DNA from: Nitrospirales bacterium
GTDB lineage: Bacteria; Nitrospirota; Nitrospiria; Nitrospirales; UBA8639
NCBI GenBank assembly: GCA_963422365.1
Contig: OY729426.1
Location: forward strand, 704,001 to 768,000
Direction of reading: 5' to 3'
Length of the DNA: 64,000 bases
The notes beneath the pieces were generated by a model. The model saw only the letters and a list, made by a program, of their open reading frames with translations, was not told where the DNA came from and did not search any database. Positions 1 through 64,000 of the stretch are shown piece after piece. How positions within the stretch are numbered: the first letter of the stretch is position 1; each line of letters begins with the position of its first letter. The translations under genes and the position numbers were made by a program.

Positions 1-4
1 GTTT

Positions 5-2146
5 GTGGTGCCATTGTTGCCTTTTACCGTAGTCACCGAAGACGATCTATTTGCAAAAAATTCTCGACATCGCCCCCAACCCAAAAGCAAGACCGCGACC
101 TTTCTGTCCTCGTTGGATGATTTGAATGCCGGAGACTACGTGGTCCACGTGCAACATGGGATCAGCCGGTATAAGGGTCTTCGGCGCTTGTCCGTGCAAG
201 GGTTTGAAAGCGATTATCTCGTTCTTGAATTTTCCAGACGAGACACCCTCTATGTGCCGCTCGATCGGTTGACCCAGATCCAAAAATATCGAATCGGGGA
301 GCATCTTGCCCCAACCCTCGACAAATTAGGGGGAACCGCGTGGGCCAAGACCAAAGCGCGCGTCAAAAAAACCATCGAAGATATGACCAGCGACCTCGTC
401 GAGTTGTATGCCAACCGAGAAGTCGTCACTCGTCAACCGTATCAGCAAGACACCACCCTAGCCCATGAATTTGATGCCGCCTTTGACTATGACGAAACCC
501 CGGACCAACTCAAGGCCATCGACGATATTCAACGAGACCTCCATCTGCCCAAACCCATGGATCGGCTGGTCTGTGGCGATGTCGGATATGGAAAAACCGA
601 AGTGGCGATGCGGGCGGCGTTTCAAGCCGTCGAGGATAATCGGCAGGTGGCCGTGCTGGTTCCCACGACCCTTCTGGCGCAACAACATTCGGAAACGTTT
701 TCGCGCCGTTTCGCGCCGTTTCCCATCCAGGTGGCCACCCTCTCGCGGTTTCAAAATCCTCAAGAGGTCAAAGCGTTGTTCTCTGACCTTGCATCAGGCG
801 TGGTTGATATCGTCATTGGCACCCATCGGCTCCTTCACAAAACCGTGCAGTTTAAAAACCTGGGACTGGTCATTATTGACGAAGAGCAATGGTTCGGCGT
901 TCGTCATAAAGAGCGACTGAAACAACTTCGTACGCAAGTCGACGTGTTGACGCTCACGGCGACCCCCATCCCTCGCACATTGCAAATGGCATTTTCCGGA
1001 GTCAGGGATCTGTCGGTCATCGACACGCCCCCCCCCGGACGCTTGGCTATCCGCACCCAGGTCGTTCGATTCAATCCCACGCTGATTCGCGAAGCTATCC
1101 GCCGGGAGTTGGCGAGACAGGGGCAGGTGTTTTATGTCCATAACCGGGTCGAAACCATTGAGCGGACAGCCGGTTGGCTCCAGGGACTCGTACCCGAAGC
1201 CCGTCTGGTCATGGCTCATGGGCAGATGAACGAACACGTCCTCGAAGACGTCATGTTACAATTCTTTCATGGCGAGGTGGATATCCTGCTTGCGACCTCG
1301 ATTATTCAATCAGGGTTAGACGTGCCGCGCGCCAATACCATCTTGGTGGATCGGGCCGATAGGTTTGGGCTGGCACAACTCTATCAACTTCGAGGACGAG
1401 TAGGCCGCGCCGGCGACCAAGCCTATGCGTATTTCTTTTTCCCCAATGAAGAGATGTTGGGCACCGATGCCCAACGACGACTCCTGGCCATTCAGGAATT
1501 TGCCGACTTGGGCTCAGGATTTCGCATTGCCGCCGCCGACCTGGAAATTCGAGGAGCCGGCAACCTCTTAGGCAAACAACAATCTGGCAACATTGCCGCG
1601 GTAGGGTTTGATCTGTATATGCAGATGGTCGAACAAGCCGTGCAACAGAGAAACGGTGAAAAGTTGGAAGAAGAGATCGATCCGACATTGCATGTTCCCG
1701 TGTCGGCCTTTATCCCTGACGACTACATCGAGGACGGCCATCAACGCTTATCGTTGTATAAACGCCTCTCAGCCAGTCAGAAGATCGGCGATCTTGCCCT
1801 TCTGCATGAAGAAACCCAAGACCGGTACGGGACACCGCCTGAACCTGTCGAGCAGTTGTTTGAAGTCATGCACATTCGCCTGCTCGCCAAGAAGCTGAAA
1901 GTGGAGTCACTGGAAGCCACGAATGGAACCATTACCGTGACCTTTCCTGACAACGCCACGATTGCTCAAGAGAGCCTCGATTGGCTCAGGCAGTATTCGG
2001 AAGGCCGACTGCAATTCCTGTCGCCGGTTTCCTTTGCCATCGCTAGGGACCTCGATGATTGGTCAACCGTGGTATCCGTCTTGACGACGATGCTGAATGG
2101 CTTGTTGGATGCCTCACCTGAAACCATGGCCCCTTCCCTCTTGTGA
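5..2146 (+). CDS. mfd: Transcription-repair coupling factor Mfd (5' part outside window)
   Basis: CarD/RID-like 'GDYVVHVQHGI', Walker A 'GDVGYGKT', 'DEEQ', 'TATPIPRT', 'QLRGRVGR', TRG 'DLEIRGAGNLLG' and C-terminal TRCF domain. Confidence 0.97.
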   Translation: MVPLLPFTVVTEDDLFAKNSRHRPQPKSKTATFLSSLDDLNAGDYVVHVQHGISRYKGLRRLSVQGFESDYLVLEFSRRDTLYVPLDRLTQIQKYRIGEHLAPTLDKLGGTAWAKTKARVKKTIEDMTSDLVELYANREVVTRQPYQQDTTLAHEFDAAFDYDETPDQLKAIDDIQRDLHLPKPMDRLVCGDVGYGKTEVAMRAAFQAVEDNRQVAVLVPTTLLAQQHSETFSRRFAPFPIQVATLSRFQNPQEVKALFSDLASGVVDIVIGTHRLLHKTVQFKNLGLVIIDEEQWFGVRHKERLKQLRTQVDVLTLTATPIPRTLQMAFSGVRDLSVIDTPPPGRLAIRTQVVRFNPTLIREAIRRELARQGQVFYVHNRVETIERTAGWLQGLVPEARLVMAHGQMNEHVLEDVMLQFFHGEVDILLATSIIQSGLDVPRANTILVDRADRFGLAQLYQLRGRVGRAGDQAYAYFFFPNEEMLGTDAQRRLLAIQEFADLGSGFRIAAADLEIRGAGNLLGKQQSGNIAAVGFDLYMQMVEQAVQQRNGEKLEEEIDPTLHVPVSAFIPDDYIEDGHQRLSLYKRLSASQKIGDLALLHEETQDRYGTPPEPVEQLFEVMHIRLLAKKLKVESLEATNGTITVTFPDNATIAQESLDWLRQYSEGRLQFLSPVSFAIARDLDDWSTVVSVLTTMLNGLLDASPETMAPSLL

Positions 2147-2226
2147 CACACCTGCTTCGCTCCCACCGTTCTTCATCCCTCTCTTGTTGGGGCCGTCGCT
2201 CACAAGCCTGGCACGCGCTCAGGACA

Positions 2227-3174
2227 ATGGCCATCCTGTTCACCATACTGTGCGGGGTGGGGTTCCTGGCTCCTGTCGTGCGTGCTCAACCCCTGATCAA
2301 AGATGTCGAGGGCAAGCCGTTGTCCGATGGGATCGCCGCCATCGTCAATTCAGAGCTGATTACGGTTTCCGAGCTCCAAGCTAAAATGGCCGATGAAACC
2401 TTTCGCTTGAAAGCTCGGTATGAGGGGGACGAGCTCACGGCACGTCTCGTTCAGAAACAATATGAAATCTTGAATCGGATGATCGAACGAAAGCTCCAGC
2501 TCCAGGAAGCCAAGGTCAAGAAAATTTCGATCAGCGATGAGGAAGTGGAACAAGCTTGGGAACAATTACACCAAAACTCTACCGCACTTCCGGCATCGTT
2601 ACCTCAATCAAAGGATGCCCTTCGTGAAGAATTGATGGTGCGCCGACTCAGGGACATGGATGTTCGCCGAAGCCTTGTTGTCTCTCCTGAAGAAATTCGC
2701 GCCTCCTATAAACAACAGCAGCCGCAATTTACGTCTCCCCGCGAACACCACATCAGACAAATTCTCCTGGTACCGAAGCTGGATGAAAGTCTGGAGACGG
2801 TGAAAGCACGGGCTGAAGTCCTTGTGAGTCAACTCAACGAGGGAAGGCGCTTCGAAAAATTGGCGGAACTCTTTTCCGATGGGCCTGAAAGCGTCCTGGG
2901 AGGCGACCTCGGATTCGTGACGAAAGATGACTTATTGGCGCCTTTGAGCGAAGCCCTGAACAAGCTCAACCAAGGTGAAGTCAGCCCGTTGGTTGAAACG
3001 GAAATCGGGATTCATATTCTCCGACTCGAGGAGAGCCGAGAAGGAACCCCGCAACCGTTTGATCAAGTGAAAAACGTGATTGGAAACCAACTGTATCAAA
3101 AGAAAAGCCAACAGGCCCTTGAAAAATGGCTGACCTCGTTAAAAGATAAGGCCTACATCGAAATCCGCTTTTAG
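2227..3174 (+). CDS. SurA/PpiC-type peptidyl-prolyl isomerase
   Basis: Hydrophobic signal-like N-terminus, SurA_N 'IAAIVNSELIT', parvulin motifs 'IRQIL', 'GGDLGFV', 'GIHILRL'; follows mfd; start uncertain (2143 or 2227). Confidence 0.88.
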   Translation: MAILFTILCGVGFLAPVVRAQPLIKDVEGKPLSDGIAAIVNSELITVSELQAKMADETFRLKARYEGDELTARLVQKQYEILNRMIERKLQLQEAKVKKISISDEEVEQAWEQLHQNSTALPASLPQSKDALREELMVRRLRDMDVRRSLVVSPEEIRASYKQQQPQFTSPREHHIRQILLVPKLDESLETVKARAEVLVSQLNEGRRFEKLAELFSDGPESVLGGDLGFVTKDDLLAPLSEALNKLNQGEVSPLVETEIGIHILRLEESREGTPQPFDQVKNVIGNQLYQKKSQQALEKWLTSLKDKAYIEIRF

Positions 3175-3788
3175 CCCGGATTCCTCCACAATGCATAACG
3201 CTGTCTCACTGTGCGCCAAAGGTCCTGGCGGCCCTCGTTCGTCTTTGAGGAGTACCCCACCACTTCTTCACGATTTCCCAATCCCAGGGTTTGACACACT
3301 CGCAACAGGTGCGGCAGGCGCTGACCACGAGACAGTTTGTCGATCTTCGTCACCACCACGATGGGGCGATACCCTAGATGGGTAAGCCATTCAAGCGTGG
3401 TCACGTCATGATCCTCGATCCCTCGTGCATCGACCAACTGGACGACGGCAACTAATTGAGCCCGGTCCGTCAAATAGGTCTCGATCATCGGGCCCCATTG
3501 TTCACGAACCGACCGGGACGCCTTGGCATAGCCGTAGCCGGGCAAATCGACGAAAAAGATTGTGGGGAACGCCTTGTCGCTCGTGAGCACACGAAAAAAA
3601 TTAAGCGTGTGCGTTTTTCCCGGAGTCGTGCTGACCTTGGCAATACCTTTGCGATTCAACAAGGAATTAATCGCCGAGGATTTGCCCACATTGGATCGCC
3701 CCACGAAAGCCACCTCGGGAAGGCATTCACGAGGATAGTGCGCCGGCTTCAGACAACTCTTGACAAAGTCTGCTGACAGAATCTTCAT
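3171..3788 (-). CDS. engB: Ribosome biogenesis GTP-binding protein EngB/YihA/YsxC
   Basis: 'PEVAFVGRSNVGKSS', 'PGKT', 'DLPGYG', 'TKID'. Confidence 0.95.
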   Translation of the reverse strand: MKILSADFVKSCLKPAHYPRECLPEVAFVGRSNVGKSSAINSLLNRKGIAKVSTTPGKTHTLNFFRVLTSDKAFPTIFFVDLPGYGYAKASRSVREQWGPMIETYLTDRAQLVAVVQLVDARGIEDHDVTTLEWLTHLGYRPIVVVTKIDKLSRGQRLPHLLRVCQTLGLGNREEVVGYSSKTNEGRQDLWRTVRQRYALWRNPG

Positions 3789-3816
3789 GTTGGGAATACA
3801 GACGACAAAACAGGAG

Positions 3817-4293
3817 TCACGGTTGCCTAAGTTCCCGTTTCATGGCTCGTTCCATTTCACGACCAGCCTCGCGTTTTTTTACGGTCTCTCGCCGGTCATA
3901 GTGCTTTTTCCCACGCGCGAGACCCAACTCAACCTTGGCTGTCCCGCGTTGATTAAAATACATGCGGAGAGGAACCAACGTCAGCCCTTTCTGCTGAACT
4001 TTCCCTGTTAATTTCTGAATTTCTTTTTTGTGCAACAACAGCCCGCGGGGCCGCAGGGGGTCATGATTCATGGTATTCCCATGACTGTATTCGCCTATGT
4101 GACAGTTGTACAGAACGGCTTTCCCCTCGGCCACCGCGGCATAGGCTTCGCGCAAATTGACCCGGCCTTCCCGAAGCGATTTCACTTCGGTCCCTTTCAG
4201 GATCAGGCCTGCCTCGATTTTTTCTTCAATCGCATAGTCGTGAAACGCCTTCCGATTGCTCCCGACTATTTTTGTCGTTGGATCTTGAGACAT
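3817..4293 (-). CDS. smpB: SsrA-binding protein SmpB
   Basis: 'NRKAFHDY', 'EAGLILKGTEVKSLR', 'GKKHYDRRE'. Confidence 0.97.
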   Translation of the reverse strand: MSQDPTTKIVGSNRKAFHDYAIEEKIEAGLILKGTEVKSLREGRVNLREAYAAVAEGKAVLYNCHIGEYSHGNTMNHDPLRPRGLLLHKKEIQKLTGKVQQKGLTLVPLRMYFNQRGTAKVELGLARGKKHYDRRETVKKREAGREMERAMKRELRQP

Positions 4294-4350
4294 GACCGTG
4301 AATACAACGCGACTTCGAAAGAGCCTTATGGCGGCCCCCTTCTTCTCTCT

Positions 4351-4408
4351 TTTGTAGCTGCGGGATGTTATCCCGCCCTCTTCTTGGCCGCATAAGATGC
4401 GGCCCTAC
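4351..4408. repeat. GTAG-type REP-like palindromic element
   Basis: TTTGTAGC...CTTGGCCGCATAAGATGCGGCCCTAC; near-identical inverted copy at 25753-25806. Confidence 0.65.
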
Positions 4409-4468
4409 AGCTTCAGGAGCTCGCCCATCAATTGACTCTACTCTTCTCGAATCCTAGAATACCATTCC

Positions 4469-4972
4469 ATGCACGACTTTTTCTCCTCCCGGTCACTCAT
4501 CAAGGAAATTTCCCAAAGCCATGGGTTTGCGGTGCGCCTCTGTGAGTCTCGCCTCCAAAAGCAGTGGAAAGCGCTCGTGGGCGAGGTCGTGGCTTCCCAT
4601 ACTTGGCCGACCAGAATCAAGTTTCGAAAGCTGCACGTGGCCGTAGAAAATTCGGTGTGGCTTCACCAGCTCATCTATCTCAGAACAACGTTACTGGAGA
4701 AAATTCAAGCGCAGATGGAAGAACTCTACGTACAAGATATTATTTTTCGAATTGGTGACATACCGGAAGCCCGCGAGGATGACCTCGCCGTGCAGGCTGC
4801 CCAAGTTTTTGTTTCTCCCGATGCGCGGATGACGGCCGCTGAATGGACTCAATACGTCCATGATGAGGAACTACGTCATTCTTTGACACGAGTCATTTCC
4901 CGGGCGCTTTCCTCTGCAACAGATGAAGCCGTCATTCCGAGGGGAGCGAGAAATCTCAAGCCTACGCCCTGA
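4469..4972 (+). CDS. dciA: DUF721/DciA family helicase loader protein
   Basis: 'WKALVGEVVASHTWP...LHVAVENSVWLHQL' DUF721 pattern; location near the gyrB/dnaN cluster. Confidence 0.8.
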   Translation: MHDFFSSRSLIKEISQSHGFAVRLCESRLQKQWKALVGEVVASHTWPTRIKFRKLHVAVENSVWLHQLIYLRTTLLEKIQAQMEELYVQDIIFRIGDIPEAREDDLAVQAAQVFVSPDARMTAAEWTQYVHDEELRHSLTRVISRALSSATDEAVIPRGARNLKPTP

Positions 4973-5020
4973 AACGAGCCTGCACTTGAGATTCTTTGTC
5001 GCTTCGCTTCTCAGGATGAG
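4931..5020. repeat. Miniature palindromic element (GTCATTCCG...CAGGATGAG) forming the dciA 3' end
   Basis: Nested inverted repeats, e.g. AATCTCAAG (4952-4960) / CTTGAGATT (4985-4993); encodes the terminal 'VIPRGARNLKPTP*'. Confidence 0.6.
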
Positions 5021-5099
5021 ATGGTGTTAGCAAGTTGTCCCCTCGTTGGGTTTCTATTTTTAGAGTCTTTGCCAAATCGAGCCTGAATACGGTTGAGAC

Positions 5100-7167
5100 A
5101 TGAAGTACAAATCGGAACGTGCTTTGGAACTGTTGCGAGCGGGTTCAAGCCACCCTGATGCAAGGTTTCGTGAGGGTCAGGAAAAGGCCATCCAACATAT
5201 CGTGAACGGGGATGGTCGGCTTTTGGTTGTCCAGAAGACCGGTTGGGGCAAAAGCTTCATCTACTTTATTGCGACGACGCTGCTGCGCGAAGCGGGTATG
5301 GGTCCTGCCCTTCTTATCAGTCCGTTACTCGCGCTGATGCGCAATCAGATTGCCGCGGCGGAGCGGATGGGCGTTCGCGCGACGACGATCAACTCTGACA
5401 ATCGGGACGATTGGGAGGAAGTCGAAAACGCTATCCATCGTAACGAGGTGGACATCCTGCTCATCTCGCCCGAAAGGCTGGCCAATGAGCGTTTCCGCAA
5501 CGAGGTGCTAGCGAGCACTGCCGACCGGATATCCTTCCTCGTGATCGATGAAGCGCATTGTATCTCTGACTGGGGCCACGACTTTCGGCCAGACTACCGG
5601 TGGATCGAACGCATCATTCGCACCTTACCGCCGAATCTCCGTTTGTTGGCGACGACGGCAACGGCGAATGACCGGGTCATCGACGATTTAGCAGAAACAC
5701 TTGGGGCAAACCTGGAAGTATCCCGCGGGGATCTCAACCGGCCATCCCTTACTCTTCAGACGATCCGCTTGCAGAGCCAAGCAGAACGGCTCGCGTGGTT
5801 GGCGGAACAATTGCCCGTACTTCCGGGTCACGGGATCATTTATACGCTCACGGTCCGTGACGCGGAACAGGTGAGTGGATGGCTCAAGTCTCGCGGACTG
5901 AACGTCAAGGCCTACACGGGTAAGACGGGCGAGCAGCGGCCAAGATTGGAAGATGCACTTCTTCAAAACACAATAAAAGCGTTGGTGGCAACGACAGCCT
6001 TGGGCATGGGCTTCGATAAACCGGACCTGGCTTTCGTCATTCACTACCAGACGCCGGGATCGGCATTGGCGTACTACCCAGCAGGTCGGTCGAGCCGGGA
6101 GGGCGCTTGACGCAGCCTACGGAGTATTGTTGAGCGGCCAGGAAGAAACCGATATCACCGACTACTTTATCAAGAGTGCATTTCCGACCCACACTGAAGT
6201 GCAAAAAGTTCTGAACGCCTTGGAGAAGGAACCTGAAGGGTTGTCAGATAAAGGGATTGCGAGAGTAGTCAACATCAAGTGTAAACGTATAGAGAAGACT
6301 ACAAAACTCCTTTCTTTAGAATCACCGGCTCCTATCGCAAAGCAGGGGAAGAAATGGCAACTCACACCCACGACTCTGAGTGACACCTTCTGGGAACGGG
6401 CAGAGCGACTCACGAAACTGCGGCGAGAGGAACAGGCGCAGATGCAGGAATACGTCAGGCTGACCTCCGGTCACATGCCGTTCCTGATTCGAGCGCTGAA
6501 TGGGGAGCAGGGCAGTCTCTCTCCGTCGGACTTGCCACTTTTGTCGACGGAACCGGACTCGGTTCTGGTTCAAGAAGCGATTGCCTTCCTACGTCGCACG
6601 AGTTTGCCGATAGAACCGCGAAAGCACTGGCCATCCGGGAGACTGCAACACTGCGATCTCTCCTGACGGATTGACACCCGTTTCCAGCCTCAACCCGGAA
6701 AGGCACTCTGCGGCTGGGGTGGTTTGGTGCGCCAAGGGAAATACCATGATGGACGCTTCGCCGATGAACTGGTGGATGCTTGCCGGGAATTGATTAAAAA
6801 ATGGGACCCGTACCCGTTCCCGGAATGGGGAACCTGCATTCCTTCACAACGGCATCCGGACTTGGTACCCGATTTTGCCCGACGCTTGGCCGAATCCCTT
6901 GACCTTCCATTCAAGCAGGTATTAATCAAGACGGAAGACCGCCCGGAGCAGAAGACAATGGCGAACAGCACTCAGCAGGCACGTAATATTGACGGTTCGT
7001 TGGCGCTGACCGATGAGACCTTGCCTAGTGAGCCGTTGCTGCTCGTAGACGACATGGTAGACTCGCGCTGGACCTTCACCATTGCAACCTGGTTGCTTTG
7101 CTCAAATGGTAGTGGTGAGGTGTGGCCGTTGGCGCTTGCTCAGGCGGGAGGGGCTAACGATGAGTGA
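5100..7167 (+). pseudogene. RecQ-family helicase with C-terminal ComF-like phosphoribosyltransferase domain, disrupted
   Basis: 'QKTGWGKS', 'DEAHCISDWGHDFRP', 'TATA', 'GMGFDKPD'. An extra C at 6077-6079 breaks 'YYQQVGRAGR'; in-frame TGA at 6664-6666; PRT motif '[12 protein letters not shown]' in the last segment. Confidence 0.88.
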
Positions 7168-8452
7168 GACACTTTCCCCGGACACCCAAGCGATTCTGCT
7201 GTTGACCGCGCCTTTAATCGTTGAAGGTGTCAAGCGTGAGAAGACCGTCAACCCGCTCACGCCGCGGGAATACACAACATTCTCCCAGCATCTCAAGAAG
7301 GAGAACGGGCAGCCCGCTGCTTTGCTGACGCCTCATGCGGATCAATTGATCAGGAATTACCATCACATACCCGACAAGGACCGGCTCAAGCGCCTGCTGG
7401 ATCGAGGTTTCCTGTTGGGCCAGGCAGTCGATCGCTGGCAGAAACGGTCAATTTGGGTAGTGAGCCGTGCCGATGACGATTATCCACAGAGGCTCAGGGA
7501 GCGGTTGAAGGAGGACTGGCCGATCCTGCTCTATGGCTGTGGAGACAAGGAAATTCTCAATACCGGTGGACTAGCGGTCGTCGGCTCGCGTCACGCGAAT
7601 GAGTCGTTAGTCGAGTACACTCACGAGATTGGTCGTCTGGTAGCAAAGGCTCAACGAACCCTGATCTCTGGATCTGCCAGGGGCATTGACCAAGAGGCCA
7701 TGCATGCTGCACTGGAGGCTGACGGCAGAGTCGCGGGCGTGCTGGCTGACAATCTCGAAAAAGCCATCATGAATCGCGAACAGAGAAAGCTGCTGTTGGA
7801 GGAACGGCTCATCCTGATCTCACCCTACGACCCAAACGCAGGATTCAACGTAGGGCATGCGATGCAGCGAAACAAAGTGATCTATGCCTTGGCAGATGCA
7901 GCCCTCGTGGTGAACGCGGACAGGGAAACGGGCGGTACATGGGCCGGGGCAACGGAGCAATTGAAAAATCCGAGTCCGGTACCCATCTATGTGCGTTCGA
8001 CTGGTGAAGCATCCACGGGTCTTGAGGCCCTGAAAAGCAGGGGAGCTAGGCCGTGGCCGAATCCGAAAGATGCAAATGACCTTGCTGCCATTTTTCGGTC
8101 CGATCCCTCGAAGACGCCAAACTCTCCGGTCCAACCTAATCTGCCGTTCGATGAGCAGCAGGAACCCGTGAAACCTGGGCTGCAAGCAGGGGTAACACCG
8201 GAGTTACAAATAGCCGATGATCCGACTCTGAGACCAGCCGAGAAACTGTACCAAACCATACGGTCGTTGATTCCCCAGGTACTTGTAAAACCCAAACAAG
8301 CCGCGGAAGTTGCCACGGAACTGGATGTCACCAAGCCTCAAGCCAAGGAATGGCTAAAGTGCCTTGTTGAAGAAGGTGTTTTGGAAAAACTTGTCAGGCC
8401 GGTACGCTATGTCATTCGGCAAGACTACTTATCAAGGAAGGGAAACACTTAA
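7160..8452 (+). CDS. DprA/Smf-family DNA-processing protein with C-terminal winged-helix-like segment
   Basis: 'YPQRL', 'LAVVGSR', 'ISGSARGID', '[13 protein letters not shown]', 'GGTWAGA'; overlaps the end of the RecQ gene. Confidence 0.9.
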
Positions 8453-8609
8453 TAGACCACTCTACTGCTGACGTTCATCCAATGGGGTCCAACAGGTGAA
8501 AACAAACACCAAACGCGAGCGGGTTGGAAAGCTTGAAGGAATTGGGGGGATTGACCATGTTTCGCGTTAAGCAACATCCGTTTTGCGCAGTACGCTCACC
8601 GGTTTCGTT

Positions 8610-9179
8610 CTAGGTTGAGGAAGGGGCGAAGTCATCAAACAAGACCTGAATGTTCTGGGATTGCTCGGGGTTTGATGGTTCAGGAATGGGGCCAAGCCAG
8701 CCCTTGGTGTTGCCTTGGATATAGAGAAATCCTCCGCGGGCTGATTGTTCGAATTGCCGACGAAACGTCTCTTCTTCCTCCAGAGCCTGGTTCCCAGGCT
8801 CTGCGGGGACAAGTGTTGCCAGATACCGATGAAGCGTTTCCGGTTCGGTCCAACGGGGATCGGAAAAAATGTAGAGGACGACTTCTCGATAGAACGTGCT
8901 CGGATCTTCCGGTGTCGTGGGCCGGACTTTCAGAGATCGGAAATCGTGGGTAGTCCTGCCGATTTTTCGGAATCGACGAAGCAGGTTTTCAATTTCCGGA
9001 TCGCTCGTCCACGACGGCACGTGCACAGCCACCACCGCGCCTTCCTGCCCTCCAATACTAAAGGGCGGAATGGTGCGATCGGGTCTGGACAGGAACATGC
9101 CCACGGCAATCAACGTGAAGCCGCCGAGCAACACGGCCAGCCCTATTTTGACGACGGGATCGAATGGCTTTTTCTGCAT
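8610..9179 (-). CDS. Hypothetical membrane-anchored protein
   Basis: ORF with N-terminal TM segment (IGLAVLLGGFTLIAVGMFL) downstream of gyrA; start chosen at MQKKPF. Confidence 0.7.
   Translation of the reverse strand: MQKKPFDPVVKIGLAVLLGGFTLIAVGMFLSRPDRTIPPFSIGGQEGAVVAVHVPSWTSDPEIENLLRRFRKIGRTTHDFRSLKVRPTTPEDPSTFYREVVLYIFSDPRWTEPETLHRYLATLVPAEPGNQALEEEETFRRQFEQSARGGFLYIQGNTKGWLGPIPEPSNPEQSQNIQVLFDDFAPSST
8787..8813. repeat. 27-bp palindromic element, in-frame in CDS (LVPAEPGNQ)
   Basis: CTGGTTCCCAGGCTCTGCGGGGACAAG, variant of the 9183 and 14943 copies. Confidence 0.7.
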
Positions 9180-9182
9180 AGA

Positions 9183-9209
9183 CTGGTTCCCCGCTTCCGC
9201 GGGGACAAG
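9183..9209. repeat. 27-bp palindromic element
   Basis: CTGGTTCCCCGCTTCCGCGGGGACAAG (stem TCCCCGC/GCGGGGA). Confidence 0.75.
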
Positions 9210-9293
9210 GTTCGAACCCACTTCGGACAGTTGGGGAAGCGAGGGGAACCCGGATGAGGGAAGGACTCTCAACCACAGACACAAATTCCGTTA

Positions 9294-11786
9294 TCAAAAC
9301 CCTTTCGTCTCCGCCGCGTTGCCGGTCCCGTTGGTGCCATTGCTCCCTTCGGCGGCGGTGCTCTCCGCAAGTTTCGCCACATCCACGACTCGGTCGGTGT
9401 CTTCCATATCAATGAGACTCACCCCTTGGGCATTGCGCCCGATATCTCGGAGATCGGCTACTTTGGTTCTGAGAATCTTTCCTTCGGACGTCATGACCAT
9501 GATTTCATCAGATGCCTTCACCTGATGAAATGAAACAGCCAATCCATTTTTCTCGGTGACTTTGATACTGATCACCCCACGCCCCGCCCGACTCTGCGTG
9601 CGGTACTCGGTTGCCAAAGTTCGTTTCCCAAACCCCCGTTCGGTCACGGTCAAGATCGAGGCTTCGATGTTAGGCTGGATGATGGCCATCCCAATCACGT
9701 GATTGGTTTTGCCCAAGCGAATGCCCATGACCCCGCGGGCGGTCCGGCCCATGGGCCGGACATCTCCTTCTCGAAACCGAATGATCAGCCCTTTTCTGGT
9801 TCCTAGCATGATGTCGCTTCGGCCGTCCGTCATTTCAACACCAATGAGCTTATCGCCTTCCTCCAATGTCAGGGCAATGATCCCGCCCTGCCGGGGATTG
9901 CCATAGGCGGATAATTTTGTCTTCTTGATATAGCCCATGCGGGTCGCCATCACGACGTATCGGTCATCGGGGAATTCTCGAACCGGAAGCGTGGTGGTCA
10001 CTCGTTCTTCCGGGCCTAAGGCTAACAGGTTGACCATGGCCTTGCCTTTGCTGGTTCGACTGGCTTCCGGTAGTTCATGAAGTTTGAGCCAATACACTTT
10101 TCCCGCATTGGTAAAGAACAGGATGAAGTCATGCGTCGAGGCCGTCAAAATTGTTTCGACGAAATCTTCTTCCTTCACCCCCATGCCGATCTTGCCTTTT
10201 CCTCCACGGCGTTGCGCTCGGTATTCGGAGACGGGATGGCGTTTAATATAGCCTTCATGGGAAATACTGACCGCCATTTCTTCATCGGCTATCAAATCCT
10301 CAATATTTATCTCCGCTTCTTGCGGAATGATCTGGGTGCGGCGCGCATCTTGATAGGTGGTGTTGAGTGCAATCAGATCGTCCCTGATGACGCGTTTGAC
10401 TAAATCCTCCGACCCCAGAATGGCCTGAAACGACGCAATCTTGGCTTTGAGTTCTTCATACTCTTGCGAGAGTTTCTGTTGTTCGAGTTGTGTCAACCGT
10501 TGGAGCCGCATGTCTAAGATGGCTTGTGCCTGAATCTCTGACAGGGGAAATTGTTGCGTGAGGGCGACCTTGGCTTCGTCGGGCGACGCTGCTCGACGAA
10601 GCAACGCAATCACTGCCTCCACGTGCGTTAACGCAACCTGGAGGCCTTCGACAATATGCGCCCGTTCTTCGGCTTTCCGTAATTCGTAGGCGGTTCGCCG
10701 AATGACCACTTCGCGTCGATGATCGAGAAAGGCCTCCAAGATTTGTTTGAGGGTCAAAATCTCAGGCCGGTTATGCACGAGCGCGAGCATAATGACCCCG
10801 AACGTATTCTGGAGCTGGGTGTGCTTGTACAACTGATTCAAGATGACGAGCGGGAGCTCGCCTTTTTTGAGTTCGATCACGACACGGAGGCCGTCTCGAT
10901 CCGATTCATCTCGAATATCGGAAATACCTTCCAGGCGTTTCTCTTGAACCAACTCGGCAATTTTCTCGAGCAGCTTGGCTTTGTTCACCTGGTACGGAAT
11001 TTCGGTGACGATGATGCTCGTCCGATCCCGCTTCTCATCCGTTTCCATGTGCGTTTTGGCGCGGACGGTCAAGAGCCCTCGCCCGTGTTCATAGGCGTCT
11101 TTGATCCCTTGCGTTCCATAAATAAATCCAGCCGTGGGAAAATCAGGACCTGGAATCAGGTCCATCAATTCCGCAATAGACACTTCAGGGTTGTCGAGGA
11201 TGTGGAGTAACGCGGTGACGACTTCGCCAAGATTATGCGTGGGAATGTTGGTGGCGTAGCCAACGGCGATCCCACCGGCCCCATTGATTAACAGGTTGGG
11301 GACTTTGGCCGGTAACACCAGCGGTTCGACATCTGATTCATCATACGTGGGTCCGAAATCAACCGTTTCCTGATCGATATCCGCCAACATTTCGCCGGCT
11401 AATTTCGTCAGCCGCGCTTCGGTATAGCGCATGGCTGCCGGGGGATCGCCGTCAACCGACCCATAATTCCCTTGGCCGTCTACCAGGGCATAGCGCATGT
11501 TGAAGTCTTGCGCCAGGCGCACCAGTGTATCGTAAATAGCCGAGTCGCCATGCGGATGATAGTTCCCCATGATTTCGCCCACGATCTTGGCTGACTTGCG
11601 GTAGGCTCTGTTATGCGCTAAGCCCATTTGGTTCATGCCATACAAAATACGCCGATGCACGGGCTTCAACCCATCACGGACATCCGGCAAGGCGCGTCCC
11701 ACGATCACGCTCATGGCGTAATCCAAGTACGACAGGCGCATCTCATCTTCGATGGCGACTTGAGTGAAGCGTTCTTCCGTGGGCAT
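9294..11786 (-). CDS. gyrA: DNA gyrase subunit A
   Basis: 'YLDYAMSVIVGRALPDVRDGLKPVHRR', catalytic 'AAMRYTE', GyrA box 'QRRGGKG'. Confidence 0.98.
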   Translation of the reverse strand: MPTEERFTQVAIEDEMRLSYLDYAMSVIVGRALPDVRDGLKPVHRRILYGMNQMGLAHNRAYRKSAKIVGEIMGNYHPHGDSAIYDTLVRLAQDFNMRYALVDGQGNYGSVDGDPPAAMRYTEARLTKLAGEMLADIDQETVDFGPTYDESDVEPLVLPAKVPNLLINGAGGIAVGYATNIPTHNLGEVVTALLHILDNPEVSIAELMDLIPGPDFPTAGFIYGTQGIKDAYEHGRGLLTVRAKTHMETDEKRDRTSIIVTEIPYQVNKAKLLEKIAELVQEKRLEGISDIRDESDRDGLRVVIELKKGELPLVILNQLYKHTQLQNTFGVIMLALVHNRPEILTLKQILEAFLDHRREVVIRRTAYELRKAEERAHIVEGLQVALTHVEAVIALLRRAASPDEAKVALTQQFPLSEIQAQAILDMRLQRLTQLEQQKLSQEYEELKAKIASFQAILGSEDLVKRVIRDDLIALNTTYQDARRTQIIPQEAEINIEDLIADEEMAVSISHEGYIKRHPVSEYRAQRRGGKGKIGMGVKEEDFVETILTASTHDFILFFTNAGKVYWLKLHELPEASRTSKGKAMVNLLALGPEERVTTTLPVREFPDDRYVVMATRMGYIKKTKLSAYGNPRQGGIIALTLEEGDKLIGVEMTDGRSDIMLGTRKGLIIRFREGDVRPMGRTARGVMGIRLGKTNHVIGMAIIQPNIEASILTVTERGFGKRTLATEYRTQSRAGRGVISIKVTEKNGLAVSFHQVKASDEIMVMTSEGKILRTKVADLRDIGRNAQGVSLIDMEDTDRVVDVAKLAESTAAEGSNGTNGTGNAAETKGF

Positions 11787-11823
11787 ATGGGGTTGGGAGG
11801 GTTCGATCTGGGTTGACGGTTGC

Positions 11824-14364
<2,541 letters not shown>

Positions 14365-14375
14365 CTAAGGGTGCA

Positions 14376-15527
14376 TTAAACTTTGACGGGCATCACGACG
14401 GTTTGAAACAAAGGGGAATCAAGCTCTCGAATCAAACAAGGGCTAAGGGGCGCCTCCATATTGAGAACCACCATTTCGCTTTCAATGACGCCTAACACTT
14501 CGAGAAGATAGCGTGCATTAAACCCAGCGGAAAATTCCTCACCGTGAAAACTGGCGAGAATATCTTCTTTCGCTTCCCCCATGTCCGGATGACTGGAAAA
14601 GAGCGTGATGGCTTTCTTTGAAAAAGTCAGTTTGACCGCAGAGGTCTTATCCTGAGACAGGACCGATACGCGTCGCAGGGCCCCTTCGAGTTCATCCCGA
14701 TTCACCGTTATTCCTTTGTTGCTCACCCGGGGAATGACCTGTTGGTAGTTGGGGTAATTTCCTTCCATCAGCCGAGAGGTCAGGACCAGCCCGCTTTTTC
14801 TGAAGATCAACATGTTTTTGGTAAAACCGATCATCGGCTCATCCCCACCTTCTTCTAACAATCGTCGAATTTCAGCTGCCGCTTTTTTCGGGACAATCAC
14901 CTTGACTTCTTGATCAAGGGCTTTTATCGGGGATCCGGAACCCTGGCTCCCCGCTTCCGCGGGGACGAGTTTCTGGTCCGCCATCGCTAACCGATGCCCG
15001 TCGGTCCCCACTAATCGAATAAGCGGTTCCCCGCCTGAAGTCGTGACAATAATTAACAACCCATTGAGCACATAACGCGTATCGTTATCGCCCACTGCAA
15101 ACAGTGTCTTTCGAATGAGCTGCAGTAAGCCCATACCGGGTAATGGTATGAGGTCTTCTCGCTCAATGGACGGCAACGGCGGAAAATCTTTACTGGTAAG
15201 CCCCACGACGTTAAATTGACCGCGGCCGGCCTGAATAGTGACCAGACAATTGTCCGTCACCGTCATGACAATTTCCGAGTCTTTGATTTCTTTGAGAATT
15301 TCATAGAGTTTTCTTGCAGAGAACGTCACCGACCCGGGTTCTTCGACCGTTGCTTTATAGAGCCCCCGCATGCCGAGTTCCAAATCCGTCGCGACAATCT
15401 CCAGCCCTTCGGGTCTGGCCTCCAATAAGACATTGGCCAAACTCGGCATAGTATTTCGTTTTTCCACTATTCCCTGAACGCGATGGAGGGCTGTCAATAG
15501 TTCGTCTCGTGCCATCGTCACTCGCAT
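14376..15527 (-). CDS. dnaN: DNA polymerase III beta sliding clamp
   Basis: 'ATDLE', 'GTDGHRLA', 'GFNARYL', terminal 'VVMPVKV'; position after dnaA. Confidence 0.97.
   Translation of the reverse strand: MRVTMARDELLTALHRVQGIVEKRNTMPSLANVLLEARPEGLEIVATDLELGMRGLYKATVEEPGSVTFSARKLYEILKEIKDSEIVMTVTDNCLVTIQAGRGQFNVVGLTSKDFPPLPSIEREDLIPLPGMGLLQLIRKTLFAVGDNDTRYVLNGLLIIVTTSGGEPLIRLVGTDGHRLAMADQKLVPAEAGSQGSGSPIKALDQEVKVIVPKKAAAEIRRLLEEGGDEPMIGFTKNMLIFRKSGLVLTSRLMEGNYPNYQQVIPRVSNKGITVNRDELEGALRRVSVLSQDKTSAVKLTFSKKAITLFSSHPDMGEAKEDILASFHGEEFSAGFNARYLLEVLGVIESEMVVLNMEAPLSPCLIRELDSPLFQTVVMPVKV
14943..14969. repeat. 27-bp palindromic element in-frame inside dnaN (LVPAEAGSQ)
   Basis: CTGGCTCCCCGCTTCCGCGGGGACGAG, 2 mismatches to the 9183 copy. 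Confidence 0.75.
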
Positions 15528-15543
15528 GAGAGGCTCCCTTCTG

Positions 15544-16917
15544 TTAGGCCTTACCGATTTCGTCTTTCAGACTTTCCACCGTCGTACGTAAGGAGTGGTC
15601 TTTTTCTAGGGTTTTTTCTATTTGGCGACAGGCATGGATGATAGTTGTATGGTCTTTTCCCCCGAACTCACGCCCAATTTCTGGGAAAGAGGCGGCTGTG
15701 AGTTCTCGGGACAGGTACATGGCAATTTGCCGAGGATGGACCACTGTTTTGGTTCGTCGCTTCGATTTCAACTCTGAGACTTTGACTTGAAACCGCTTGG
15801 CAACGACATCTTGCACATCTTCTAAGGTGATCACTTTTTTTTGACTCCCCAATAAATCACGAAGAATATTTTTCGCCATGTCTATAGTAATGGTTTGGCC
15901 GATCAGCGTGCAGTACGCCCCCAACCGGATCAAGGCACCTTCCAATTCACGGATGTTGCTTTTTAACCTGTCAGCGAGAAGGTGAATCACCTCATCTTCA
16001 ATGGCGATGCCTTCTTCTTCTGATTTTTTTCTCAGGATCGCGATACGAGTTTCGACATCAGGAGGTTGAAGATCGGCTATCAAGCCCCACTCAAATCGTG
16101 ATCGCAATCGTTCTTCCATGGAGGGCATTTCTTTGGGAAACCGGTCACTGGATAGGACAATTTGTTTTCTTGCCTCATACAACGCATTAAATGTGTGGAA
16201 AAATTCTTCCTGGGTCCGCTCTTTTCCTGCGAGGAATTGAATATCATCAATAAGAAGCATATCGATAGTACGATAGCGCCTTCGAAGTTCCATCATCTTA
16301 TCGAATCGAATCGAATTTATGACTTCATTTGTGAATTGCTCTGTTGTTATATAAGCAATCCGAATCTCCTCCTTCTGTATGACAAAATTTCCAATCGAAT
16401 TGAGGAGGTGTGTTTTTCCTAATCCCACCCCCCCGTATATAAAGAACGGATTGTAGGCATGAGCTGGCGCTTCGGCAACAGCTAGACTCGCAGCATGAGC
16501 AAACTGGTTGCTTGCTCCGACCACAAAACTCTTAAAGGTATATTTGGGATTCGGTAATTGCCTACGAACTTGCCTTTGATTGCGAGCATCCGGAGGTTTA
16601 TCTGTTTTCTCTTCTTGCACAGGAGAGAGAGAAGTCGGTTGTTCGCCTACAACAAACTCGACTTCGACCCCTCCTTCTCCCATACCAACTGGCCGAACTG
16701 TTTGCAAGGCTTCGCTAATAACCTGACGATAATTTCGGCCTAACCATTCCCCGAAAAAATTATTAGGGACGATGATGGTGGCGTTTATCCCATTAAACCC
16801 CCCCAACTTTGTCGGTTGAAACCAGGTTTCTACTACTTCATTCCCCATTTGGGACTGGATAAAACCCAAGGCCTTTTCCCAAATACTCGACCCCTTCGAG
16901 TCGCTCTTTTTCACCAT
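15544..16917 (-). CDS. dnaA: Chromosomal replication initiator DnaA
   Basis: 'YNPFFIYGGVGLGKTHL', 'DDIQF', 'RLRSRFEWG', domain IV 'GREFGGKDHTT'. Confidence 0.98.
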   Translation of the reverse strand: MVKKSDSKGSSIWEKALGFIQSQMGNEVVETWFQPTKLGGFNGINATIIVPNNFFGEWLGRNYRQVISEALQTVRPVGMGEGGVEVEFVVGEQPTSLSPVQEEKTDKPPDARNQRQVRRQLPNPKYTFKSFVVGASNQFAHAASLAVAEAPAHAYNPFFIYGGVGLGKTHLLNSIGNFVIQKEEIRIAYITTEQFTNEVINSIRFDKMMELRRRYRTIDMLLIDDIQFLAGKERTQEEFFHTFNALYEARKQIVLSSDRFPKEMPSMEERLRSRFEWGLIADLQPPDVETRIAILRKKSEEEGIAIEDEVIHLLADRLKSNIRELEGALIRLGAYCTLIGQTITIDMAKNILRDLLGSQKKVITLEDVQDVVAKRFQVKVSELKSKRRTKTVVHPRQIAMYLSRELTAASFPEIGREFGGKDHTTIIHACRQIEKTLEKDHSLRTTVESLKDEIGKA

Positions 16918-17160
16918 AGTTACTCACAATCTTATCAACATCTGTTGACAACTATCTATTTTAAGGGAAGGTTCCACTTTTTCATTGATACTCTCTAAAT
17001 AATCAACACTTTCCCCCTATATTTCTCACAATATTTTGACTCATGATCCTGTTGCTTTTCCACATACTCGCTATTATTTTTTATTAACAAAATCATTAAG
17101 ATATACACAATCCTTCTCATTCACAGCTACTTCTACTCTTACTTCCGTTTCTCCTATTTT
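16918..17160. promoter_or_regulatory. Putative oriC
   Basis: AT-rich; DnaA-box-like 9-mers TTACTCACA 16920, TTATCAACA 16932, TGTTGACAA 16943, TAATCAACA 17000, TTTTCCACA 17056, TTATTAACA 17081, TCATTCACA 17117; then the trio-like tract CTACTTCTACTCTTACTT. Confidence 0.8.
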
Positions 17161-17165
17161 CTTGT

Positions 17166-17429
17166 TTAAGAAGAGGAAATAATAGTATCCGCCTCAAAAA
17201 TCATTTTCAGCATATCAGGATAATGAATAGACGGATATACAAGGGTACCCTCTTTTTCGCCCTTTCCCCCATCAAGTAGATAACACGGAAAGGGAAGGGG
17301 TTTCTCAAAGGCAGGATTGCTCTGAAGAAATACCCCTTGTACCGAGTAGTCGGAAAAATTACAGGCAGCGATGATGTTCTCCATGGAGGATTCAGTTCTT
17401 GGCGATAAAAAAAAGAGAACTTTTCTCAT
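17166..17429 (-). CDS. Small DsrH/TusB-like hypothetical protein
   Basis: 87 aa; C-terminal 'IHYPDMLKMIFEADTII' resembles DsrH-like ends; paired with a DsrE/F-like gene. Confidence 0.45.
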   Translation of the reverse strand: MRKVLFFLSPRTESSMENIIAACNFSDYSVQGVFLQSNPAFEKPLPFPCYLLDGGKGEKEGTLVYPSIHYPDMLKMIFEADTIISSS

Positions 17430-17439
17430 AGGCTGTATC

Positions 17440-17784
17440 TCAAAACACCAACACGCGGTCAGCTTGGCAAAGCAAGGACGTTATTTCTAATCGTGGAACT
17501 TCTTGAATGGCAAATTCTTGATCCAAAGAAAAAATCTCTGAGCTTCCCTCTGGAACCACTAGGGTAAGTTGAAGTTCTTGAATAACAGGAAGATGTCTTT
17601 CTAGGATTTCCCCATCAACAACATCACTCGTTTCTTCACTCAATAACATTCTAGCTTGTCCAAGAAGAATAACCGTTAACGATGAAGCACCGGTTGACAA
17701 ACCGAGAGCGATACGAAGCCCTTCAGTTGGACGATGCGTTTCCAGAGGATTGCTCTGAATTAACACCAGTATCGAAGGTGCCAT
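17440..17784 (-). CDS. DsrE/DsrF-like protein
   Basis: 'ILVLIQSNP...TEGLRIALGL', C-terminal 'ADRVLVF'. Confidence 0.65.
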   Translation of the reverse strand: MAPSILVLIQSNPLETHRPTEGLRIALGLSTGASSLTVILLGQARMLLSEETSDVVDGEILERHLPVIQELQLTLVVPEGSSEIFSLDQEFAIQEVPRLEITSLLCQADRVLVF

Positions 17785-18014
17785 AATGAAAAAAGAAGTA
17801 AATAGACCGTCACTCTACGCAGAGTACGCAGAGCAAAACGTGTGAGTTGGGCGATTGAAAATTTTCAAAAATCTCCTCTTTGTGCATGAGGCACAGACCC
17901 TCAATCTCGAGACTAAAAAAAAATCAAAAATCGACGTTATTACAAGTACCATTACTTATTGAAAAATAAAGAAAAAATCGTATTCCTACTCAACGAAAAA
18001 GTCAATAAATATTT

Positions 18015-19289
18015 CTACGTGCTTACCGAAAGTTGAGGCAATTTGAGGCGTGTCAAAATAGCGGAAGACGCGGTGTCCAAGGGGTATAATTGCTGCTCTT
18101 TGGTAGCCATATTTCTCAAGATTATCTGGTTGTTTGTCACCTCATCGTCTCCGAGAATTATGACATAAGGCGCCCTCAGCCGGTCTGCAGAGCGAAGGAG
18201 GGTTTTTAAGGTAGAGGCATTGTAATCAGTATCTGCCTTGACTTGCTTTAGGCGAAGGGAATCTAGAAGGGATAAGCCTGCGGGCCGCCCTTTTTCCCCA
18301 AACGATGCAACAAAAATCCATAATTCCGGTGATGGCAGAATTGCTTCAGGAAGGGCGAGTATCACCCTGTCAAGGCCTATGGCAAAGCCGACCGCTGGCG
18401 TGGGAGTTCCTCCTAACGTTTGAAATAAACCATCATATCGTCCTCCGGCACCAATGGCATTTTGGGCCCCGAGCGCGGAGCATGAGACCTCAAAGGTCGT
18501 CATGGAATAATAGTCTAATCCCCTGACGAGCCGGGGATTAATGGAATAAGGAATGGCTAATGCTTGTAACCCATGGACCACCTGGTCAAAGTGTTGTTTG
18601 GAGAGTGGAGAAAGAAAATCTGTTAAGGGAGGAATCTCTTTCGTGGCTTCACGACAGTGGGCGACTTTACAATCCAAGGTTCGAAGGGGGTTTGCGTCCA
18701 TTCGTCTCTGGCAATTGTCGCAAAGGAGGGCACTCTTTGTCTTAAGAAAGGCAACCAATTCCTTTTTATACATTTGGCGGTCTGTCGGGACTCCCAGGGA
18801 ATTGAGATCCAACAAGAGGCCTGGCAACTGAAGGGCTGAAAAATATCTCCAGAGTATCGTAATGATCTCGACATCGGCAGAGGGGTCAGAACTGCCAATA
18901 AATTCGACTCCAAACTGATGAAATTGCCGTAAACGACCAGCTTGAGGTCGTTCATGGCGAAACATCGGTCCAATGTAATAGAGTTTTCTCGATGAATGGT
19001 GGGTCTTCAGCCCCTGTTCGATAAACGCGCGAACGACACCTGCGGTTCCTTCGGGGCGAAGTGTTAAAGAGGTTCCATCCTTGTCAGGGAACGTATACAT
19101 TTCCTTTTCAACAATATCGGTGGTGCCCCCGATACTCTGAATATAGAGTTCTGTTTTTTCAAAAACAGGAATCCGGATTTCATGAAATCCAAAGGAGTGA
19201 GCCAACGCGTGCGCAGTTTGTTCCACCACGCCCCACTTGGGCATTTGGTCCGGGGTAATATCCTTAATGCCTTTAATGCCTCGAATCAT
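18015..19289 (-). CDS. hisS: Histidine--tRNA ligase
   Basis: 'LRPEGTA', 'GPMFRHERPQAGRLRQFHQ', 'RGLDYY', 'GGRYD'. Confidence 0.97.
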   Translation of the reverse strand: MIRGIKGIKDITPDQMPKWGVVEQTAHALAHSFGFHEIRIPVFEKTELYIQSIGGTTDIVEKEMYTFPDKDGTSLTLRPEGTAGVVRAFIEQGLKTHHSSRKLYYIGPMFRHERPQAGRLRQFHQFGVEFIGSSDPSADVEIITILWRYFSALQLPGLLLDLNSLGVPTDRQMYKKELVAFLKTKSALLCDNCQRRMDANPLRTLDCKVAHCREATKEIPPLTDFLSPLSKQHFDQVVHGLQALAIPYSINPRLVRGLDYYSMTTFEVSCSALGAQNAIGAGGRYDGLFQTLGGTPTPAVGFAIGLDRVILALPEAILPSPELWIFVASFGEKGRPAGLSLLDSLRLKQVKADTDYNASTLKTLLRSADRLRAPYVIILGDDEVTNNQIILRNMATKEQQLYPLDTASSAILTRLKLPQLSVST

Positions 19290-19446
19290 GGTTGCGGTCC
19301 TTATGGTTGTTGGACTTTACGGTTGGCTCTTTTATAGCCTAATCATACCCCATTGCAATCAAGAATCCATAGCGTCACGCTTGATTGACACATCCGTAAC
19401 AATCCTATGCTCGTTTTACACACGAAAAATACAGACAAAGAATCCC

Positions 19447-20030
19447 ATGCCCAAACCAGACAGTCTCATCAGCCCTATCTCGATTGACCTCGGGGCAAAA
19501 AACACCGTCGTGTATGTTGCCCATTATCCTGCGGGAGTTTGCCTTCCGATGACAGGTTCGAGAAACAAGGCAAGGTCTATCAGCTTGAAAAAGACAATTA
19601 CACGCTGCTGATGGGAGGCTGCACCGCCAGCCGTCACGAACGGCGCGGGTTTGACCGGCGGCAGAGGGTCAAACGCCTGTTCGGGTTAATCTGGCGAGAG
19701 CATTTCAATCTCCGTTGGGATGACACCATTCAGCCGCGTATCGGCTTTCTGTTGAATCATAGAGGCAGAACTTGGAGCGCTAGAACTTTGACAGTTAGTT
19801 GACTGAGTGGGCTAACGATGTCGAGGGAAGCACAAACCTTTGGTTAGACGCTATTGATAAAGAGCCAAAACGAATCCGTAACCGGCTCGTGTTCATTGTC
19901 CAGAGCAAGAAGTTGAAGGAGTATTGCATCCAACGAAAAACCGGCCCCAAAAATCCTAAAGAGAACACAGCGAATTTGTCACGGTTGTCCAACTGAAATT
20001 TCAGATCAGCAACCTTTGAGTTAGACAAGG
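19447..20030 (+). pseudogene. cas9: Type II-B (Francisella-like) Cas9 N-terminal relic
   Basis: 'ISPISIDLGAKNT' (RuvC-I); after a frameshift 'GKVYQLEKDNYTLLM..TASRHERRGFDRRQRVKRLFGLIW.EHFNLRWD...IGFLLNHRG' parallels the FnCas9 N-terminus as recalled (PIAIDLGVKNTG...GKVYELSKDSYTLLMNNRTARRHQRRGIDRKQLVKRLFKLIW); truncated. Confidence 0.88.
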
Positions 20031-20146
20031 TAGACTGGCTTCACAAGTATAACGGATTGCCTGGCAACTGAAACAGATTTGACAGTCAAGACATAGGGGA
20101 ATTATAATCGTTCCTTTACGCCTGTGTCGAAAAGAGGTTCTTTACC

Positions 20147-20293
20147 ATGTCCATGACATATCGACAACCGTCGAATCTTAAAAGAAAACGTGACCATGGG
20201 TTTCGAAAGCGAATGAGCACCAAAAACGGGAGAAAAGTGCTTGCCCGCCGTCGCCGAAAAGGCCGCTATCGTCTTACCGTATCCGATGAGTGA
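20147..20293 (+). CDS. rpmH: 50S ribosomal protein L34 (not in ORF track)
   Basis: Manual translation [48 protein letters not shown]. Confidence 0.96.
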
Positions 20294-20666
20294 CGTCCCC
20301 TCACGGTGCAGGCCGTTATTCTTGAAAAAAAAAGAGGACTTCGAGCGAGTAAAACGGGAAGGTAAGCGCATTACGACGCGGTTCTTTAATGTGGTTTCCT
20401 ATACGTCTTGTCTCGGGAATACCCGGGTTGGAATCGTGATTGGGCGTCGGTTTGGCAAAGCGGTTTTGCGGAACAGAGGGAAACGCATTTTTCGAGAATT
20501 GGTAAGGCAAACATCCCAGCGTCTTTTGAAAGGTCATGACATTATTATCTTTCCCAAACGATCAGTGCTGACGCTCAACCATCAAGACCTCTACGAAGCA
20601 TGGATCACCACCCTTATCAGCCAGGGGCTCATGGTTTCCCATGAACTTTTCTCATGCGCAAAATAG
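20286..20666 (+). CDS. rnpA: Ribonuclease P protein component
   Basis: '[25 protein letters not shown]' RNR motif; follows rpmH. Confidence 0.93.
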
Positions 20667-20863
20667 TGTTGTGGCTCATTGTCGTCTACCAAAAAATCCT
20701 GTCTCCGTATTTGGCCCCCCATTGCCGCTTTGCCCCAACCTGCTCACACTACACCAGTGAAGCGATCACCCGTCATGGCCTTCTTCGAGGAGTGTTTTTA
20801 GGGGGGTGTCGGCTTCTGAAGTGCCATCCCTTCCATCCTGGCGGGGTCGACCCCGTTCCCTAA
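20654..20863 (+). CDS. yidD: Membrane protein insertion efficiency factor YidD
   Basis: '[10 protein letters not shown]...[14 protein letters not shown]'. Confidence 0.95.
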
Positions 20864-21006
20864 GCGGATGCCAAGAGGGGCTTTCAACGAATTTCAGATT
20901 AACGATTTGCAGATGGTTGATGTCACGGGACGGGATGTCCGAGTTTCTCGTGTATCGTGAAGTAACCTGCGCAACAAAGGCAACAGAGTAAAGGGCTTTC
21001 GGTTTT

Positions 21007-22737
21007 ATGGAAAAACGGATCATCCTCTTCCTGCTTCTTTCGTTCGGTATCATTTTTGGGTTTGACTTTTTTCTGAAAGAGCTGGGACTGATGCCGGAAC
21101 CCCCACCCACTGAGGAGGAACGAGAGGCCTCTCCCGCAGGGTACGACCCCCTCTCTCCCACTGGCAGTATTCAGGACGCCTCATCAGATGTTCGTCCTCA
21201 TGGAGACGAACAAGAAACGTCACTCAACAGGGGACACAACTTAGAAGAAATTGAGACTCCACTCTATCGGGCAACGTTCATAAACAGGGGAGCACAGATT
21301 CAAAGCTGGCAACTGAAACAGTATTTGACCCAAGACGAAGACGACCCTCGACCCATCGAGTTTATTTACCCGGAAGGACATTTTGCAGGCCCGGTGTCCA
21401 TGCAGGTTGCCGATCCGGCTGTCAACGCCATGCTCAACAACAGCCTGTTTGAAGTGAGTCGGGACTTTGACACTCTCGACGAAGTCCATCCCACGGGCCA
21501 TCTGACCTTTTCCTATCGTAACGACGAACACAGCCTTCTGGTGGAAAAGGAATTTACCTTTACCTATGACTCCTATTTGGTCGACGTGTCCATTCACATC
21601 GAAGGCCTTGAAGAAGATGCCGTCGAGGTGTTGTTGGGCACCAATTTCGGGGTGGTGGAATGGGGGCAAGGGTTTATCGGTGCCCTAGGGCCGGCTTGGA
21701 TGATTGATGATGTGTTGGAAAAGGAAACCCCTGACCCTGAGATTCGACGTTCTGGCGACATCCGCTGGGCGGCGCTTCAGGATAAATATTTTATTAGTGT
21801 CCTGATTCCTCAGGGGGCCCAAGGGGTTTTTGCGAAAACGGAAGCTGAACGGGTGGTGACGTCAGGCGTGGAGTTCCCGGTTGACAAGGGAGGCAGCCAG
21901 CTACAATTTCAACTCTATGCCGGCCCCAAACAATTTGATGTCATGCGATCGTTGGGCCATGGCTTAGAGGATACGATCGATTTTGGATGGTTTATTTATG
22001 GGAGTTGGGGAATTGTGAAAGCGGTGGCCAAGCCGCTGTTTTATGTTCTCCGTTTTCTTTATGAGTACACCCAAAATTATGGTGTGGCGATTATTCTCTT
22101 AACGTGTGGCATTAAGCTGTTGTTTGTTCCCCTGCAATACAAGAGCTACAAATCCATGCAGGGCATGCAAACAATCCAACCCCAAATCAAGGCCGTGCAA
22201 GCCAAGTTGAAAGATGATCGAGAACGTCTCAATCGAGAGCTGATCAAGTTATACAAAGAGCATAAGGTCAATCCGGTCGGCGGGTGTTTGCCGATGGTGT
22301 TACAGATGCCCGTCTTTATCTCTCTGTTTAATATTTTGTACATGACCGTGGATCTTCGGAAGGCACCCTTTCTCCTGTGGATTACGGATTTGTCGATCCC
22401 GGACCCGTATTATGTTTTTCCGATTTTGATGGGAGCATCGATGGTGCTTCAACAGAAAATCATGCCCACCACCATGGATCCCACTCAAGCCAAAATGATG
22501 TTGTTGTTGCCGGTTTTTCTGACATTTCTCTTTTTGACCTTTCCCGCCGGGTTAGTGATTTATTGGTTGACCAATAATGTGTTGACGATTCTGCAACAGG
22601 TGGTGACGGATCGATTTATTTTAAAACCCCCAACGTTCAACCAGCCGGTACCAGCCGGTGATGACTCCTTAACGAAACCCACGAATGGAGAGACCGGCGC
22701 GTCTAAAAAGAAAAAGGGCAAAGCCAAGGAGTCTTAA
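21007..22737 (+). CDS. yidC: Membrane protein insertase YidC
   Basis: 'LYAGPKQ', 'NYGVAIILLT', 'NPVGGCLP', 'LVIYWLTNN'. Confidence 0.96.
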   Translation: MEKRIILFLLLSFGIIFGFDFFLKELGLMPEPPPTEEEREASPAGYDPLSPTGSIQDASSDVRPHGDEQETSLNRGHNLEEIETPLYRATFINRGAQIQSWQLKQYLTQDEDDPRPIEFIYPEGHFAGPVSMQVADPAVNAMLNNSLFEVSRDFDTLDEVHPTGHLTFSYRNDEHSLLVEKEFTFTYDSYLVDVSIHIEGLEEDAVEVLLGTNFGVVEWGQGFIGALGPAWMIDDVLEKETPDPEIRRSGDIRWAALQDKYFISVLIPQGAQGVFAKTEAERVVTSGVEFPVDKGGSQLQFQLYAGPKQFDVMRSLGHGLEDTIDFGWFIYGSWGIVKAVAKPLFYVLRFLYEYTQNYGVAIILLTCGIKLLFVPLQYKSYKSMQGMQTIQPQIKAVQAKLKDDRERLNRELIKLYKEHKVNPVGGCLPMVLQMPVFISLFNILYMTVDLRKAPFLLWITDLSIPDPYYVFPILMGASMVLQQKIMPTTMDPTQAKMMLLLPVFLTFLFLTFPAGLVIYWLTNNVLTILQQVVTDRFILKPPTFNQPVPAGDDSLTKPTNGETGASKKKKGKAKES

Positions 22738-22779
22738 CAACAATGGAAGGCCATATCTCATGCGGCCTGGAAGACTCTG

Positions 22780-24234
22780 ATGGAAAGCTCAGTTGACGAT
22801 ACCATTTGTGCAATTGCGACTCCCATCGGGGAAGGGGGGGTTGGAATCATTCGTGTCAGCGGTGCACGCGCCATTGAAGTGGCCGCTCGCGTCGTTCGTC
22901 CTCGCAATCAGCAACTCCTGCAACAACTGAAAAGTCACTGCATGTATGTGAGCGATGTGATGTGTCCGGAGGGAGCATTTGTTCCTGTATGGTCAGAAGG
23001 AACGAGCTCGGCTCTAGATGAGGCCTTGGTTGTGGTCATGCGCAAACCACATTCGTATACGGGCGATGACGTGGTGGAAATTCAGACCCATGGGGGTGCC
23101 TGGATCTTGCATGCAACCTGCCAGGGCTTGATTCATTATGGCGCCAGACTGGCGCAACCCGGGGAGTTTACCAAACGAGCGTTTTTAAACGGCCGGCTAG
23201 ATCTCACTCAGGCAGAGGCAGTACTTGATACGATTCAAGCCACCACCACCAGGAGCCTGCAGGCTGCCCAATCCTTATTACGCGGGTCCCTCTCAAGAGA
23301 AATTGAAACGCTCAGGGAAAGACTCATGCGAGTCCTGGCACACATTGAAGCCGGGATGGATTTTGTTGAAGAGGATATTGCCTTTATTCAAACGCCTGAA
23401 GTGCAACAGGCCTTAACGGACACGCAACAGGCCTTGGAGAGGTTAATCGCGTCCTATGAGGAAGGGCGCATGATTCGAGAAGGCATCAAAGTTGCCATCA
23501 TTGGACGCCCCAACGTTGGCAAATCGAGTCTTCTCAATGCGCTGCTGAAACTGGATAGAGCGATTGTGTCGGATCAACCGGGGACGACCCGTGACGTCAT
23601 TGATGAGTCATTGAACGTCCGGGGGATCCCTCTGCGATTACTGGATACGGCAGGACTACGACAGACGCAGGATATGATCGAAGGGGAAGGCATTCGTCGA
23701 ACGGAGGACGCGATTTCGGATGCCGATGTAGTAGTACTCGTGGTCGATGGCTCCATGGGTGTCACGGACGAAGACCGCGTTGTGTTCAAAACATATTGCT
23801 CCCGAAAATATCTTCTCGTGATGAATAAAATGGATCTCCCCGAATCCCAGACGGTTAATGCACACGAGGGCTCCTTCCCTCTCCTCCTGGGGGAGAGCCA
23901 GGGTGAAGGAAAAGGAGCAGGGTTTATTAAAATTTCGGCCAAAACAGGGGCTGGCCTTGATCATTTAACCTCAGTCATTCACAGTTTATGTCTCAAAGAA
24001 GGGCTGGAGGCGGCCCCGTCCGTTCTTGTGACGAGGCTTCGACAGAAGGCAAGCTTGGAGCAGGCACACCGCTCCACTGCAGAGGCCATGCATTCCCTTC
24101 AAAGAAGAGAATTTGGAGAATGTGTGGCGTTAGATATTCGAGCAGCGCTTGAGGCGTTGGGGGAAATCACCGGCGCAGTCAGTACGGAGGACATTTTGGA
24201 TCGAATTTTCCAGGACTTCTGCATTGGGAAGTAA
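22780..24234 (+). CDS. mnmE: tRNA modification GTPase MnmE
   Basis: 'GEFTKRAFLNG', 'GRPNVGKSS', 'GTTRD', terminal 'FCIGK'. Confidence 0.97.
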   Translation: MESSVDDTICAIATPIGEGGVGIIRVSGARAIEVAARVVRPRNQQLLQQLKSHCMYVSDVMCPEGAFVPVWSEGTSSALDEALVVVMRKPHSYTGDDVVEIQTHGGAWILHATCQGLIHYGARLAQPGEFTKRAFLNGRLDLTQAEAVLDTIQATTTRSLQAAQSLLRGSLSREIETLRERLMRVLAHIEAGMDFVEEDIAFIQTPEVQQALTDTQQALERLIASYEEGRMIREGIKVAIIGRPNVGKSSLLNALLKLDRAIVSDQPGTTRDVIDESLNVRGIPLRLLDTAGLRQTQDMIEGEGIRRTEDAISDADVVVLVVDGSMGVTDEDRVVFKTYCSRKYLLVMNKMDLPESQTVNAHEGSFPLLLGESQGEGKGAGFIKISAKTGAGLDHLTSVIHSLCLKEGLEAAPSVLVTRLRQKASLEQAHRSTAEAMHSLQRREFGECVALDIRAALEALGEITGAVSTEDILDRIFQDFCIGK

Positions 24235-24292
24235 TGACTAGGAAATTATACGTGTAGCAACGCAAACTCATTTAAAAGAGTGGAGTGGAACG

Positions 24293-24790
24293 ATGAAACA
24301 AATGGCAATCAAGCTGTTCATGTTCGGAACTCTCTTCATGGGAAGCCTCGACGCTCGGGCAGACAGTGGTAATCCGTTCGGGTTCGAGACGAACACGTAT
24401 CCTCTAGAGTATGAGTATTGTAAAAAGGAAAAAGATCCTAAAAAGTCTGGTTTCAGGGGTCATGGGTATAAATGCAGTTCTGCCCTCAGACCTCCCCCAG
24501 ACCTTCAAAAGTACGTCCTGCTTTTTGTTGAAGACATTGGCCGTTGCTCGATTAGTGCTCTTTACTTGGCACGAGAAATTAGCGGAGTTCGAGATGTTCA
24601 AAGATCAGATCGCTAAACAATAGGCCCCCCCCCACTTCTAAAGCGGGAACAGGTCAGAATTTGTTTATCATTGGTCGCCAAAGGCTGTGTTGAATGGATT
24701 AGGTGACGTTAAAGCAATACAGTTAATGGCCGACCAGGTGAATGACGGGTGGTACAAAGTCGAAGTAAGTGTCGTTTTCTGGCTTGGACC
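24293..24790 (+). pseudogene. Degraded secreted hypothetical protein
   Basis: Signal-peptide-like start, Cys-containing body, reading frame shifts around 24560-24620; 3' limit approximate. Confidence 0.4.
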
Positions 24791-24910
24791 ATTTAATCCG
24801 TGATTGAAGAACATCGACGACAAAACGGATCGTACACTATAAGAAGTTGAGGCACTACGAGGGGTGGCTGTTGAAGGAGTGCGTGGGACGGTAAACGAGG
24901 AGGATTTGGC

Positions 24911-25388
24911 ATGGAAGACAGAAGCGAACCTTTGAGGAAGTGCGTGGATTTGAGGAAGTACGAGGAATTGGGAAACACAAAAGACCTTGTGGGTGAGTTT
25001 CTGAACGAGTTGAGGAATGCAGGCGTTGAAATTACGCAAATAAAAGGAAATGCATACATTCTGAAAAAGGGGGGGTGTGAGCGTGGGGGCCTTGATACAC
25101 AAATATACTCCATCCGAACCCCCTCCAGCATTCTGGGGGATATCTCAAAACCAAGTCGATCGAATGCATAAGAAGTATCCGAGGAATTGGAGGGTTGTCT
25201 GTTTGCGAGGAGAAGAAACTTTTGAGTTTGGCTTTTGGATACACGGTGAACACTTTCACAGCCTCGCAGAAGGTCCATATCCGGGCAGAGAGTCTTATAG
25301 GATTCATCAACGCAAGTTAGAGAAGAGTCCCTAGGCTCAGCGGTTTGGAACGGTTTCTGAATTTCTTCAACAAGCCCATATCTTATAA
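24911..25388 (+). pseudogene. Degraded hypothetical gene
   Basis: RBS GAGGAGG before ATG 24911; coding appears to continue in another frame after a G7 run at ~25068 (ORF 25077-25334) and past a TAG. Confidence 0.35.
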
Positions 25389-25443
25389 CTGCGTTTTTTA
25401 AAGTTGAGGCACTAACTATACCTATACCGTCCTTTCCACTGTG

Positions 25444-25603
25444 TCATTCCCGCAGGGTGTTAGAGGTAGTCTATTCTCCGATGAAAACCTTCGGAGGCAG
25501 GCGTGTTGTTGCTGTGTGCTGTTCCTCACGAACGGAAGTGGGGCGGAAGAGAGGGATCACCGCTACAAAGACTGGATTCCCGATTACTGCCTTCGGGAAT
25601 GAC
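25444..25603. repeat. Palindromic miniature element (GTCATTCCCG...CGGGAATGAC)
   Basis: 10-bp terminal inverted repeat plus internal CTGGATTCCCGA...TCGGGAATGAC. Confidence 0.55.
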
Positions 25604-25752
25604 ATCCGGGTAGATTGCGGGGATGACAAGAAAAACCGCGAATGCCAGAGAGGTCGTCAACTTTCCTTGATAATTCCCAAGCGAAACTATTAGAGCGTGC
25701 ACACTAAGTGCGCGATGGGATGTGTCGAATGGTGCTCAAACACCTCTGAGGA

Positions 25753-25806
25753 GTAGGCCGCATCTTATGCGGCCAAGCCGGTGCCATGAGATGTCGCCGC
25801 TACAAA
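25753..25806. repeat. GTAG-type REP-like element
   Basis: GTAGGCCGCATCTTATGCGGCCAAG...GCTACAAA, inverted copy of 4351-4408. Confidence 0.65.
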
Positions 25807-25894
25807 GACTAGGGCATATTCACATGGCGAACCATTTTTCAGCAAATTCAATAAGTGATGTTATAGATCGAACTAAACCTAGGTAAATTTACTC

Positions 25895-27772
25895 ATGTCA
25901 ATTCAAAGAGATGTCATTGTCATTGGAGGGGGGCACGCAGGGTGCGAAGCGGCGCTGGCGGCAGCCAGAATGGGGTGCCGGGTGCTCTTGCTAACCATTG
26001 ATCAAGGCAAGATCGCGCACATGCCGTGTAATCCGGCTGTGGGTGGAATCGGCAAAGGGCATCTGGTCAAGGAAATCGATGCGTTAGGAGGGGAAATTGG
26101 CCGAAACACGGATCAAGCCGGCATCCAATTTCGTATGCTGAATACAAGAAAAGGGCCAGCGGTCAGAGCCACTCGCGTCCAATGCGATAAGGCCTTGTAT
26201 AGAAAGGGCATGCAAGAGACGCTCGCAACCCAGCCAAACCTTGAAATCGTGTCCGGGACAGCTACGAACATTTTGACCAAAGGCGGTGCGATCCAGGGCA
26301 TCTTGAACGATCGAGGAGAAACGATTCAGGCCACAGCCGTGATTATCACGTCAGGCACGTTTTTAAAAGGGCTGATTCATATCGGCCTGAACCATATGCC
26401 AGGAGGACGAGCCGGAGAAGCCCCTGCGGAACATCTCTCTGATTGCATGCGGGACTTTGGTTTTGAAATCGGTCGGTTGAAAACCGGTACGCCGCCACGA
26501 TTAGACCGAGATTCTATTAATTTTGACGTCATGGGCGTGCAACGCGGCGATGTGCCGCCACGGCCATTTTCCTTTCGGACCCCACGTATTACGAACCCCC
26601 AAATCGCCTGTCACCTGACGTACACAAATGAACGCACGCATGAGATTATTCTAAACAACCTGGACAGATCTCCCATGTATATGGGGGTGATTGATTCCAT
26701 GGGGCCACGATATTGTCCGTCTATCGAGGATAAGGTCGTTCGGTTTCAAGATAAAATCCAACATCAAATTTTTGTGGAACCCGAGGAACTCGATTCCTCG
26801 TCTTTTTACCCCAATGGAATTTCGACCAGTTTGCCGGTCGATGTGCAGGCTGCCATGCTGAAGACCATCCACGGGTTTGAACGAGCTACAATGCTAAAGC
26901 CCGGCTATGCGATCGAATATGACTACTTTCCCCCGTACCAGCTTCATCAAACGCTCGAAACCAAAAACGTGAAGGGGTTATATCATGCCGGCCAAATAAA
27001 CGGGACCTCCGGGTATGAAGAGGCTGCGGCTCAAGGCATAATGGCTGGGATTAATGCTGCCCTGCAGGTCAAAGGAGAACCGCCACTCATCCTGGATCGA
27101 TCCCAGGCCTATATTGGCGTGCTGATTGATGATCTCATTACGAAGGATGCTCGTGAACCGTACAGGATGTTTACCTCAAGGGCAGAATACCGACTATTGT
27201 TGCGCGAAGATAATGCTGATCAGCGGCTTATGGAAACAGGGTACAGATTAGGGTTGGTGTCAGAAAGCCTGTATGCTACATTTCAAGAAAAAAAACAGGT
27301 TACGGAGCAAGAAATTCGTCGCCTGTTGCACACTCGATTGCCATGGACTCCAGAACAGACAAAGCGTTGGAGCTACATAGAACACAAATTACCTGATCCT
27401 GGTGCAACGCTTGCGCAATTACTCAAGCGTCCAGAATTAACCTACTCCCGATTAATGAACATAGCGGGAGAAGCGGACACAGCAGATACAACAATCAGTG
27501 AAGCCGTTGAAATTTCAATAAAATACGATGGCTATATCAAAAGACAACTCGAACATATTGAAAAATTTAAAAAATTAGAAGGTAAAATCATTCCGACGAA
27601 CTTTCAGTATGACCTCGTCACAGGGTTTTCAAACGAGGTTGCCGAAAAACTGTCAAAAATCAAACCCTCTACAGTGGGGCAAGCTTCGAGAATTTCCGGC
27701 ATGACGCCTGCAGCTATTTCTTTATTGCTTGTTGCCTTGGAACGATTCCAGCGATCGGCGAAAGTCGCATAG
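25895..27772 (+). CDS. mnmG: tRNA uridine-5-carboxymethylaminomethyl modification enzyme MnmG/GidA
   Basis: '[10 protein letters not shown]', 'LKTGTPPR', '[11 protein letters not shown]', '[16 protein letters not shown]'. Confidence 0.98.
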
Positions 27773-27817
27773 ATATTCAATCTTTTTCCGCCAAGTTTTT
27801 CATCATTCCTTTCAAAA

Positions 27818-27833
27818 TGTTCCACATGGAACA
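27818..27833. promoter_or_regulatory. parS site
   Basis: TGTTCCACATGGAACA, close to consensus TGTTTCACGTGAAACA, upstream of parAB. Confidence 0.8.
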
Positions 27834-27838
27834 ATGAC

Positions 27839-28528
27839 ATGAAAACCGAACAGCTCGTAGAACTCTTCAGGAATGGGTTTGCAGCCATTGATTTGGAACA
27901 TAACCAAGCAACGATCGATAAATTTTTGGTTTATTTACAAGATCTTGTGAAATGGAATGCAAAAATAAACCTCACAGGCCATAAGGAGGAGCAAAAGATT
28001 ATTGGAAATTTTTTTATCGACTCACTGGCCTGCATCAAGGTTTTTTTGCCGGAAACGGCTTATTCTGTTCTCGATATTGGAAGCGGCGCCGGGTTTCCTG
28101 GAATTCCAATAGGTATTGTTTCCCCTGAACAAGACATCACCCTTCTTGAACCAAATCTGAAGAAAGTGGCCTTTCTTCATCATATTATTGGGGTCCTTGG
28201 ATTAAAAAACATTCGAGTCGAATCAAGTCGGATCGAACATTTTTCAGGAAAACCTGAGTTTCATGAAACATTTGACTGGGTGTTTATGAAAGCATTGCGA
28301 TTTGATGTTGGTTTACCCTATGTTAGCCAGATCCTGTCTGAGTCTGGGAAGTGTGTTTTTTGTCGGACTAAACCCCTGTCCCTTGATCTTGAGCTTAAAA
28401 AATTCTCAGTCATAAATGAAATTACGTACGAATTACCTTTTGGGTTAGGAGAAAGAATCCTCAGTATTGTCGGCCCTGTAAAGGATGTTTCTAAGACAAT
28501 GTTCCCTGTGGAACATTCAAGACCATAA
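27839..28528 (+). CDS. rsmG: 16S rRNA m7G527 methyltransferase RsmG/GidB
   Basis: 'WNAKINLT', 'LDIGSGAGFPGIP'; lies between mnmG and parA. Confidence 0.95.
   Translation: MKTEQLVELFRNGFAAIDLEHNQATIDKFLVYLQDLVKWNAKINLTGHKEEQKIIGNFFIDSLACIKVFLPETAYSVLDIGSGAGFPGIPIGIVSPEQDITLLEPNLKKVAFLHHIIGVLGLKNIRVESSRIEHFSGKPEFHETFDWVFMKALRFDVGLPYVSQILSESGKCVFCRTKPLSLDLELKKFSVINEITYELPFGLGERILSIVGPVKDVSKTMFPVEHSRP
28500..28515. promoter_or_regulatory. parS site (within rsmG 3' end)
   Basis: TGTTCCCTGTGGAACA, 16-bp imperfect palindrome. Confidence 0.7.
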
Positions 28529-28559
28529 CGAGACGGGGGTCTGGTGAGAAAATCGCTCG

Positions 28560-29330
28560 ATGGATAAAATCATCGCAGTCACGAATCAAAAAGGCGGGGT
28601 CGGAAAAACAACAACCGCCATAAACTTGTCGGCTGCGCTGGCGCTGTGTGAACAGAAGGTGTTACTGGTTGATATTGACCCACAGGCCAATGCTACAAGC
28701 GGGATGGGAGTCGAAAAGCCGACACAAACCCTATATGAGTGTTTGTTCAAAGAAATTCCAGCTACCGATTCGATTATTGCCACTTCAATCTCGCAGTTAG
28801 ACCTTTTACCATCAGGCCCTGATCTTGCCGGAGCAGAAGTCGAATTAGCCGAGATCGTCAATCGAGAAGAACGATTAAAGCGTCTTCTCTCACCTATTAC
28901 CAATCAGTACCATTTCGTCATTCTGGATTGTCCGCCGTCCTTGGGACTCCTCACGGTGAATGCGCTGACGGCTGCAAAATCGGTGTTGATCCCTGTTCAA
29001 TGTGAATATTATGCCATGGAAGGTTTAGGAAGGCTTTTGTCGACGATCGAGAGGATACGTGGAAGCTTCAACACAGCCTTATCAATCAAGGGGATACTCT
29101 TAACCATGTGTGATGCCAGGCTTACCCTTTCGAGGCAAGTCTCAGAGGAAGTCAAAAATTTTTTCCCTAATAAAGTATATCAATCGATTATCCCAAGAAA
29201 CGTGGCATTAGCCGAGGCCCCAAGTTATGGACGCCCTGGAGTGCTCTACAATTCGGCGTCTATGGGGGCGAAGGCCTATATGGACTTTGCAAAGGAGTTT
29301 TTGGAAAATGGAAAAGAAAGCACTGGGTAA
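28560..29330 (+). CDS. parA: Chromosome partitioning ATPase ParA/Soj
   Basis: 'NQKGGVGKTT', 'DIDPQANAT', 'DCPPSLG', 'EAPSYG'. Confidence 0.96.
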   Translation: MDKIIAVTNQKGGVGKTTTAINLSAALALCEQKVLLVDIDPQANATSGMGVEKPTQTLYECLFKEIPATDSIIATSISQLDLLPSGPDLAGAEVELAEIVNREERLKRLLSPITNQYHFVILDCPPSLGLLTVNALTAAKSVLIPVQCEYYAMEGLGRLLSTIERIRGSFNTALSIKGILLTMCDARLTLSRQVSEEVKNFFPNKVYQSIIPRNVALAEAPSYGRPGVLYNSASMGAKAYMDFAKEFLENGKESTG

Positions 29331-30147
29331 AGGCCTGGCAGCCCTTTTGCCGGAGAGCAAAGCGAAAGGGTCAGAGCAAACGATTCACATGATTCCCGTG
29401 ACTCAAATTCTGCCGAACAGGTATCAGCCGAGAAAAACGTTTGCCGAACAAGATCTCAGAGAATTGACGGAATCTATTAAGCAGCATGGGATTCTTCAAC
29501 CTGTCCTTGTGCGGCGAAAGGGTGAGGGTCTCTATGAACTCATTGCAGGGGAGCGGCGGTTCCGTGCGGCCACATTGGCGCATCTGCCGTCCGTCCCAGC
29601 GGTGATTCGCAAATCAAGTGACGAACAATCCACGATATTATCCCTAATCGAAAATATACAAAGAAGCAATTTGAATCCTGTTGAAGAAGCCAAGGCCTAT
29701 CGCCAGCTGATCGATGAATTGGGGTTGACTCAAGAAGCCGTGGCTGAACGGGTAGGACGCGACCGGGCGTCAGTCGCCAATATCTGCAGAATTCTCTCCT
29801 TACCGTATGAAGTCCAAGGCATGGTGGCCTCCGGTCAATTGACACTGGGGCATGCAAAGGTCATTCTTGGTATAAGAAATTCTGAAGACCCATTGAAGCT
29901 GGCAAAGCGAATTCTTCGCGATCAGCTTTCCGTCAGACAGGTGGAGCAATTGGTCAAGAACGGGTCCAGAAAAGCGAGATCTCGCCAAACGGCTAAAAGC
30001 CCAGGCCATGCCGATGTGGAAGATCGCCTCCGAAAACACTTAGGAACAAAAGTCGTGATTCGCTCAACACAGCAGAAGGGTGAAGTGATTCTCAGTTATT
30101 ATTCCCAGGAAGATTTGACACGAATCATCGACGTGATTTTATCATAA
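29308..30147 (+). CDS. parB: Chromosome partitioning protein ParB/Spo0J
   Basis: 'KKALGKGLAALL', 'YQPR', 'IAGERRFRA', 'ENIQR'. Confidence 0.96.
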   Translation: MEKKALGKGLAALLPESKAKGSEQTIHMIPVTQILPNRYQPRKTFAEQDLRELTESIKQHGILQPVLVRRKGEGLYELIAGERRFRAATLAHLPSVPAVIRKSSDEQSTILSLIENIQRSNLNPVEEAKAYRQLIDELGLTQEAVAERVGRDRASVANICRILSLPYEVQGMVASGQLTLGHAKVILGIRNSEDPLKLAKRILRDQLSVRQVEQLVKNGSRKARSRQTAKSPGHADVEDRLRKHLGTKVVIRSTQQKGEVILSYYSQEDLTRIIDVILS

Positions 30148-30259
30148 CAAATCCAGCAGGGCCGGTTGGGTTAGAGGAGAGGCGGTCCTCCTCTTCCTCT
30201 TGCACCAACCGTAGCTCCTAAGCCGAGGTCTTTTCGGTTTGTAAAGAGAGGGCAGTCTT

Positions 30260-30712
30260 ATGTGGGGTGCAAAAGCCGATAAAAAATGGGACGCGATTTT
30301 TGAGGAAGCTACCTACACGTTTCTCGGAAAAGCCGTAGACTTCAAAGGAAAAGCCAAATTCGACGGCAGTGTCCGAATCGACGGACATTTTGACGGTCAC
30401 ATCATTGCGGAAGATACCCTCATTCTTGGCGAACATGCGGTCATTAAGGGTGAGATCGTCTGTGGAATTATTATCTGTAGCGGCAAGGTCGATGGAAATA
30501 TTACGGCTTCCCAAAAGGTCCAACTACTGAAACCGGCTGTGCTGGTCGGCGGTGTTCGTACTCCATCTTTTTCCATGGAAGAGGGAGTCCTGTTTCATGG
30601 CACGTGCGATATGGACATCAACGGACTTGATGACATCCCGTCTCAATCCGGTGATGTAGAAAATATAGAAAATGTTCTCATGATCTCTCAACACGCTGAG
30701 ATCACAAAGTAA
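30260..30712 (+). CDS. Bactofilin (polymer-forming cytoskeletal protein)
   Basis: 'VRIDGHFDGHI', 'SMEEGVLFHGTCDM' beta-helix pattern. Confidence 0.9.
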   Translation: MWGAKADKKWDAIFEEATYTFLGKAVDFKGKAKFDGSVRIDGHFDGHIIAEDTLILGEHAVIKGEIVCGIIICSGKVDGNITASQKVQLLKPAVLVGGVRTPSFSMEEGVLFHGTCDMDINGLDDIPSQSGDVENIENVLMISQHAEITK

Positions 30713-30735
30713 GATCTCAAAAAGAAGCCGATTCC

Positions 30736-31875
30736 ATGATGTCCAAACCAACTGTCCTTCTCGGGATGAGCGGAGGCGTCGATAGCTCTGTCGCAGCATT
30801 ACTGCTGACGGAACAGGGCTATGACGTGAAAGGGGTAACGCTGCAAGTATGGGAAAACGAAGATGAAACCACGGCCGTGACGAAGAAATGGGAAGAACGT
30901 GGCTGTTGCAAAGTCGGCTTGGCCCGGCACGTCGCTCAGCGATTAGGCATTCCCCATGAAGTGGTTGATACCCGGGAGATCTTTCGCAAAAACGTGGTGG
31001 ATGATTTTATTTCAGGTTATTTGGGTGGGACCACCCCCAATCCTTGTGTTCGATGTAATGAACGGGTGAAGTTTGGGATGTTATACCAATTAGCGAAAGC
31101 TAGGGGGACCAACTTTGTGGCCACCGGTCATTATGCCCGGGTGTTACCCGTCGGTGAGGGGGTTGGCTTATTTCGAGGCGTCGATATCAAAAAGGAGCAA
31201 TCCTATTTTTTGTACAGGATCCCTGCCACTTGGCTTCCTCATATCCTGTTTCCCGTCGGCCGTCTCCACAAAACAGAGGTATGGGAGCGGGCTGAAGACT
31301 TAGCCCTTCCGGCCGATGAAATGAAGGAAAGTCAAGAAATTTGTTTTGTCACCCAAGGGGACTATCGCAAATTTTTAACCGTAGAAGCGCCACAAGCGCG
31401 ACGGTCAGGCCCCTTTCTTGATCCGGAGGGGAAAAAAATCGGAGAGCATCGAGGCATTGCATTTTATACGCCCGGGCAACGAAAGGGGTTGGGGATTGCA
31501 AGCGGTGAACGCCTCTACGTCAAAGAAGTGAACCCTGAAACAAATGCGGTCGTCTTAGGACGGGCAGAAGACCTTTTTCGACAAACGTGCACGGTTCATG
31601 ATTTGAATTGGTTGGGTGAAGCATGGCCCGAGACCCTGAATCATGTCGACATCAAGTATCGGTATGCCGCGCCGGTAGTCTCCGGTCGTGTTCAGCAGCA
31701 TACTCCAGGGACCCTCTCCATAGAATTCCAAGAACCGCAACAAGCACCGAGTCCCGGTCAGTCGCTGGTCCTCTATCAAGGCGACCGCGTTCTAGGGGGT
31801 GGGATCATCGAATCATTCCACAGCCGCTGTATCTCACAGCCGGCAAGCGAAACAACGAGTCGTTCGGCAACGTGA
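30736..31875 (+). CDS. mnmA: tRNA 2-thiouridylase MnmA
   Basis: 'GMSGGVDSS', 'TPNPCVRCN', 'ATGHYA', 'ESQEICF', 'PGQ..VLY.GDRVLGGG'. Confidence 0.97.
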   Translation: MMSKPTVLLGMSGGVDSSVAALLLTEQGYDVKGVTLQVWENEDETTAVTKKWEERGCCKVGLARHVAQRLGIPHEVVDTREIFRKNVVDDFISGYLGGTTPNPCVRCNERVKFGMLYQLAKARGTNFVATGHYARVLPVGEGVGLFRGVDIKKEQSYFLYRIPATWLPHILFPVGRLHKTEVWERAEDLALPADEMKESQEICFVTQGDYRKFLTVEAPQARRSGPFLDPEGKKIGEHRGIAFYTPGQRKGLGIASGERLYVKEVNPETNAVVLGRAEDLFRQTCTVHDLNWLGEAWPETLNHVDIKYRYAAPVVSGRVQQHTPGTLSIEFQEPQQAPSPGQSLVLYQGDRVLGGGIIESFHSRCISQPASETTSRSAT

Positions 31876-32153
31876 AACGTCGTCGAATCCCAAGCCAGGC
31901 TGAGTTCAAAGGCTCTCAATAAAAGCGATAGCCTGTATCGGGCGCTTCACCGTGACACTGACGACTTCACTTGCGACTTTTGTCTGGGCAAAAATTCGAG
32001 GCCAAATCAGAAGTTGCCACGTGAAAACGCCTGCCGTTTGAAGACGTTGACGGGACGGCTACAAGCGACATTCATTGAAGGATTTCTCAAGCAAGCCGTT
32101 TTTTTCTTTGTGTTTTCTCGACATTTTGCTATATTTTCCTCATAGGCTGCCCC

Positions 32154-32426
32154 ATGAGCTTTAACGCCTTGAAATACGTTGAAGAGTTAGAACAGGCAGG
32201 GTTCACGGATGAACAGGCTAAAGCTCAAATTCGGGTTCTTCAAGAGGTGGTCGAATCCGACTTGGCCACCAAGCGCGATCTCCGAGAGCTTGAGCTTCGG
32301 ATTACGGAACGGATGACGGCCATAGAATTGACCTTAACCAAACGGGTAGGGTTGATGATCGTCTCGACTGCCACGGTCTTGTGTGTGGGCTTGGTGGCCG
32401 CCATGAAATTCTTTTCCCCTCAGTGA
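32154..32426 (+). CDS. DUF1640/CCDC90-like coiled-coil membrane protein
   Basis: 'FNALKYVEELEQAGFTDEQAKA...LATKRDL' plus C-terminal TM helix. Confidence 0.8.
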   Translation: MSFNALKYVEELEQAGFTDEQAKAQIRVLQEVVESDLATKRDLRELELRITERMTAIELTLTKRVGLMIVSTATVLCVGLVAAMKFFSPQ

Positions 32427-32431
32427 AAAAT

Positions 32432-32529
32432 GATCGGGTGCTTGGCGGAGCGATCATCGAGTCACTCCACAAACGCCATATTTCGACGCTGCCAAGCGAA
32501 CTAACGAGTCGTCCACGATGTGGAACGTC
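32432..32529 (+). repeat. Diverged direct duplicate of the mnmA 3' end (31783-31881)
   Basis: Translates DRVLGGAIIESLHKRHISTLPSELTSR versus mnmA DRVLGGGIIESFHSRCISQPASETTSR. Confidence 0.85.
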
Positions 32530-32699
32530 CCGGGGCCGAAGCACACGAAAAGCATGCTGGCAGTTTGTCCAATCATGTTTGTTATCCTGACGGGTACGGG
32601 AATTTTTGCCCAAATGGATGCTGATAAAATGGAAAAAAGAAGCGCGAATACCTTACTGTCTACTGCGTGTATCAAACAATGTTGGAAAACCACTGGATC

Positions 32700-33071
32700 G
32701 CTGAGTAGTATGCGGCTAGAGGGGGACAACAGAGTAAGGGGTACGAATACGACGGGAGTAATGAACTGGGTTCAGTCGCCTGGTAGAGCGAGAATAGCTG
32801 GGGCAGACCGTATCGGGTAGGGCAAAAGCAATCCAATGAACTGGGGCTGTATGACATGAGAGAGAACGTGACGGAATGGGTGCAGGATTGCTGGAATGAG
32901 ATCTATGTGGGGTCACCGAGTGACGGTAGTGCCTGGGAGCAAAGGAATTGTAGCAAGGGGGTTTGGCATGGCGGCTCCTGGAACTTCGGACCGAGGTACC
33001 TCCGCTCCGCGTACCGCTACAGGGGCACCGCCGACAACCGCGGTTTCCTCGTGGCCCGGACGCTTCCTTAG
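32700..33071 (+). pseudogene. FGE-sulfatase/SUMF1 (C-type lectin fold) C-terminal relic, DGR-target-like
   Basis: AE*YAARGG...VAW*SENS...VGQKQSNELGLYDMRENVTEWVQDCW...GGSWN...LRSAYR...GFLVARTLP*; two in-frame stops, N-terminus missing. Confidence 0.85.
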
Positions 33072-33333
33072 GTCGTGTATTCTTACCTCTTTACCTTGGG
33101 ATGGCAGAGGGAGACGATTTCTGGTCTATGAGCAACTCACCTAGTCTGCCTGAGTTGTCTCACATGGACTGCACCTGGAAACTTCACGTTCTACAAATAC
33201 CGAACGCATCGCAATGCTACCGACACCGTTCTCTCTGCAGGTTGACACCAAGATTTTCACGTGATACCGTGCCTCGTTTTTTGCGCGAACAGCGCAAGCA
33301 CCATTTTTTTGCCTTTTTCTTCACAACTGATTC

Positions 33334-33873
33334 ATGATGAAAAATGCGATAGCACGGCGATATGCCCAGGCGTTTTTTCGCCTGTTACGCCACGAAGACA
33401 TAGTGGCTGCTCAGGACGGGTTACAGGCGCTGTCTCTAGCGGTGCAGGACTCTTCTGCGTTGAAGCATGTCCTTGCCTCGCCGGTGTTTACCGTAGAAGA
33501 AAAACTCGAAGTCCTCACGGCGTTGTGCGAACGGACAGGGTGCCCGCCGGTGATGGGACGATTCTGCGAACAATTGTTGAAAAAAAACCGAATAGGATTC
33601 TTGTCGGAAATTGCCGAGGCCTTTAGACGGTTAATGATCCGGCAAAGCGGCAAGCAACAAATTGTCGTTGTCTCGGCGAAAACGATTGACGACAACATGA
33701 AGCAGGACATTCTGGCTCAATTAGGTGCTACGGTAAAGAAAGAGGTGGAGATCGACTTTCAATCGGACCCTTCCTTGCTTTCAGGCGTACAAATACAAAT
33801 TGGGAGTAAAGTCTATGATAGTACGGTCAAGGGTCAACTCCACAAGATGCGGGCTCAATTGGTGAAGGGGTAA
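33334..33873 (+). CDS. atpH: ATP synthase F1 subunit delta
   Basis: 'IARRYAQA', 'DPSLLSGVQIQIGSKVYDSTV'. Confidence 0.95.
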   Translation: MMKNAIARRYAQAFFRLLRHEDIVAAQDGLQALSLAVQDSSALKHVLASPVFTVEEKLEVLTALCERTGCPPVMGRFCEQLLKKNRIGFLSEIAEAFRRLMIRQSGKQQIVVVSAKTIDDNMKQDILAQLGATVKKEVEIDFQSDPSLLSGVQIQIGSKVYDSTVKGQLHKMRAQLVKG

Positions 33874-33876
33874 GGC

Positions 33877-35385
33877 ATGCAGATCAAGGCAGAAGAAATC
33901 AGTTCAATTATTCAAGATAAAATTAAGGGCTTCGATCAGCGTGTTGATGTGACCGAAACCGGCTACGTCATTCAGGTAGGGGACGGCATTGCCAAAGTCT
34001 ATGGTCTCGAAGGTGCCATGGCCGGGGAATTGCTGGAATTTCCCGGGGAGGTGTTCGGTGTGGCGCTGAATCTTGAAGAAGACAGCGTTGGGGCCGTGCT
34101 GATGGGATCGGACACCGGGATTAAAGAAGGCGATCAGGTCAAACGAACAGGCCGGATTGCCGAAGTACCCGTGGGCGAGGCGCTCGTCGGACGGGTGGTC
34201 GATGCGATGGGACAACCTCTTGACGGAAAAGGTCCGATTCAAGTGACAGAGACTCGGTTGATTGAAGTTCGTGCCCCTGGCGTGGTGGAGCGTCAATCCG
34301 TCAGTGAGCCATTGCAGACGGGATTCAAAGCCATTGACGCCATGATCCCTATTGGCCGCGGGCAACGAGAGTTAATCATCGGCGATCGGCAAACCGGAAA
34401 GACGGCTATCGCCGTCGATACCATCATTAACCAAAAGGGGCTCGATGTCTTTTGCATCTACGTCGCGATCGGCCAGAAGCGGTCAACGGTTGCTCGTGTC
34501 GTGAAAACGTTCGAAGACCATGGTGCCATGGGCTACACCACCGTCGTGTCAGCCACGGCCAGTGATGCGGCTCCTCTCCAGTTTTTTGCGCCCTATGCCG
34601 GGGTGTCGATGGGTGAATATTTTCGTGACAATGGAAAGCATGCCCTCATTATCTATGACGATCTTTCCAAGCATGCCGTGGCGTATCGACAATTATCCTT
34701 GTTGCTCCGTCGGCCACCGGGTCGCGAGGCGTTTCCCGGTGACGTCTTCTTCCTGCACTCTCGGTTGCTGGAGCGTGCCGCTAAATTGAGTGACGAGCAG
34801 GGAGCAGGGAGCCTGACCGCCCTGCCCATTATTGAAACGCAAGCCGGCGACGTGTCGGCCTATATTCCCACCAATGTGATTTCAATTACCGACGGACAAA
34901 TTTACCTGGCCAGTGACTTGTTTTATTCAGGGATTCGTCCAGCCATTAACGTGGGGTTGTCGGTTTCCCGCGTGGGTGGGGCGGCCCAAATCAAAACCAT
35001 GAAACAGGTCGCCGGGACGCTTCGACTCGATTTAGCCCAATATCGAGAAATGGCCGCGTTTGCGCAGTTTGGCAGCGAATTGGATAAAACAACGCAGGCC
35101 CAGTTGGCTCGAGGAGCGCGAATGGTCGAACTGCTCAAACAGGAACAGTACAAACCCATGCCGGTGGCGGATCAGGTGTTGTCGATTTTTGCCGGGGTCA
35201 ATGGGTTTGTCGATGATGTGCCCGTGCAGAAGGTTCGTGCCTTTGAAGAGGGCCTCTTGACGTACATCAAAGCACAGCATCCTCAACTGCGGGAAGACGT
35301 CGTCGGCAAAAAGAAGATCGACGACGAGTTCGGCGGACAACTCAAGCAGGTCATTTCCGACTATAAAAAGACGAAACAATACTGA
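33877..35385 (+). CDS. atpA: ATP synthase F1 subunit alpha
   Basis: 'GDRQTGKT', '[14 protein letters not shown]'. Confidence 0.98.
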
Positions 35386-35408
35386 TCGAATCATCGCGAT
35401 AAGTCTCT

Positions 35409-37761
<2,353 letters not shown>

Positions 37762-37762
<1 letters not shown>

Positions 37763-38208
37763 TGGCGGCCACAAGCACAACCGTCCCCTCAGGAAAACTC
37801 CTGTTGGAAGTGGTCACACCCGATACACTCTTGGTGAGTGAATACGTGGATCAAGTTTCTGCACCAGGAACAGAAGGAGACTTTGGGGTCTTGCCGGGCC
37901 ATTGTCATTTTCTGACGACGCTTCGGATTGGCGAACTTCACTATAGAATAGGCGAAACCGTTCAGTATCTGTCGGTGTTATGGGGGTTTGCCGATGTGAC
38001 GCCCCAGCGGGTCACCATCCTTGCAGAGATTGCCGAGAAGGCAGAGGATATTGATGTTGAACACGCTCAAGCCGCCGTGGCCCAAGCCGAAGAACAGCTT
38101 GAGCGTGGCGGACTTCCGTCGGAAGTCGAAAAGGCCAAGGTGAGTTTGGAAAAAGCGCGACTTCGCCAAAAAGTGGCCGAACGGCTTCAGAAGCAAGGGC
38201 GCGCCTAA
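37762..38208 (+). CDS. atpC: ATP synthase F1 subunit epsilon
   Basis: 'LEVVTPD', 'GDFGVLPGH'. Confidence 0.96.
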
Positions 38209-38236
38209 CCGAAGTCCATCCTTCCTGTATGCTTCC

Positions 38237-39193
38237 ATGCCGCACGTTGAAACGCGGACGGAGATTATCGTTTCACCGGGAGAAGGTCCTAAACGCTTGG
38301 ACCATTTTTTGGCCAACCGTGATCCGGATTTCTCTCGAACGATCCTCCAGCGATTAATCCTCGACGGCCATATCACAGTTGACGGTCAGATCACCAAGCC
38401 CAGTCACACAATACAACCCGGTGACGTCATTGTGCTCATGGTCCCCAGGGCCGAGCCTCTGACCATCAAGCCCGAGCCTATTCCCCTTGAAATTCTCTAT
38501 GAAGATGACGCCGTGTTAGTCTTGAATAAACACGCCGGCCTCGTGGTTCATCCAGCCCCCGGCAATTGGTCGGGAACCCTGGTCAATGCCCTGTTGCACC
38601 ATTTCAAAACCGAGACGGGATCGCTCTCCAACATTGGAGGAAAAGAACGGCCGGGGATGGTGCACCGATTGGATAAAAACACCACGGGCCTTATGGTCGT
38701 GGCCAAACACAATCAGGCTCATGCGCACTTGGTTAACCAGTTTAAGCGCCATACCATTAACAGAGCCTATGAAGCGCTAATCTGGGGGGGTGCGAAAAAA
38801 CCCGAAGGAGTGATAGACTTAGCAATCGGGAGAGATACCAAAGACCGGAAAAAATTTTCCGCTCGGACGGCCCGTCCCAAGGCTTCAGCAACGAAATATC
38901 GCGTGACAGAACGGTTTGAAAAGCTGGCGGCCTGTGTCGAGTTATTTCCTCAAACCGGTCGGACCCATCAACTTCGTGTGCATTTGTCGGCGATCGGGTG
39001 TCCCATCTTAGGAGACCCGACGTATGGAGGAAAGAAGGTGAGCGCGATCCACGACATCATCATCCCTCGCGTCATGCTTCATGCTAAAGTGCTCGGATTT
39101 CTCCATCCAAACTCGCAACAGACCATGAATTTTATCGCTCCCATGCCGACCGATATGGCAGAAATTGTGAGCCAATTACGAGACCGGATGTAG
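38237..39193 (+). CDS. rluD: RluA-family 23S rRNA pseudouridine synthase with S4 domain (RluD-like)
   Basis: 'RLDHFL', 'VHRLDKNTTG', 'TGRTHQLRVH', 'GDPTYG'. Confidence 0.9.
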   Translation: MPHVETRTEIIVSPGEGPKRLDHFLANRDPDFSRTILQRLILDGHITVDGQITKPSHTIQPGDVIVLMVPRAEPLTIKPEPIPLEILYEDDAVLVLNKHAGLVVHPAPGNWSGTLVNALLHHFKTETGSLSNIGGKERPGMVHRLDKNTTGLMVVAKHNQAHAHLVNQFKRHTINRAYEALIWGGAKKPEGVIDLAIGRDTKDRKKFSARTARPKASATKYRVTERFEKLAACVELFPQTGRTHQLRVHLSAIGCPILGDPTYGGKKVSAIHDIIIPRVMLHAKVLGFLHPNSQQTMNFIAPMPTDMAEIVSQLRDRM

Positions 39194-39244
39194 CGACGGC
39201 ATCTCATGCCGCCCCCAACGAGAAAACAGACAGGCAAGGTGACG

Positions 39245-39691
39245 ATGGGTCTGACTCCACGAAAAGAACTGGTAGCCACTCAAGTGCTGGATACCTTTGG
39301 AGAATTGATAGCGGCGTTGGCCGCGTTGGCCGCGCAAGTACCGGCAAAGTCGTTCATGGCGATTCCCGGAGGGATCCGTCCCACTGAAGAAGCCCTCGAC
39401 AAATATGAAATGGTCGTCTACCGGTTTCGAGATCAAGCGGGGTCACCGTATCGGATCCTCTATAGCTTTTTCATGGATTCGGTCGAAGCCTTTGAAGCCG
39501 GGCGAATCTTTGATGCCGTGCCGCCCCTGCTTCAGGCGATAGAGCGGTTGGTAGATCTCCACAAAGCAGAAAAAGTCTGTTTCAGTTTCACAGAGCAGGA
39601 GCGCATTCGCGAGTTTCAACAACGCCTGGAAAAAATTCTTCCGGAAGCGAGCAAGCCGGAAGTGGATCTTCCCACCCCGGAGACCTATTAA
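39245..39691 (+). CDS. Hypothetical protein
   Basis: Clean ORF co-oriented with rluD; the upstream ATG at 39206 lies inside a REP-like remnant (39189-39213). Confidence 0.65.
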   Translation: MGLTPRKELVATQVLDTFGELIAALAALAAQVPAKSFMAIPGGIRPTEEALDKYEMVVYRFRDQAGSPYRILYSFFMDSVEAFEAGRIFDAVPPLLQAIERLVDLHKAEKVCFSFTEQERIREFQQRLEKILPEASKPEVDLPTPETY

Positions 39692-39752
39692 GTCCTGGGG
39701 GCCTGAAGCGGTGTTGCGAGATTCGCAATGGACACGGGGCGAGAAGCCCAGG

Positions 39753-41249
39753 CTAGTTGACACGGCGGGGGATTTTGGGATCAGGGAGTCCGGCTCTGGT
39801 TTTAGCCATTGGTTTTTTCAGGCCCATCCTTTGTATCCGTGTCGTCAAGGTTGTTGGGGGGATGCCAAGTAACGCTGCGGCTCCAGTTTCTCCGAAAATT
39901 TTCCAGTTCGCACTCTGTAAGGCATTGAGAATGTTTTCGCGTTCAAATTGTTTGATGTCATCAAACGTGAGAACGGTGCCAGAGGCATGAACGAATTGAT
40001 TTTGCGGCAAGACGTTTCTATTTTGGGGGCTTTGGGGTAAATCGAACACTAACCTGTTGGCCCGTGCAATAATAACGGCACGCTCAATCACATGTTGCAG
40101 TTCTCTAATATTACCAGGCCAGTCATAATGCCCAAGCGTGAGTAAATTTGCCTTGGATAAATGAATCCCCGTCCGATTGAATTTTTCTTGCGCAAGTTTA
40201 AAGAAATGACTAGCTAATGCAGGGATATCTTCTTTTCTTTCTCTTAATGGCGGTATTTCTAAAGGAAAAACATTTAAACGATAAAAAAGATCTTCCCGAA
40301 ACTTTCCACTTTCCACCTCATTTTTTAAGTGACGATTGGTTGCCCCTATCACGCGAACATCCGATTGTATCGTTTTGTCATCTCCTACACGTTCGAAAGT
40401 GCCTTCCTGAAGGACTCGCAGTAATTTACTTTGCAGGTCCAACGGAATTTCTCCGACTTCATCCAAAAAAAGCGTGCCTCCATTGGCCAATGCAAACCGT
40501 CCCCTCCGATCCTTGAAGGCGCCCGTAAATGCTCCTTTCACGTGACCAAAGAACTCACTTTCATATAATTCCCTTGGAATCGAAGCGCAGTTGACTCGAA
40601 TCAACGGTCGTGAAGCGCGAGGGCTCCGTTTGTGAATTGCATGTACGAGGAGTTCCTTGCCTGTTCCGGATTCTCCAGTAATCAGGATATTTGCGTCGGT
40701 GGGAGCAACTAATTCGATTTGTTTCAAGATATTTTGTAGTGATAAACTGTTCCCGATGATGTTGCCAAACGCGTGGAGTTCCATCACTTCTTCATGCAGA
40801 TACTCGTTCTCAAGTTCTAACTGTTCGCGTAATCGATTGATTTCTTCAAACGCGTTGGCTTGTTCCTCTTCAAATTTCTTCCGGCTGGTGATGTCTCGGA
40901 TAAACGCGACCGCGTACTCTCGCTTATCACATTCCAAATAATTGACGGTGATGTCTACAGGAATCACTGTGCCACCTCTGGAACGATGACGGGCTTCGAA
41001 TGTCAGCGTTTTAGCTTGTTTGAGTTCCGTCCAAAATGTTTGCCAAGTCTTTTTACTGGAATCAGGATTAATGTCCTGAATCGTCAGACCGATTAATTCT
41101 GTTTCCGAATAATCGAGAAGTCTGCAAGCCGCTGTATTTGCATTTAAAATCACCCCCTGACAATCGTGAAAAATGATGGCATCACCAGAATGTTCAATAG
41201 TGAATTCAGCCAGTTCTAACGTTTGGTCCTTATTGAATTTTTCCCCCAT
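39753..41249 (-). CDS. PAS-domain sigma54-dependent transcriptional activator
   Basis: N-terminal PAS, 'GESGTGKE', 'GAFTGA', 'FLDEVGE', 'FREDLFYRL', 'WPGNIREL', Fis-like HTH. Confidence 0.95.
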
Positions 41250-41310
41250 CGTGAGTCTCCCGATTTTTAAAAGCCACCACAAAGCAACTCCCGCCACAAA
41301 AACATACGAG

Positions 41311-41357
41311 TTTGAGTAGATTGTCTACTTAAAATATTAATATACCAATTTGAGTAG
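41311..41357. promoter_or_regulatory. Putative activator (UAS) binding sites
   Basis: TTTGAGTAGA-TTG-TCTACTTAAA inverted repeat (41311-41333) and a repeated half-site TTTGAGTAG near 41349. Confidence 0.55.
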
Positions 41358-41425
41358 TAGCTTCAATGGAAAGGGGGTCACAAAAAACATATATTCCATA
41401 AGAGGTGATGCAACGCAAACGTTAT

Positions 41426-41441
41426 TGGCACAGTCTATGCT
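41426..41441 (+). promoter_or_regulatory. Sigma54 (-24/-12) promoter
   Basis: TGGCAC-AGTCT-ATGCT with GG-N10-GC spacing, divergent from a sigma54 activator. Confidence 0.8.
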
Positions 41442-41488
41442 TCTGATAAGGAGGACAGCCACATTCAAGAATTGAAAGGAAAGCGCCA

Positions 41489-42289
41489 ATGGACCAGATA
41501 GAGAAATCCCTGGGCGTCACCATTTACCCGCCAGAAGTCCAAGGGACCGGAGAGTTTGATGGAGGGAGAATCATCGAAACCAAGCCCCTTGGTTTTCCTG
41601 GAGAAGGTCCCAGTGTTCCCCATACGGGCCCCTTGGTTTACTGGGCCTGGGCGACTGCCAAGGGGTACGGGAAAATTGGGCTCCATCCTCATCGGGGCGT
41701 TGAAATCATGAGTTATGCCCTCGAAGGGGAAATCGGCCATTACGATACGATGGGAAATCGAAGCCGAGTGAGAGCCGGAGGAGCTCAGGTGATGCAGACG
41801 GGTTCAGGGGTCTCTCATGAAGAAGAAACGGTCAGCGATCACAATGAATTTTTTCAAATCTGGTTCGAACCGAACCTGAAGAAAACCGTACACCAGACAC
41901 CGACGTATGCCGAGTTTCACCATGAAACCTTTCCCACAGAGATTCGTAACGGGGTGACCCTGAAACACGTCATTGGTAACGGTGCGCCGATATCGATCGT
42001 GGCGGAGGTGGTGATGCAGGATATTCTCATTCCATTGAACCATCGTTACCCGCGCGAACTTTCCGAAAACCGCACGTTGGCCATGGTGGTCATCAATGGG
42101 AAAGGAAAGCTGATAGCTGAAGCCTATTCAGAAAACCATGATCTCGAGCCAGGAGATTTTGCGGTCGTTCATGCCGGCAATAACGAGTCGATCTCCATTC
42201 AAGCGTGGGAAGACGCTCCTCTTCGTCTCGCCATGATCGAGGTCCCGGCCGAGGTGGATTACCCGTTATCGAGGGAAGAATGGCGTTGA
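41489..42289 (+). CDS. Pirin-family protein
   Basis: 'HPHRGVEIMSY', 'QVMQTGSGVSHEE', 'FQIW'. Confidence 0.92.
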   Translation: MDQIEKSLGVTIYPPEVQGTGEFDGGRIIETKPLGFPGEGPSVPHTGPLVYWAWATAKGYGKIGLHPHRGVEIMSYALEGEIGHYDTMGNRSRVRAGGAQVMQTGSGVSHEEETVSDHNEFFQIWFEPNLKKTVHQTPTYAEFHHETFPTEIRNGVTLKHVIGNGAPISIVAEVVMQDILIPLNHRYPRELSENRTLAMVVINGKGKLIAEAYSENHDLEPGDFAVVHAGNNESISIQAWEDAPLRLAMIEVPAEVDYPLSREEWR

Positions 42290-42361
42290 GCTGTTTTTTA
42301 TCTGGCAGAATGTTGAAAAAGTCCGCAGAGCGTTTTCACCGTTAACCACCGGAGGAATCCT

Positions 42362-43375
42362 ATGATGAACAAAAGAAACTTCAACCCAAAAGAATTGGGC
42401 GTTCGCAGGTTCACGATACCGTTCACGTGTTCTCTGTTGCTGTTGAGCGGGGTTGTGACTACGGTGGGGGCCGAGGTGATTTGGAACCCTGCACGTGTCG
42501 TTCTAGAACGGCAGCAAGTCGGCCAGGGTGTGTATGCCCTGATTCCTCAAGGGGCTGCTGAAGCCAATGAAAAGGGATATCCCGTCGCGACCTCTGGAGG
42601 GTTTGTGGTCGGAGAACACGGCGTATTGGTCATTGAATCGATGATCAATAAGGCGTTGGCACACCAAGTCATGGATTTAGTCAAACACGTGACGCAGAAA
42701 CCGATTCGCTATGTCGTGAACACGAGCTATCACGGAGATCATAGTTACGGGAATTATGCCTTCCCTTCCGATGTCACGATTATTCATCACCCGCAAACGA
42801 AGGCCTACATCGGAAACCCGGAAATTTTCAAGGCGGACAAGGCCTTTATGATTCAATACTTCGGAACCAACGTTGGTATTGAAGAAGTGATCGGACGCAC
42901 GGCAGATATGGTAGTCGATGACCACGTGACCATTGATCTGGGAAAGAAGGAAGTGCAAATCATGCACTGGGGGTTTGCCCAAACTCCCGGAGACCTGTTT
43001 GTGTGGGTGCCGGACGAACACGTGTTTTGGACGGGCAATCCACTCGTGGGCCCTCCTCCGGCACTTCCCTGGCTCTTAGAGGGAGGACATCGCGAGTCCT
43101 TAGCCACGATGAAGAAAGTCCGAGCGTTTTTGCCTCCGGACACGACCGTTGTTCCTGGTCATGGAAGACCCATGAAACCCGAGGAAATTGATTTCACTAT
43201 TCAATACTTGGAAACATTGGACCATAAAGTTCACACAGCCATAGCCAGCGGATTATCGCTTGAGCAGACACAACACTCTCTTTCCATGCCCGCGTTTAAG
43301 GGCTATGCGCTCTGGGATTGGGTTCATACGGGCCTCAATATCTCCGCTGTGTATAAGGCCCTCTCAGCGCAATAA
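42362..43375 (+). CDS. Secreted metallo-beta-lactamase-fold hydrolase (atypical metal motif)
   Basis: 'VVNTSYHGDHSYGN', 'QTPGD', 'VVPGHG'; signal-like N-terminus. Confidence 0.85.
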   Translation: MMNKRNFNPKELGVRRFTIPFTCSLLLLSGVVTTVGAEVIWNPARVVLERQQVGQGVYALIPQGAAEANEKGYPVATSGGFVVGEHGVLVIESMINKALAHQVMDLVKHVTQKPIRYVVNTSYHGDHSYGNYAFPSDVTIIHHPQTKAYIGNPEIFKADKAFMIQYFGTNVGIEEVIGRTADMVVDDHVTIDLGKKEVQIMHWGFAQTPGDLFVWVPDEHVFWTGNPLVGPPPALPWLLEGGHRESLATMKKVRAFLPPDTTVVPGHGRPMKPEEIDFTIQYLETLDHKVHTAIASGLSLEQTQHSLSMPAFKGYALWDWVHTGLNISAVYKALSAQ

Positions 43376-43472
43376 CGAGCATGCGGTCGATCGACTTTCT
43401 ATCGCCCGTTTACGAAAGAAGTCCGAAAAAAGACCGTTGTCACAACTGGTTTCTCAACGGAAGGAAAAATCG

Positions 43473-45439
43473 ATGGCCGCTTCAATACCTCAAGAAGGTG
43501 TTTGCATGTCGGGAATATTCGGACTCAATATTTCACGCACACACGGAACGGTGGATTCTCAATCACAGACAAACCAAGACGCACCCGTGCGAGGGCATGA
43601 ACCCCATGCACGATGGGTGTGGAGCATGCTTGTTGTGACGGTGTGTGCCATGAGTCCCGCCTGGAGCATACTTCAGGTATCCGATTCGTATGCTCACGAG
43701 ATTCAATCGAAAACCGACCAAGGGATCTCGTTAATTATCCACAATAGCCACATCACGACTTTGGATGATGCCCACCCATCAGCCACCGCTGTGGCAATTC
43801 AAAATGGTCGATTTGCTAAAGTCGGAACGGATGAGGAAATCCTGGCAATGCGTGGGGAACCCACTCAAGTCATCAATGCGCATGGCCGGCGGATGATCCC
43901 AGGGCTGAACGACTCCCATTCTCATTATATTCGTGGGGGCCTAGCGTTTAATGCGATTCTTCGTTGGGATGGCGTCCCCACAGTAGCCGATGGGTTGGAG
44001 ATGATTCGCCAGCAGGCTCTTCGGACTCCGCAAGGACAATGGATCCGCATAATCGGCGGATGGACTCCTCACCAATTTCAAGAAAAACGATTGCCCACGC
44101 CAGAAGAACTCACCAAAGCGGCCCCCCACACGCCCGTCTATGTGCAATATTTTTACAGTCGTGGCGTCGTGAATAAAGCGGGCCTTAACGCGATCGGATT
44201 TGATGAACACACCAAAACCCCCGAAGGGTCGCGTTTGGAATTGGGCACAGATGGCAAGCCCACTGGACTGTTGATCGCCGATCCTCACCCTGCCTTGCTG
44301 TATACATCCATTGCCAGTCTGCCGGCGCTCTCATCCGATGAACAGATCAATTCCACGATTCAGCTTTTTTACCAACTAGCCCGTTTCGGGTTGACCAGCG
44401 TCATCGATGTGGGAGGCGGGGGCCAGCATTATCCCAAGCATTACAAAATCGCTGAGCAACTCGCTACGCAAGCCAAGTTTCCCTTGCGTGTTTCCTCTTT
44501 CCTTTTTGCGCAAACTCCGGGGAACGAATATTCCGATTTCCAAGAGTGGGTCAACATGGTTTCACCGAATACGAACACCGATCCCTTGCGCAAGGACGGG
44601 TATGTCATCGAGGGCGGCGGTGAGTATTTGGTGTGGGATGCAGCGGATTTTGAAAATTTTATGTCGCCGCGCCCGGAACTCAATCCCGATATGGCTCAGA
44701 ATTTAGACAAGGTGGTCATGCTGTTCGTCAAGAACCGATGGCCTTTTCGGTTACATGTCACCGATGACGAATCCATTTCCAAAATTTTGGATGTCTTGGA
44801 GAAGGTCAATAAGAAAACGTCTTTTCATGGACTTCGGTGGTCAATCGAACACGCAGAAACCCTGAAAGAGCCGAATATTGATCGAATCCTCGCCCTCGGT
44901 GGAGGCGTGGCTATTCAAGATCGAATGGTCTTTTTAGGCGACGATTTTCTGAAGCGGTATGGAGCGGAAGCGGCTTCTCACACCCCCCGATTCGAATGCT
45001 CTTGGACAAAGGCGTGCCCGTTGGCATGGGCACTGATGGCACCCGTGGGTCGAGCTTTAATCCGTGGGTTGGTCTGCATTGGTTAGTGACTGGGGAAACC
45101 GCCGGTGGAGCCCGGCTGTATGGGCCAGGCAATCTTCTCACGCGAGAGGAAGCGTTACGCCTGTATACCATTGGCAGCGCCTGGTTCTCCCATGAAGAGA
45201 ATGTCAAAGGCCGGATCGCGCCAGGCCAGTACGCTGATTTCGCCGTTTTATCGGCTGATTATATGAAGGTTCCCGTAGAAGATATTAAAAAAATTGAATC
45301 GGTCTTAACGGTCGTTGATGGGAAAATTGTGTATAGAGCACAAGACTATGCACCACTGATGCCTGCACTCCCTCCGATACAACCAGACTGGTCACCCGTG
45401 AACTATTTTGGGAGTTATTGGAAGAAAAAAAGTCATTAA
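43473..45439 (+). pseudogene. YtcJ-like amidohydrolase (Amidohydro_3), single frameshift
   Basis: 'IPGLNDSHSH', 'IEHAE', 'GTDG'; adding one C to the C6 run at 44983-44988 joins the two ORFs as 'HTPPIRMLLDKG'. Confidence 0.85.
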
Positions 45440-45492
45440 CGTTCAAGAGTACGCTAACCATGGGTTGAACAAATTTTTTAGGACGCCTCACG

Positions 45493-45701
45493 ATGAATGT
45501 AGAGTATGAAGAAAAAAACGTTTCAATTGCATGTGCCCCAAATGGGCCGCTTGTTGTCAACAATCTGACCTCTTTGAAAAAGTCACAAGGTCAATTGCAG
45601 GCAAAGACGTCATGACCTTGTGCCGCTGTGGGCAATCGAAAACCAGTCCTTTTTGTGATGGCACCCATCGCCCCGTCGATTTTCATGACGCGAAAACTTA
45701 A
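45493..45701 (+). pseudogene. CDGSH iron-sulfur domain protein, frameshifted (not in ORF track)
   Basis: 'IACAPNGPLVV' then, in another frame, 'MTLCRCGQSKTSPFCDGTH'. Confidence 0.8.
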
Positions 45702-45706
45702 GAAGT

Positions 45707-46613
45707 TCAATAACAATGAAGGAGCTTCTCCACATTTTCCCGTGACGGCGCAAACCAGTATGAACTTGTGACCGGTTTGGAATAGTGGATAAGCCGGTCG
45801 GAAATCCCGTCTCCGGAGGCACCGAACATACGCTCCAGCAGGACCTGAAACCGGTGCAGCTCACAGGAGAAGGCGAGGAAGTCCAAGTCATACTCTTCGA
45901 CCGTTCCGTAGGGCGCACTCCGTCTGACAATCTTCAGGACCTTCCCGTTTTCTTGATAATCGGTCCGGCTTACGTGTGAAGCCGGGGGCATGGCCTCGCC
46001 TTTGAGTTCAAGGCTGTCCGGCTTGGTCCGGCCCACGACCTGTTCCTGTTCGGACAGGAACAGGTGATTGAAAGCGGGGAAGTCATGCCCCACTGCTGAG
46101 ACAACACAACCGCTCCTCCCGCCCCGTCTGCCCTTCAGGGATCAGAGCGGCTTCACGAGCCTTGTCTTCTTTGGGATTCGCGCTTCCGTCAATGAATCCA
46201 ATGAGGTCTCGTGACTCCCGGTACTGAAATCCAGCCCAGTCAAGCTTGAGTGCTCCGACTGTTCGCATGAACGAATGGATGGCCAGCACAACCTGCATGT
46301 TGACATCCAGGCGACCGCTCTGAATCCAAAACAGGATGTCCCGTTGCGTTGAAGGAACGGAATAGCCATCGACTCCTGAAAGAGCCGAAAAGGCTTGTAA
46401 TCCCTCAGGGTGCCACGAGGGGTTCAATGGCTCCCAAGTGTCTTTGCCAAATGCGAGAACAGGATCGGATGCCTCCCCTCCTTTGATAGCCAGTGCTGAC
46501 TGAATAGCCCGTCGTATATCTTGCGTCGCAGCATGAGGGTGAAGTTGATACTCCAAGTAATCAAAATGAGTGCGGCCTTCAGTAAAAATCCCTGCTTGTG
46601 GTAACGATGTCAT
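45707..46613 (-). pseudogene. Dyp-type peroxidase, frameshifted near 46120
   Basis: 'PQAGIF', 'GFIDGSANP', 'QEQVVGRTK', 'SHV', 'IVRRSAPYG', 'SYWFAPS' split over two frames. Confidence 0.88.
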
Positions 46614-46750
46614 CGTCCGGTTACCTTTTCCGCTTCGGTTATTTCCTCTCTATTAGACAGGACTCAGGTCACCCTGTTTTTTCGGGGAACGTCGTTGGTG
46701 ACGTCACGGGTTGACAGACCCTTGAAAATAGGGGACAAAGACGGTCGGAT

Positions 46751-46826
46751 GCGCCCGTAGCTCAATGGATAGAGCATCAGACTTCGGATCTGAGGGTTGG
46801 GGGTTCGACTCCCTCCGGGCGCGCCA
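46751..46826 (+). tRNA. tRNA-Arg(UCG)
   Basis: GCGCCCG acceptor stem, anticodon arm TCAGA-CTTCGGA-TCTGA, GGTTCGACTCC T-arm, encoded CCA. Confidence 0.96.
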
Positions 46827-47028
46827 TCCCATCCGATAACCCAGGGCAAGATCGAGTGCTGGCATCAGGCCTTAAAGAACCGCCTCCTGTTGGAAAACTC
46901 CTGCCTAGTTTATCTGGCGAATCAAAAATCGGGCATAAATTAGCTCGATGCTCGTTGAATAGGCAGCCAAGGATTTGGTAAGTTCTTTTCAATTAGGTGA
47001 AAAATACCTTTCAAATTTAAAGCCCTAT

Positions 47029-47811
47029 ATGGCATCACAGCCAATAGTACCGTCCTATTCCCACCCCCCAGTTCGAGAAGCCATCATTGATATTCAAATA
47101 GATGCGCTTTCTGAAGAGTTGCTTCCCAAACTAAAAGACTGCGGCACTGAGATTGAATCCGATTATCCTAAGACAAAAACTCAGCGAGGTACGATCTCTC
47201 TGAAGGTTTCTGATGGTGACGTGACATCGGAACAAAACCGACAACTTTTTGGTGGTTATAGTTTCCACTCCTCAGATGAAAGCAGATGCGTTCAATTGAG
47301 ACTCGATGGGTTTACTTTCAATCTCCTAAAGCCAGACCCTATGGCAGCATGGCCTGGTTGGAATGTTCTACGGGATGAAGCTCAAAGGGTATGGGATAAA
47401 TACGTAATGGTAACGAATACGGTTGAAATCAAACGTCTTGCAGTTCGGTACATCAATCAGATCGTTATTCCTGCCGGTGAAATAGAACTCCTTGATTATT
47501 TTACTGAACCACCGAGAATTCCAAATGGACTTCCCCAACATCTAAATCATTTTTTTAGTCGTATCGTGGTTAATAATCCAGACCCGAAAGCCTTTGTTAT
47601 TATTACACAAACCCCAGAACCTCAACCGCACCAAAGTCAACCAACTTTCACCCTCGATATTGATGTCATAAAAGAACAACGTCTGCCGTTAGACAGTTTT
47701 GATTTGTGGAGTACCCTTGATCGCTTCCGTGAGTTGAAGAATACTGTCTTTGAGGCAAGTTTACATCCAAAAGCCAAAAAACTTTTTGGACCGGAGGAAA
47801 GAAACAAATGA
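47029..47811 (+). CDS. TIGR04255-like protein
   Basis: 'YSHPPVREAIIDIQ', 'IKRLAVRYINQI', 'FTLDIDV', 'KNTVFE' match the family pattern as recalled. Confidence 0.75.
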   Translation: MASQPIVPSYSHPPVREAIIDIQIDALSEELLPKLKDCGTEIESDYPKTKTQRGTISLKVSDGDVTSEQNRQLFGGYSFHSSDESRCVQLRLDGFTFNLLKPDPMAAWPGWNVLRDEAQRVWDKYVMVTNTVEIKRLAVRYINQIVIPAGEIELLDYFTEPPRIPNGLPQHLNHFFSRIVVNNPDPKAFVIITQTPEPQPHQSQPTFTLDIDVIKEQRLPLDSFDLWSTLDRFRELKNTVFEASLHPKAKKLFGPEERNK

Positions 47812-48326
47812 GTTTTGGAACGTTAGAAATGGCACCTGCTTCCAACACCTTAGAAAAAGGTGTCGGGAAGGATTCAAACCAGTTGTGGAAAACTGACAAA
47901 GAAGTGTCTCGTCATGCCACTCAACCGATCACATCAGGTGGTTGGAAACGTCTACTCGTGAGCGAGGCTTTTGAAATTTATAGCGAATGCTCAGAACCTG
48001 GTTGGGATGGGTATGATGCCTTGCCACTTTCCAAAGATTCCTTTTTACATGCACTCAGCTTTATCGACCTGATTCCGGTCTGGGCAGCCCCGCCCGATCT
48101 TGTCCCATCTCCTGATGGGTGGATCTCTTTTGAATGGCGTTCGCGCCAGGATAGAATTTTGTCAGTCACTCCAGAAAACGGAGTTTTGATCTATGCGACA
48201 ACGGTAGGCCCCAAAAATGTGCATTATGGGGGAGTTCCTTTGGAAGGATATCGAGAAAAATTACCACCTAACATAGCTGAAATATTATGTGAGTATTTTT
48301 ACAATGAAAGAACGTTCTCCTTCTGA
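47808..48326 (+). CDS. Hypothetical protein (GWDGYDA motif)
   Basis: ATGA overlap with the previous gene; 'EPGWDGYDALP', 'PSPDGWISFEW'. Confidence 0.7.
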   Translation: MSFGTLEMAPASNTLEKGVGKDSNQLWKTDKEVSRHATQPITSGGWKRLLVSEAFEIYSECSEPGWDGYDALPLSKDSFLHALSFIDLIPVWAAPPDLVPSPDGWISFEWRSRQDRILSVTPENGVLIYATTVGPKNVHYGGVPLEGYREKLPPNIAEILCEYFYNERTFSF

Positions 48327-48735
48327 TGTCGTTTCCGAAGAGCGCATTAGCCGGTATATTTTGAATAGGAGACACATCAAGCCTGAAAAGGATGAAATTA
48401 AGGTTGATGCCTTTCTGCCAACCAACCCTAAACCGGAACAACCGGAACGGCAAATTTCTGTTTACCGCACTATAAATTGTGAAGAAACTGAAATCTGGTC
48501 TATTGGCGCTCAATATGTCGAAAATCCCGGGAAAAATCGTGTGGTCCTTGCAAGAGGCGATCTCTTGGCACAAACGGTATACAGTCAGGATTTACGTATA
48601 GTTCCTCATCCTTTCCCCCATCCTCGTCACGCCAATATTGTCAATTGGCCGAATGAAGAGAACAAAGCACGTCGAAAAGTCAAAGCCGTATTGTTAGCTC
48701 AAAAATCGAGGCTTATTGTTAGACCTTCGACATAA
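48304..48735 (+). CDS. Hypothetical protein, possible RES/ART-like fold
   Basis: Overlaps the previous gene; 'ISRYI', 'AFLP', 'ISVYR', 'HANIVNWP'. Confidence 0.65.
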   Translation: MKERSPSDVVSEERISRYILNRRHIKPEKDEIKVDAFLPTNPKPEQPERQISVYRTINCEETEIWSIGAQYVENPGKNRVVLARGDLLAQTVYSQDLRIVPHPFPHPRHANIVNWPNEENKARRKVKAVLLAQKSRLIVRPST

Positions 48736-48932
48736 AGTTACTCCCTCTAGGGTGTATTGCTAGGTCATTCATTTTCATGTCCTGGAGCCATCCATCAATT
48801 TGGTATGAGATCTGATATAACAAGTTTCCCTGGGATCGAAAAAGACCGACCTCGCCCCCCTGTTTTCGCCACTCCAATTGCCCCACCATACTGAGCCGGA
48901 CTCATCCGGTCGTCAAAAAGAGGATCAGCGCA

Positions 48933-50489
48933 GTGATCGACGCCTTCATCATCATTAGCTATTTCGTCATCATTCTGCTCATTGGCCTTTGGTCACGGGT
49001 CAGGGCCAAGGACGTGTCGGTCAACGAGTATTTTTTAAGCTCGAATCGCCTGCGATGGCCCACCATCGCCATGTCGACCATCGGCACGAACATTCATGCC
49101 GGCCACTTCCTGGGGATGATGGGCTCTGCCTACCTGTACGGCCTGGCCCAGGCCAATTTAGAGATCAATGCGATTTTCGGCATTCTCGTCGCTGCGTTTA
49201 TCTTCGTCCCCTTCTATTTGAAACACAGGGTCATCACCATCTCGCAATTTTTTGAAGAGAAATTCGGCCCCCGCGTGGCGCTGACCTACTCCCTCTTGAG
49301 CCTCGCTCTCTTCGCCACGGTGTACGTCGGCGCGGTCCTGTTTTGGGGAGCATATGCGGTCCATGCCACGTTTGGCGACCACCTGCATTTCATCAGTGAC
49401 AATCCCGTGATACGAGTCGCCGTGATCCTTGTTCTGTTAGGCATGTTCTCGGCGATCTACACGCTGTTAGGTGGACTCACGGCCGTCGTGCGCACGGACG
49501 TCTTTCAATGTGTTCTGTTGCTGCTGGGCGGGGTGATTCTCCTGTATCTCTCCGTGAAGGAGTTGGGAGGCTGGGAGCAGCTTTACGAGAAGACGCCTCA
49601 GCTGATGCACCTCCACCTTCCCACGGATCATCCGACGTTGCCGTGGACCGCCATTTTCAGCATGCTGCTGCTGAACCTCAACTACTGGGGGTGTAATCAG
49701 GTCATCCTCCAGCGAGCCCTGGCTGCCAAGAATTTGCGAGAGGCTCAGATCGGGCTGTTGGTGGGGGGCGTACTCAAATACGTCATGGCCGGGATCATCA
49801 TTCTCCCCGGCGTGGCCTTGGCCGGCATGTTGATGGACAATCCTCTCCAAGACCCCGACCAGAGTTATATCGTCTTGATTGATACGCTTCTCCCCACGGG
49901 GTTGCGTGGCGTCATTCTTGTGGGACTGTTTGCCTCGCTCATGAGCTCGGTGGATTCCATGTTTCATTCGTTGTCCACGTTGTGGTCGATCGACGTGTAC
50001 AAACGGTATCTCAATCCCACGGCCAGCGACCAACAGGTCGTCAGGGTCGGTAAATGGGCCATCGTGGTCTGCTTGGTGACCGGCATCCTGTTTGGCTTCT
50101 TGCAACTGTACGTCAAATATCAGGACCCCGGCTTTGCCCTGACCCATTGGTTTAATGACGTGTCGTACTATATGAAGAATGGCTTCGTGGTGTTGATCTG
50201 CACGGCGATTTTCTTGATCAAGCCCTCTCCCAAGCTGGTGCTTTATGCCCTCTTCTTGAGCATCGCGGTGTCCCTGGGTTTGAAATTCACCGTTCCCGAT
50301 ATGGCGTATTTTAACCGCGCCCTGTATACCATTGTCCTCACCTTTGCCGTGGTGGCGATTCCCACGGTGGCCAAAAACGGGTGGCGAATCAAAAGGCAAG
50401 ACCTTGTTCAGATCGCCAGCCCGACAATCGGATACTGTGCCCTCGGTCTGGGCCTTTCCCTCATGGTCGTACATGTGGTCTTTCACTGA
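48933..50489 (+). CDS. Sodium:solute symporter (SSS/SLC5)
   Basis: 'GGLTAVVRTDVFQ', 'YWGCNQVILQRALAA', 'ASLMSSVDS'; multiple TM helices. Confidence 0.93.
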   Translation: MIDAFIIISYFVIILLIGLWSRVRAKDVSVNEYFLSSNRLRWPTIAMSTIGTNIHAGHFLGMMGSAYLYGLAQANLEINAIFGILVAAFIFVPFYLKHRVITISQFFEEKFGPRVALTYSLLSLALFATVYVGAVLFWGAYAVHATFGDHLHFISDNPVIRVAVILVLLGMFSAIYTLLGGLTAVVRTDVFQCVLLLLGGVILLYLSVKELGGWEQLYEKTPQLMHLHLPTDHPTLPWTAIFSMLLLNLNYWGCNQVILQRALAAKNLREAQIGLLVGGVLKYVMAGIIILPGVALAGMLMDNPLQDPDQSYIVLIDTLLPTGLRGVILVGLFASLMSSVDSMFHSLSTLWSIDVYKRYLNPTASDQQVVRVGKWAIVVCLVTGILFGFLQLYVKYQDPGFALTHWFNDVSYYMKNGFVVLICTAIFLIKPSPKLVLYALFLSIAVSLGLKFTVPDMAYFNRALYTIVLTFAVVAIPTVAKNGWRIKRQDLVQIASPTIGYCALGLGLSLMVVHVVFH

Positions 50490-50616
50490 CGTGGCCGGCC
50501 TGTGATTGAGAAGCGATCTCAAATGTGTCATTCTGCATTCTGCAGAACGCGCGACGAACGGTCATCCCTGCAGTGTGTGGCGGGGATCTAGGAATTTCAA
50601 ACCTCTGCCTTGCCAC

Positions 50617-50796
50617 ATGGTGGTGTACGCTGGGGCGTGCCATAGCTTCACCAATTCCGGTGCTGATGCGCACGGGATCGACGCCTTGAAGTACGATCAA
50701 CGGGCCAATGAGCGGTCTTGGAAGCACATGCAGCTTTTTTTCGATGAAATCTTTCACGGTTCCGAGCAGGGACTTCCACCGTCTTTAGCCCACTGA
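50617..50796 (+). pseudogene. Dienelactone hydrolase C-terminal fragment
   Basis: 'VYAGACHSFTN...YDQRANERSWKHMQLFFDEIF'; N-terminal part absent. Confidence 0.75.
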
Positions 50797-50812
50797 TCAT
50801 TGCAACGTTTCT

Positions 50813-50837
50813 GTCATTCCCGCGACAGCGGGAATCC
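50813..50837. repeat. dRS3-like palindrome ATTCCC-N8-GGGAAT
   Basis: GTCATTCCCGCGACAGCGGGAATCC. Confidence 0.6.
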
Positions 50838-50902
50838 GGATTGGTGGCTCAAACGCCTTTGGACCGCTGATCGTTTCAGCCAACTGGAATCTCCTCCTCC
50901 CC

Positions 50903-52138
50903 ATGGATTTATTTGACATCCTCGCCGTGGTACTCACTCTGACTGCCGGATTCTCGTATCTCAACTGCCGGTTCGTTGGATTACCAGTCACCATCGGCGT
51001 GATGGTGATTGCCTTAGCGGTTTCTCTCCTGCTGCAGGGGATTGATCTCTTGGGGTATCACCTGGAGGCCCATGCAGCCGGGTGGCTTCAATCAATCGAC
51101 TTTAATCAGACGCTGCTTCACGGCATGTTGAGTTTTTTGCTCTTTGCCGGAGCCTTGCACGTGAATCTCAACGATCTGTTCAACCAAAAATGGACCATCG
51201 GGTCGTTGGCCACCGTCGGCATCCTGCTCTCGACCGTGTTGGTCGGGACCTTCACGTATGAGGTGTTGGCCCTGATCGGCATTCCGCTTCCCTATCTCAC
51301 CTGCCTGGTTTTTGGAGCCTTGATTTCTCCGACTGATCCCATTGCGGTGTTGAGCATCTTGAAAAACGCCAAAGCTCCCAAAAGCTTGGAAGTGAAGATT
51401 ACCGGAGAATCGCTCTTTAACGATGGCGTGGGCGTCGTGGTCTTTGTAGTCCTGGCTGAAGTGGCGGCTGGAACCCACGAACCCACCTTGACCCATATCG
51501 TGGGTCTGTTCGCCCAAGAAGCCGTGGGTGGACTCGTCTTTGGATTAGGATTGGGCTATCTGACCTATTGGCTCGTCAAAAGCATCGACAATTATCAAGT
51601 CGAAGTCATGATTACCCTGGCTGCCGTGACCGGCGGCTATGCGTTGGCCAGCGCGCTCCACCTTTCCGGTCCCCTTGCTGTGGTGGTGGCCGGGTTGCTG
51701 GTGGGCAATCAGGGTCGAGTGTTGGGGATGTCGGAGAAAACGCGGGAGCATCTTGATACATTTTGGGAACTGGTCGATGAAATCTTGAACGCGGTCCTGT
51801 TTGTCTTGATCGGCCTGGAAGTGCTGGTTCTCACGTTTACCCAGGAATATCTCCTCGCAAGCGCGGTGATGATTCCTCTGATTCTCCTGTCGCGGCTTGC
51901 GGCGATTGGGCTGCCCCTTGCGCTTCTGCGTCGCGTGCGATCATTCACCCCCTGGGCCACGTGGTTGATGACGTGGGGAGGCTTGCGTGGAGGCATCAGC
52001 GTTGCCCTGGCCTTGTCACTCCCCACCGGACCAGAACGAGACGTCATCCTGGCGATGACCTACGTGGTGGTCGTCTTCTCCATCGTGGTCCAGGGGCTGA
52101 CCATGGAAAAGCTGGTCAAAGCCCTGATCCCCCGTTGA
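50903..52138 (+). CDS. Na+/H+ antiporter, CPA1/NhaP family
   Basis: 'ISPTDPIAV', 'GESLFNDG', 'WGGLRGGISVAL'. Confidence 0.94.
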   Translation: MDLFDILAVVLTLTAGFSYLNCRFVGLPVTIGVMVIALAVSLLLQGIDLLGYHLEAHAAGWLQSIDFNQTLLHGMLSFLLFAGALHVNLNDLFNQKWTIGSLATVGILLSTVLVGTFTYEVLALIGIPLPYLTCLVFGALISPTDPIAVLSILKNAKAPKSLEVKITGESLFNDGVGVVVFVVLAEVAAGTHEPTLTHIVGLFAQEAVGGLVFGLGLGYLTYWLVKSIDNYQVEVMITLAAVTGGYALASALHLSGPLAVVVAGLLVGNQGRVLGMSEKTREHLDTFWELVDEILNAVLFVLIGLEVLVLTFTQEYLLASAVMIPLILLSRLAAIGLPLALLRRVRSFTPWATWLMTWGGLRGGISVALALSLPTGPERDVILAMTYVVVVFSIVVQGLTMEKLVKALIPR

Positions 52139-52237
52139 GTGAAAGAGGAATGCCACCCACAAGAAAGAGCATCCTGCATAGGCAATGTTGAAGACAGGAA
52201 CAACTTCGTGAACTTCGGCAACGACACGGATGAAATT

Positions 52238-52426
52238 TTGAAAAATAGGGACGGGAACACTTCGGTCACCCCTGCAACGGTCCTACTCCATCGGCGGATC
52301 GGCACCTCGCCCGCTCCCCGGATGTTGACACCATACGAAATCGACTTGCTACGGCAAAGCAAGCGAGAAATCGACCAAGTCGAACACGAAGTCTTCGCGC
52401 GCAAAAACAAGAGATCGCAAACCTGA
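52238..52426 (+). CDS. Small hypothetical protein
   Basis: Helical C-terminus 'MLTPYEIDLLRQSKREIDQVEHEVF'; start uncertain. Confidence 0.35.
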   Translation: MKNRDGNTSVTPATVLLHRRIGTSPAPRMLTPYEIDLLRQSKREIDQVEHEVFARKNKRSQT

Positions 52427-52523
52427 AGCGCGTTTGCAAGACGGTTTTCGCAGTGTTCAACCGCAGCCCAGTTGTGATAAAGTGGATGGAAGGATGAGAG
52501 GGTCGTATGAGAGGGTCGTGATC

Positions 52524-52681
52524 GTGAATGACGATTTCAACGCAGATTTCGAGAAACTCATGGGGTTTCCTCCGTTCGATTGGCAGAAATGCTTTTTGCC
52601 ACAATTCTTTCGTCAAGAGCCATATTCCTTCCGTGCTCGATCCCGATGAGTCTCGGCAAAGCTTCGGTCATGGCGATCTGA
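52524..52681 (+). pseudogene. N-terminal relic of a second type I-G Cas3
   Basis: 'DFNADFEKLMGFPPFDWQK' (Q motif); across frameshifts 'HIPSVLD/PMSLGKASVMAI*', a decayed 'DIPTGLGKT' Walker A. Confidence 0.7.
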
Positions 52682-52721
52682 TATCTGTTCCTGAAGACCG
52701 AGGATAGAATACATCGCTGTC

Positions 52722-55700
52722 ATGAATGCGTTTGACCATCTCTTCACCAAAATTACTGGGTATGACAAGGCGTATCAGTGGCAAGTGGAACTTGCGAGTC
52801 CAACCGACTGCGGGAATCGCCTGATTTGCATTCCGACCGGCTTTGGCAAGACCCTGGGCGTTCTCGCAACCTGGGTGTGGCATCGCGTACACAACCCCAG
52901 TGACACTTGGCCGCGCCGTCTGGTCTGGTGTCTGCCCATGCGGGTGCTGGTCGAGCAGACGGAAAGCGAAGTCCGCGCGGCGCTCGACCGTCTGGGGCTG
53001 CTATGGGATGGGAAAAGCCCTCACGACGGCAAGGTTGGCGTTCACCTGCTGATGGGCGGTGCCGACGCCGGCCAATGGCACCTCTATCCGGAATGCGACG
53101 CCGTGCTGATCGGGACGCAGGACATGCTGCTTTCACGAGCCATGAACCGGGGCTATGCGAGCCCCCGGGCGCGCTGGCCCATGGAGTTCGGGCTGCTGAA
53201 CCAGGATGCCCTGTGGGTGATGGACGAGGTGCAGTTGATGGATGTGGGCCTTGCCACCTCAGGACAACTTCAGGTGTTTCGGGGCGATGACCAAGCCGCC
53301 AAGAAGTCGTTGCGGCCCTGCTTCACTTGGTGGATGAGCGCAACGTTGCAGCGCACTTGGCTGGAAAAGAGCCCGGACACGGCCGACTTGACCGCTGAGC
53401 TCGCCCGGAAGACGCACGGCATTGGCTCCAAGGATCGGGTGGGCCGCCTATGGAATGACGTGATCAAGCCTTGGGAAGCCGTTCCGTTCACCAATCCGCA
53501 GGAGCTCGCTGAGGATCTGTCCCAACGTCACCGTGATCTTGGTTGCGGAAAGAAGGGGCCGACGCTGGTTGTGCTCAATACGGTGGAGCGGGCCGTTGCA
53601 GTCTGGACGGCGCTTCGGCGGGACAGGACGCTGCGGGACGCGGATACGGACATTCGCTTGACGCACAGCCGCTTCCGCCCCGTCGAACGCCAAGCTTGGC
53701 GCGCAGAATTCCTGAACCGCGAGGCTTGCAGCCCGGGAACGAATCGCATCATCGTTTCCACCCAGGTCGTCGAGGCGGGCGTGGACATCTCGGCATCACT
53801 GCTGGTCACCGAGCTGGCACCCTGGCCAAGTTTGGTGCAGCGGTTCGGCCGGTGCGCACGGTGGGGTGGAATGGGTCGGGTCGTCGTTGCGGACTTCGGG
53901 CACGACAGCGACAAGAAAGCCGCTCCCTACTCAGAGGATGAGCTCGATGCCGCGTGTGAAGCCTGCAAGGATCTGCCGTACGTTGGGCCCATCCATCTCG
54001 AATGCTTCGAGGATGCGCATGAAGCGTTGCTGCCGCGCCTCTATCCCTATGAACCCAGGCACTTGTTGCTGCGCCACGAATTGGACGAACTGTTCGACAC
54101 TTCTCCAGATTTGTCCGGGGCGGACATCGATATCAGCCGTTTCATACGCTCTGGCGACGAACGCGACGTGCAGGTCTTTTGGGCCGATGTCGAAGACAAG
54201 TCGCATCCAGCATCGAACCTGAAGCCGAAGCGCGACGAGCTTTGCAGCGTACCCTTCCTCAAGGCTCGCGAATGGCTATGCGCATCACCGAAGTCGGAGA
54301 AGCTGAAACCCGACGCTCACGCATGGGTCTGGGACTGGCTTGACCGCAAGTGGCGCCGTGCCGGACGCCGTGACCTCCATCCGGGCCAGACGGTGCTGGT
54401 TGACAGCGGAGTGGGGGGCTACGACCGTGCTCGAGGCTGGGACCCGAATTCCAAGGCTCCGGTCGAGCCAGTGAGCCTCGTGGACGAGGAGCCCACTGGT
54501 CACCGCCCTTGCTGGAAACGCGACGGCGACGGCTGGCTTCCGAGCGAGCGTCGCATTCGCAAGCTTCCGCCCGAGGACCTCGCCGATGACGCTGAAGAAG
54601 ATGAATCGCTGAGTGTGTCCGGTTGGCAGACCATCGCCAGCCACGGCCTGCAGGTGGGCGAGGAGGTCGAATGCATTGCCAAGGGGGTTGCGCCATCGGA
54701 AGCTCGGCTGCTGCACTTGGCCGGACGCTGGCACGATCTCGGCAAGGCGCATCCGGCTTTTCAAGGCTCCATTCAGGCCCACGACCGCCCTGAACGAGAC
54801 GACATCGCCAAAGCGCCGGACCGCGCTTGGCCGTGCAGCCCGAACAACATGTACCGCATCGATGTTACGGACCAACGGCGCGGATTTCGCCACGAACTGG
54901 CGAGCGCACTCGGCCTGTTCGGCGTTCTGCAACGACATGATTCGCAGCATCCGGCGCTGCTCGGCCCGTGGCGCGAGTGGTTCGACGCCATGGGAGATGC
55001 CCATACGACGGAAGATTCCACTTGCGGCGCGGTCACTGCCAAGCCCACGGCCATCGAACAGGAGATACTCGATCTCGCCGCCGCCGAGTTCGACTTGCTC
55101 GCCTATCTGGTTTGCGCCCACCACGGCAAGGTGCGGATGGCTTGGCACGCAAGCCCCGCCGACCAGAAGGCGGATGATCGCCGGCTGCGCATACGAGGCG
55201 TTCGGGAGGACGACATATTGCCGCCGCTGCCATTGGCCGACGCCGCCGGCAAGTTCCAGGAACTGCCCGCGACGGCGCTGGACCTGTCTCCTTCCGAAGC
55301 GGGTTTGAGCGTTCGAACCGGCAGGAGCTGGACCGAGCGCGTGCTGAATCTCGTCGAGCGCTTCGGACCGTTCACGTTGGCCTGGCTGGAAGCTCTGCTG
55401 CGCGCCGCCGATCAGCGCGCCTCGATGAAAGTGATTACGGATACGCTGTTACAGGAACAGGAGAACAACGATGCCGGACAATCATTGGGTAAAAGCCATC
55501 GAACACTGGCGCCTCCTGCCGGAGGAGGAGCGTCAACGACGCCACCAGGAGTCGATCCCCCGTCACGTCGCCAACTCCATGGCGATGGAGGGCGAGCCGG
55601 TGGACGAAGCGTGGATTCGGGAACGACTCGCCCTCCGCATTCGGCCACCCGCTACGTCGAAACCGCCCTCGGCATCCTGAGCTATCAGGAACTCGCCCCG

Positions 55701-56219
55701 CTGCTCGCGGAGCGAGTAGCCGATGCCGAATTCGCCATTTCGGGCCGGAAATTTGCGCATCAGCCCATTCACGACCTTCTGCTTGATCTTCACCGGCACA
55801 TCTGCGCCGACTTGATACCGGACATGGCGGGGCGTTGGCGACTTCGAGACGTTCGCGTCGGCGAACATCAAGCGCCGTCGCATTGGCAGGTTCCCATACT
55901 GATGCGCAACTATGCCGCCGACCTCGATGTGCGACTAGCGAACCTGGACGAGGATCCCGGCGAACGGCTCATCGATGACCTCGCCTTTGCCGAAGGCCGT
56001 CTCCTGCACATCCACCCGTTCGAGGATTTCAACGGGCGGGTTTCCCGCCTGTTCCTCGTCGAACTGCTCTACCGGTTGAATCTGCCGGTGATCGATCCCG
56101 CCGCGTCGTCGGAGGAGGAGACCAAGCGCTACTTTTCTGCCTTGCAGGCGTATGACCGATGCGACCCGCGCCCTCTTACTGCAATCTGGTGCCTCCGTTT
56201 CACACAGGGAAGCTCCTGA
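52722..56219 (+). CDS. cas3: Type I-G Cas3 (helicase + C-terminal HD) fused in-frame to a Fic domain
   Basis: 'IPTGFGKT', 'DEVQ', 'MSAT', 'STQVVEAGVDIS', 'QRFGRCAR'; HD 'WHDLGK', 'HHG', 'RAADQRAS'; then Fic 'HPFEDFNGRVSR' at 56013-56048. Confidence 0.92.
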   Translation: MNAFDHLFTKITGYDKAYQWQVELASPTDCGNRLICIPTGFGKTLGVLATWVWHRVHNPSDTWPRRLVWCLPMRVLVEQTESEVRAALDRLGLLWDGKSPHDGKVGVHLLMGGADAGQWHLYPECDAVLIGTQDMLLSRAMNRGYASPRARWPMEFGLLNQDALWVMDEVQLMDVGLATSGQLQVFRGDDQAAKKSLRPCFTWWMSATLQRTWLEKSPDTADLTAELARKTHGIGSKDRVGRLWNDVIKPWEAVPFTNPQELAEDLSQRHRDLGCGKKGPTLVVLNTVERAVAVWTALRRDRTLRDADTDIRLTHSRFRPVERQAWRAEFLNREACSPGTNRIIVSTQVVEAGVDISASLLVTELAPWPSLVQRFGRCARWGGMGRVVVADFGHDSDKKAAPYSEDELDAACEACKDLPYVGPIHLECFEDAHEALLPRLYPYEPRHLLLRHELDELFDTSPDLSGADIDISRFIRSGDERDVQVFWADVEDKSHPASNLKPKRDELCSVPFLKAREWLCASPKSEKLKPDAHAWVWDWLDRKWRRAGRRDLHPGQTVLVDSGVGGYDRARGWDPNSKAPVEPVSLVDEEPTGHRPCWKRDGDGWLPSERRIRKLPPEDLADDAEEDESLSVSGWQTIASHGLQVGEEVECIAKGVAPSEARLLHLAGRWHDLGKAHPAFQGSIQAHDRPERDDIAKAPDRAWPCSPNNMYRIDVTDQRRGFRHELASALGLFGVLQRHDSQHPALLGPWREWFDAMGDAHTTEDSTCGAVTAKPTAIEQEILDLAAAEFDLLAYLVCAHHGKVRMAWHASPADQKADDRRLRIRGVREDDILPPLPLADAAGKFQELPATALDLSPSEAGLSVRTGRSWTERVLNLVERFGPFTLAWLEALLRAADQRASMKVITDTLLQEQENNDAGQSLGKSHRTLAPPAGGGASTTPPGVDPPSRRQLHGDGGRAGGRSVDSGTTRPPHSATRYVETALGILSYQELAPLLAERVADAEFAISGRKFAHQPIHDLLLDLHRHICADLIPDMAGRWRLRDVRVGEHQAPSHWQVPILMRNYAADLDVRLANLDEDPGERLIDDLAFAEGRLLHIHPFEDFNGRVSRLFLVELLYRLNLPVIDPAASSEEETKRYFSALQAYDRCDPRPLTAIWCLRFTQGSS
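55471..55680 (+). CDS. Putative VbhA/FicA-like antitoxin nested in the +1 frame of cas3-fic
   Basis: AGGAG RBS at 55459-55463; 69 aa helical protein; 'NSMAMEG' fits the Fic-inhibitory (S/T)xxxE(G/N) motif; directly precedes the Fic domain. Confidence 0.72.
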   Translation: MPDNHWVKAIEHWRLLPEEERQRRHQESIPRHVANSMAMEGEPVDEAWIRERLALRIRPPATSKPPSAS

Positions 56220-58498
56220 TGATCCACGTCCATACACTCGACGGCTGCGCACCCGCGCCGCTGGCGCATTACCTCAAGGCGCTCGGCATCCTGCGGTTAG
56301 TCGCCGAGCAGGCCGACAGCGATGTGCGCGGGTGGTGGGCGGGAGATCGTTTTCGGCTGGCGACGAAGCTGGGCAGGGAGGAGCTGGAGGGGTTCTTTTT
56401 GAAGGACTACCAGCCCACGCCGCTCGTGTCTCCGTGGAACAAGGGTGCAGGTTTCTTCTTCGAGAACGACCCGGGAGTATCTCCCCTGGAGAAATCGACA
56501 AGCCCTCGATTCGCAGCCTTCCGTTCGGGCATCAAGGCAAGCCGATCACAACTTGAAAAACTGTCAGAGGTGGACCAGAAGGTCCGCGACATCAAAGCGG
56601 AAACCAAAATTAGGGGAATGAGCAAAGCGGAAAGAACCCGGATGCGGAGCTCTGAGGAATACAAGCAACGACTTCGAGAAGCAGAGAAGAGGTTCAAGCA
56701 GATCAAGGCGGATCTGATCCCCAGTTTCCGCTTGAATTGGCGGGGAACTCATCGAGAGTGGATGGATTCCGCGATGGTGTTGGGAGACGACGGAACTCCG
56801 AAATATCCTGCGCTGCTTGGCACCGGGGGCAACGACGGTCGACTCGATTTTACCAACAACTTCATGAAACGGCTTGGAGAAGTGTTCGATCTCGGCAGCG
56901 ATGACGGTGCGCCGCGGTCTGCAGCAACGTCTTGGGTGTCCGGGGCCCTTGGGGGCTCGCCGGTTCCGGGCAATCTGGCAGGACAACCTGTCGGTCAGTA
57001 CCTGCCAGGTACGGCCGGGGGCGCGAACAATGGGAATGGCCCCGATTCAGACAGTATGGTGAATCCGGTGGATTTCATCCTGATGCTCGAAGGCGCCATC
57101 GTATTTGCGTCGCACGTCTCCCGACGTTTCGGCTCGTTGGAATCCTCCCGCGCCGCTTCGCCGTTCGCGGTCAACGCCTGCGGAGCAGCATACGCGAGCG
57201 CGTCGACGGATGATGAGAGCGCGAGGGGCGAACAATGGATGCCGCTATGGTCGCGGCCGTCAACTTACGGGGAACTGCGCCGTCTTCTGGCCGAGGGCCG
57301 CGCTCAGATCGGCACTCGAAGCGCAAGAGAACCGCTGGATCTTGCTCGAGCGGTCAAACGTCTGGGCACCGCACGCGGTATTCGAAAATTCCAACGTTAC
57401 GGCTACATTGAGCGCAACGGGCAATCCAATCTGGCGGTTCCCCTGGGTCGTTTCGACGTGGCGGAACGTCAATCCGAACATCTAGTCTGCATGGAAGATC
57501 TCCATCTCTGGTTGCGGCGTCTGCGTCAAGAGGCGCGCGGCCAGAACGCACCAGCTCGCTTATTCATTGCGGAAAAAAGTCTTGCGGATGCGCTCTTTGC
57601 TGTCACTGAACACTCCGGCACCCCGGAATGCTGGCAACGCATTCTTGCGCAGTTGGCGGAAATCGAAGGAATCATGGCCCACGGCAGCGGCTTCAACGCC
57701 CAGACCATTCCGCGTCTGTGCCCGGAATGGGTGTCCGCGAGCGATGACGGAACGCCGGAATTCCGCTTGGCTCTCGCCTTTGCATTGCAGGCGCAAGATT
57801 TCCACCGGTTATGGAAGACGCCAATCGATCCGATTCGGCGTCACTGGCTTCCCCTTGACCGAAAGCAGCCATCGCGCTTTGCCACGACCGGCACAGGCGC
57901 CACAACAAGGCTCGATTTGCAGCCGGAAGTGGTCATGCACGGCCGCCGGGGGCTTGACGACGCCATCGCCCTGGTCGAGCGGCGTCTGGTGGAGGCTTCC
58001 CAGCGCGCAGGCCGCCATCTGCCGCTTAAGGCAGCGCCGTGTGCGGCCGCTGGCATAGCCGACCTTGCGGCGTTGCTCTATGGCCATGTGGATCTGGATC
58101 GCACCCTGGCTCTGGCGCGCGCCCTCATGGCGCTGGATCGCAAGGCATGGGTTGAGCGCCACATACCCATCGAGTTCCCTCGCGCTTCGGATTGGTCGGA
58201 CGATGCCTGGCTGGCGATCCGTCTGTGTACGCTGCCTTGGCCGCTCAAGACGCGCTCCGGGTTCAAGCTCGACATCGGAACCAACCGGGCCATCGTCCGC
58301 CGTCTTGCCGTCGGCGACGCTGCCTCCGCCGTCACCATTGCGTTACGCCGTCTGGGTGCGGCCGGCGTCCGCTGCACCGTCCGTGCCGGTGCAGCGTCTC
58401 CCGAGACTTCTCGGTTGTGGGCCGCAGCCCTGGCTTTCCCCATCACCCAAGGAACCGCTAGGCGGTTTCTCTATTGCTTAGATCCGAATAAGGAGTAA
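56219..58498 (+). CDS. csx17: Type I-G large subunit Cas8g1/Csx17
   Basis: 'LDGCAPAPLAHYLKALGILRLVAEQAD', 'LLGTGGNDGRLDF', 'NPVDFILMLEG', 'WMPLW'; TGATG coupling to cas3-fic. Confidence 0.92.
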   Translation: MIHVHTLDGCAPAPLAHYLKALGILRLVAEQADSDVRGWWAGDRFRLATKLGREELEGFFLKDYQPTPLVSPWNKGAGFFFENDPGVSPLEKSTSPRFAAFRSGIKASRSQLEKLSEVDQKVRDIKAETKIRGMSKAERTRMRSSEEYKQRLREAEKRFKQIKADLIPSFRLNWRGTHREWMDSAMVLGDDGTPKYPALLGTGGNDGRLDFTNNFMKRLGEVFDLGSDDGAPRSAATSWVSGALGGSPVPGNLAGQPVGQYLPGTAGGANNGNGPDSDSMVNPVDFILMLEGAIVFASHVSRRFGSLESSRAASPFAVNACGAAYASASTDDESARGEQWMPLWSRPSTYGELRRLLAEGRAQIGTRSAREPLDLARAVKRLGTARGIRKFQRYGYIERNGQSNLAVPLGRFDVAERQSEHLVCMEDLHLWLRRLRQEARGQNAPARLFIAEKSLADALFAVTEHSGTPECWQRILAQLAEIEGIMAHGSGFNAQTIPRLCPEWVSASDDGTPEFRLALAFALQAQDFHRLWKTPIDPIRRHWLPLDRKQPSRFATTGTGATTRLDLQPEVVMHGRRGLDDAIALVERRLVEASQRAGRHLPLKAAPCAAAGIADLAALLYGHVDLDRTLALARALMALDRKAWVERHIPIEFPRASDWSDDAWLAIRLCTLPWPLKTRSGFKLDIGTNRAIVRRLAVGDAASAVTIALRRLGAAGVRCTVRAGAASPETSRLWAAALAFPITQGTARRFLYCLDPNKE

Positions 58499-58503
58499 TA
58501 ACT

Positions 58504-59535
58504 ATGACTATTGACTTGAAGCCACTGGAAAACGCCAATCGTTTGCTGTTCAGGATTCCCTTGGAGCCGTTGCAGGGAGGCCGATTTCAACCCACCGGAT
58601 TCCCCTCCCTGGGTGCTGCAGAGTTTCAGACTGTCAACGGCAAAAGCCTTTTGGTGGAGTCAGCGCAGAGCATGGCCAACCGCTTGGAGATGACCGTTTG
58701 GGATACTGCTAAGAACAATGTTAAGGAGGATCTGAACGGGCTGTCGCATGTGCGCGTAACCCGAAATGGCGCGTTTCTGACCGATACGATCTTGGATTCG
58801 CATCGGTTAAACAGTCCCTACCTGCTCGAAGGCAAGAAGGATAGGACGTTCCTCAATACGCTCAAGGATGAACTCGGAGTATTGGAGACTGGCCCAATTG
58901 ATCGTCAAAAGCTTGCCGAGGTGCTGTTGAAATACGACGTCAACTCGCTGATACACGGGGTGTTTCTGGCGAAAAAGGAGTTGGCGGGTGGCCGCCTGCG
59001 CATCGCCCGCGCTTTGTCGGCTTTCATCGAAGCGGACAATGTCCAGGTCGCGGCCTCTGGCGGCGTGAAGAATGACCACGTCAATCCATCGGGCGACGCC
59101 AAGGCAGGTTTCGGCAACGTTCCATTCGCACGGGACGAATACACCGCTGAGTCGATCACCCTATACGTCAATCTGGACTTGGTGCAGATCCGGGGCTATG
59201 GGCTGGGAGATGCAGTAGAACGCCTTCTGATTCTGTTGTCGCTATACAAGCTGCGCGCCCTGACCGGCGCAGGGATGCGCTTACGCACGGCCTGCGACCT
59301 GAAGGTCGTAGACAAAGATATCCAGGCGACGATGTCGGAGAGATGGGCGCTTCCCGGACTCGAAGACTTGGCAAGCGAAGTAACGTCCGCTATAGCCAAA
59401 TGCAAAGACTCCGATGGCAAAGACCGAATGAAGGTGACCCCCGTAACATTCGAAGACGAACTCAAGAAGGGTAAGGCGGAAGGCCAGGCAGGGCTGGACG
59501 ACGACGCCAACGACCACGAGGATGCCAGCGAGTAG
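58504..59535 (+). CDS. csb1: Type I-G backbone Cas7g/Csb1
   Basis: 'RFQPTGFP', 'LLVESAQSMANRLE', 'HRLNSPY', 'SGGVKND', 'LRTACDL'. Confidence 0.92.
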   Translation: MTIDLKPLENANRLLFRIPLEPLQGGRFQPTGFPSLGAAEFQTVNGKSLLVESAQSMANRLEMTVWDTAKNNVKEDLNGLSHVRVTRNGAFLTDTILDSHRLNSPYLLEGKKDRTFLNTLKDELGVLETGPIDRQKLAEVLLKYDVNSLIHGVFLAKKELAGGRLRIARALSAFIEADNVQVAASGGVKNDHVNPSGDAKAGFGNVPFARDEYTAESITLYVNLDLVQIRGYGLGDAVERLLILLSLYKLRALTGAGMRLRTACDLKVVDKDIQATMSERWALPGLEDLASEVTSAIAKCKDSDGKDRMKVTPVTFEDELKKGKAEGQAGLDDDANDHEDASE

Positions 59536-59539
59536 AGCC

Positions 59540-61234
59540 ATGCCGCTATCTGTCGCTTTTGGGTTCCTCGCGGGACGCTACCACGCCACGCCGTTCGGGC
59601 ACCACGTCAACGAGGGGTTGATCGAGTGGCCGCCTTCGCCCTGGCGGCTGCTGCGGGCGCTGATTTCCGCCGGCTACACGGCCGGTGCCTGGGACGGTGC
59701 CGGTCCGCCGGATGTTGCTCGCAGCCTCATCGAAAAACTGTCCGCCGAGCTGCCACGCTATCGCCTGCCGCCTGCGGTCGGCACCCACAGCCGCCATTAC
59801 ATGCCCATCGGCGTATTGGACAGCAAAACGAAGATCGAAAAGACGACCCTGGTGTTCGACACCTGGGCGCGCATTGAAGACGAAGAATTGACGGTCACCT
59901 GGAACGATGCCCGTCTGGACGAGGTCGAGCGCTCCCTCCTCGGCGTTCTGGTGGCGCGCCTGAGCTACCTGGGGCGCTCGGAAAGCTGGGTGTCAGGCCG
60001 GGTAATGGGAGAGCACGAACCGACGCCAGACGCCAACTGCTTTCCCGAACGCCAGGGAGAGACGCCCGGCCACGGCTGGGAGCAGGTGCCTCTGCTTGCG
60101 GCCATAAGCGCCGCCGACTTCGCGGCTTGGCGCACAAAGCAACTTGACCATGCCCTCGCCAAACACCCCTTGCCAGACGGGAGGAACCCGTCCGAAACGC
60201 TCCTCAACAAAAGTAAAAAAGCCGCAGCGCCCTACCCCGACGACCTGCTGGATTGCCTGCAAAGGGACACGAACTGGCTGCGCTCCCACGGATGGAGCCA
60301 GCCGCCCGGCAGTCGGCGCGTCTTCTACTGGCGGATGTCCAATGCCGTCGCAGTGGGCGCGCCGAAGACGACAAGAAGAGCAACTCCATCCGCGCCACGG
60401 GTCGAGGCCATGCTCCTGTCCCTCACCAACGCCAGCCGTAACGACCATGCGCTGCCGCCGGTGACCCGAACCTTGCCGCAAGCGGAGTTGCTGCATCGTG
60501 CGCTTGTCGGCATCGCTACTCGGCACGGTGCGCCACCGCCTGAACTCACCGGACGCGACGAGAACCGCCAACCGCTTCAAGGACCGCATGAACACGCGCA
60601 CATCAATCCTCTCGATCTGGACGGCGACGGGCACCTGGACCACATCCTGATTTGGGCGCCCGTGGGCCTCGGCGCCGAGGCCCAAGCCGCCATCCGCGCC
60701 GCACGAAGAACGTTTACGAAGGGCGGCATTGAACCGTTGCGTCTCGCTTTGGCGGCGACGGGGGAACTGAGCGATCTGGTCCGATTGCCAAGGAGGTACG
60801 GGCAGCGGGTTGCCCGCATCACGGATTGTGCGTCAATCTGGCAATCGGCGACGCCCTTTGTTCCGCCTAGATACATCAAGGTGCGCGGCAAGAACACGCT
60901 CGAAGGGCAGATACGAGCCGAACTGTCTTCGCGGGGATTTCCCGAACCGATCGCGGTGCATCAGCTCGCGTCCATGCCTCGGAATCGAAACGATACCGTG
61001 CCGACGAATGGAGCTGCCGATGAAAGAGGCAAGGCGACTTGGAGTCGGCTCCGCCATTTCAAACTTGTGCGCCGACGCGGGCCAGAGCCGCCGGCAGCTT
61101 GCGGATTCGCCATTCGGCTGGAATTCGAGCCTCCGATCTCCGGCCCCATCGCGCTTGGCTATGGGTCGCATTTCGGCCTGGGGTTGTTCGAGCGGATACC
61201 CTCCGAGGCGGTCATTGACTATGGCGACGAGTAA
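59540..61234 (+). CDS. csb2: Type I-G Cas5/Cas6 fusion Csb2
   Basis: 'GRYHATPFG..EWPPSPWRLLRAL', 'YLGRSES', G-rich loop 'GPIALGYGSHFGLGLF'. Confidence 0.93.
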   Translation: MPLSVAFGFLAGRYHATPFGHHVNEGLIEWPPSPWRLLRALISAGYTAGAWDGAGPPDVARSLIEKLSAELPRYRLPPAVGTHSRHYMPIGVLDSKTKIEKTTLVFDTWARIEDEELTVTWNDARLDEVERSLLGVLVARLSYLGRSESWVSGRVMGEHEPTPDANCFPERQGETPGHGWEQVPLLAAISAADFAAWRTKQLDHALAKHPLPDGRNPSETLLNKSKKAAAPYPDDLLDCLQRDTNWLRSHGWSQPPGSRRVFYWRMSNAVAVGAPKTTRRATPSAPRVEAMLLSLTNASRNDHALPPVTRTLPQAELLHRALVGIATRHGAPPPELTGRDENRQPLQGPHEHAHINPLDLDGDGHLDHILIWAPVGLGAEAQAAIRAARRTFTKGGIEPLRLALAATGELSDLVRLPRRYGQRVARITDCASIWQSATPFVPPRYIKVRGKNTLEGQIRAELSSRGFPEPIAVHQLASMPRNRNDTVPTNGAADERGKATWSRLRHFKLVRRRGPEPPAACGFAIRLEFEPPISGPIALGYGSHFGLGLFERIPSEAVIDYGDE

Positions 61235-61627
61235 GAAGCTGTGCGACGCCGCGTCCATACTGCGCATGATTCGAGATGCCCTTGGCAAGCAGATCAGCGG
61301 CAGGACGTTCGAGGAAGAGCGACCCTCCGTGCGGCGGCGTCTCCATGAGCCTGCGGTATCGCCGGTACCGGCAATGATGATTCCACAAAAACCGGCTCGC
61401 CGCGGATGGCAGAGACGAGTCGTGACGTATGCTGCCGAAAGGATCCGCACGATTCCGTGCAAGCGAAGATCCGGCGTTTCAGGACAGCGCGGCGAGTCGC
61501 ACGTGGAACCCAACGGAAGCGGCCTTTAACCATCGGAAGAGGGAATGCGATACGTCAATCGGCAAAACCGGTTGATCGTTGATGGCGCACGTGGGGAGCA
61601 ATATTCGAGTGCCCTGCCCATTCCACC

Positions 61628-63220
61628 TCAGGGTACAGCGGGAACGGCCCGGCGGAGTTTCTGCATCACTTTAAAAAAGCCATGCCGACCGGTGACGGCA
61701 GCTGCGGCTGAGACCCCGCCCATGAGCGCACCGACAATGCCCACTGCGCAGACGTCCGACCCACTGAGGTATAACCCGGGCACCGGTGTTTGAGGTGTGA
61801 GCCAATCCAGCCCGTAGCGCGCCGGCACGGCCGGCAGGCCGTACATCATGCCGTGCTCTCTGCTGGTAAAGTTCCGGATCGTCAGCGGTGTCGACAACTC
61901 CTGGAAGGCAATCAACTCGCTAAACCCGGGATAATGGCTCTCGACCAGTTTCACCATGCCGTCGGCAATGGTCCGTTTCAATCCGTCATACGCCTTGCCC
62001 CGATTCCTCCAGGGTTTGTCCTGCCATTGCGTAAAATGAGCATACTCCGTAAAACAGATGATCTCGGCCGTGGCGCTCTTTGCATCCGAGTTTTTCAGGG
62101 AGGGAAAGGAGAGATAACAGGCCCGGCAGCGCCCTTCCAGCAGCGCGTTGGTGTCATGGAGCAACCCATCGTGATCGTACCCTGTAAAAATCCAGTGATT
62201 TTCTCCGTTGAAACCCAAGGCGCGCGGGTCATCCTTGAATCCGATATACAGGGTCACGGCGCTGCATGCGCACCTGAAACGATGCAACTCATCCAGGAAG
62301 GGGATGGGAATGGATGCCGGCAGGAGTTTGTTATATGTCAGGTCTGCGCCCACGTTGGAAATCACGATGGGGGCGGAAAACGTGAGCGACTCCCGTCTTG
62401 CGCCCTTGATTGTTTCCACGGCCACGCCTACCGCCCGATTATCATGAACAAGAATCCTGACGGCCTCATGGTTGACCAAACACCGCCCGCCTCGGGCTTC
62501 AATCACGGGCAGAATGGAACGCGCCACGCGCGTGCTGCCGCCCTTTGGAAACCAGGCCCCGTTCAGGAAATGATGGACAATCAACGCATGGATCGCGAAC
62601 GCGCTGTCGGCAGGTGGTAGGCCGTAATCGCCCCACTGCGAGGCGAGTACCGCCTTCAATTGCGGATCATTAAAATACTTGTCCAGAATCGTTCTGGTTG
62701 TCGAGAGGGCCAGCTTTTTGCCTGGCAGGTTGCTCAATCGGATAAACGGTTGCACCCAGGCCGGCATAACGGGCCTCAGGAACTGTCTCTGCGACCATGC
62801 CGCCGCACGGTGAATGGCCTTGAAATAGGCGCGAATGGGCGCGTTCTCGTCGGGAAATTGCTTGACCAGGGCTGCCGTATAGGCCGCTTCATCGTCCGCC
62901 ACCTCAAAGGTAAAATCAGGATACACGAAACGCTCAAACACCGTGGGCAGTTTCTCCCAGTCCAGCCGGCCGTCGGAGATAAAGTCGAACACCTGCCTTG
63001 GCAGGTCACCGCGTTGCATCTCGCCGACATAATGCAGCCCGACGTCAAAATGATAATCGCCCCGCCGGAATTCATGAGTGAGCCCGCCTGGGATCCAGTG
63101 CTTCTCGAGGATCAGCACCTTTTTATGGTTTATCTTTGCCAGCAACGCGGCACTGGTCAGACCGCCGATGCCGGATCCGATGACGATAACGTCGTACGTA
63201 TGCTCAGCCTGCAGCGCCAT
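61628..63220 (-). CDS. Phytoene desaturase / retinol saturase-like FAD oxidoreductase
   Basis: 'VIGSGIGGL', 'FDVGLHY', 'STPLT', 'LYLSGSD'. Confidence 0.88.
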   Translation of the reverse strand: MALQAEHTYDVIVIGSGIGGLTSAALLAKINHKKVLILEKHWIPGGLTHEFRRGDYHFDVGLHYVGEMQRGDLPRQVFDFISDGRLDWEKLPTVFERFVYPDFTFEVADDEAAYTAALVKQFPDENAPIRAYFKAIHRAAAWSQRQFLRPVMPAWVQPFIRLSNLPGKKLALSTTRTILDKYFNDPQLKAVLASQWGDYGLPPADSAFAIHALIVHHFLNGAWFPKGGSTRVARSILPVIEARGGRCLVNHEAVRILVHDNRAVGVAVETIKGARRESLTFSAPIVISNVGADLTYNKLLPASIPIPFLDELHRFRCACSAVTLYIGFKDDPRALGFNGENHWIFTGYDHDGLLHDTNALLEGRCRACYLSFPSLKNSDAKSATAEIICFTEYAHFTQWQDKPWRNRGKAYDGLKRTIADGMVKLVESHYPGFSELIAFQELSTPLTIRNFTSREHGMMYGLPAVPARYGLDWLTPQTPVPGLYLSGSDVCAVGIVGALMGGVSAAAAVTGRHGFFKVMQKLRRAVPAVP

Positions 63221-63221
63221 A

Positions 63222-63695
63222 TCAGACCGGTTGATCAACCATCCAATAGACTGAGAGAAGGGGGAAGATCGCCGCGCTCGTGCCGAAGCCGTTCCAGATG
63301 CGGGTCAAACGCCGGTATTGCGCCGGGATCACCCCGCCAGCGCTAAAGGCCCGTGCCAACCTGGTTTGTTTGATCTGCACCGGCACCAATCTGCTGACCC
63401 AGATAATCCCGGACGAGATAATCAGTATCCGGCCATTCGCTAGCCAGGCCAGGCCCGGCGCATTGTCCATCAAGGCATGCACCATACTCCCCTGTAGCAA
63501 CCAGCAGGGCGCGACCCCCAGGGCGGTAAAGACAGAATCCGTCAGGGTCACCTGACGTTGGGCAAACGCGACGATTGTCGCATCACGGGTTTGGTCGGCT
63601 ATGATCTTCCACCGCGTCGTAACGATCATGTTGCCGAGAAACAGCATGACACCGAGCATAGGCAGGCTCTTGAATCATACATCGTGATCGGCCAT
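63222..63695 (-). pseudogene. DUF2269-like membrane protein with early in-frame stop
   Basis: ATG at 63695 reads MADHDV*FKSLPMLGVMLFLGNMIVT...; several hydrophobic helices follow. Confidence 0.55.
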
Positions 63696-63697
63696 GG

Positions 63698-64000
63698 TCA
63701 GCGAGTCCTCAGATTGACGTTCACAGTCTTGGCGGGGACGCTGAACGCAAACCGCGCCTCTTCATAGCTGGCCGGACCGAAGAAAGCCTGGGGGTTGTTC
63801 GAAAAACCATAGCCTTCCTTCGGGATACCGGTAAAATTTTTGTCCAGTTTGCCGTTGTTATTTTCATCGTGGTAGAGCTTGATGGCGTATTCCCCATAGG
63901 GCAGCCGTTCGAATACATACTCGGCCTGCCCGTCATGCACCTCGGCAGTCACGGACTGATAGGCCTGTTTACTATCTTCGTCCCCCCGCCCGTGGTCTGC
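63698..64000 (-). CDS. DUF2141-family protein (5' end outside window)
   Basis: 'YAIKLYHDENNNGKLDKNFTGIPKEGYGFSNN...GPASYEEARF'. Confidence 0.88.
   Translation of the reverse strand, partial: ADHGRGDEDSKQAYQSVTAEVHDGQAEYVFERLPYGEYAIKLYHDENNNGKLDKNFTGIPKEGYGFSNNPQAFFGPASYEEARFAFSVPAKTVNVNLRTR

What the first reader, a model, noticed from the sequence alone, without database searches (positions are those of the whole stretch)
55459..55680. Overprinted antitoxin gene hidden in the Cas3-Fic linker
Seen: in the +1 frame of the linker is a 69-aa ORF with its own AGGAG RBS and the motif SMAMEG (55576-55593). The Cas3-frame translation of the same DNA looks like low-complexity off-frame sequence. Known: class I Fic proteins are inhibited by small upstream antitoxins (VbhA/FicA) through an (S/T)xxxE(G/N) helix. 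Inference: a whole ficA-ficT module was captured between cas3 and cas8g, giving dual-coding DNA. An in-frame GTG at 55611 could also yield a standalone Fic. Annotation pipelines would probably discard this nested ORF.
Basis: partly seen in the sequence, partly recalled or inferred. Interest (0 to 1): 0.88.

Follow-up and report, generated by a model that had tools for sequence, protein, structure and literature searches.

The report
Antitoxin gene hidden inside Cas3-toxin fusion
A CRISPR DNA-cutting gene (type I-G cas3) here carries a Fic toxin-like domain on its tail, and the DNA joining the two also encodes, in another reading frame, a conserved small protein predicted to bind and likely silence that domain, so the immune gene likely carries its own toxin-antidote pair.

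Summary
Confirmed and strengthened. Window 55471-55680 is a 69-codon ORF with an AGGAG site and SMAMEG, nested in the +1 frame of a 1165-aa type I-G Cas3-Fic ORF. Selection acts on the small protein (dN/dS 0.20, against 1.44 in the Cas3 frame). The Cas3 frame is kept free of stops: 0 of 238 stop-creating synonymous sites are used in 23 loci with an intact Fic (about 42 expected), while 13 of 20 loci without an intact Fic have stops. 117 of 119 scored Cas3-Fic fusion proteins keep the hidden ORF's imprint. A complex model scores 0.91 against 0.00 for the best control and puts Ser36 on the Fic arginines, as in VbhA/VbhT. The same pair occurs as two separate genes on a Rhodococcus plasmid and nested in a restriction-modification-Fic fusion. 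None of 7 nested copies is in the gene-called protein collection. The Fic motif is non-canonical (HPFxDFNGR), and the internal GTG is not conserved. Expression, toxicity and inhibition are untested. I found no report of this arrangement in the papers searched.

The parts
52722..56219 (+). cas3g-fic: one ORF, 1165 aa (helicase, HD nuclease, linker, Fic domain)
   Evidence: TIGR02621 Cas3g residues 4-901, E 1.9e-222; Pfam Fic residues 1018-1116, E 1.5e-9; 185 related long proteins, best 120 listed
55459..55463 (+). AGGAG ribosome-binding-like site of the nested gene
   Evidence: sequence; -7.4 kcal/mol, similar sites across 23 loci
55471..55680 (+). nested 69-aa FicA/VbhA-like antitoxin candidate, +1 frame relative to cas3g-fic
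55576..55593 (+). SMAMEG, matching the (S/T)xxxE(G/N) inhibitory-helix motif
   Evidence: 112 of 120 close homologues have it exactly; Glu in 23 of 23 and full motif in 22 of 23 intact-Fic loci
55461..55652 (+). Cas3-frame linker (residues 914-977), predicted disordered, kept free of stop codons
   Evidence: pLDDT < 50; 0 of 238 stop-creating sites used
55611..55613 (+). in-frame GTG, the likely ancestral Fic start; formed by the Ala47-Trp48 codons of the nested gene; not conserved
   Evidence: start codon in 13 of 23 loci; matches the called start of 72 of 120 stand-alone relatives
55644..56216 (+). Fic domain (residues 975-1165)
   Evidence: FICD structures E 2e-11; dN/dS 0.17; PADLOC PDC-S04 E 2.5e-19, SoFic E 3.6e-10
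56013..56048 (+). Fic signature HPFEDFNGRVSR (F in place of the first Gly)
   Evidence: sequence; the F is invariant in 23 aligned loci
56219..58498 (+). cas8g1 (Csx17); its ATG overlaps the cas3g-fic stop
   Evidence: TIGR04113 E 5.8e-176; junctions
58504..59535 (+). cas7g (Csb1)
   Evidence: TIGR02570
59522..61234 (+). csb2 (Cas5/6g)
   Evidence: TIGR02165

Best explanation
A small conserved gene sits in the +1 frame of a Cas3g-linker-Fic fusion gene, and its product is predicted to bind and likely inhibit the Fic domain, as FicA antitoxins do. Shown: both frames are under selection (amino acids in the small frame, absence of stops in the Cas3 frame), and the Fic domain is under purifying selection. 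Inferred origin: a ficA-ficT operon whose genes overlapped by about 70 nt came to lie at the 3' end of cas3g, and the cas3 frame read through the antitoxin DNA into the Fic gene. Inferred mechanism: one mRNA yields Cas3g-Fic by read-through and the antitoxin from its own RBS. The antitoxin docks on Fic helix 1 and sets its SxxxEG helix on the active-site arginines, which keeps the Cas3-tethered Fic off. If antitoxin supply stops (phage shut-off of host expression, or loss or silencing of the locus), the freed Fic would modify a host target and arrest growth, acting as a guard or back-up for the CRISPR system.
For: Selection on the small protein: dN/dS 0.20 over codons 1-55 and 0.12 in the core, against 1.44 and 1.83 in the Cas3 frame (11 loci). 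Read-through is kept: 0 of 238 stop-creating sites used in 23 intact-Fic loci, against 119 of 641 in their single-coding Fic domains and 25 of 233 in 20 loci without an intact Fic. About 42 stops are expected; for 8 Cas3-fused loci differing at >= 50% of four-fold sites, 11.6 are expected and P is about 2e-6. The count is zero in all three segments of the overlap. Fic dN/dS is 0.17. 117 of 119 scored fusions carry the imprint. The complex scores 0.91 against 0.00 for the best control; the mark was reached by 116 of 157 solved and 2 of 215 mismatched pairs; runs agree in >= 90% of contacts; partner pLDDT >= 78. Ser36 contacts R1 and R2, and most contacts are on helix 1, the mode described for VbhA/EcFicA/BiaA (PMC5033356, PMC8401265, passages). 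The pair occurs as separate adjacent genes on a Rhodococcus plasmid. A phage homologue is annotated 'VbhA-like antitoxin' (E 2e-3). Both fusions that deleted the nested gene in frame have an altered Fic motif (HPL, YPF). Cas3 is a stable subunit of the I-G effector (bioRxiv 10.1101/2022.08.08.503147, passages).
Against: Translation, binding, toxicity and rescue were not measured. The Fic motif has F at G1, which PMC8401265 section 3.3 says is required for steric reasons, so the enzyme may not be an AMPylase. The Glu40-R2 pair is not among the 25 lowest-error pairs listed, though Glu40 is in the interface. The complex resembles solved FicA/FicT pairs, so the pass may come from memory. No sequence or fold match to solved FicA proteins was found. 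Glu is replaced by Ala in 24 of 149 distant rows. Many copies of the small gene persist with no intact Fic (20 of 43 loci), so it may have another role. The loci are related, and the stop statistics treat them as only roughly independent. The trigger step has no direct evidence.
Confidence: 0.62

Rival explanations
1. The module is a passenger: an ordinary selfish toxin-antitoxin pair that landed at the end of cas3g. The frame stays open only because this is how Fic is expressed and how translation is coupled to cas8g. Tethering to Cas3 has no function.
For: The same nesting occurs with unrelated hosts: a type IIG restriction-modification-Fic fusion (L068) and stand-alone Fic ORFs with an upstream ATG (L048, L050, L053). 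The Fic stop overlaps or lies within a few bases of the cas8g start in the 17 junctions printed. The linker has no amino-acid constraint.
Against: The fusion is kept across at least 119 clusters at 90% identity and several phyla. Linker length is held near 71-74 residues in 83 of 107 measured, although the nested gene itself sets this length. Fic is under purifying selection.
Confidence: 0.25
2. The Fic domain is a non-toxic regulator or a different enzyme (non-canonical motif), for example one that modifies Cas3/Cascade or a phage protein, and the small protein is its chaperone or regulatory subunit rather than an antidote.
For: Invariant F at G1; Glu-to-Ala variants in the family; FicA homologues are proposed as chaperones for Bartonella Fic domains (PMC8401265, passages).
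Against: His, Asp, Asn, G2, R1 and R2 are kept. Glu is present in 23 of 23 intact-Fic loci. Both antitoxin-less fusions have an altered motif (only two cases).
Confidence: 0.1
3. The long ORF is incidental: Fic is made on its own from GTG 55611 (or through a frameshift from the small ORF), and the cas3 read-through is chance or an assembly error.
For: 72 of 120 related stand-alone Fic proteins are called from this position; the GTG is present in the window.
Against: No cas3 stop in 19 of 19 distinct cas3-adjacent loci. Zero stops also in the 5' third of the overlap, upstream of any such start (0 of 97). The site is not a start codon in 6 of 17 intact Cas3-fused loci. No indel is listed in three other runs.
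Confidence: 0.03

Closest known systems
Class I FicTA toxin-antitoxin modules (VbhA/VbhT, EcFicA/EcFicT)
   Same: Small helical protein with (S/T)xxxE(G/N) upstream of a Fic domain; predicted docking on Fic helix 1 with the motif serine at R2 (PMC5033356 and PMC8401265, passages).
   Different: The antitoxin gene is nested inside the toxin-bearing ORF; Fic is the C-terminal domain of Cas3g; the motif is HPFxDFNGR; no significant sequence or fold hit to solved FicA proteins. The Atlas gives YhfG (EcFicA) only as a lead at 0.82.
Type I-G CRISPR-Cas (Cas3g, Cas8g1, Cas7g, Csb2)
   Same: All four genes pass their NCBIfam cut-offs; a Cas1 match and a 26-repeat array lie just beyond the window.
   Different: Cas3g is extended by about 260 residues (linker plus Fic) and hosts a nested gene; 'Fic' does not occur in the I-G structure preprint.
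CreTA / CrePA CRISPR-linked toxin-antitoxin guards
   Same: A toxin-antitoxin pair inside a cas locus that could enforce its upkeep or give abortive back-up (PMC12737573, passages).
   Different: Those use RNA antitoxins and Cascade-mediated repression. This is a protein pair with the toxin-like domain fused to Cas3; no regulatory RNA was sought or found. 'Fic' does not occur in that review.
SoFic and PADLOC candidate PDC-S04
   Same: Fic-domain proteins listed among anti-phage systems; hits at E 3.6e-10 and 2.5e-19 (SoFic in bioRxiv 10.1101/2022.05.11.491447, passages).
   Different: SoFic is described as stand-alone, and the hits here are distant.

Membership tests
Class I FicTA module (antitoxin FicA) | Small separate protein encoded directly upstream of the Fic coding sequence | tested here: met
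   separate adjacent genes in Rhodococcus
Class I FicTA module (antitoxin FicA) | (S/T)xxxE(G/N) motif at the end of a helix | tested here: met
   SMAMEG; predicted helix 31-39; 22 of 23 intact loci; 90 of 149 distant rows
Class I FicTA module (antitoxin FicA) | Antitoxin binds Fic with the motif Ser and Glu on R2 | tested here: inconclusive
   Model only: 0.91 against 0.00; Ser36-R2 listed, Glu40 in the interface but the pair not listed; may pass from memory of solved pairs
Class I FicTA module (antitoxin FicA) | Sequence or fold homology to VbhA/EcFicA | tested here: inconclusive
   No PDB sequence or fold hit; YhfG lead 0.82; a depositor's label 'VbhA-like antitoxin' on a homologue
Class I FicTA module (toxin FicT) | Canonical HxFx(D/E)GNGRxxR motif of AMP transferases | tested here: not met
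   HPFEDFNGRVSR, G1 replaced by invariant F; other positions kept
Class I FicTA module (toxin FicT) | Growth inhibition by target modification, neutralised by FicA | not testable with these tools
   needs an experiment
Type I-G CRISPR-Cas | cas3g, cas8g, cas7g, csb2 | tested here: met
Type I-G CRISPR-Cas | Adaptation genes and array nearby | tested here: met
   Cas1 match at G000:C1:769651-770517 in a 579-aa frame; 26 repeats at C1:771166-772988
CreTA/CrePA | crRNA-like RNA antitoxin repressing a toxin promoter through Cascade | not tested
   No search for ectopic repeats was made; the antitoxin candidate here is a protein

The most novel reading that the evidence does not exclude
Cas3g-Fic is a CRISPR effector with a built-in kill switch. 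The Fic domain rides on Cascade-bound Cas3 and is released from its nested antitoxin upon target recognition, anti-CRISPR attack or phage shut-off, giving type I immunity an abortive or protein-modifying second arm. Nesting the antitoxin in the linker makes the toxin and its antidote genetically inseparable, and this design recurs on other defence genes such as type IIG restriction-modification.
Probability: 0.25. Interest if true: 0.92.

Novelty: new variant of a known kind. Interest (0 to 1): 0.77.

Why it matters
It is a clear case of a selected, fully nested bacterial gene that gene callers miss. It reveals a widespread Cas3-Fic fusion family whose control partner is invisible in annotations. 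If the Fic domain is active, a type I CRISPR nuclease carries a protein toxin-antitoxin switch, a protein-level counterpart of CreTA. It makes a direct test possible of how TA modules guard or back up CRISPR immunity. Anyone cloning or recoding these Cas3g genes would lose the hidden gene by codon optimisation.

Tried and rejected
Chance ORF: rejected. Assembly artefact: rejected (19 of 19 cas3-adjacent loci open). Amino-acid selection on the Cas3-frame linker: rejected (dN/dS 1.44). Conserved internal Fic start: not supported (13 of 23; a notebook entry says 9 lack it, the correct count is 10). Frameshift from the small ORF into Fic as the reason for the open frame: does not explain the zero stops in the 5' third. 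No RNA holder was listed for the stretch, so expression is untested. No significant match of the small protein in Pfam, NCBIfam, PHROGs, PADLOC or PDB; 22 of 50 members hit DUF4172 weakly (best E 0.002); the fold searches gave nothing above Z 3.4. Viral contig scans were empty. The Fic profile was not found in 400 and 300 genomes sampled from the phyla of G301 and G302, and this Cas3g was not found with this query in 40 genomes of the window's family. No sigma-70-like promoter was found in 52000-56400. The fold search of the full model returned only Cas3/helicase rows. Earlier scan findings: none returned. Rows dropped before counting: L032-L043 (weak 15-20-residue hits), duplicates L027, L029, L030, L074, L075, L077, and P0140, which failed the motif pattern. 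In one search the rows for L047 and L052 had a wrong offset, corrected.

Full report
Observation. Window 52722-56219 is one 1165-codon ORF: type I-G Cas3g over residues 4-901 (TIGR02621, E 1.9e-222) and a Fic domain at the C terminus (Pfam, E 1.5e-9). It is followed by cas8g1, cas7g and csb2. A Cas1 match and a 26-repeat array lie just past the window end. Inside it, offset +1, is a 69-codon ORF at 55471-55680 with AGGAG at 55459-55463 and SMAMEG at 55576-55593. AlphaFold2 on a 79-row alignment folds Cas3 and Fic and leaves residues 914-977, the overlap, without structure.

The small ORF is a real gene family. It has 124 homologues at E <= 0.01 among 125 candidates and 237 clusters at 50% identity. 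In 50 aligned members the run ANSMAM is invariant; 112 of 120 close homologues read SMAMEG. In 11 Cas3-fused loci, pooled pairwise dN/dS over codons 1-55 is 0.20 in the small frame and 1.44 in the Cas3 frame. In the last 14 codons, which overlap the Fic N terminus, the order flips (0.68 and 0.33). The SD-like site is kept (median -7.4 kcal/mol over 23 loci). Gene callers miss nested copies: 0 of 7 are in the protein collection against 2 of 3 un-nested ones, although the window's own fusion is there (P0121).

The read-through is selected. Loci were fetched with the small protein as query, so not by their Cas3 frame. After dropping 12 weak hits and duplicates, 43 remained. In 19 of 19 distinct loci where this cas3g lies directly upstream, its frame is open across the small gene; 17 have an intact Fic and 2 a frameshifted one. 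A Cas3-frame stop arises when a small-gene codon ends in T before a codon starting AA, AG or GA. In the 23 loci with an intact Fic (judged downstream of the overlap), 0 of 238 such synonymous sites use T. The controls are 119 of 641 in the same loci's single-coding Fic domains and 25 of 233 in the 20 loci without an intact Fic; 13 of those 20 carry a stop. Locus-specific backgrounds predict about 42 stops. For 8 Cas3-fused loci differing at half or more of four-fold sites, 11.6 are expected and P is about 2e-6. This treats diverged loci as independent, and the background ORFs include some shadow frames, so it is approximate. The zero holds in each third of the overlap (0 of 97, 43 and 98). Fic itself has dN/dS 0.17. 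Among the best 120 of 185 long proteins found with the linker-Fic region, 117 of 119 scored linkers are compatible with the hidden ORF far above controls; this set is biased, because the query held the linker. The other two delete the nested gene in frame, and both have an altered Fic motif (HPL and YPF). HPL also occurs once with the gene present, so this is only a hint.

The small protein is the partner of this Fic family. On a Rhodococcus plasmid a homologue (SMAMEG) lies as a separate gene 36 nt before a Fic with the same DFNGR motif; 14 Rhodococcus plasmids have a hit to the small protein. A mycobacteriophage homologue is labelled 'VbhA-like antitoxin' by its depositors (E 2e-3). The complex model scores 0.91 against 0.00 for the best of 3 controls. 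That mark was reached by 116 of 157 solved and 2 of 215 mismatched pairs; the runs agree in at least 90% of contacts; partner pLDDT is at least 78. Contacts centre on the first Fic helix, and Ser36 touches both motif arginines; Glu40 is in the interface but its pair with R2 is not among those listed. This matches the mode described for VbhA, EcFicA and BiaA (PMC5033356 and PMC8401265, passages read), so the pass may reflect memory of solved pairs. No sequence or fold match to solved FicA proteins was found.

The nesting is wider than Cas3. L068 encodes a 1317-aa type IIG restriction-modification protein fused to Fic with the small gene nested in the same frame relation. L048, L050 and L053 have stand-alone Fic ORFs with an ATG 10-14 codons before the small gene, no start at the internal site, and 0 stops in the Fic frame against 7 in the third frame. 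All 41 related Fic proteins with long N-terminal extensions decode to the small protein. Against this, 72 of 120 related stand-alone Fic proteins are called from a start at the position of GTG 55611 (their DNA was not seen). That suggests the ancestral operon had a partial overlap with a start there. In the 23 intact loci that codon is a start in 13, and it is partly a by-product of the Trp48 codon. In a 43-row Fic tree the Cas3-fused rows group together with moderate support (89/91), apart from the RM-fused and stand-alone nested rows; I did not test the number of origins.

Mechanism. Shown: two selected frames and a conserved Fic domain at the tail of Cas3g. Predicted: binding of the small protein at the Fic active site. 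Inferred: the antitoxin, made from its own RBS on the same mRNA, holds the Cas3-tethered Fic off, and loss of supply would free it and arrest growth, guarding or backing up the CRISPR locus. Cas3 is a stable subunit of the I-G effector (bioRxiv 10.1101/2022.08.08.503147, passages), so Fic would ride on Cascade. The main doubts are two. The motif has F at G1, described as sterically required (PMC8401265, section 3.3 read), so the chemistry is open. The recurrence on unrelated host genes also fits a passenger module whose frame stays open for Fic expression and coupling to cas8g. No RNA run was available.

Novelty. Searches for Cas3 with Fic and type I-G or I-U, nested antitoxins, I-G papers, VbhA-like phage genes, Fic with restriction-modification and PDC-S04 showed no description of this arrangement. 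I saw only listings for most papers, and passages of PMC11065993, PMC12737573 and bioRxiv 10.1101/2022.05.11.491447 besides those above. The library lacks most subscription journals, and I read no supplements; large Cas-fusion surveys may list Cas3-Fic there. The parts are known, but the architecture (an antitoxin nested in the linker of a Cas3-toxin-domain fusion) appears undescribed. Verdict: real feature, new variant of a known kind, interest 0.77.

Noticed in passing
window 52139-52426 (+), conserved core about 52209-52410: Small ORF with no Pfam or NCBIfam hit that recurs beside type I-G loci in L002, L005, L010, L012 (twice), L017 (twice), L018 and L045/L071 at 50-65% identity.
   Followed up: partly
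window 52434-52649 (+): Short ORF resembling the 5' end of another cas3g (TIGR02621 E 0.23), also seen in L002 and L045; likely a relic.
   Followed up: partly
L071:12894-13291 (G237, same genus): A second, un-nested copy of the small gene with a broken fic lies upstream of the cas3g-fic operon; the window lacks it.
   Followed up: partly
L068:4671-8624 (-): Type IIG restriction-modification protein fused to Fic, with the small gene nested in the linker.
   Followed up: partly
L004, L005, L006, L010, L012, L015, L017: Un-nested or orphan copies of the small gene sit next to other, distant type I-G operons and arrays.
   Followed up: no
L076:2468-2677: Mycobacterium phage LilBib carries a homologue between lysin A and lysin B, with no Fic annotated in the stretch shown; it could be a phage-borne inhibitor of host Fic toxins (untested).
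   Followed up: no
window 61628-64000 (-) and beyond to G000:C1:768900: Unrelated genes on the opposite strand, including a 536-aa protein that looks like a flavin-dependent dehydrogenase (recalled resemblance, not scanned), separate csb2 from the cas1 gene and array.
   Followed up: no
protein P0455: The small-protein domain is fused in frame to a C-terminal part that resembles the end of Csb2 by eye; no Pfam hit.
   Followed up: no
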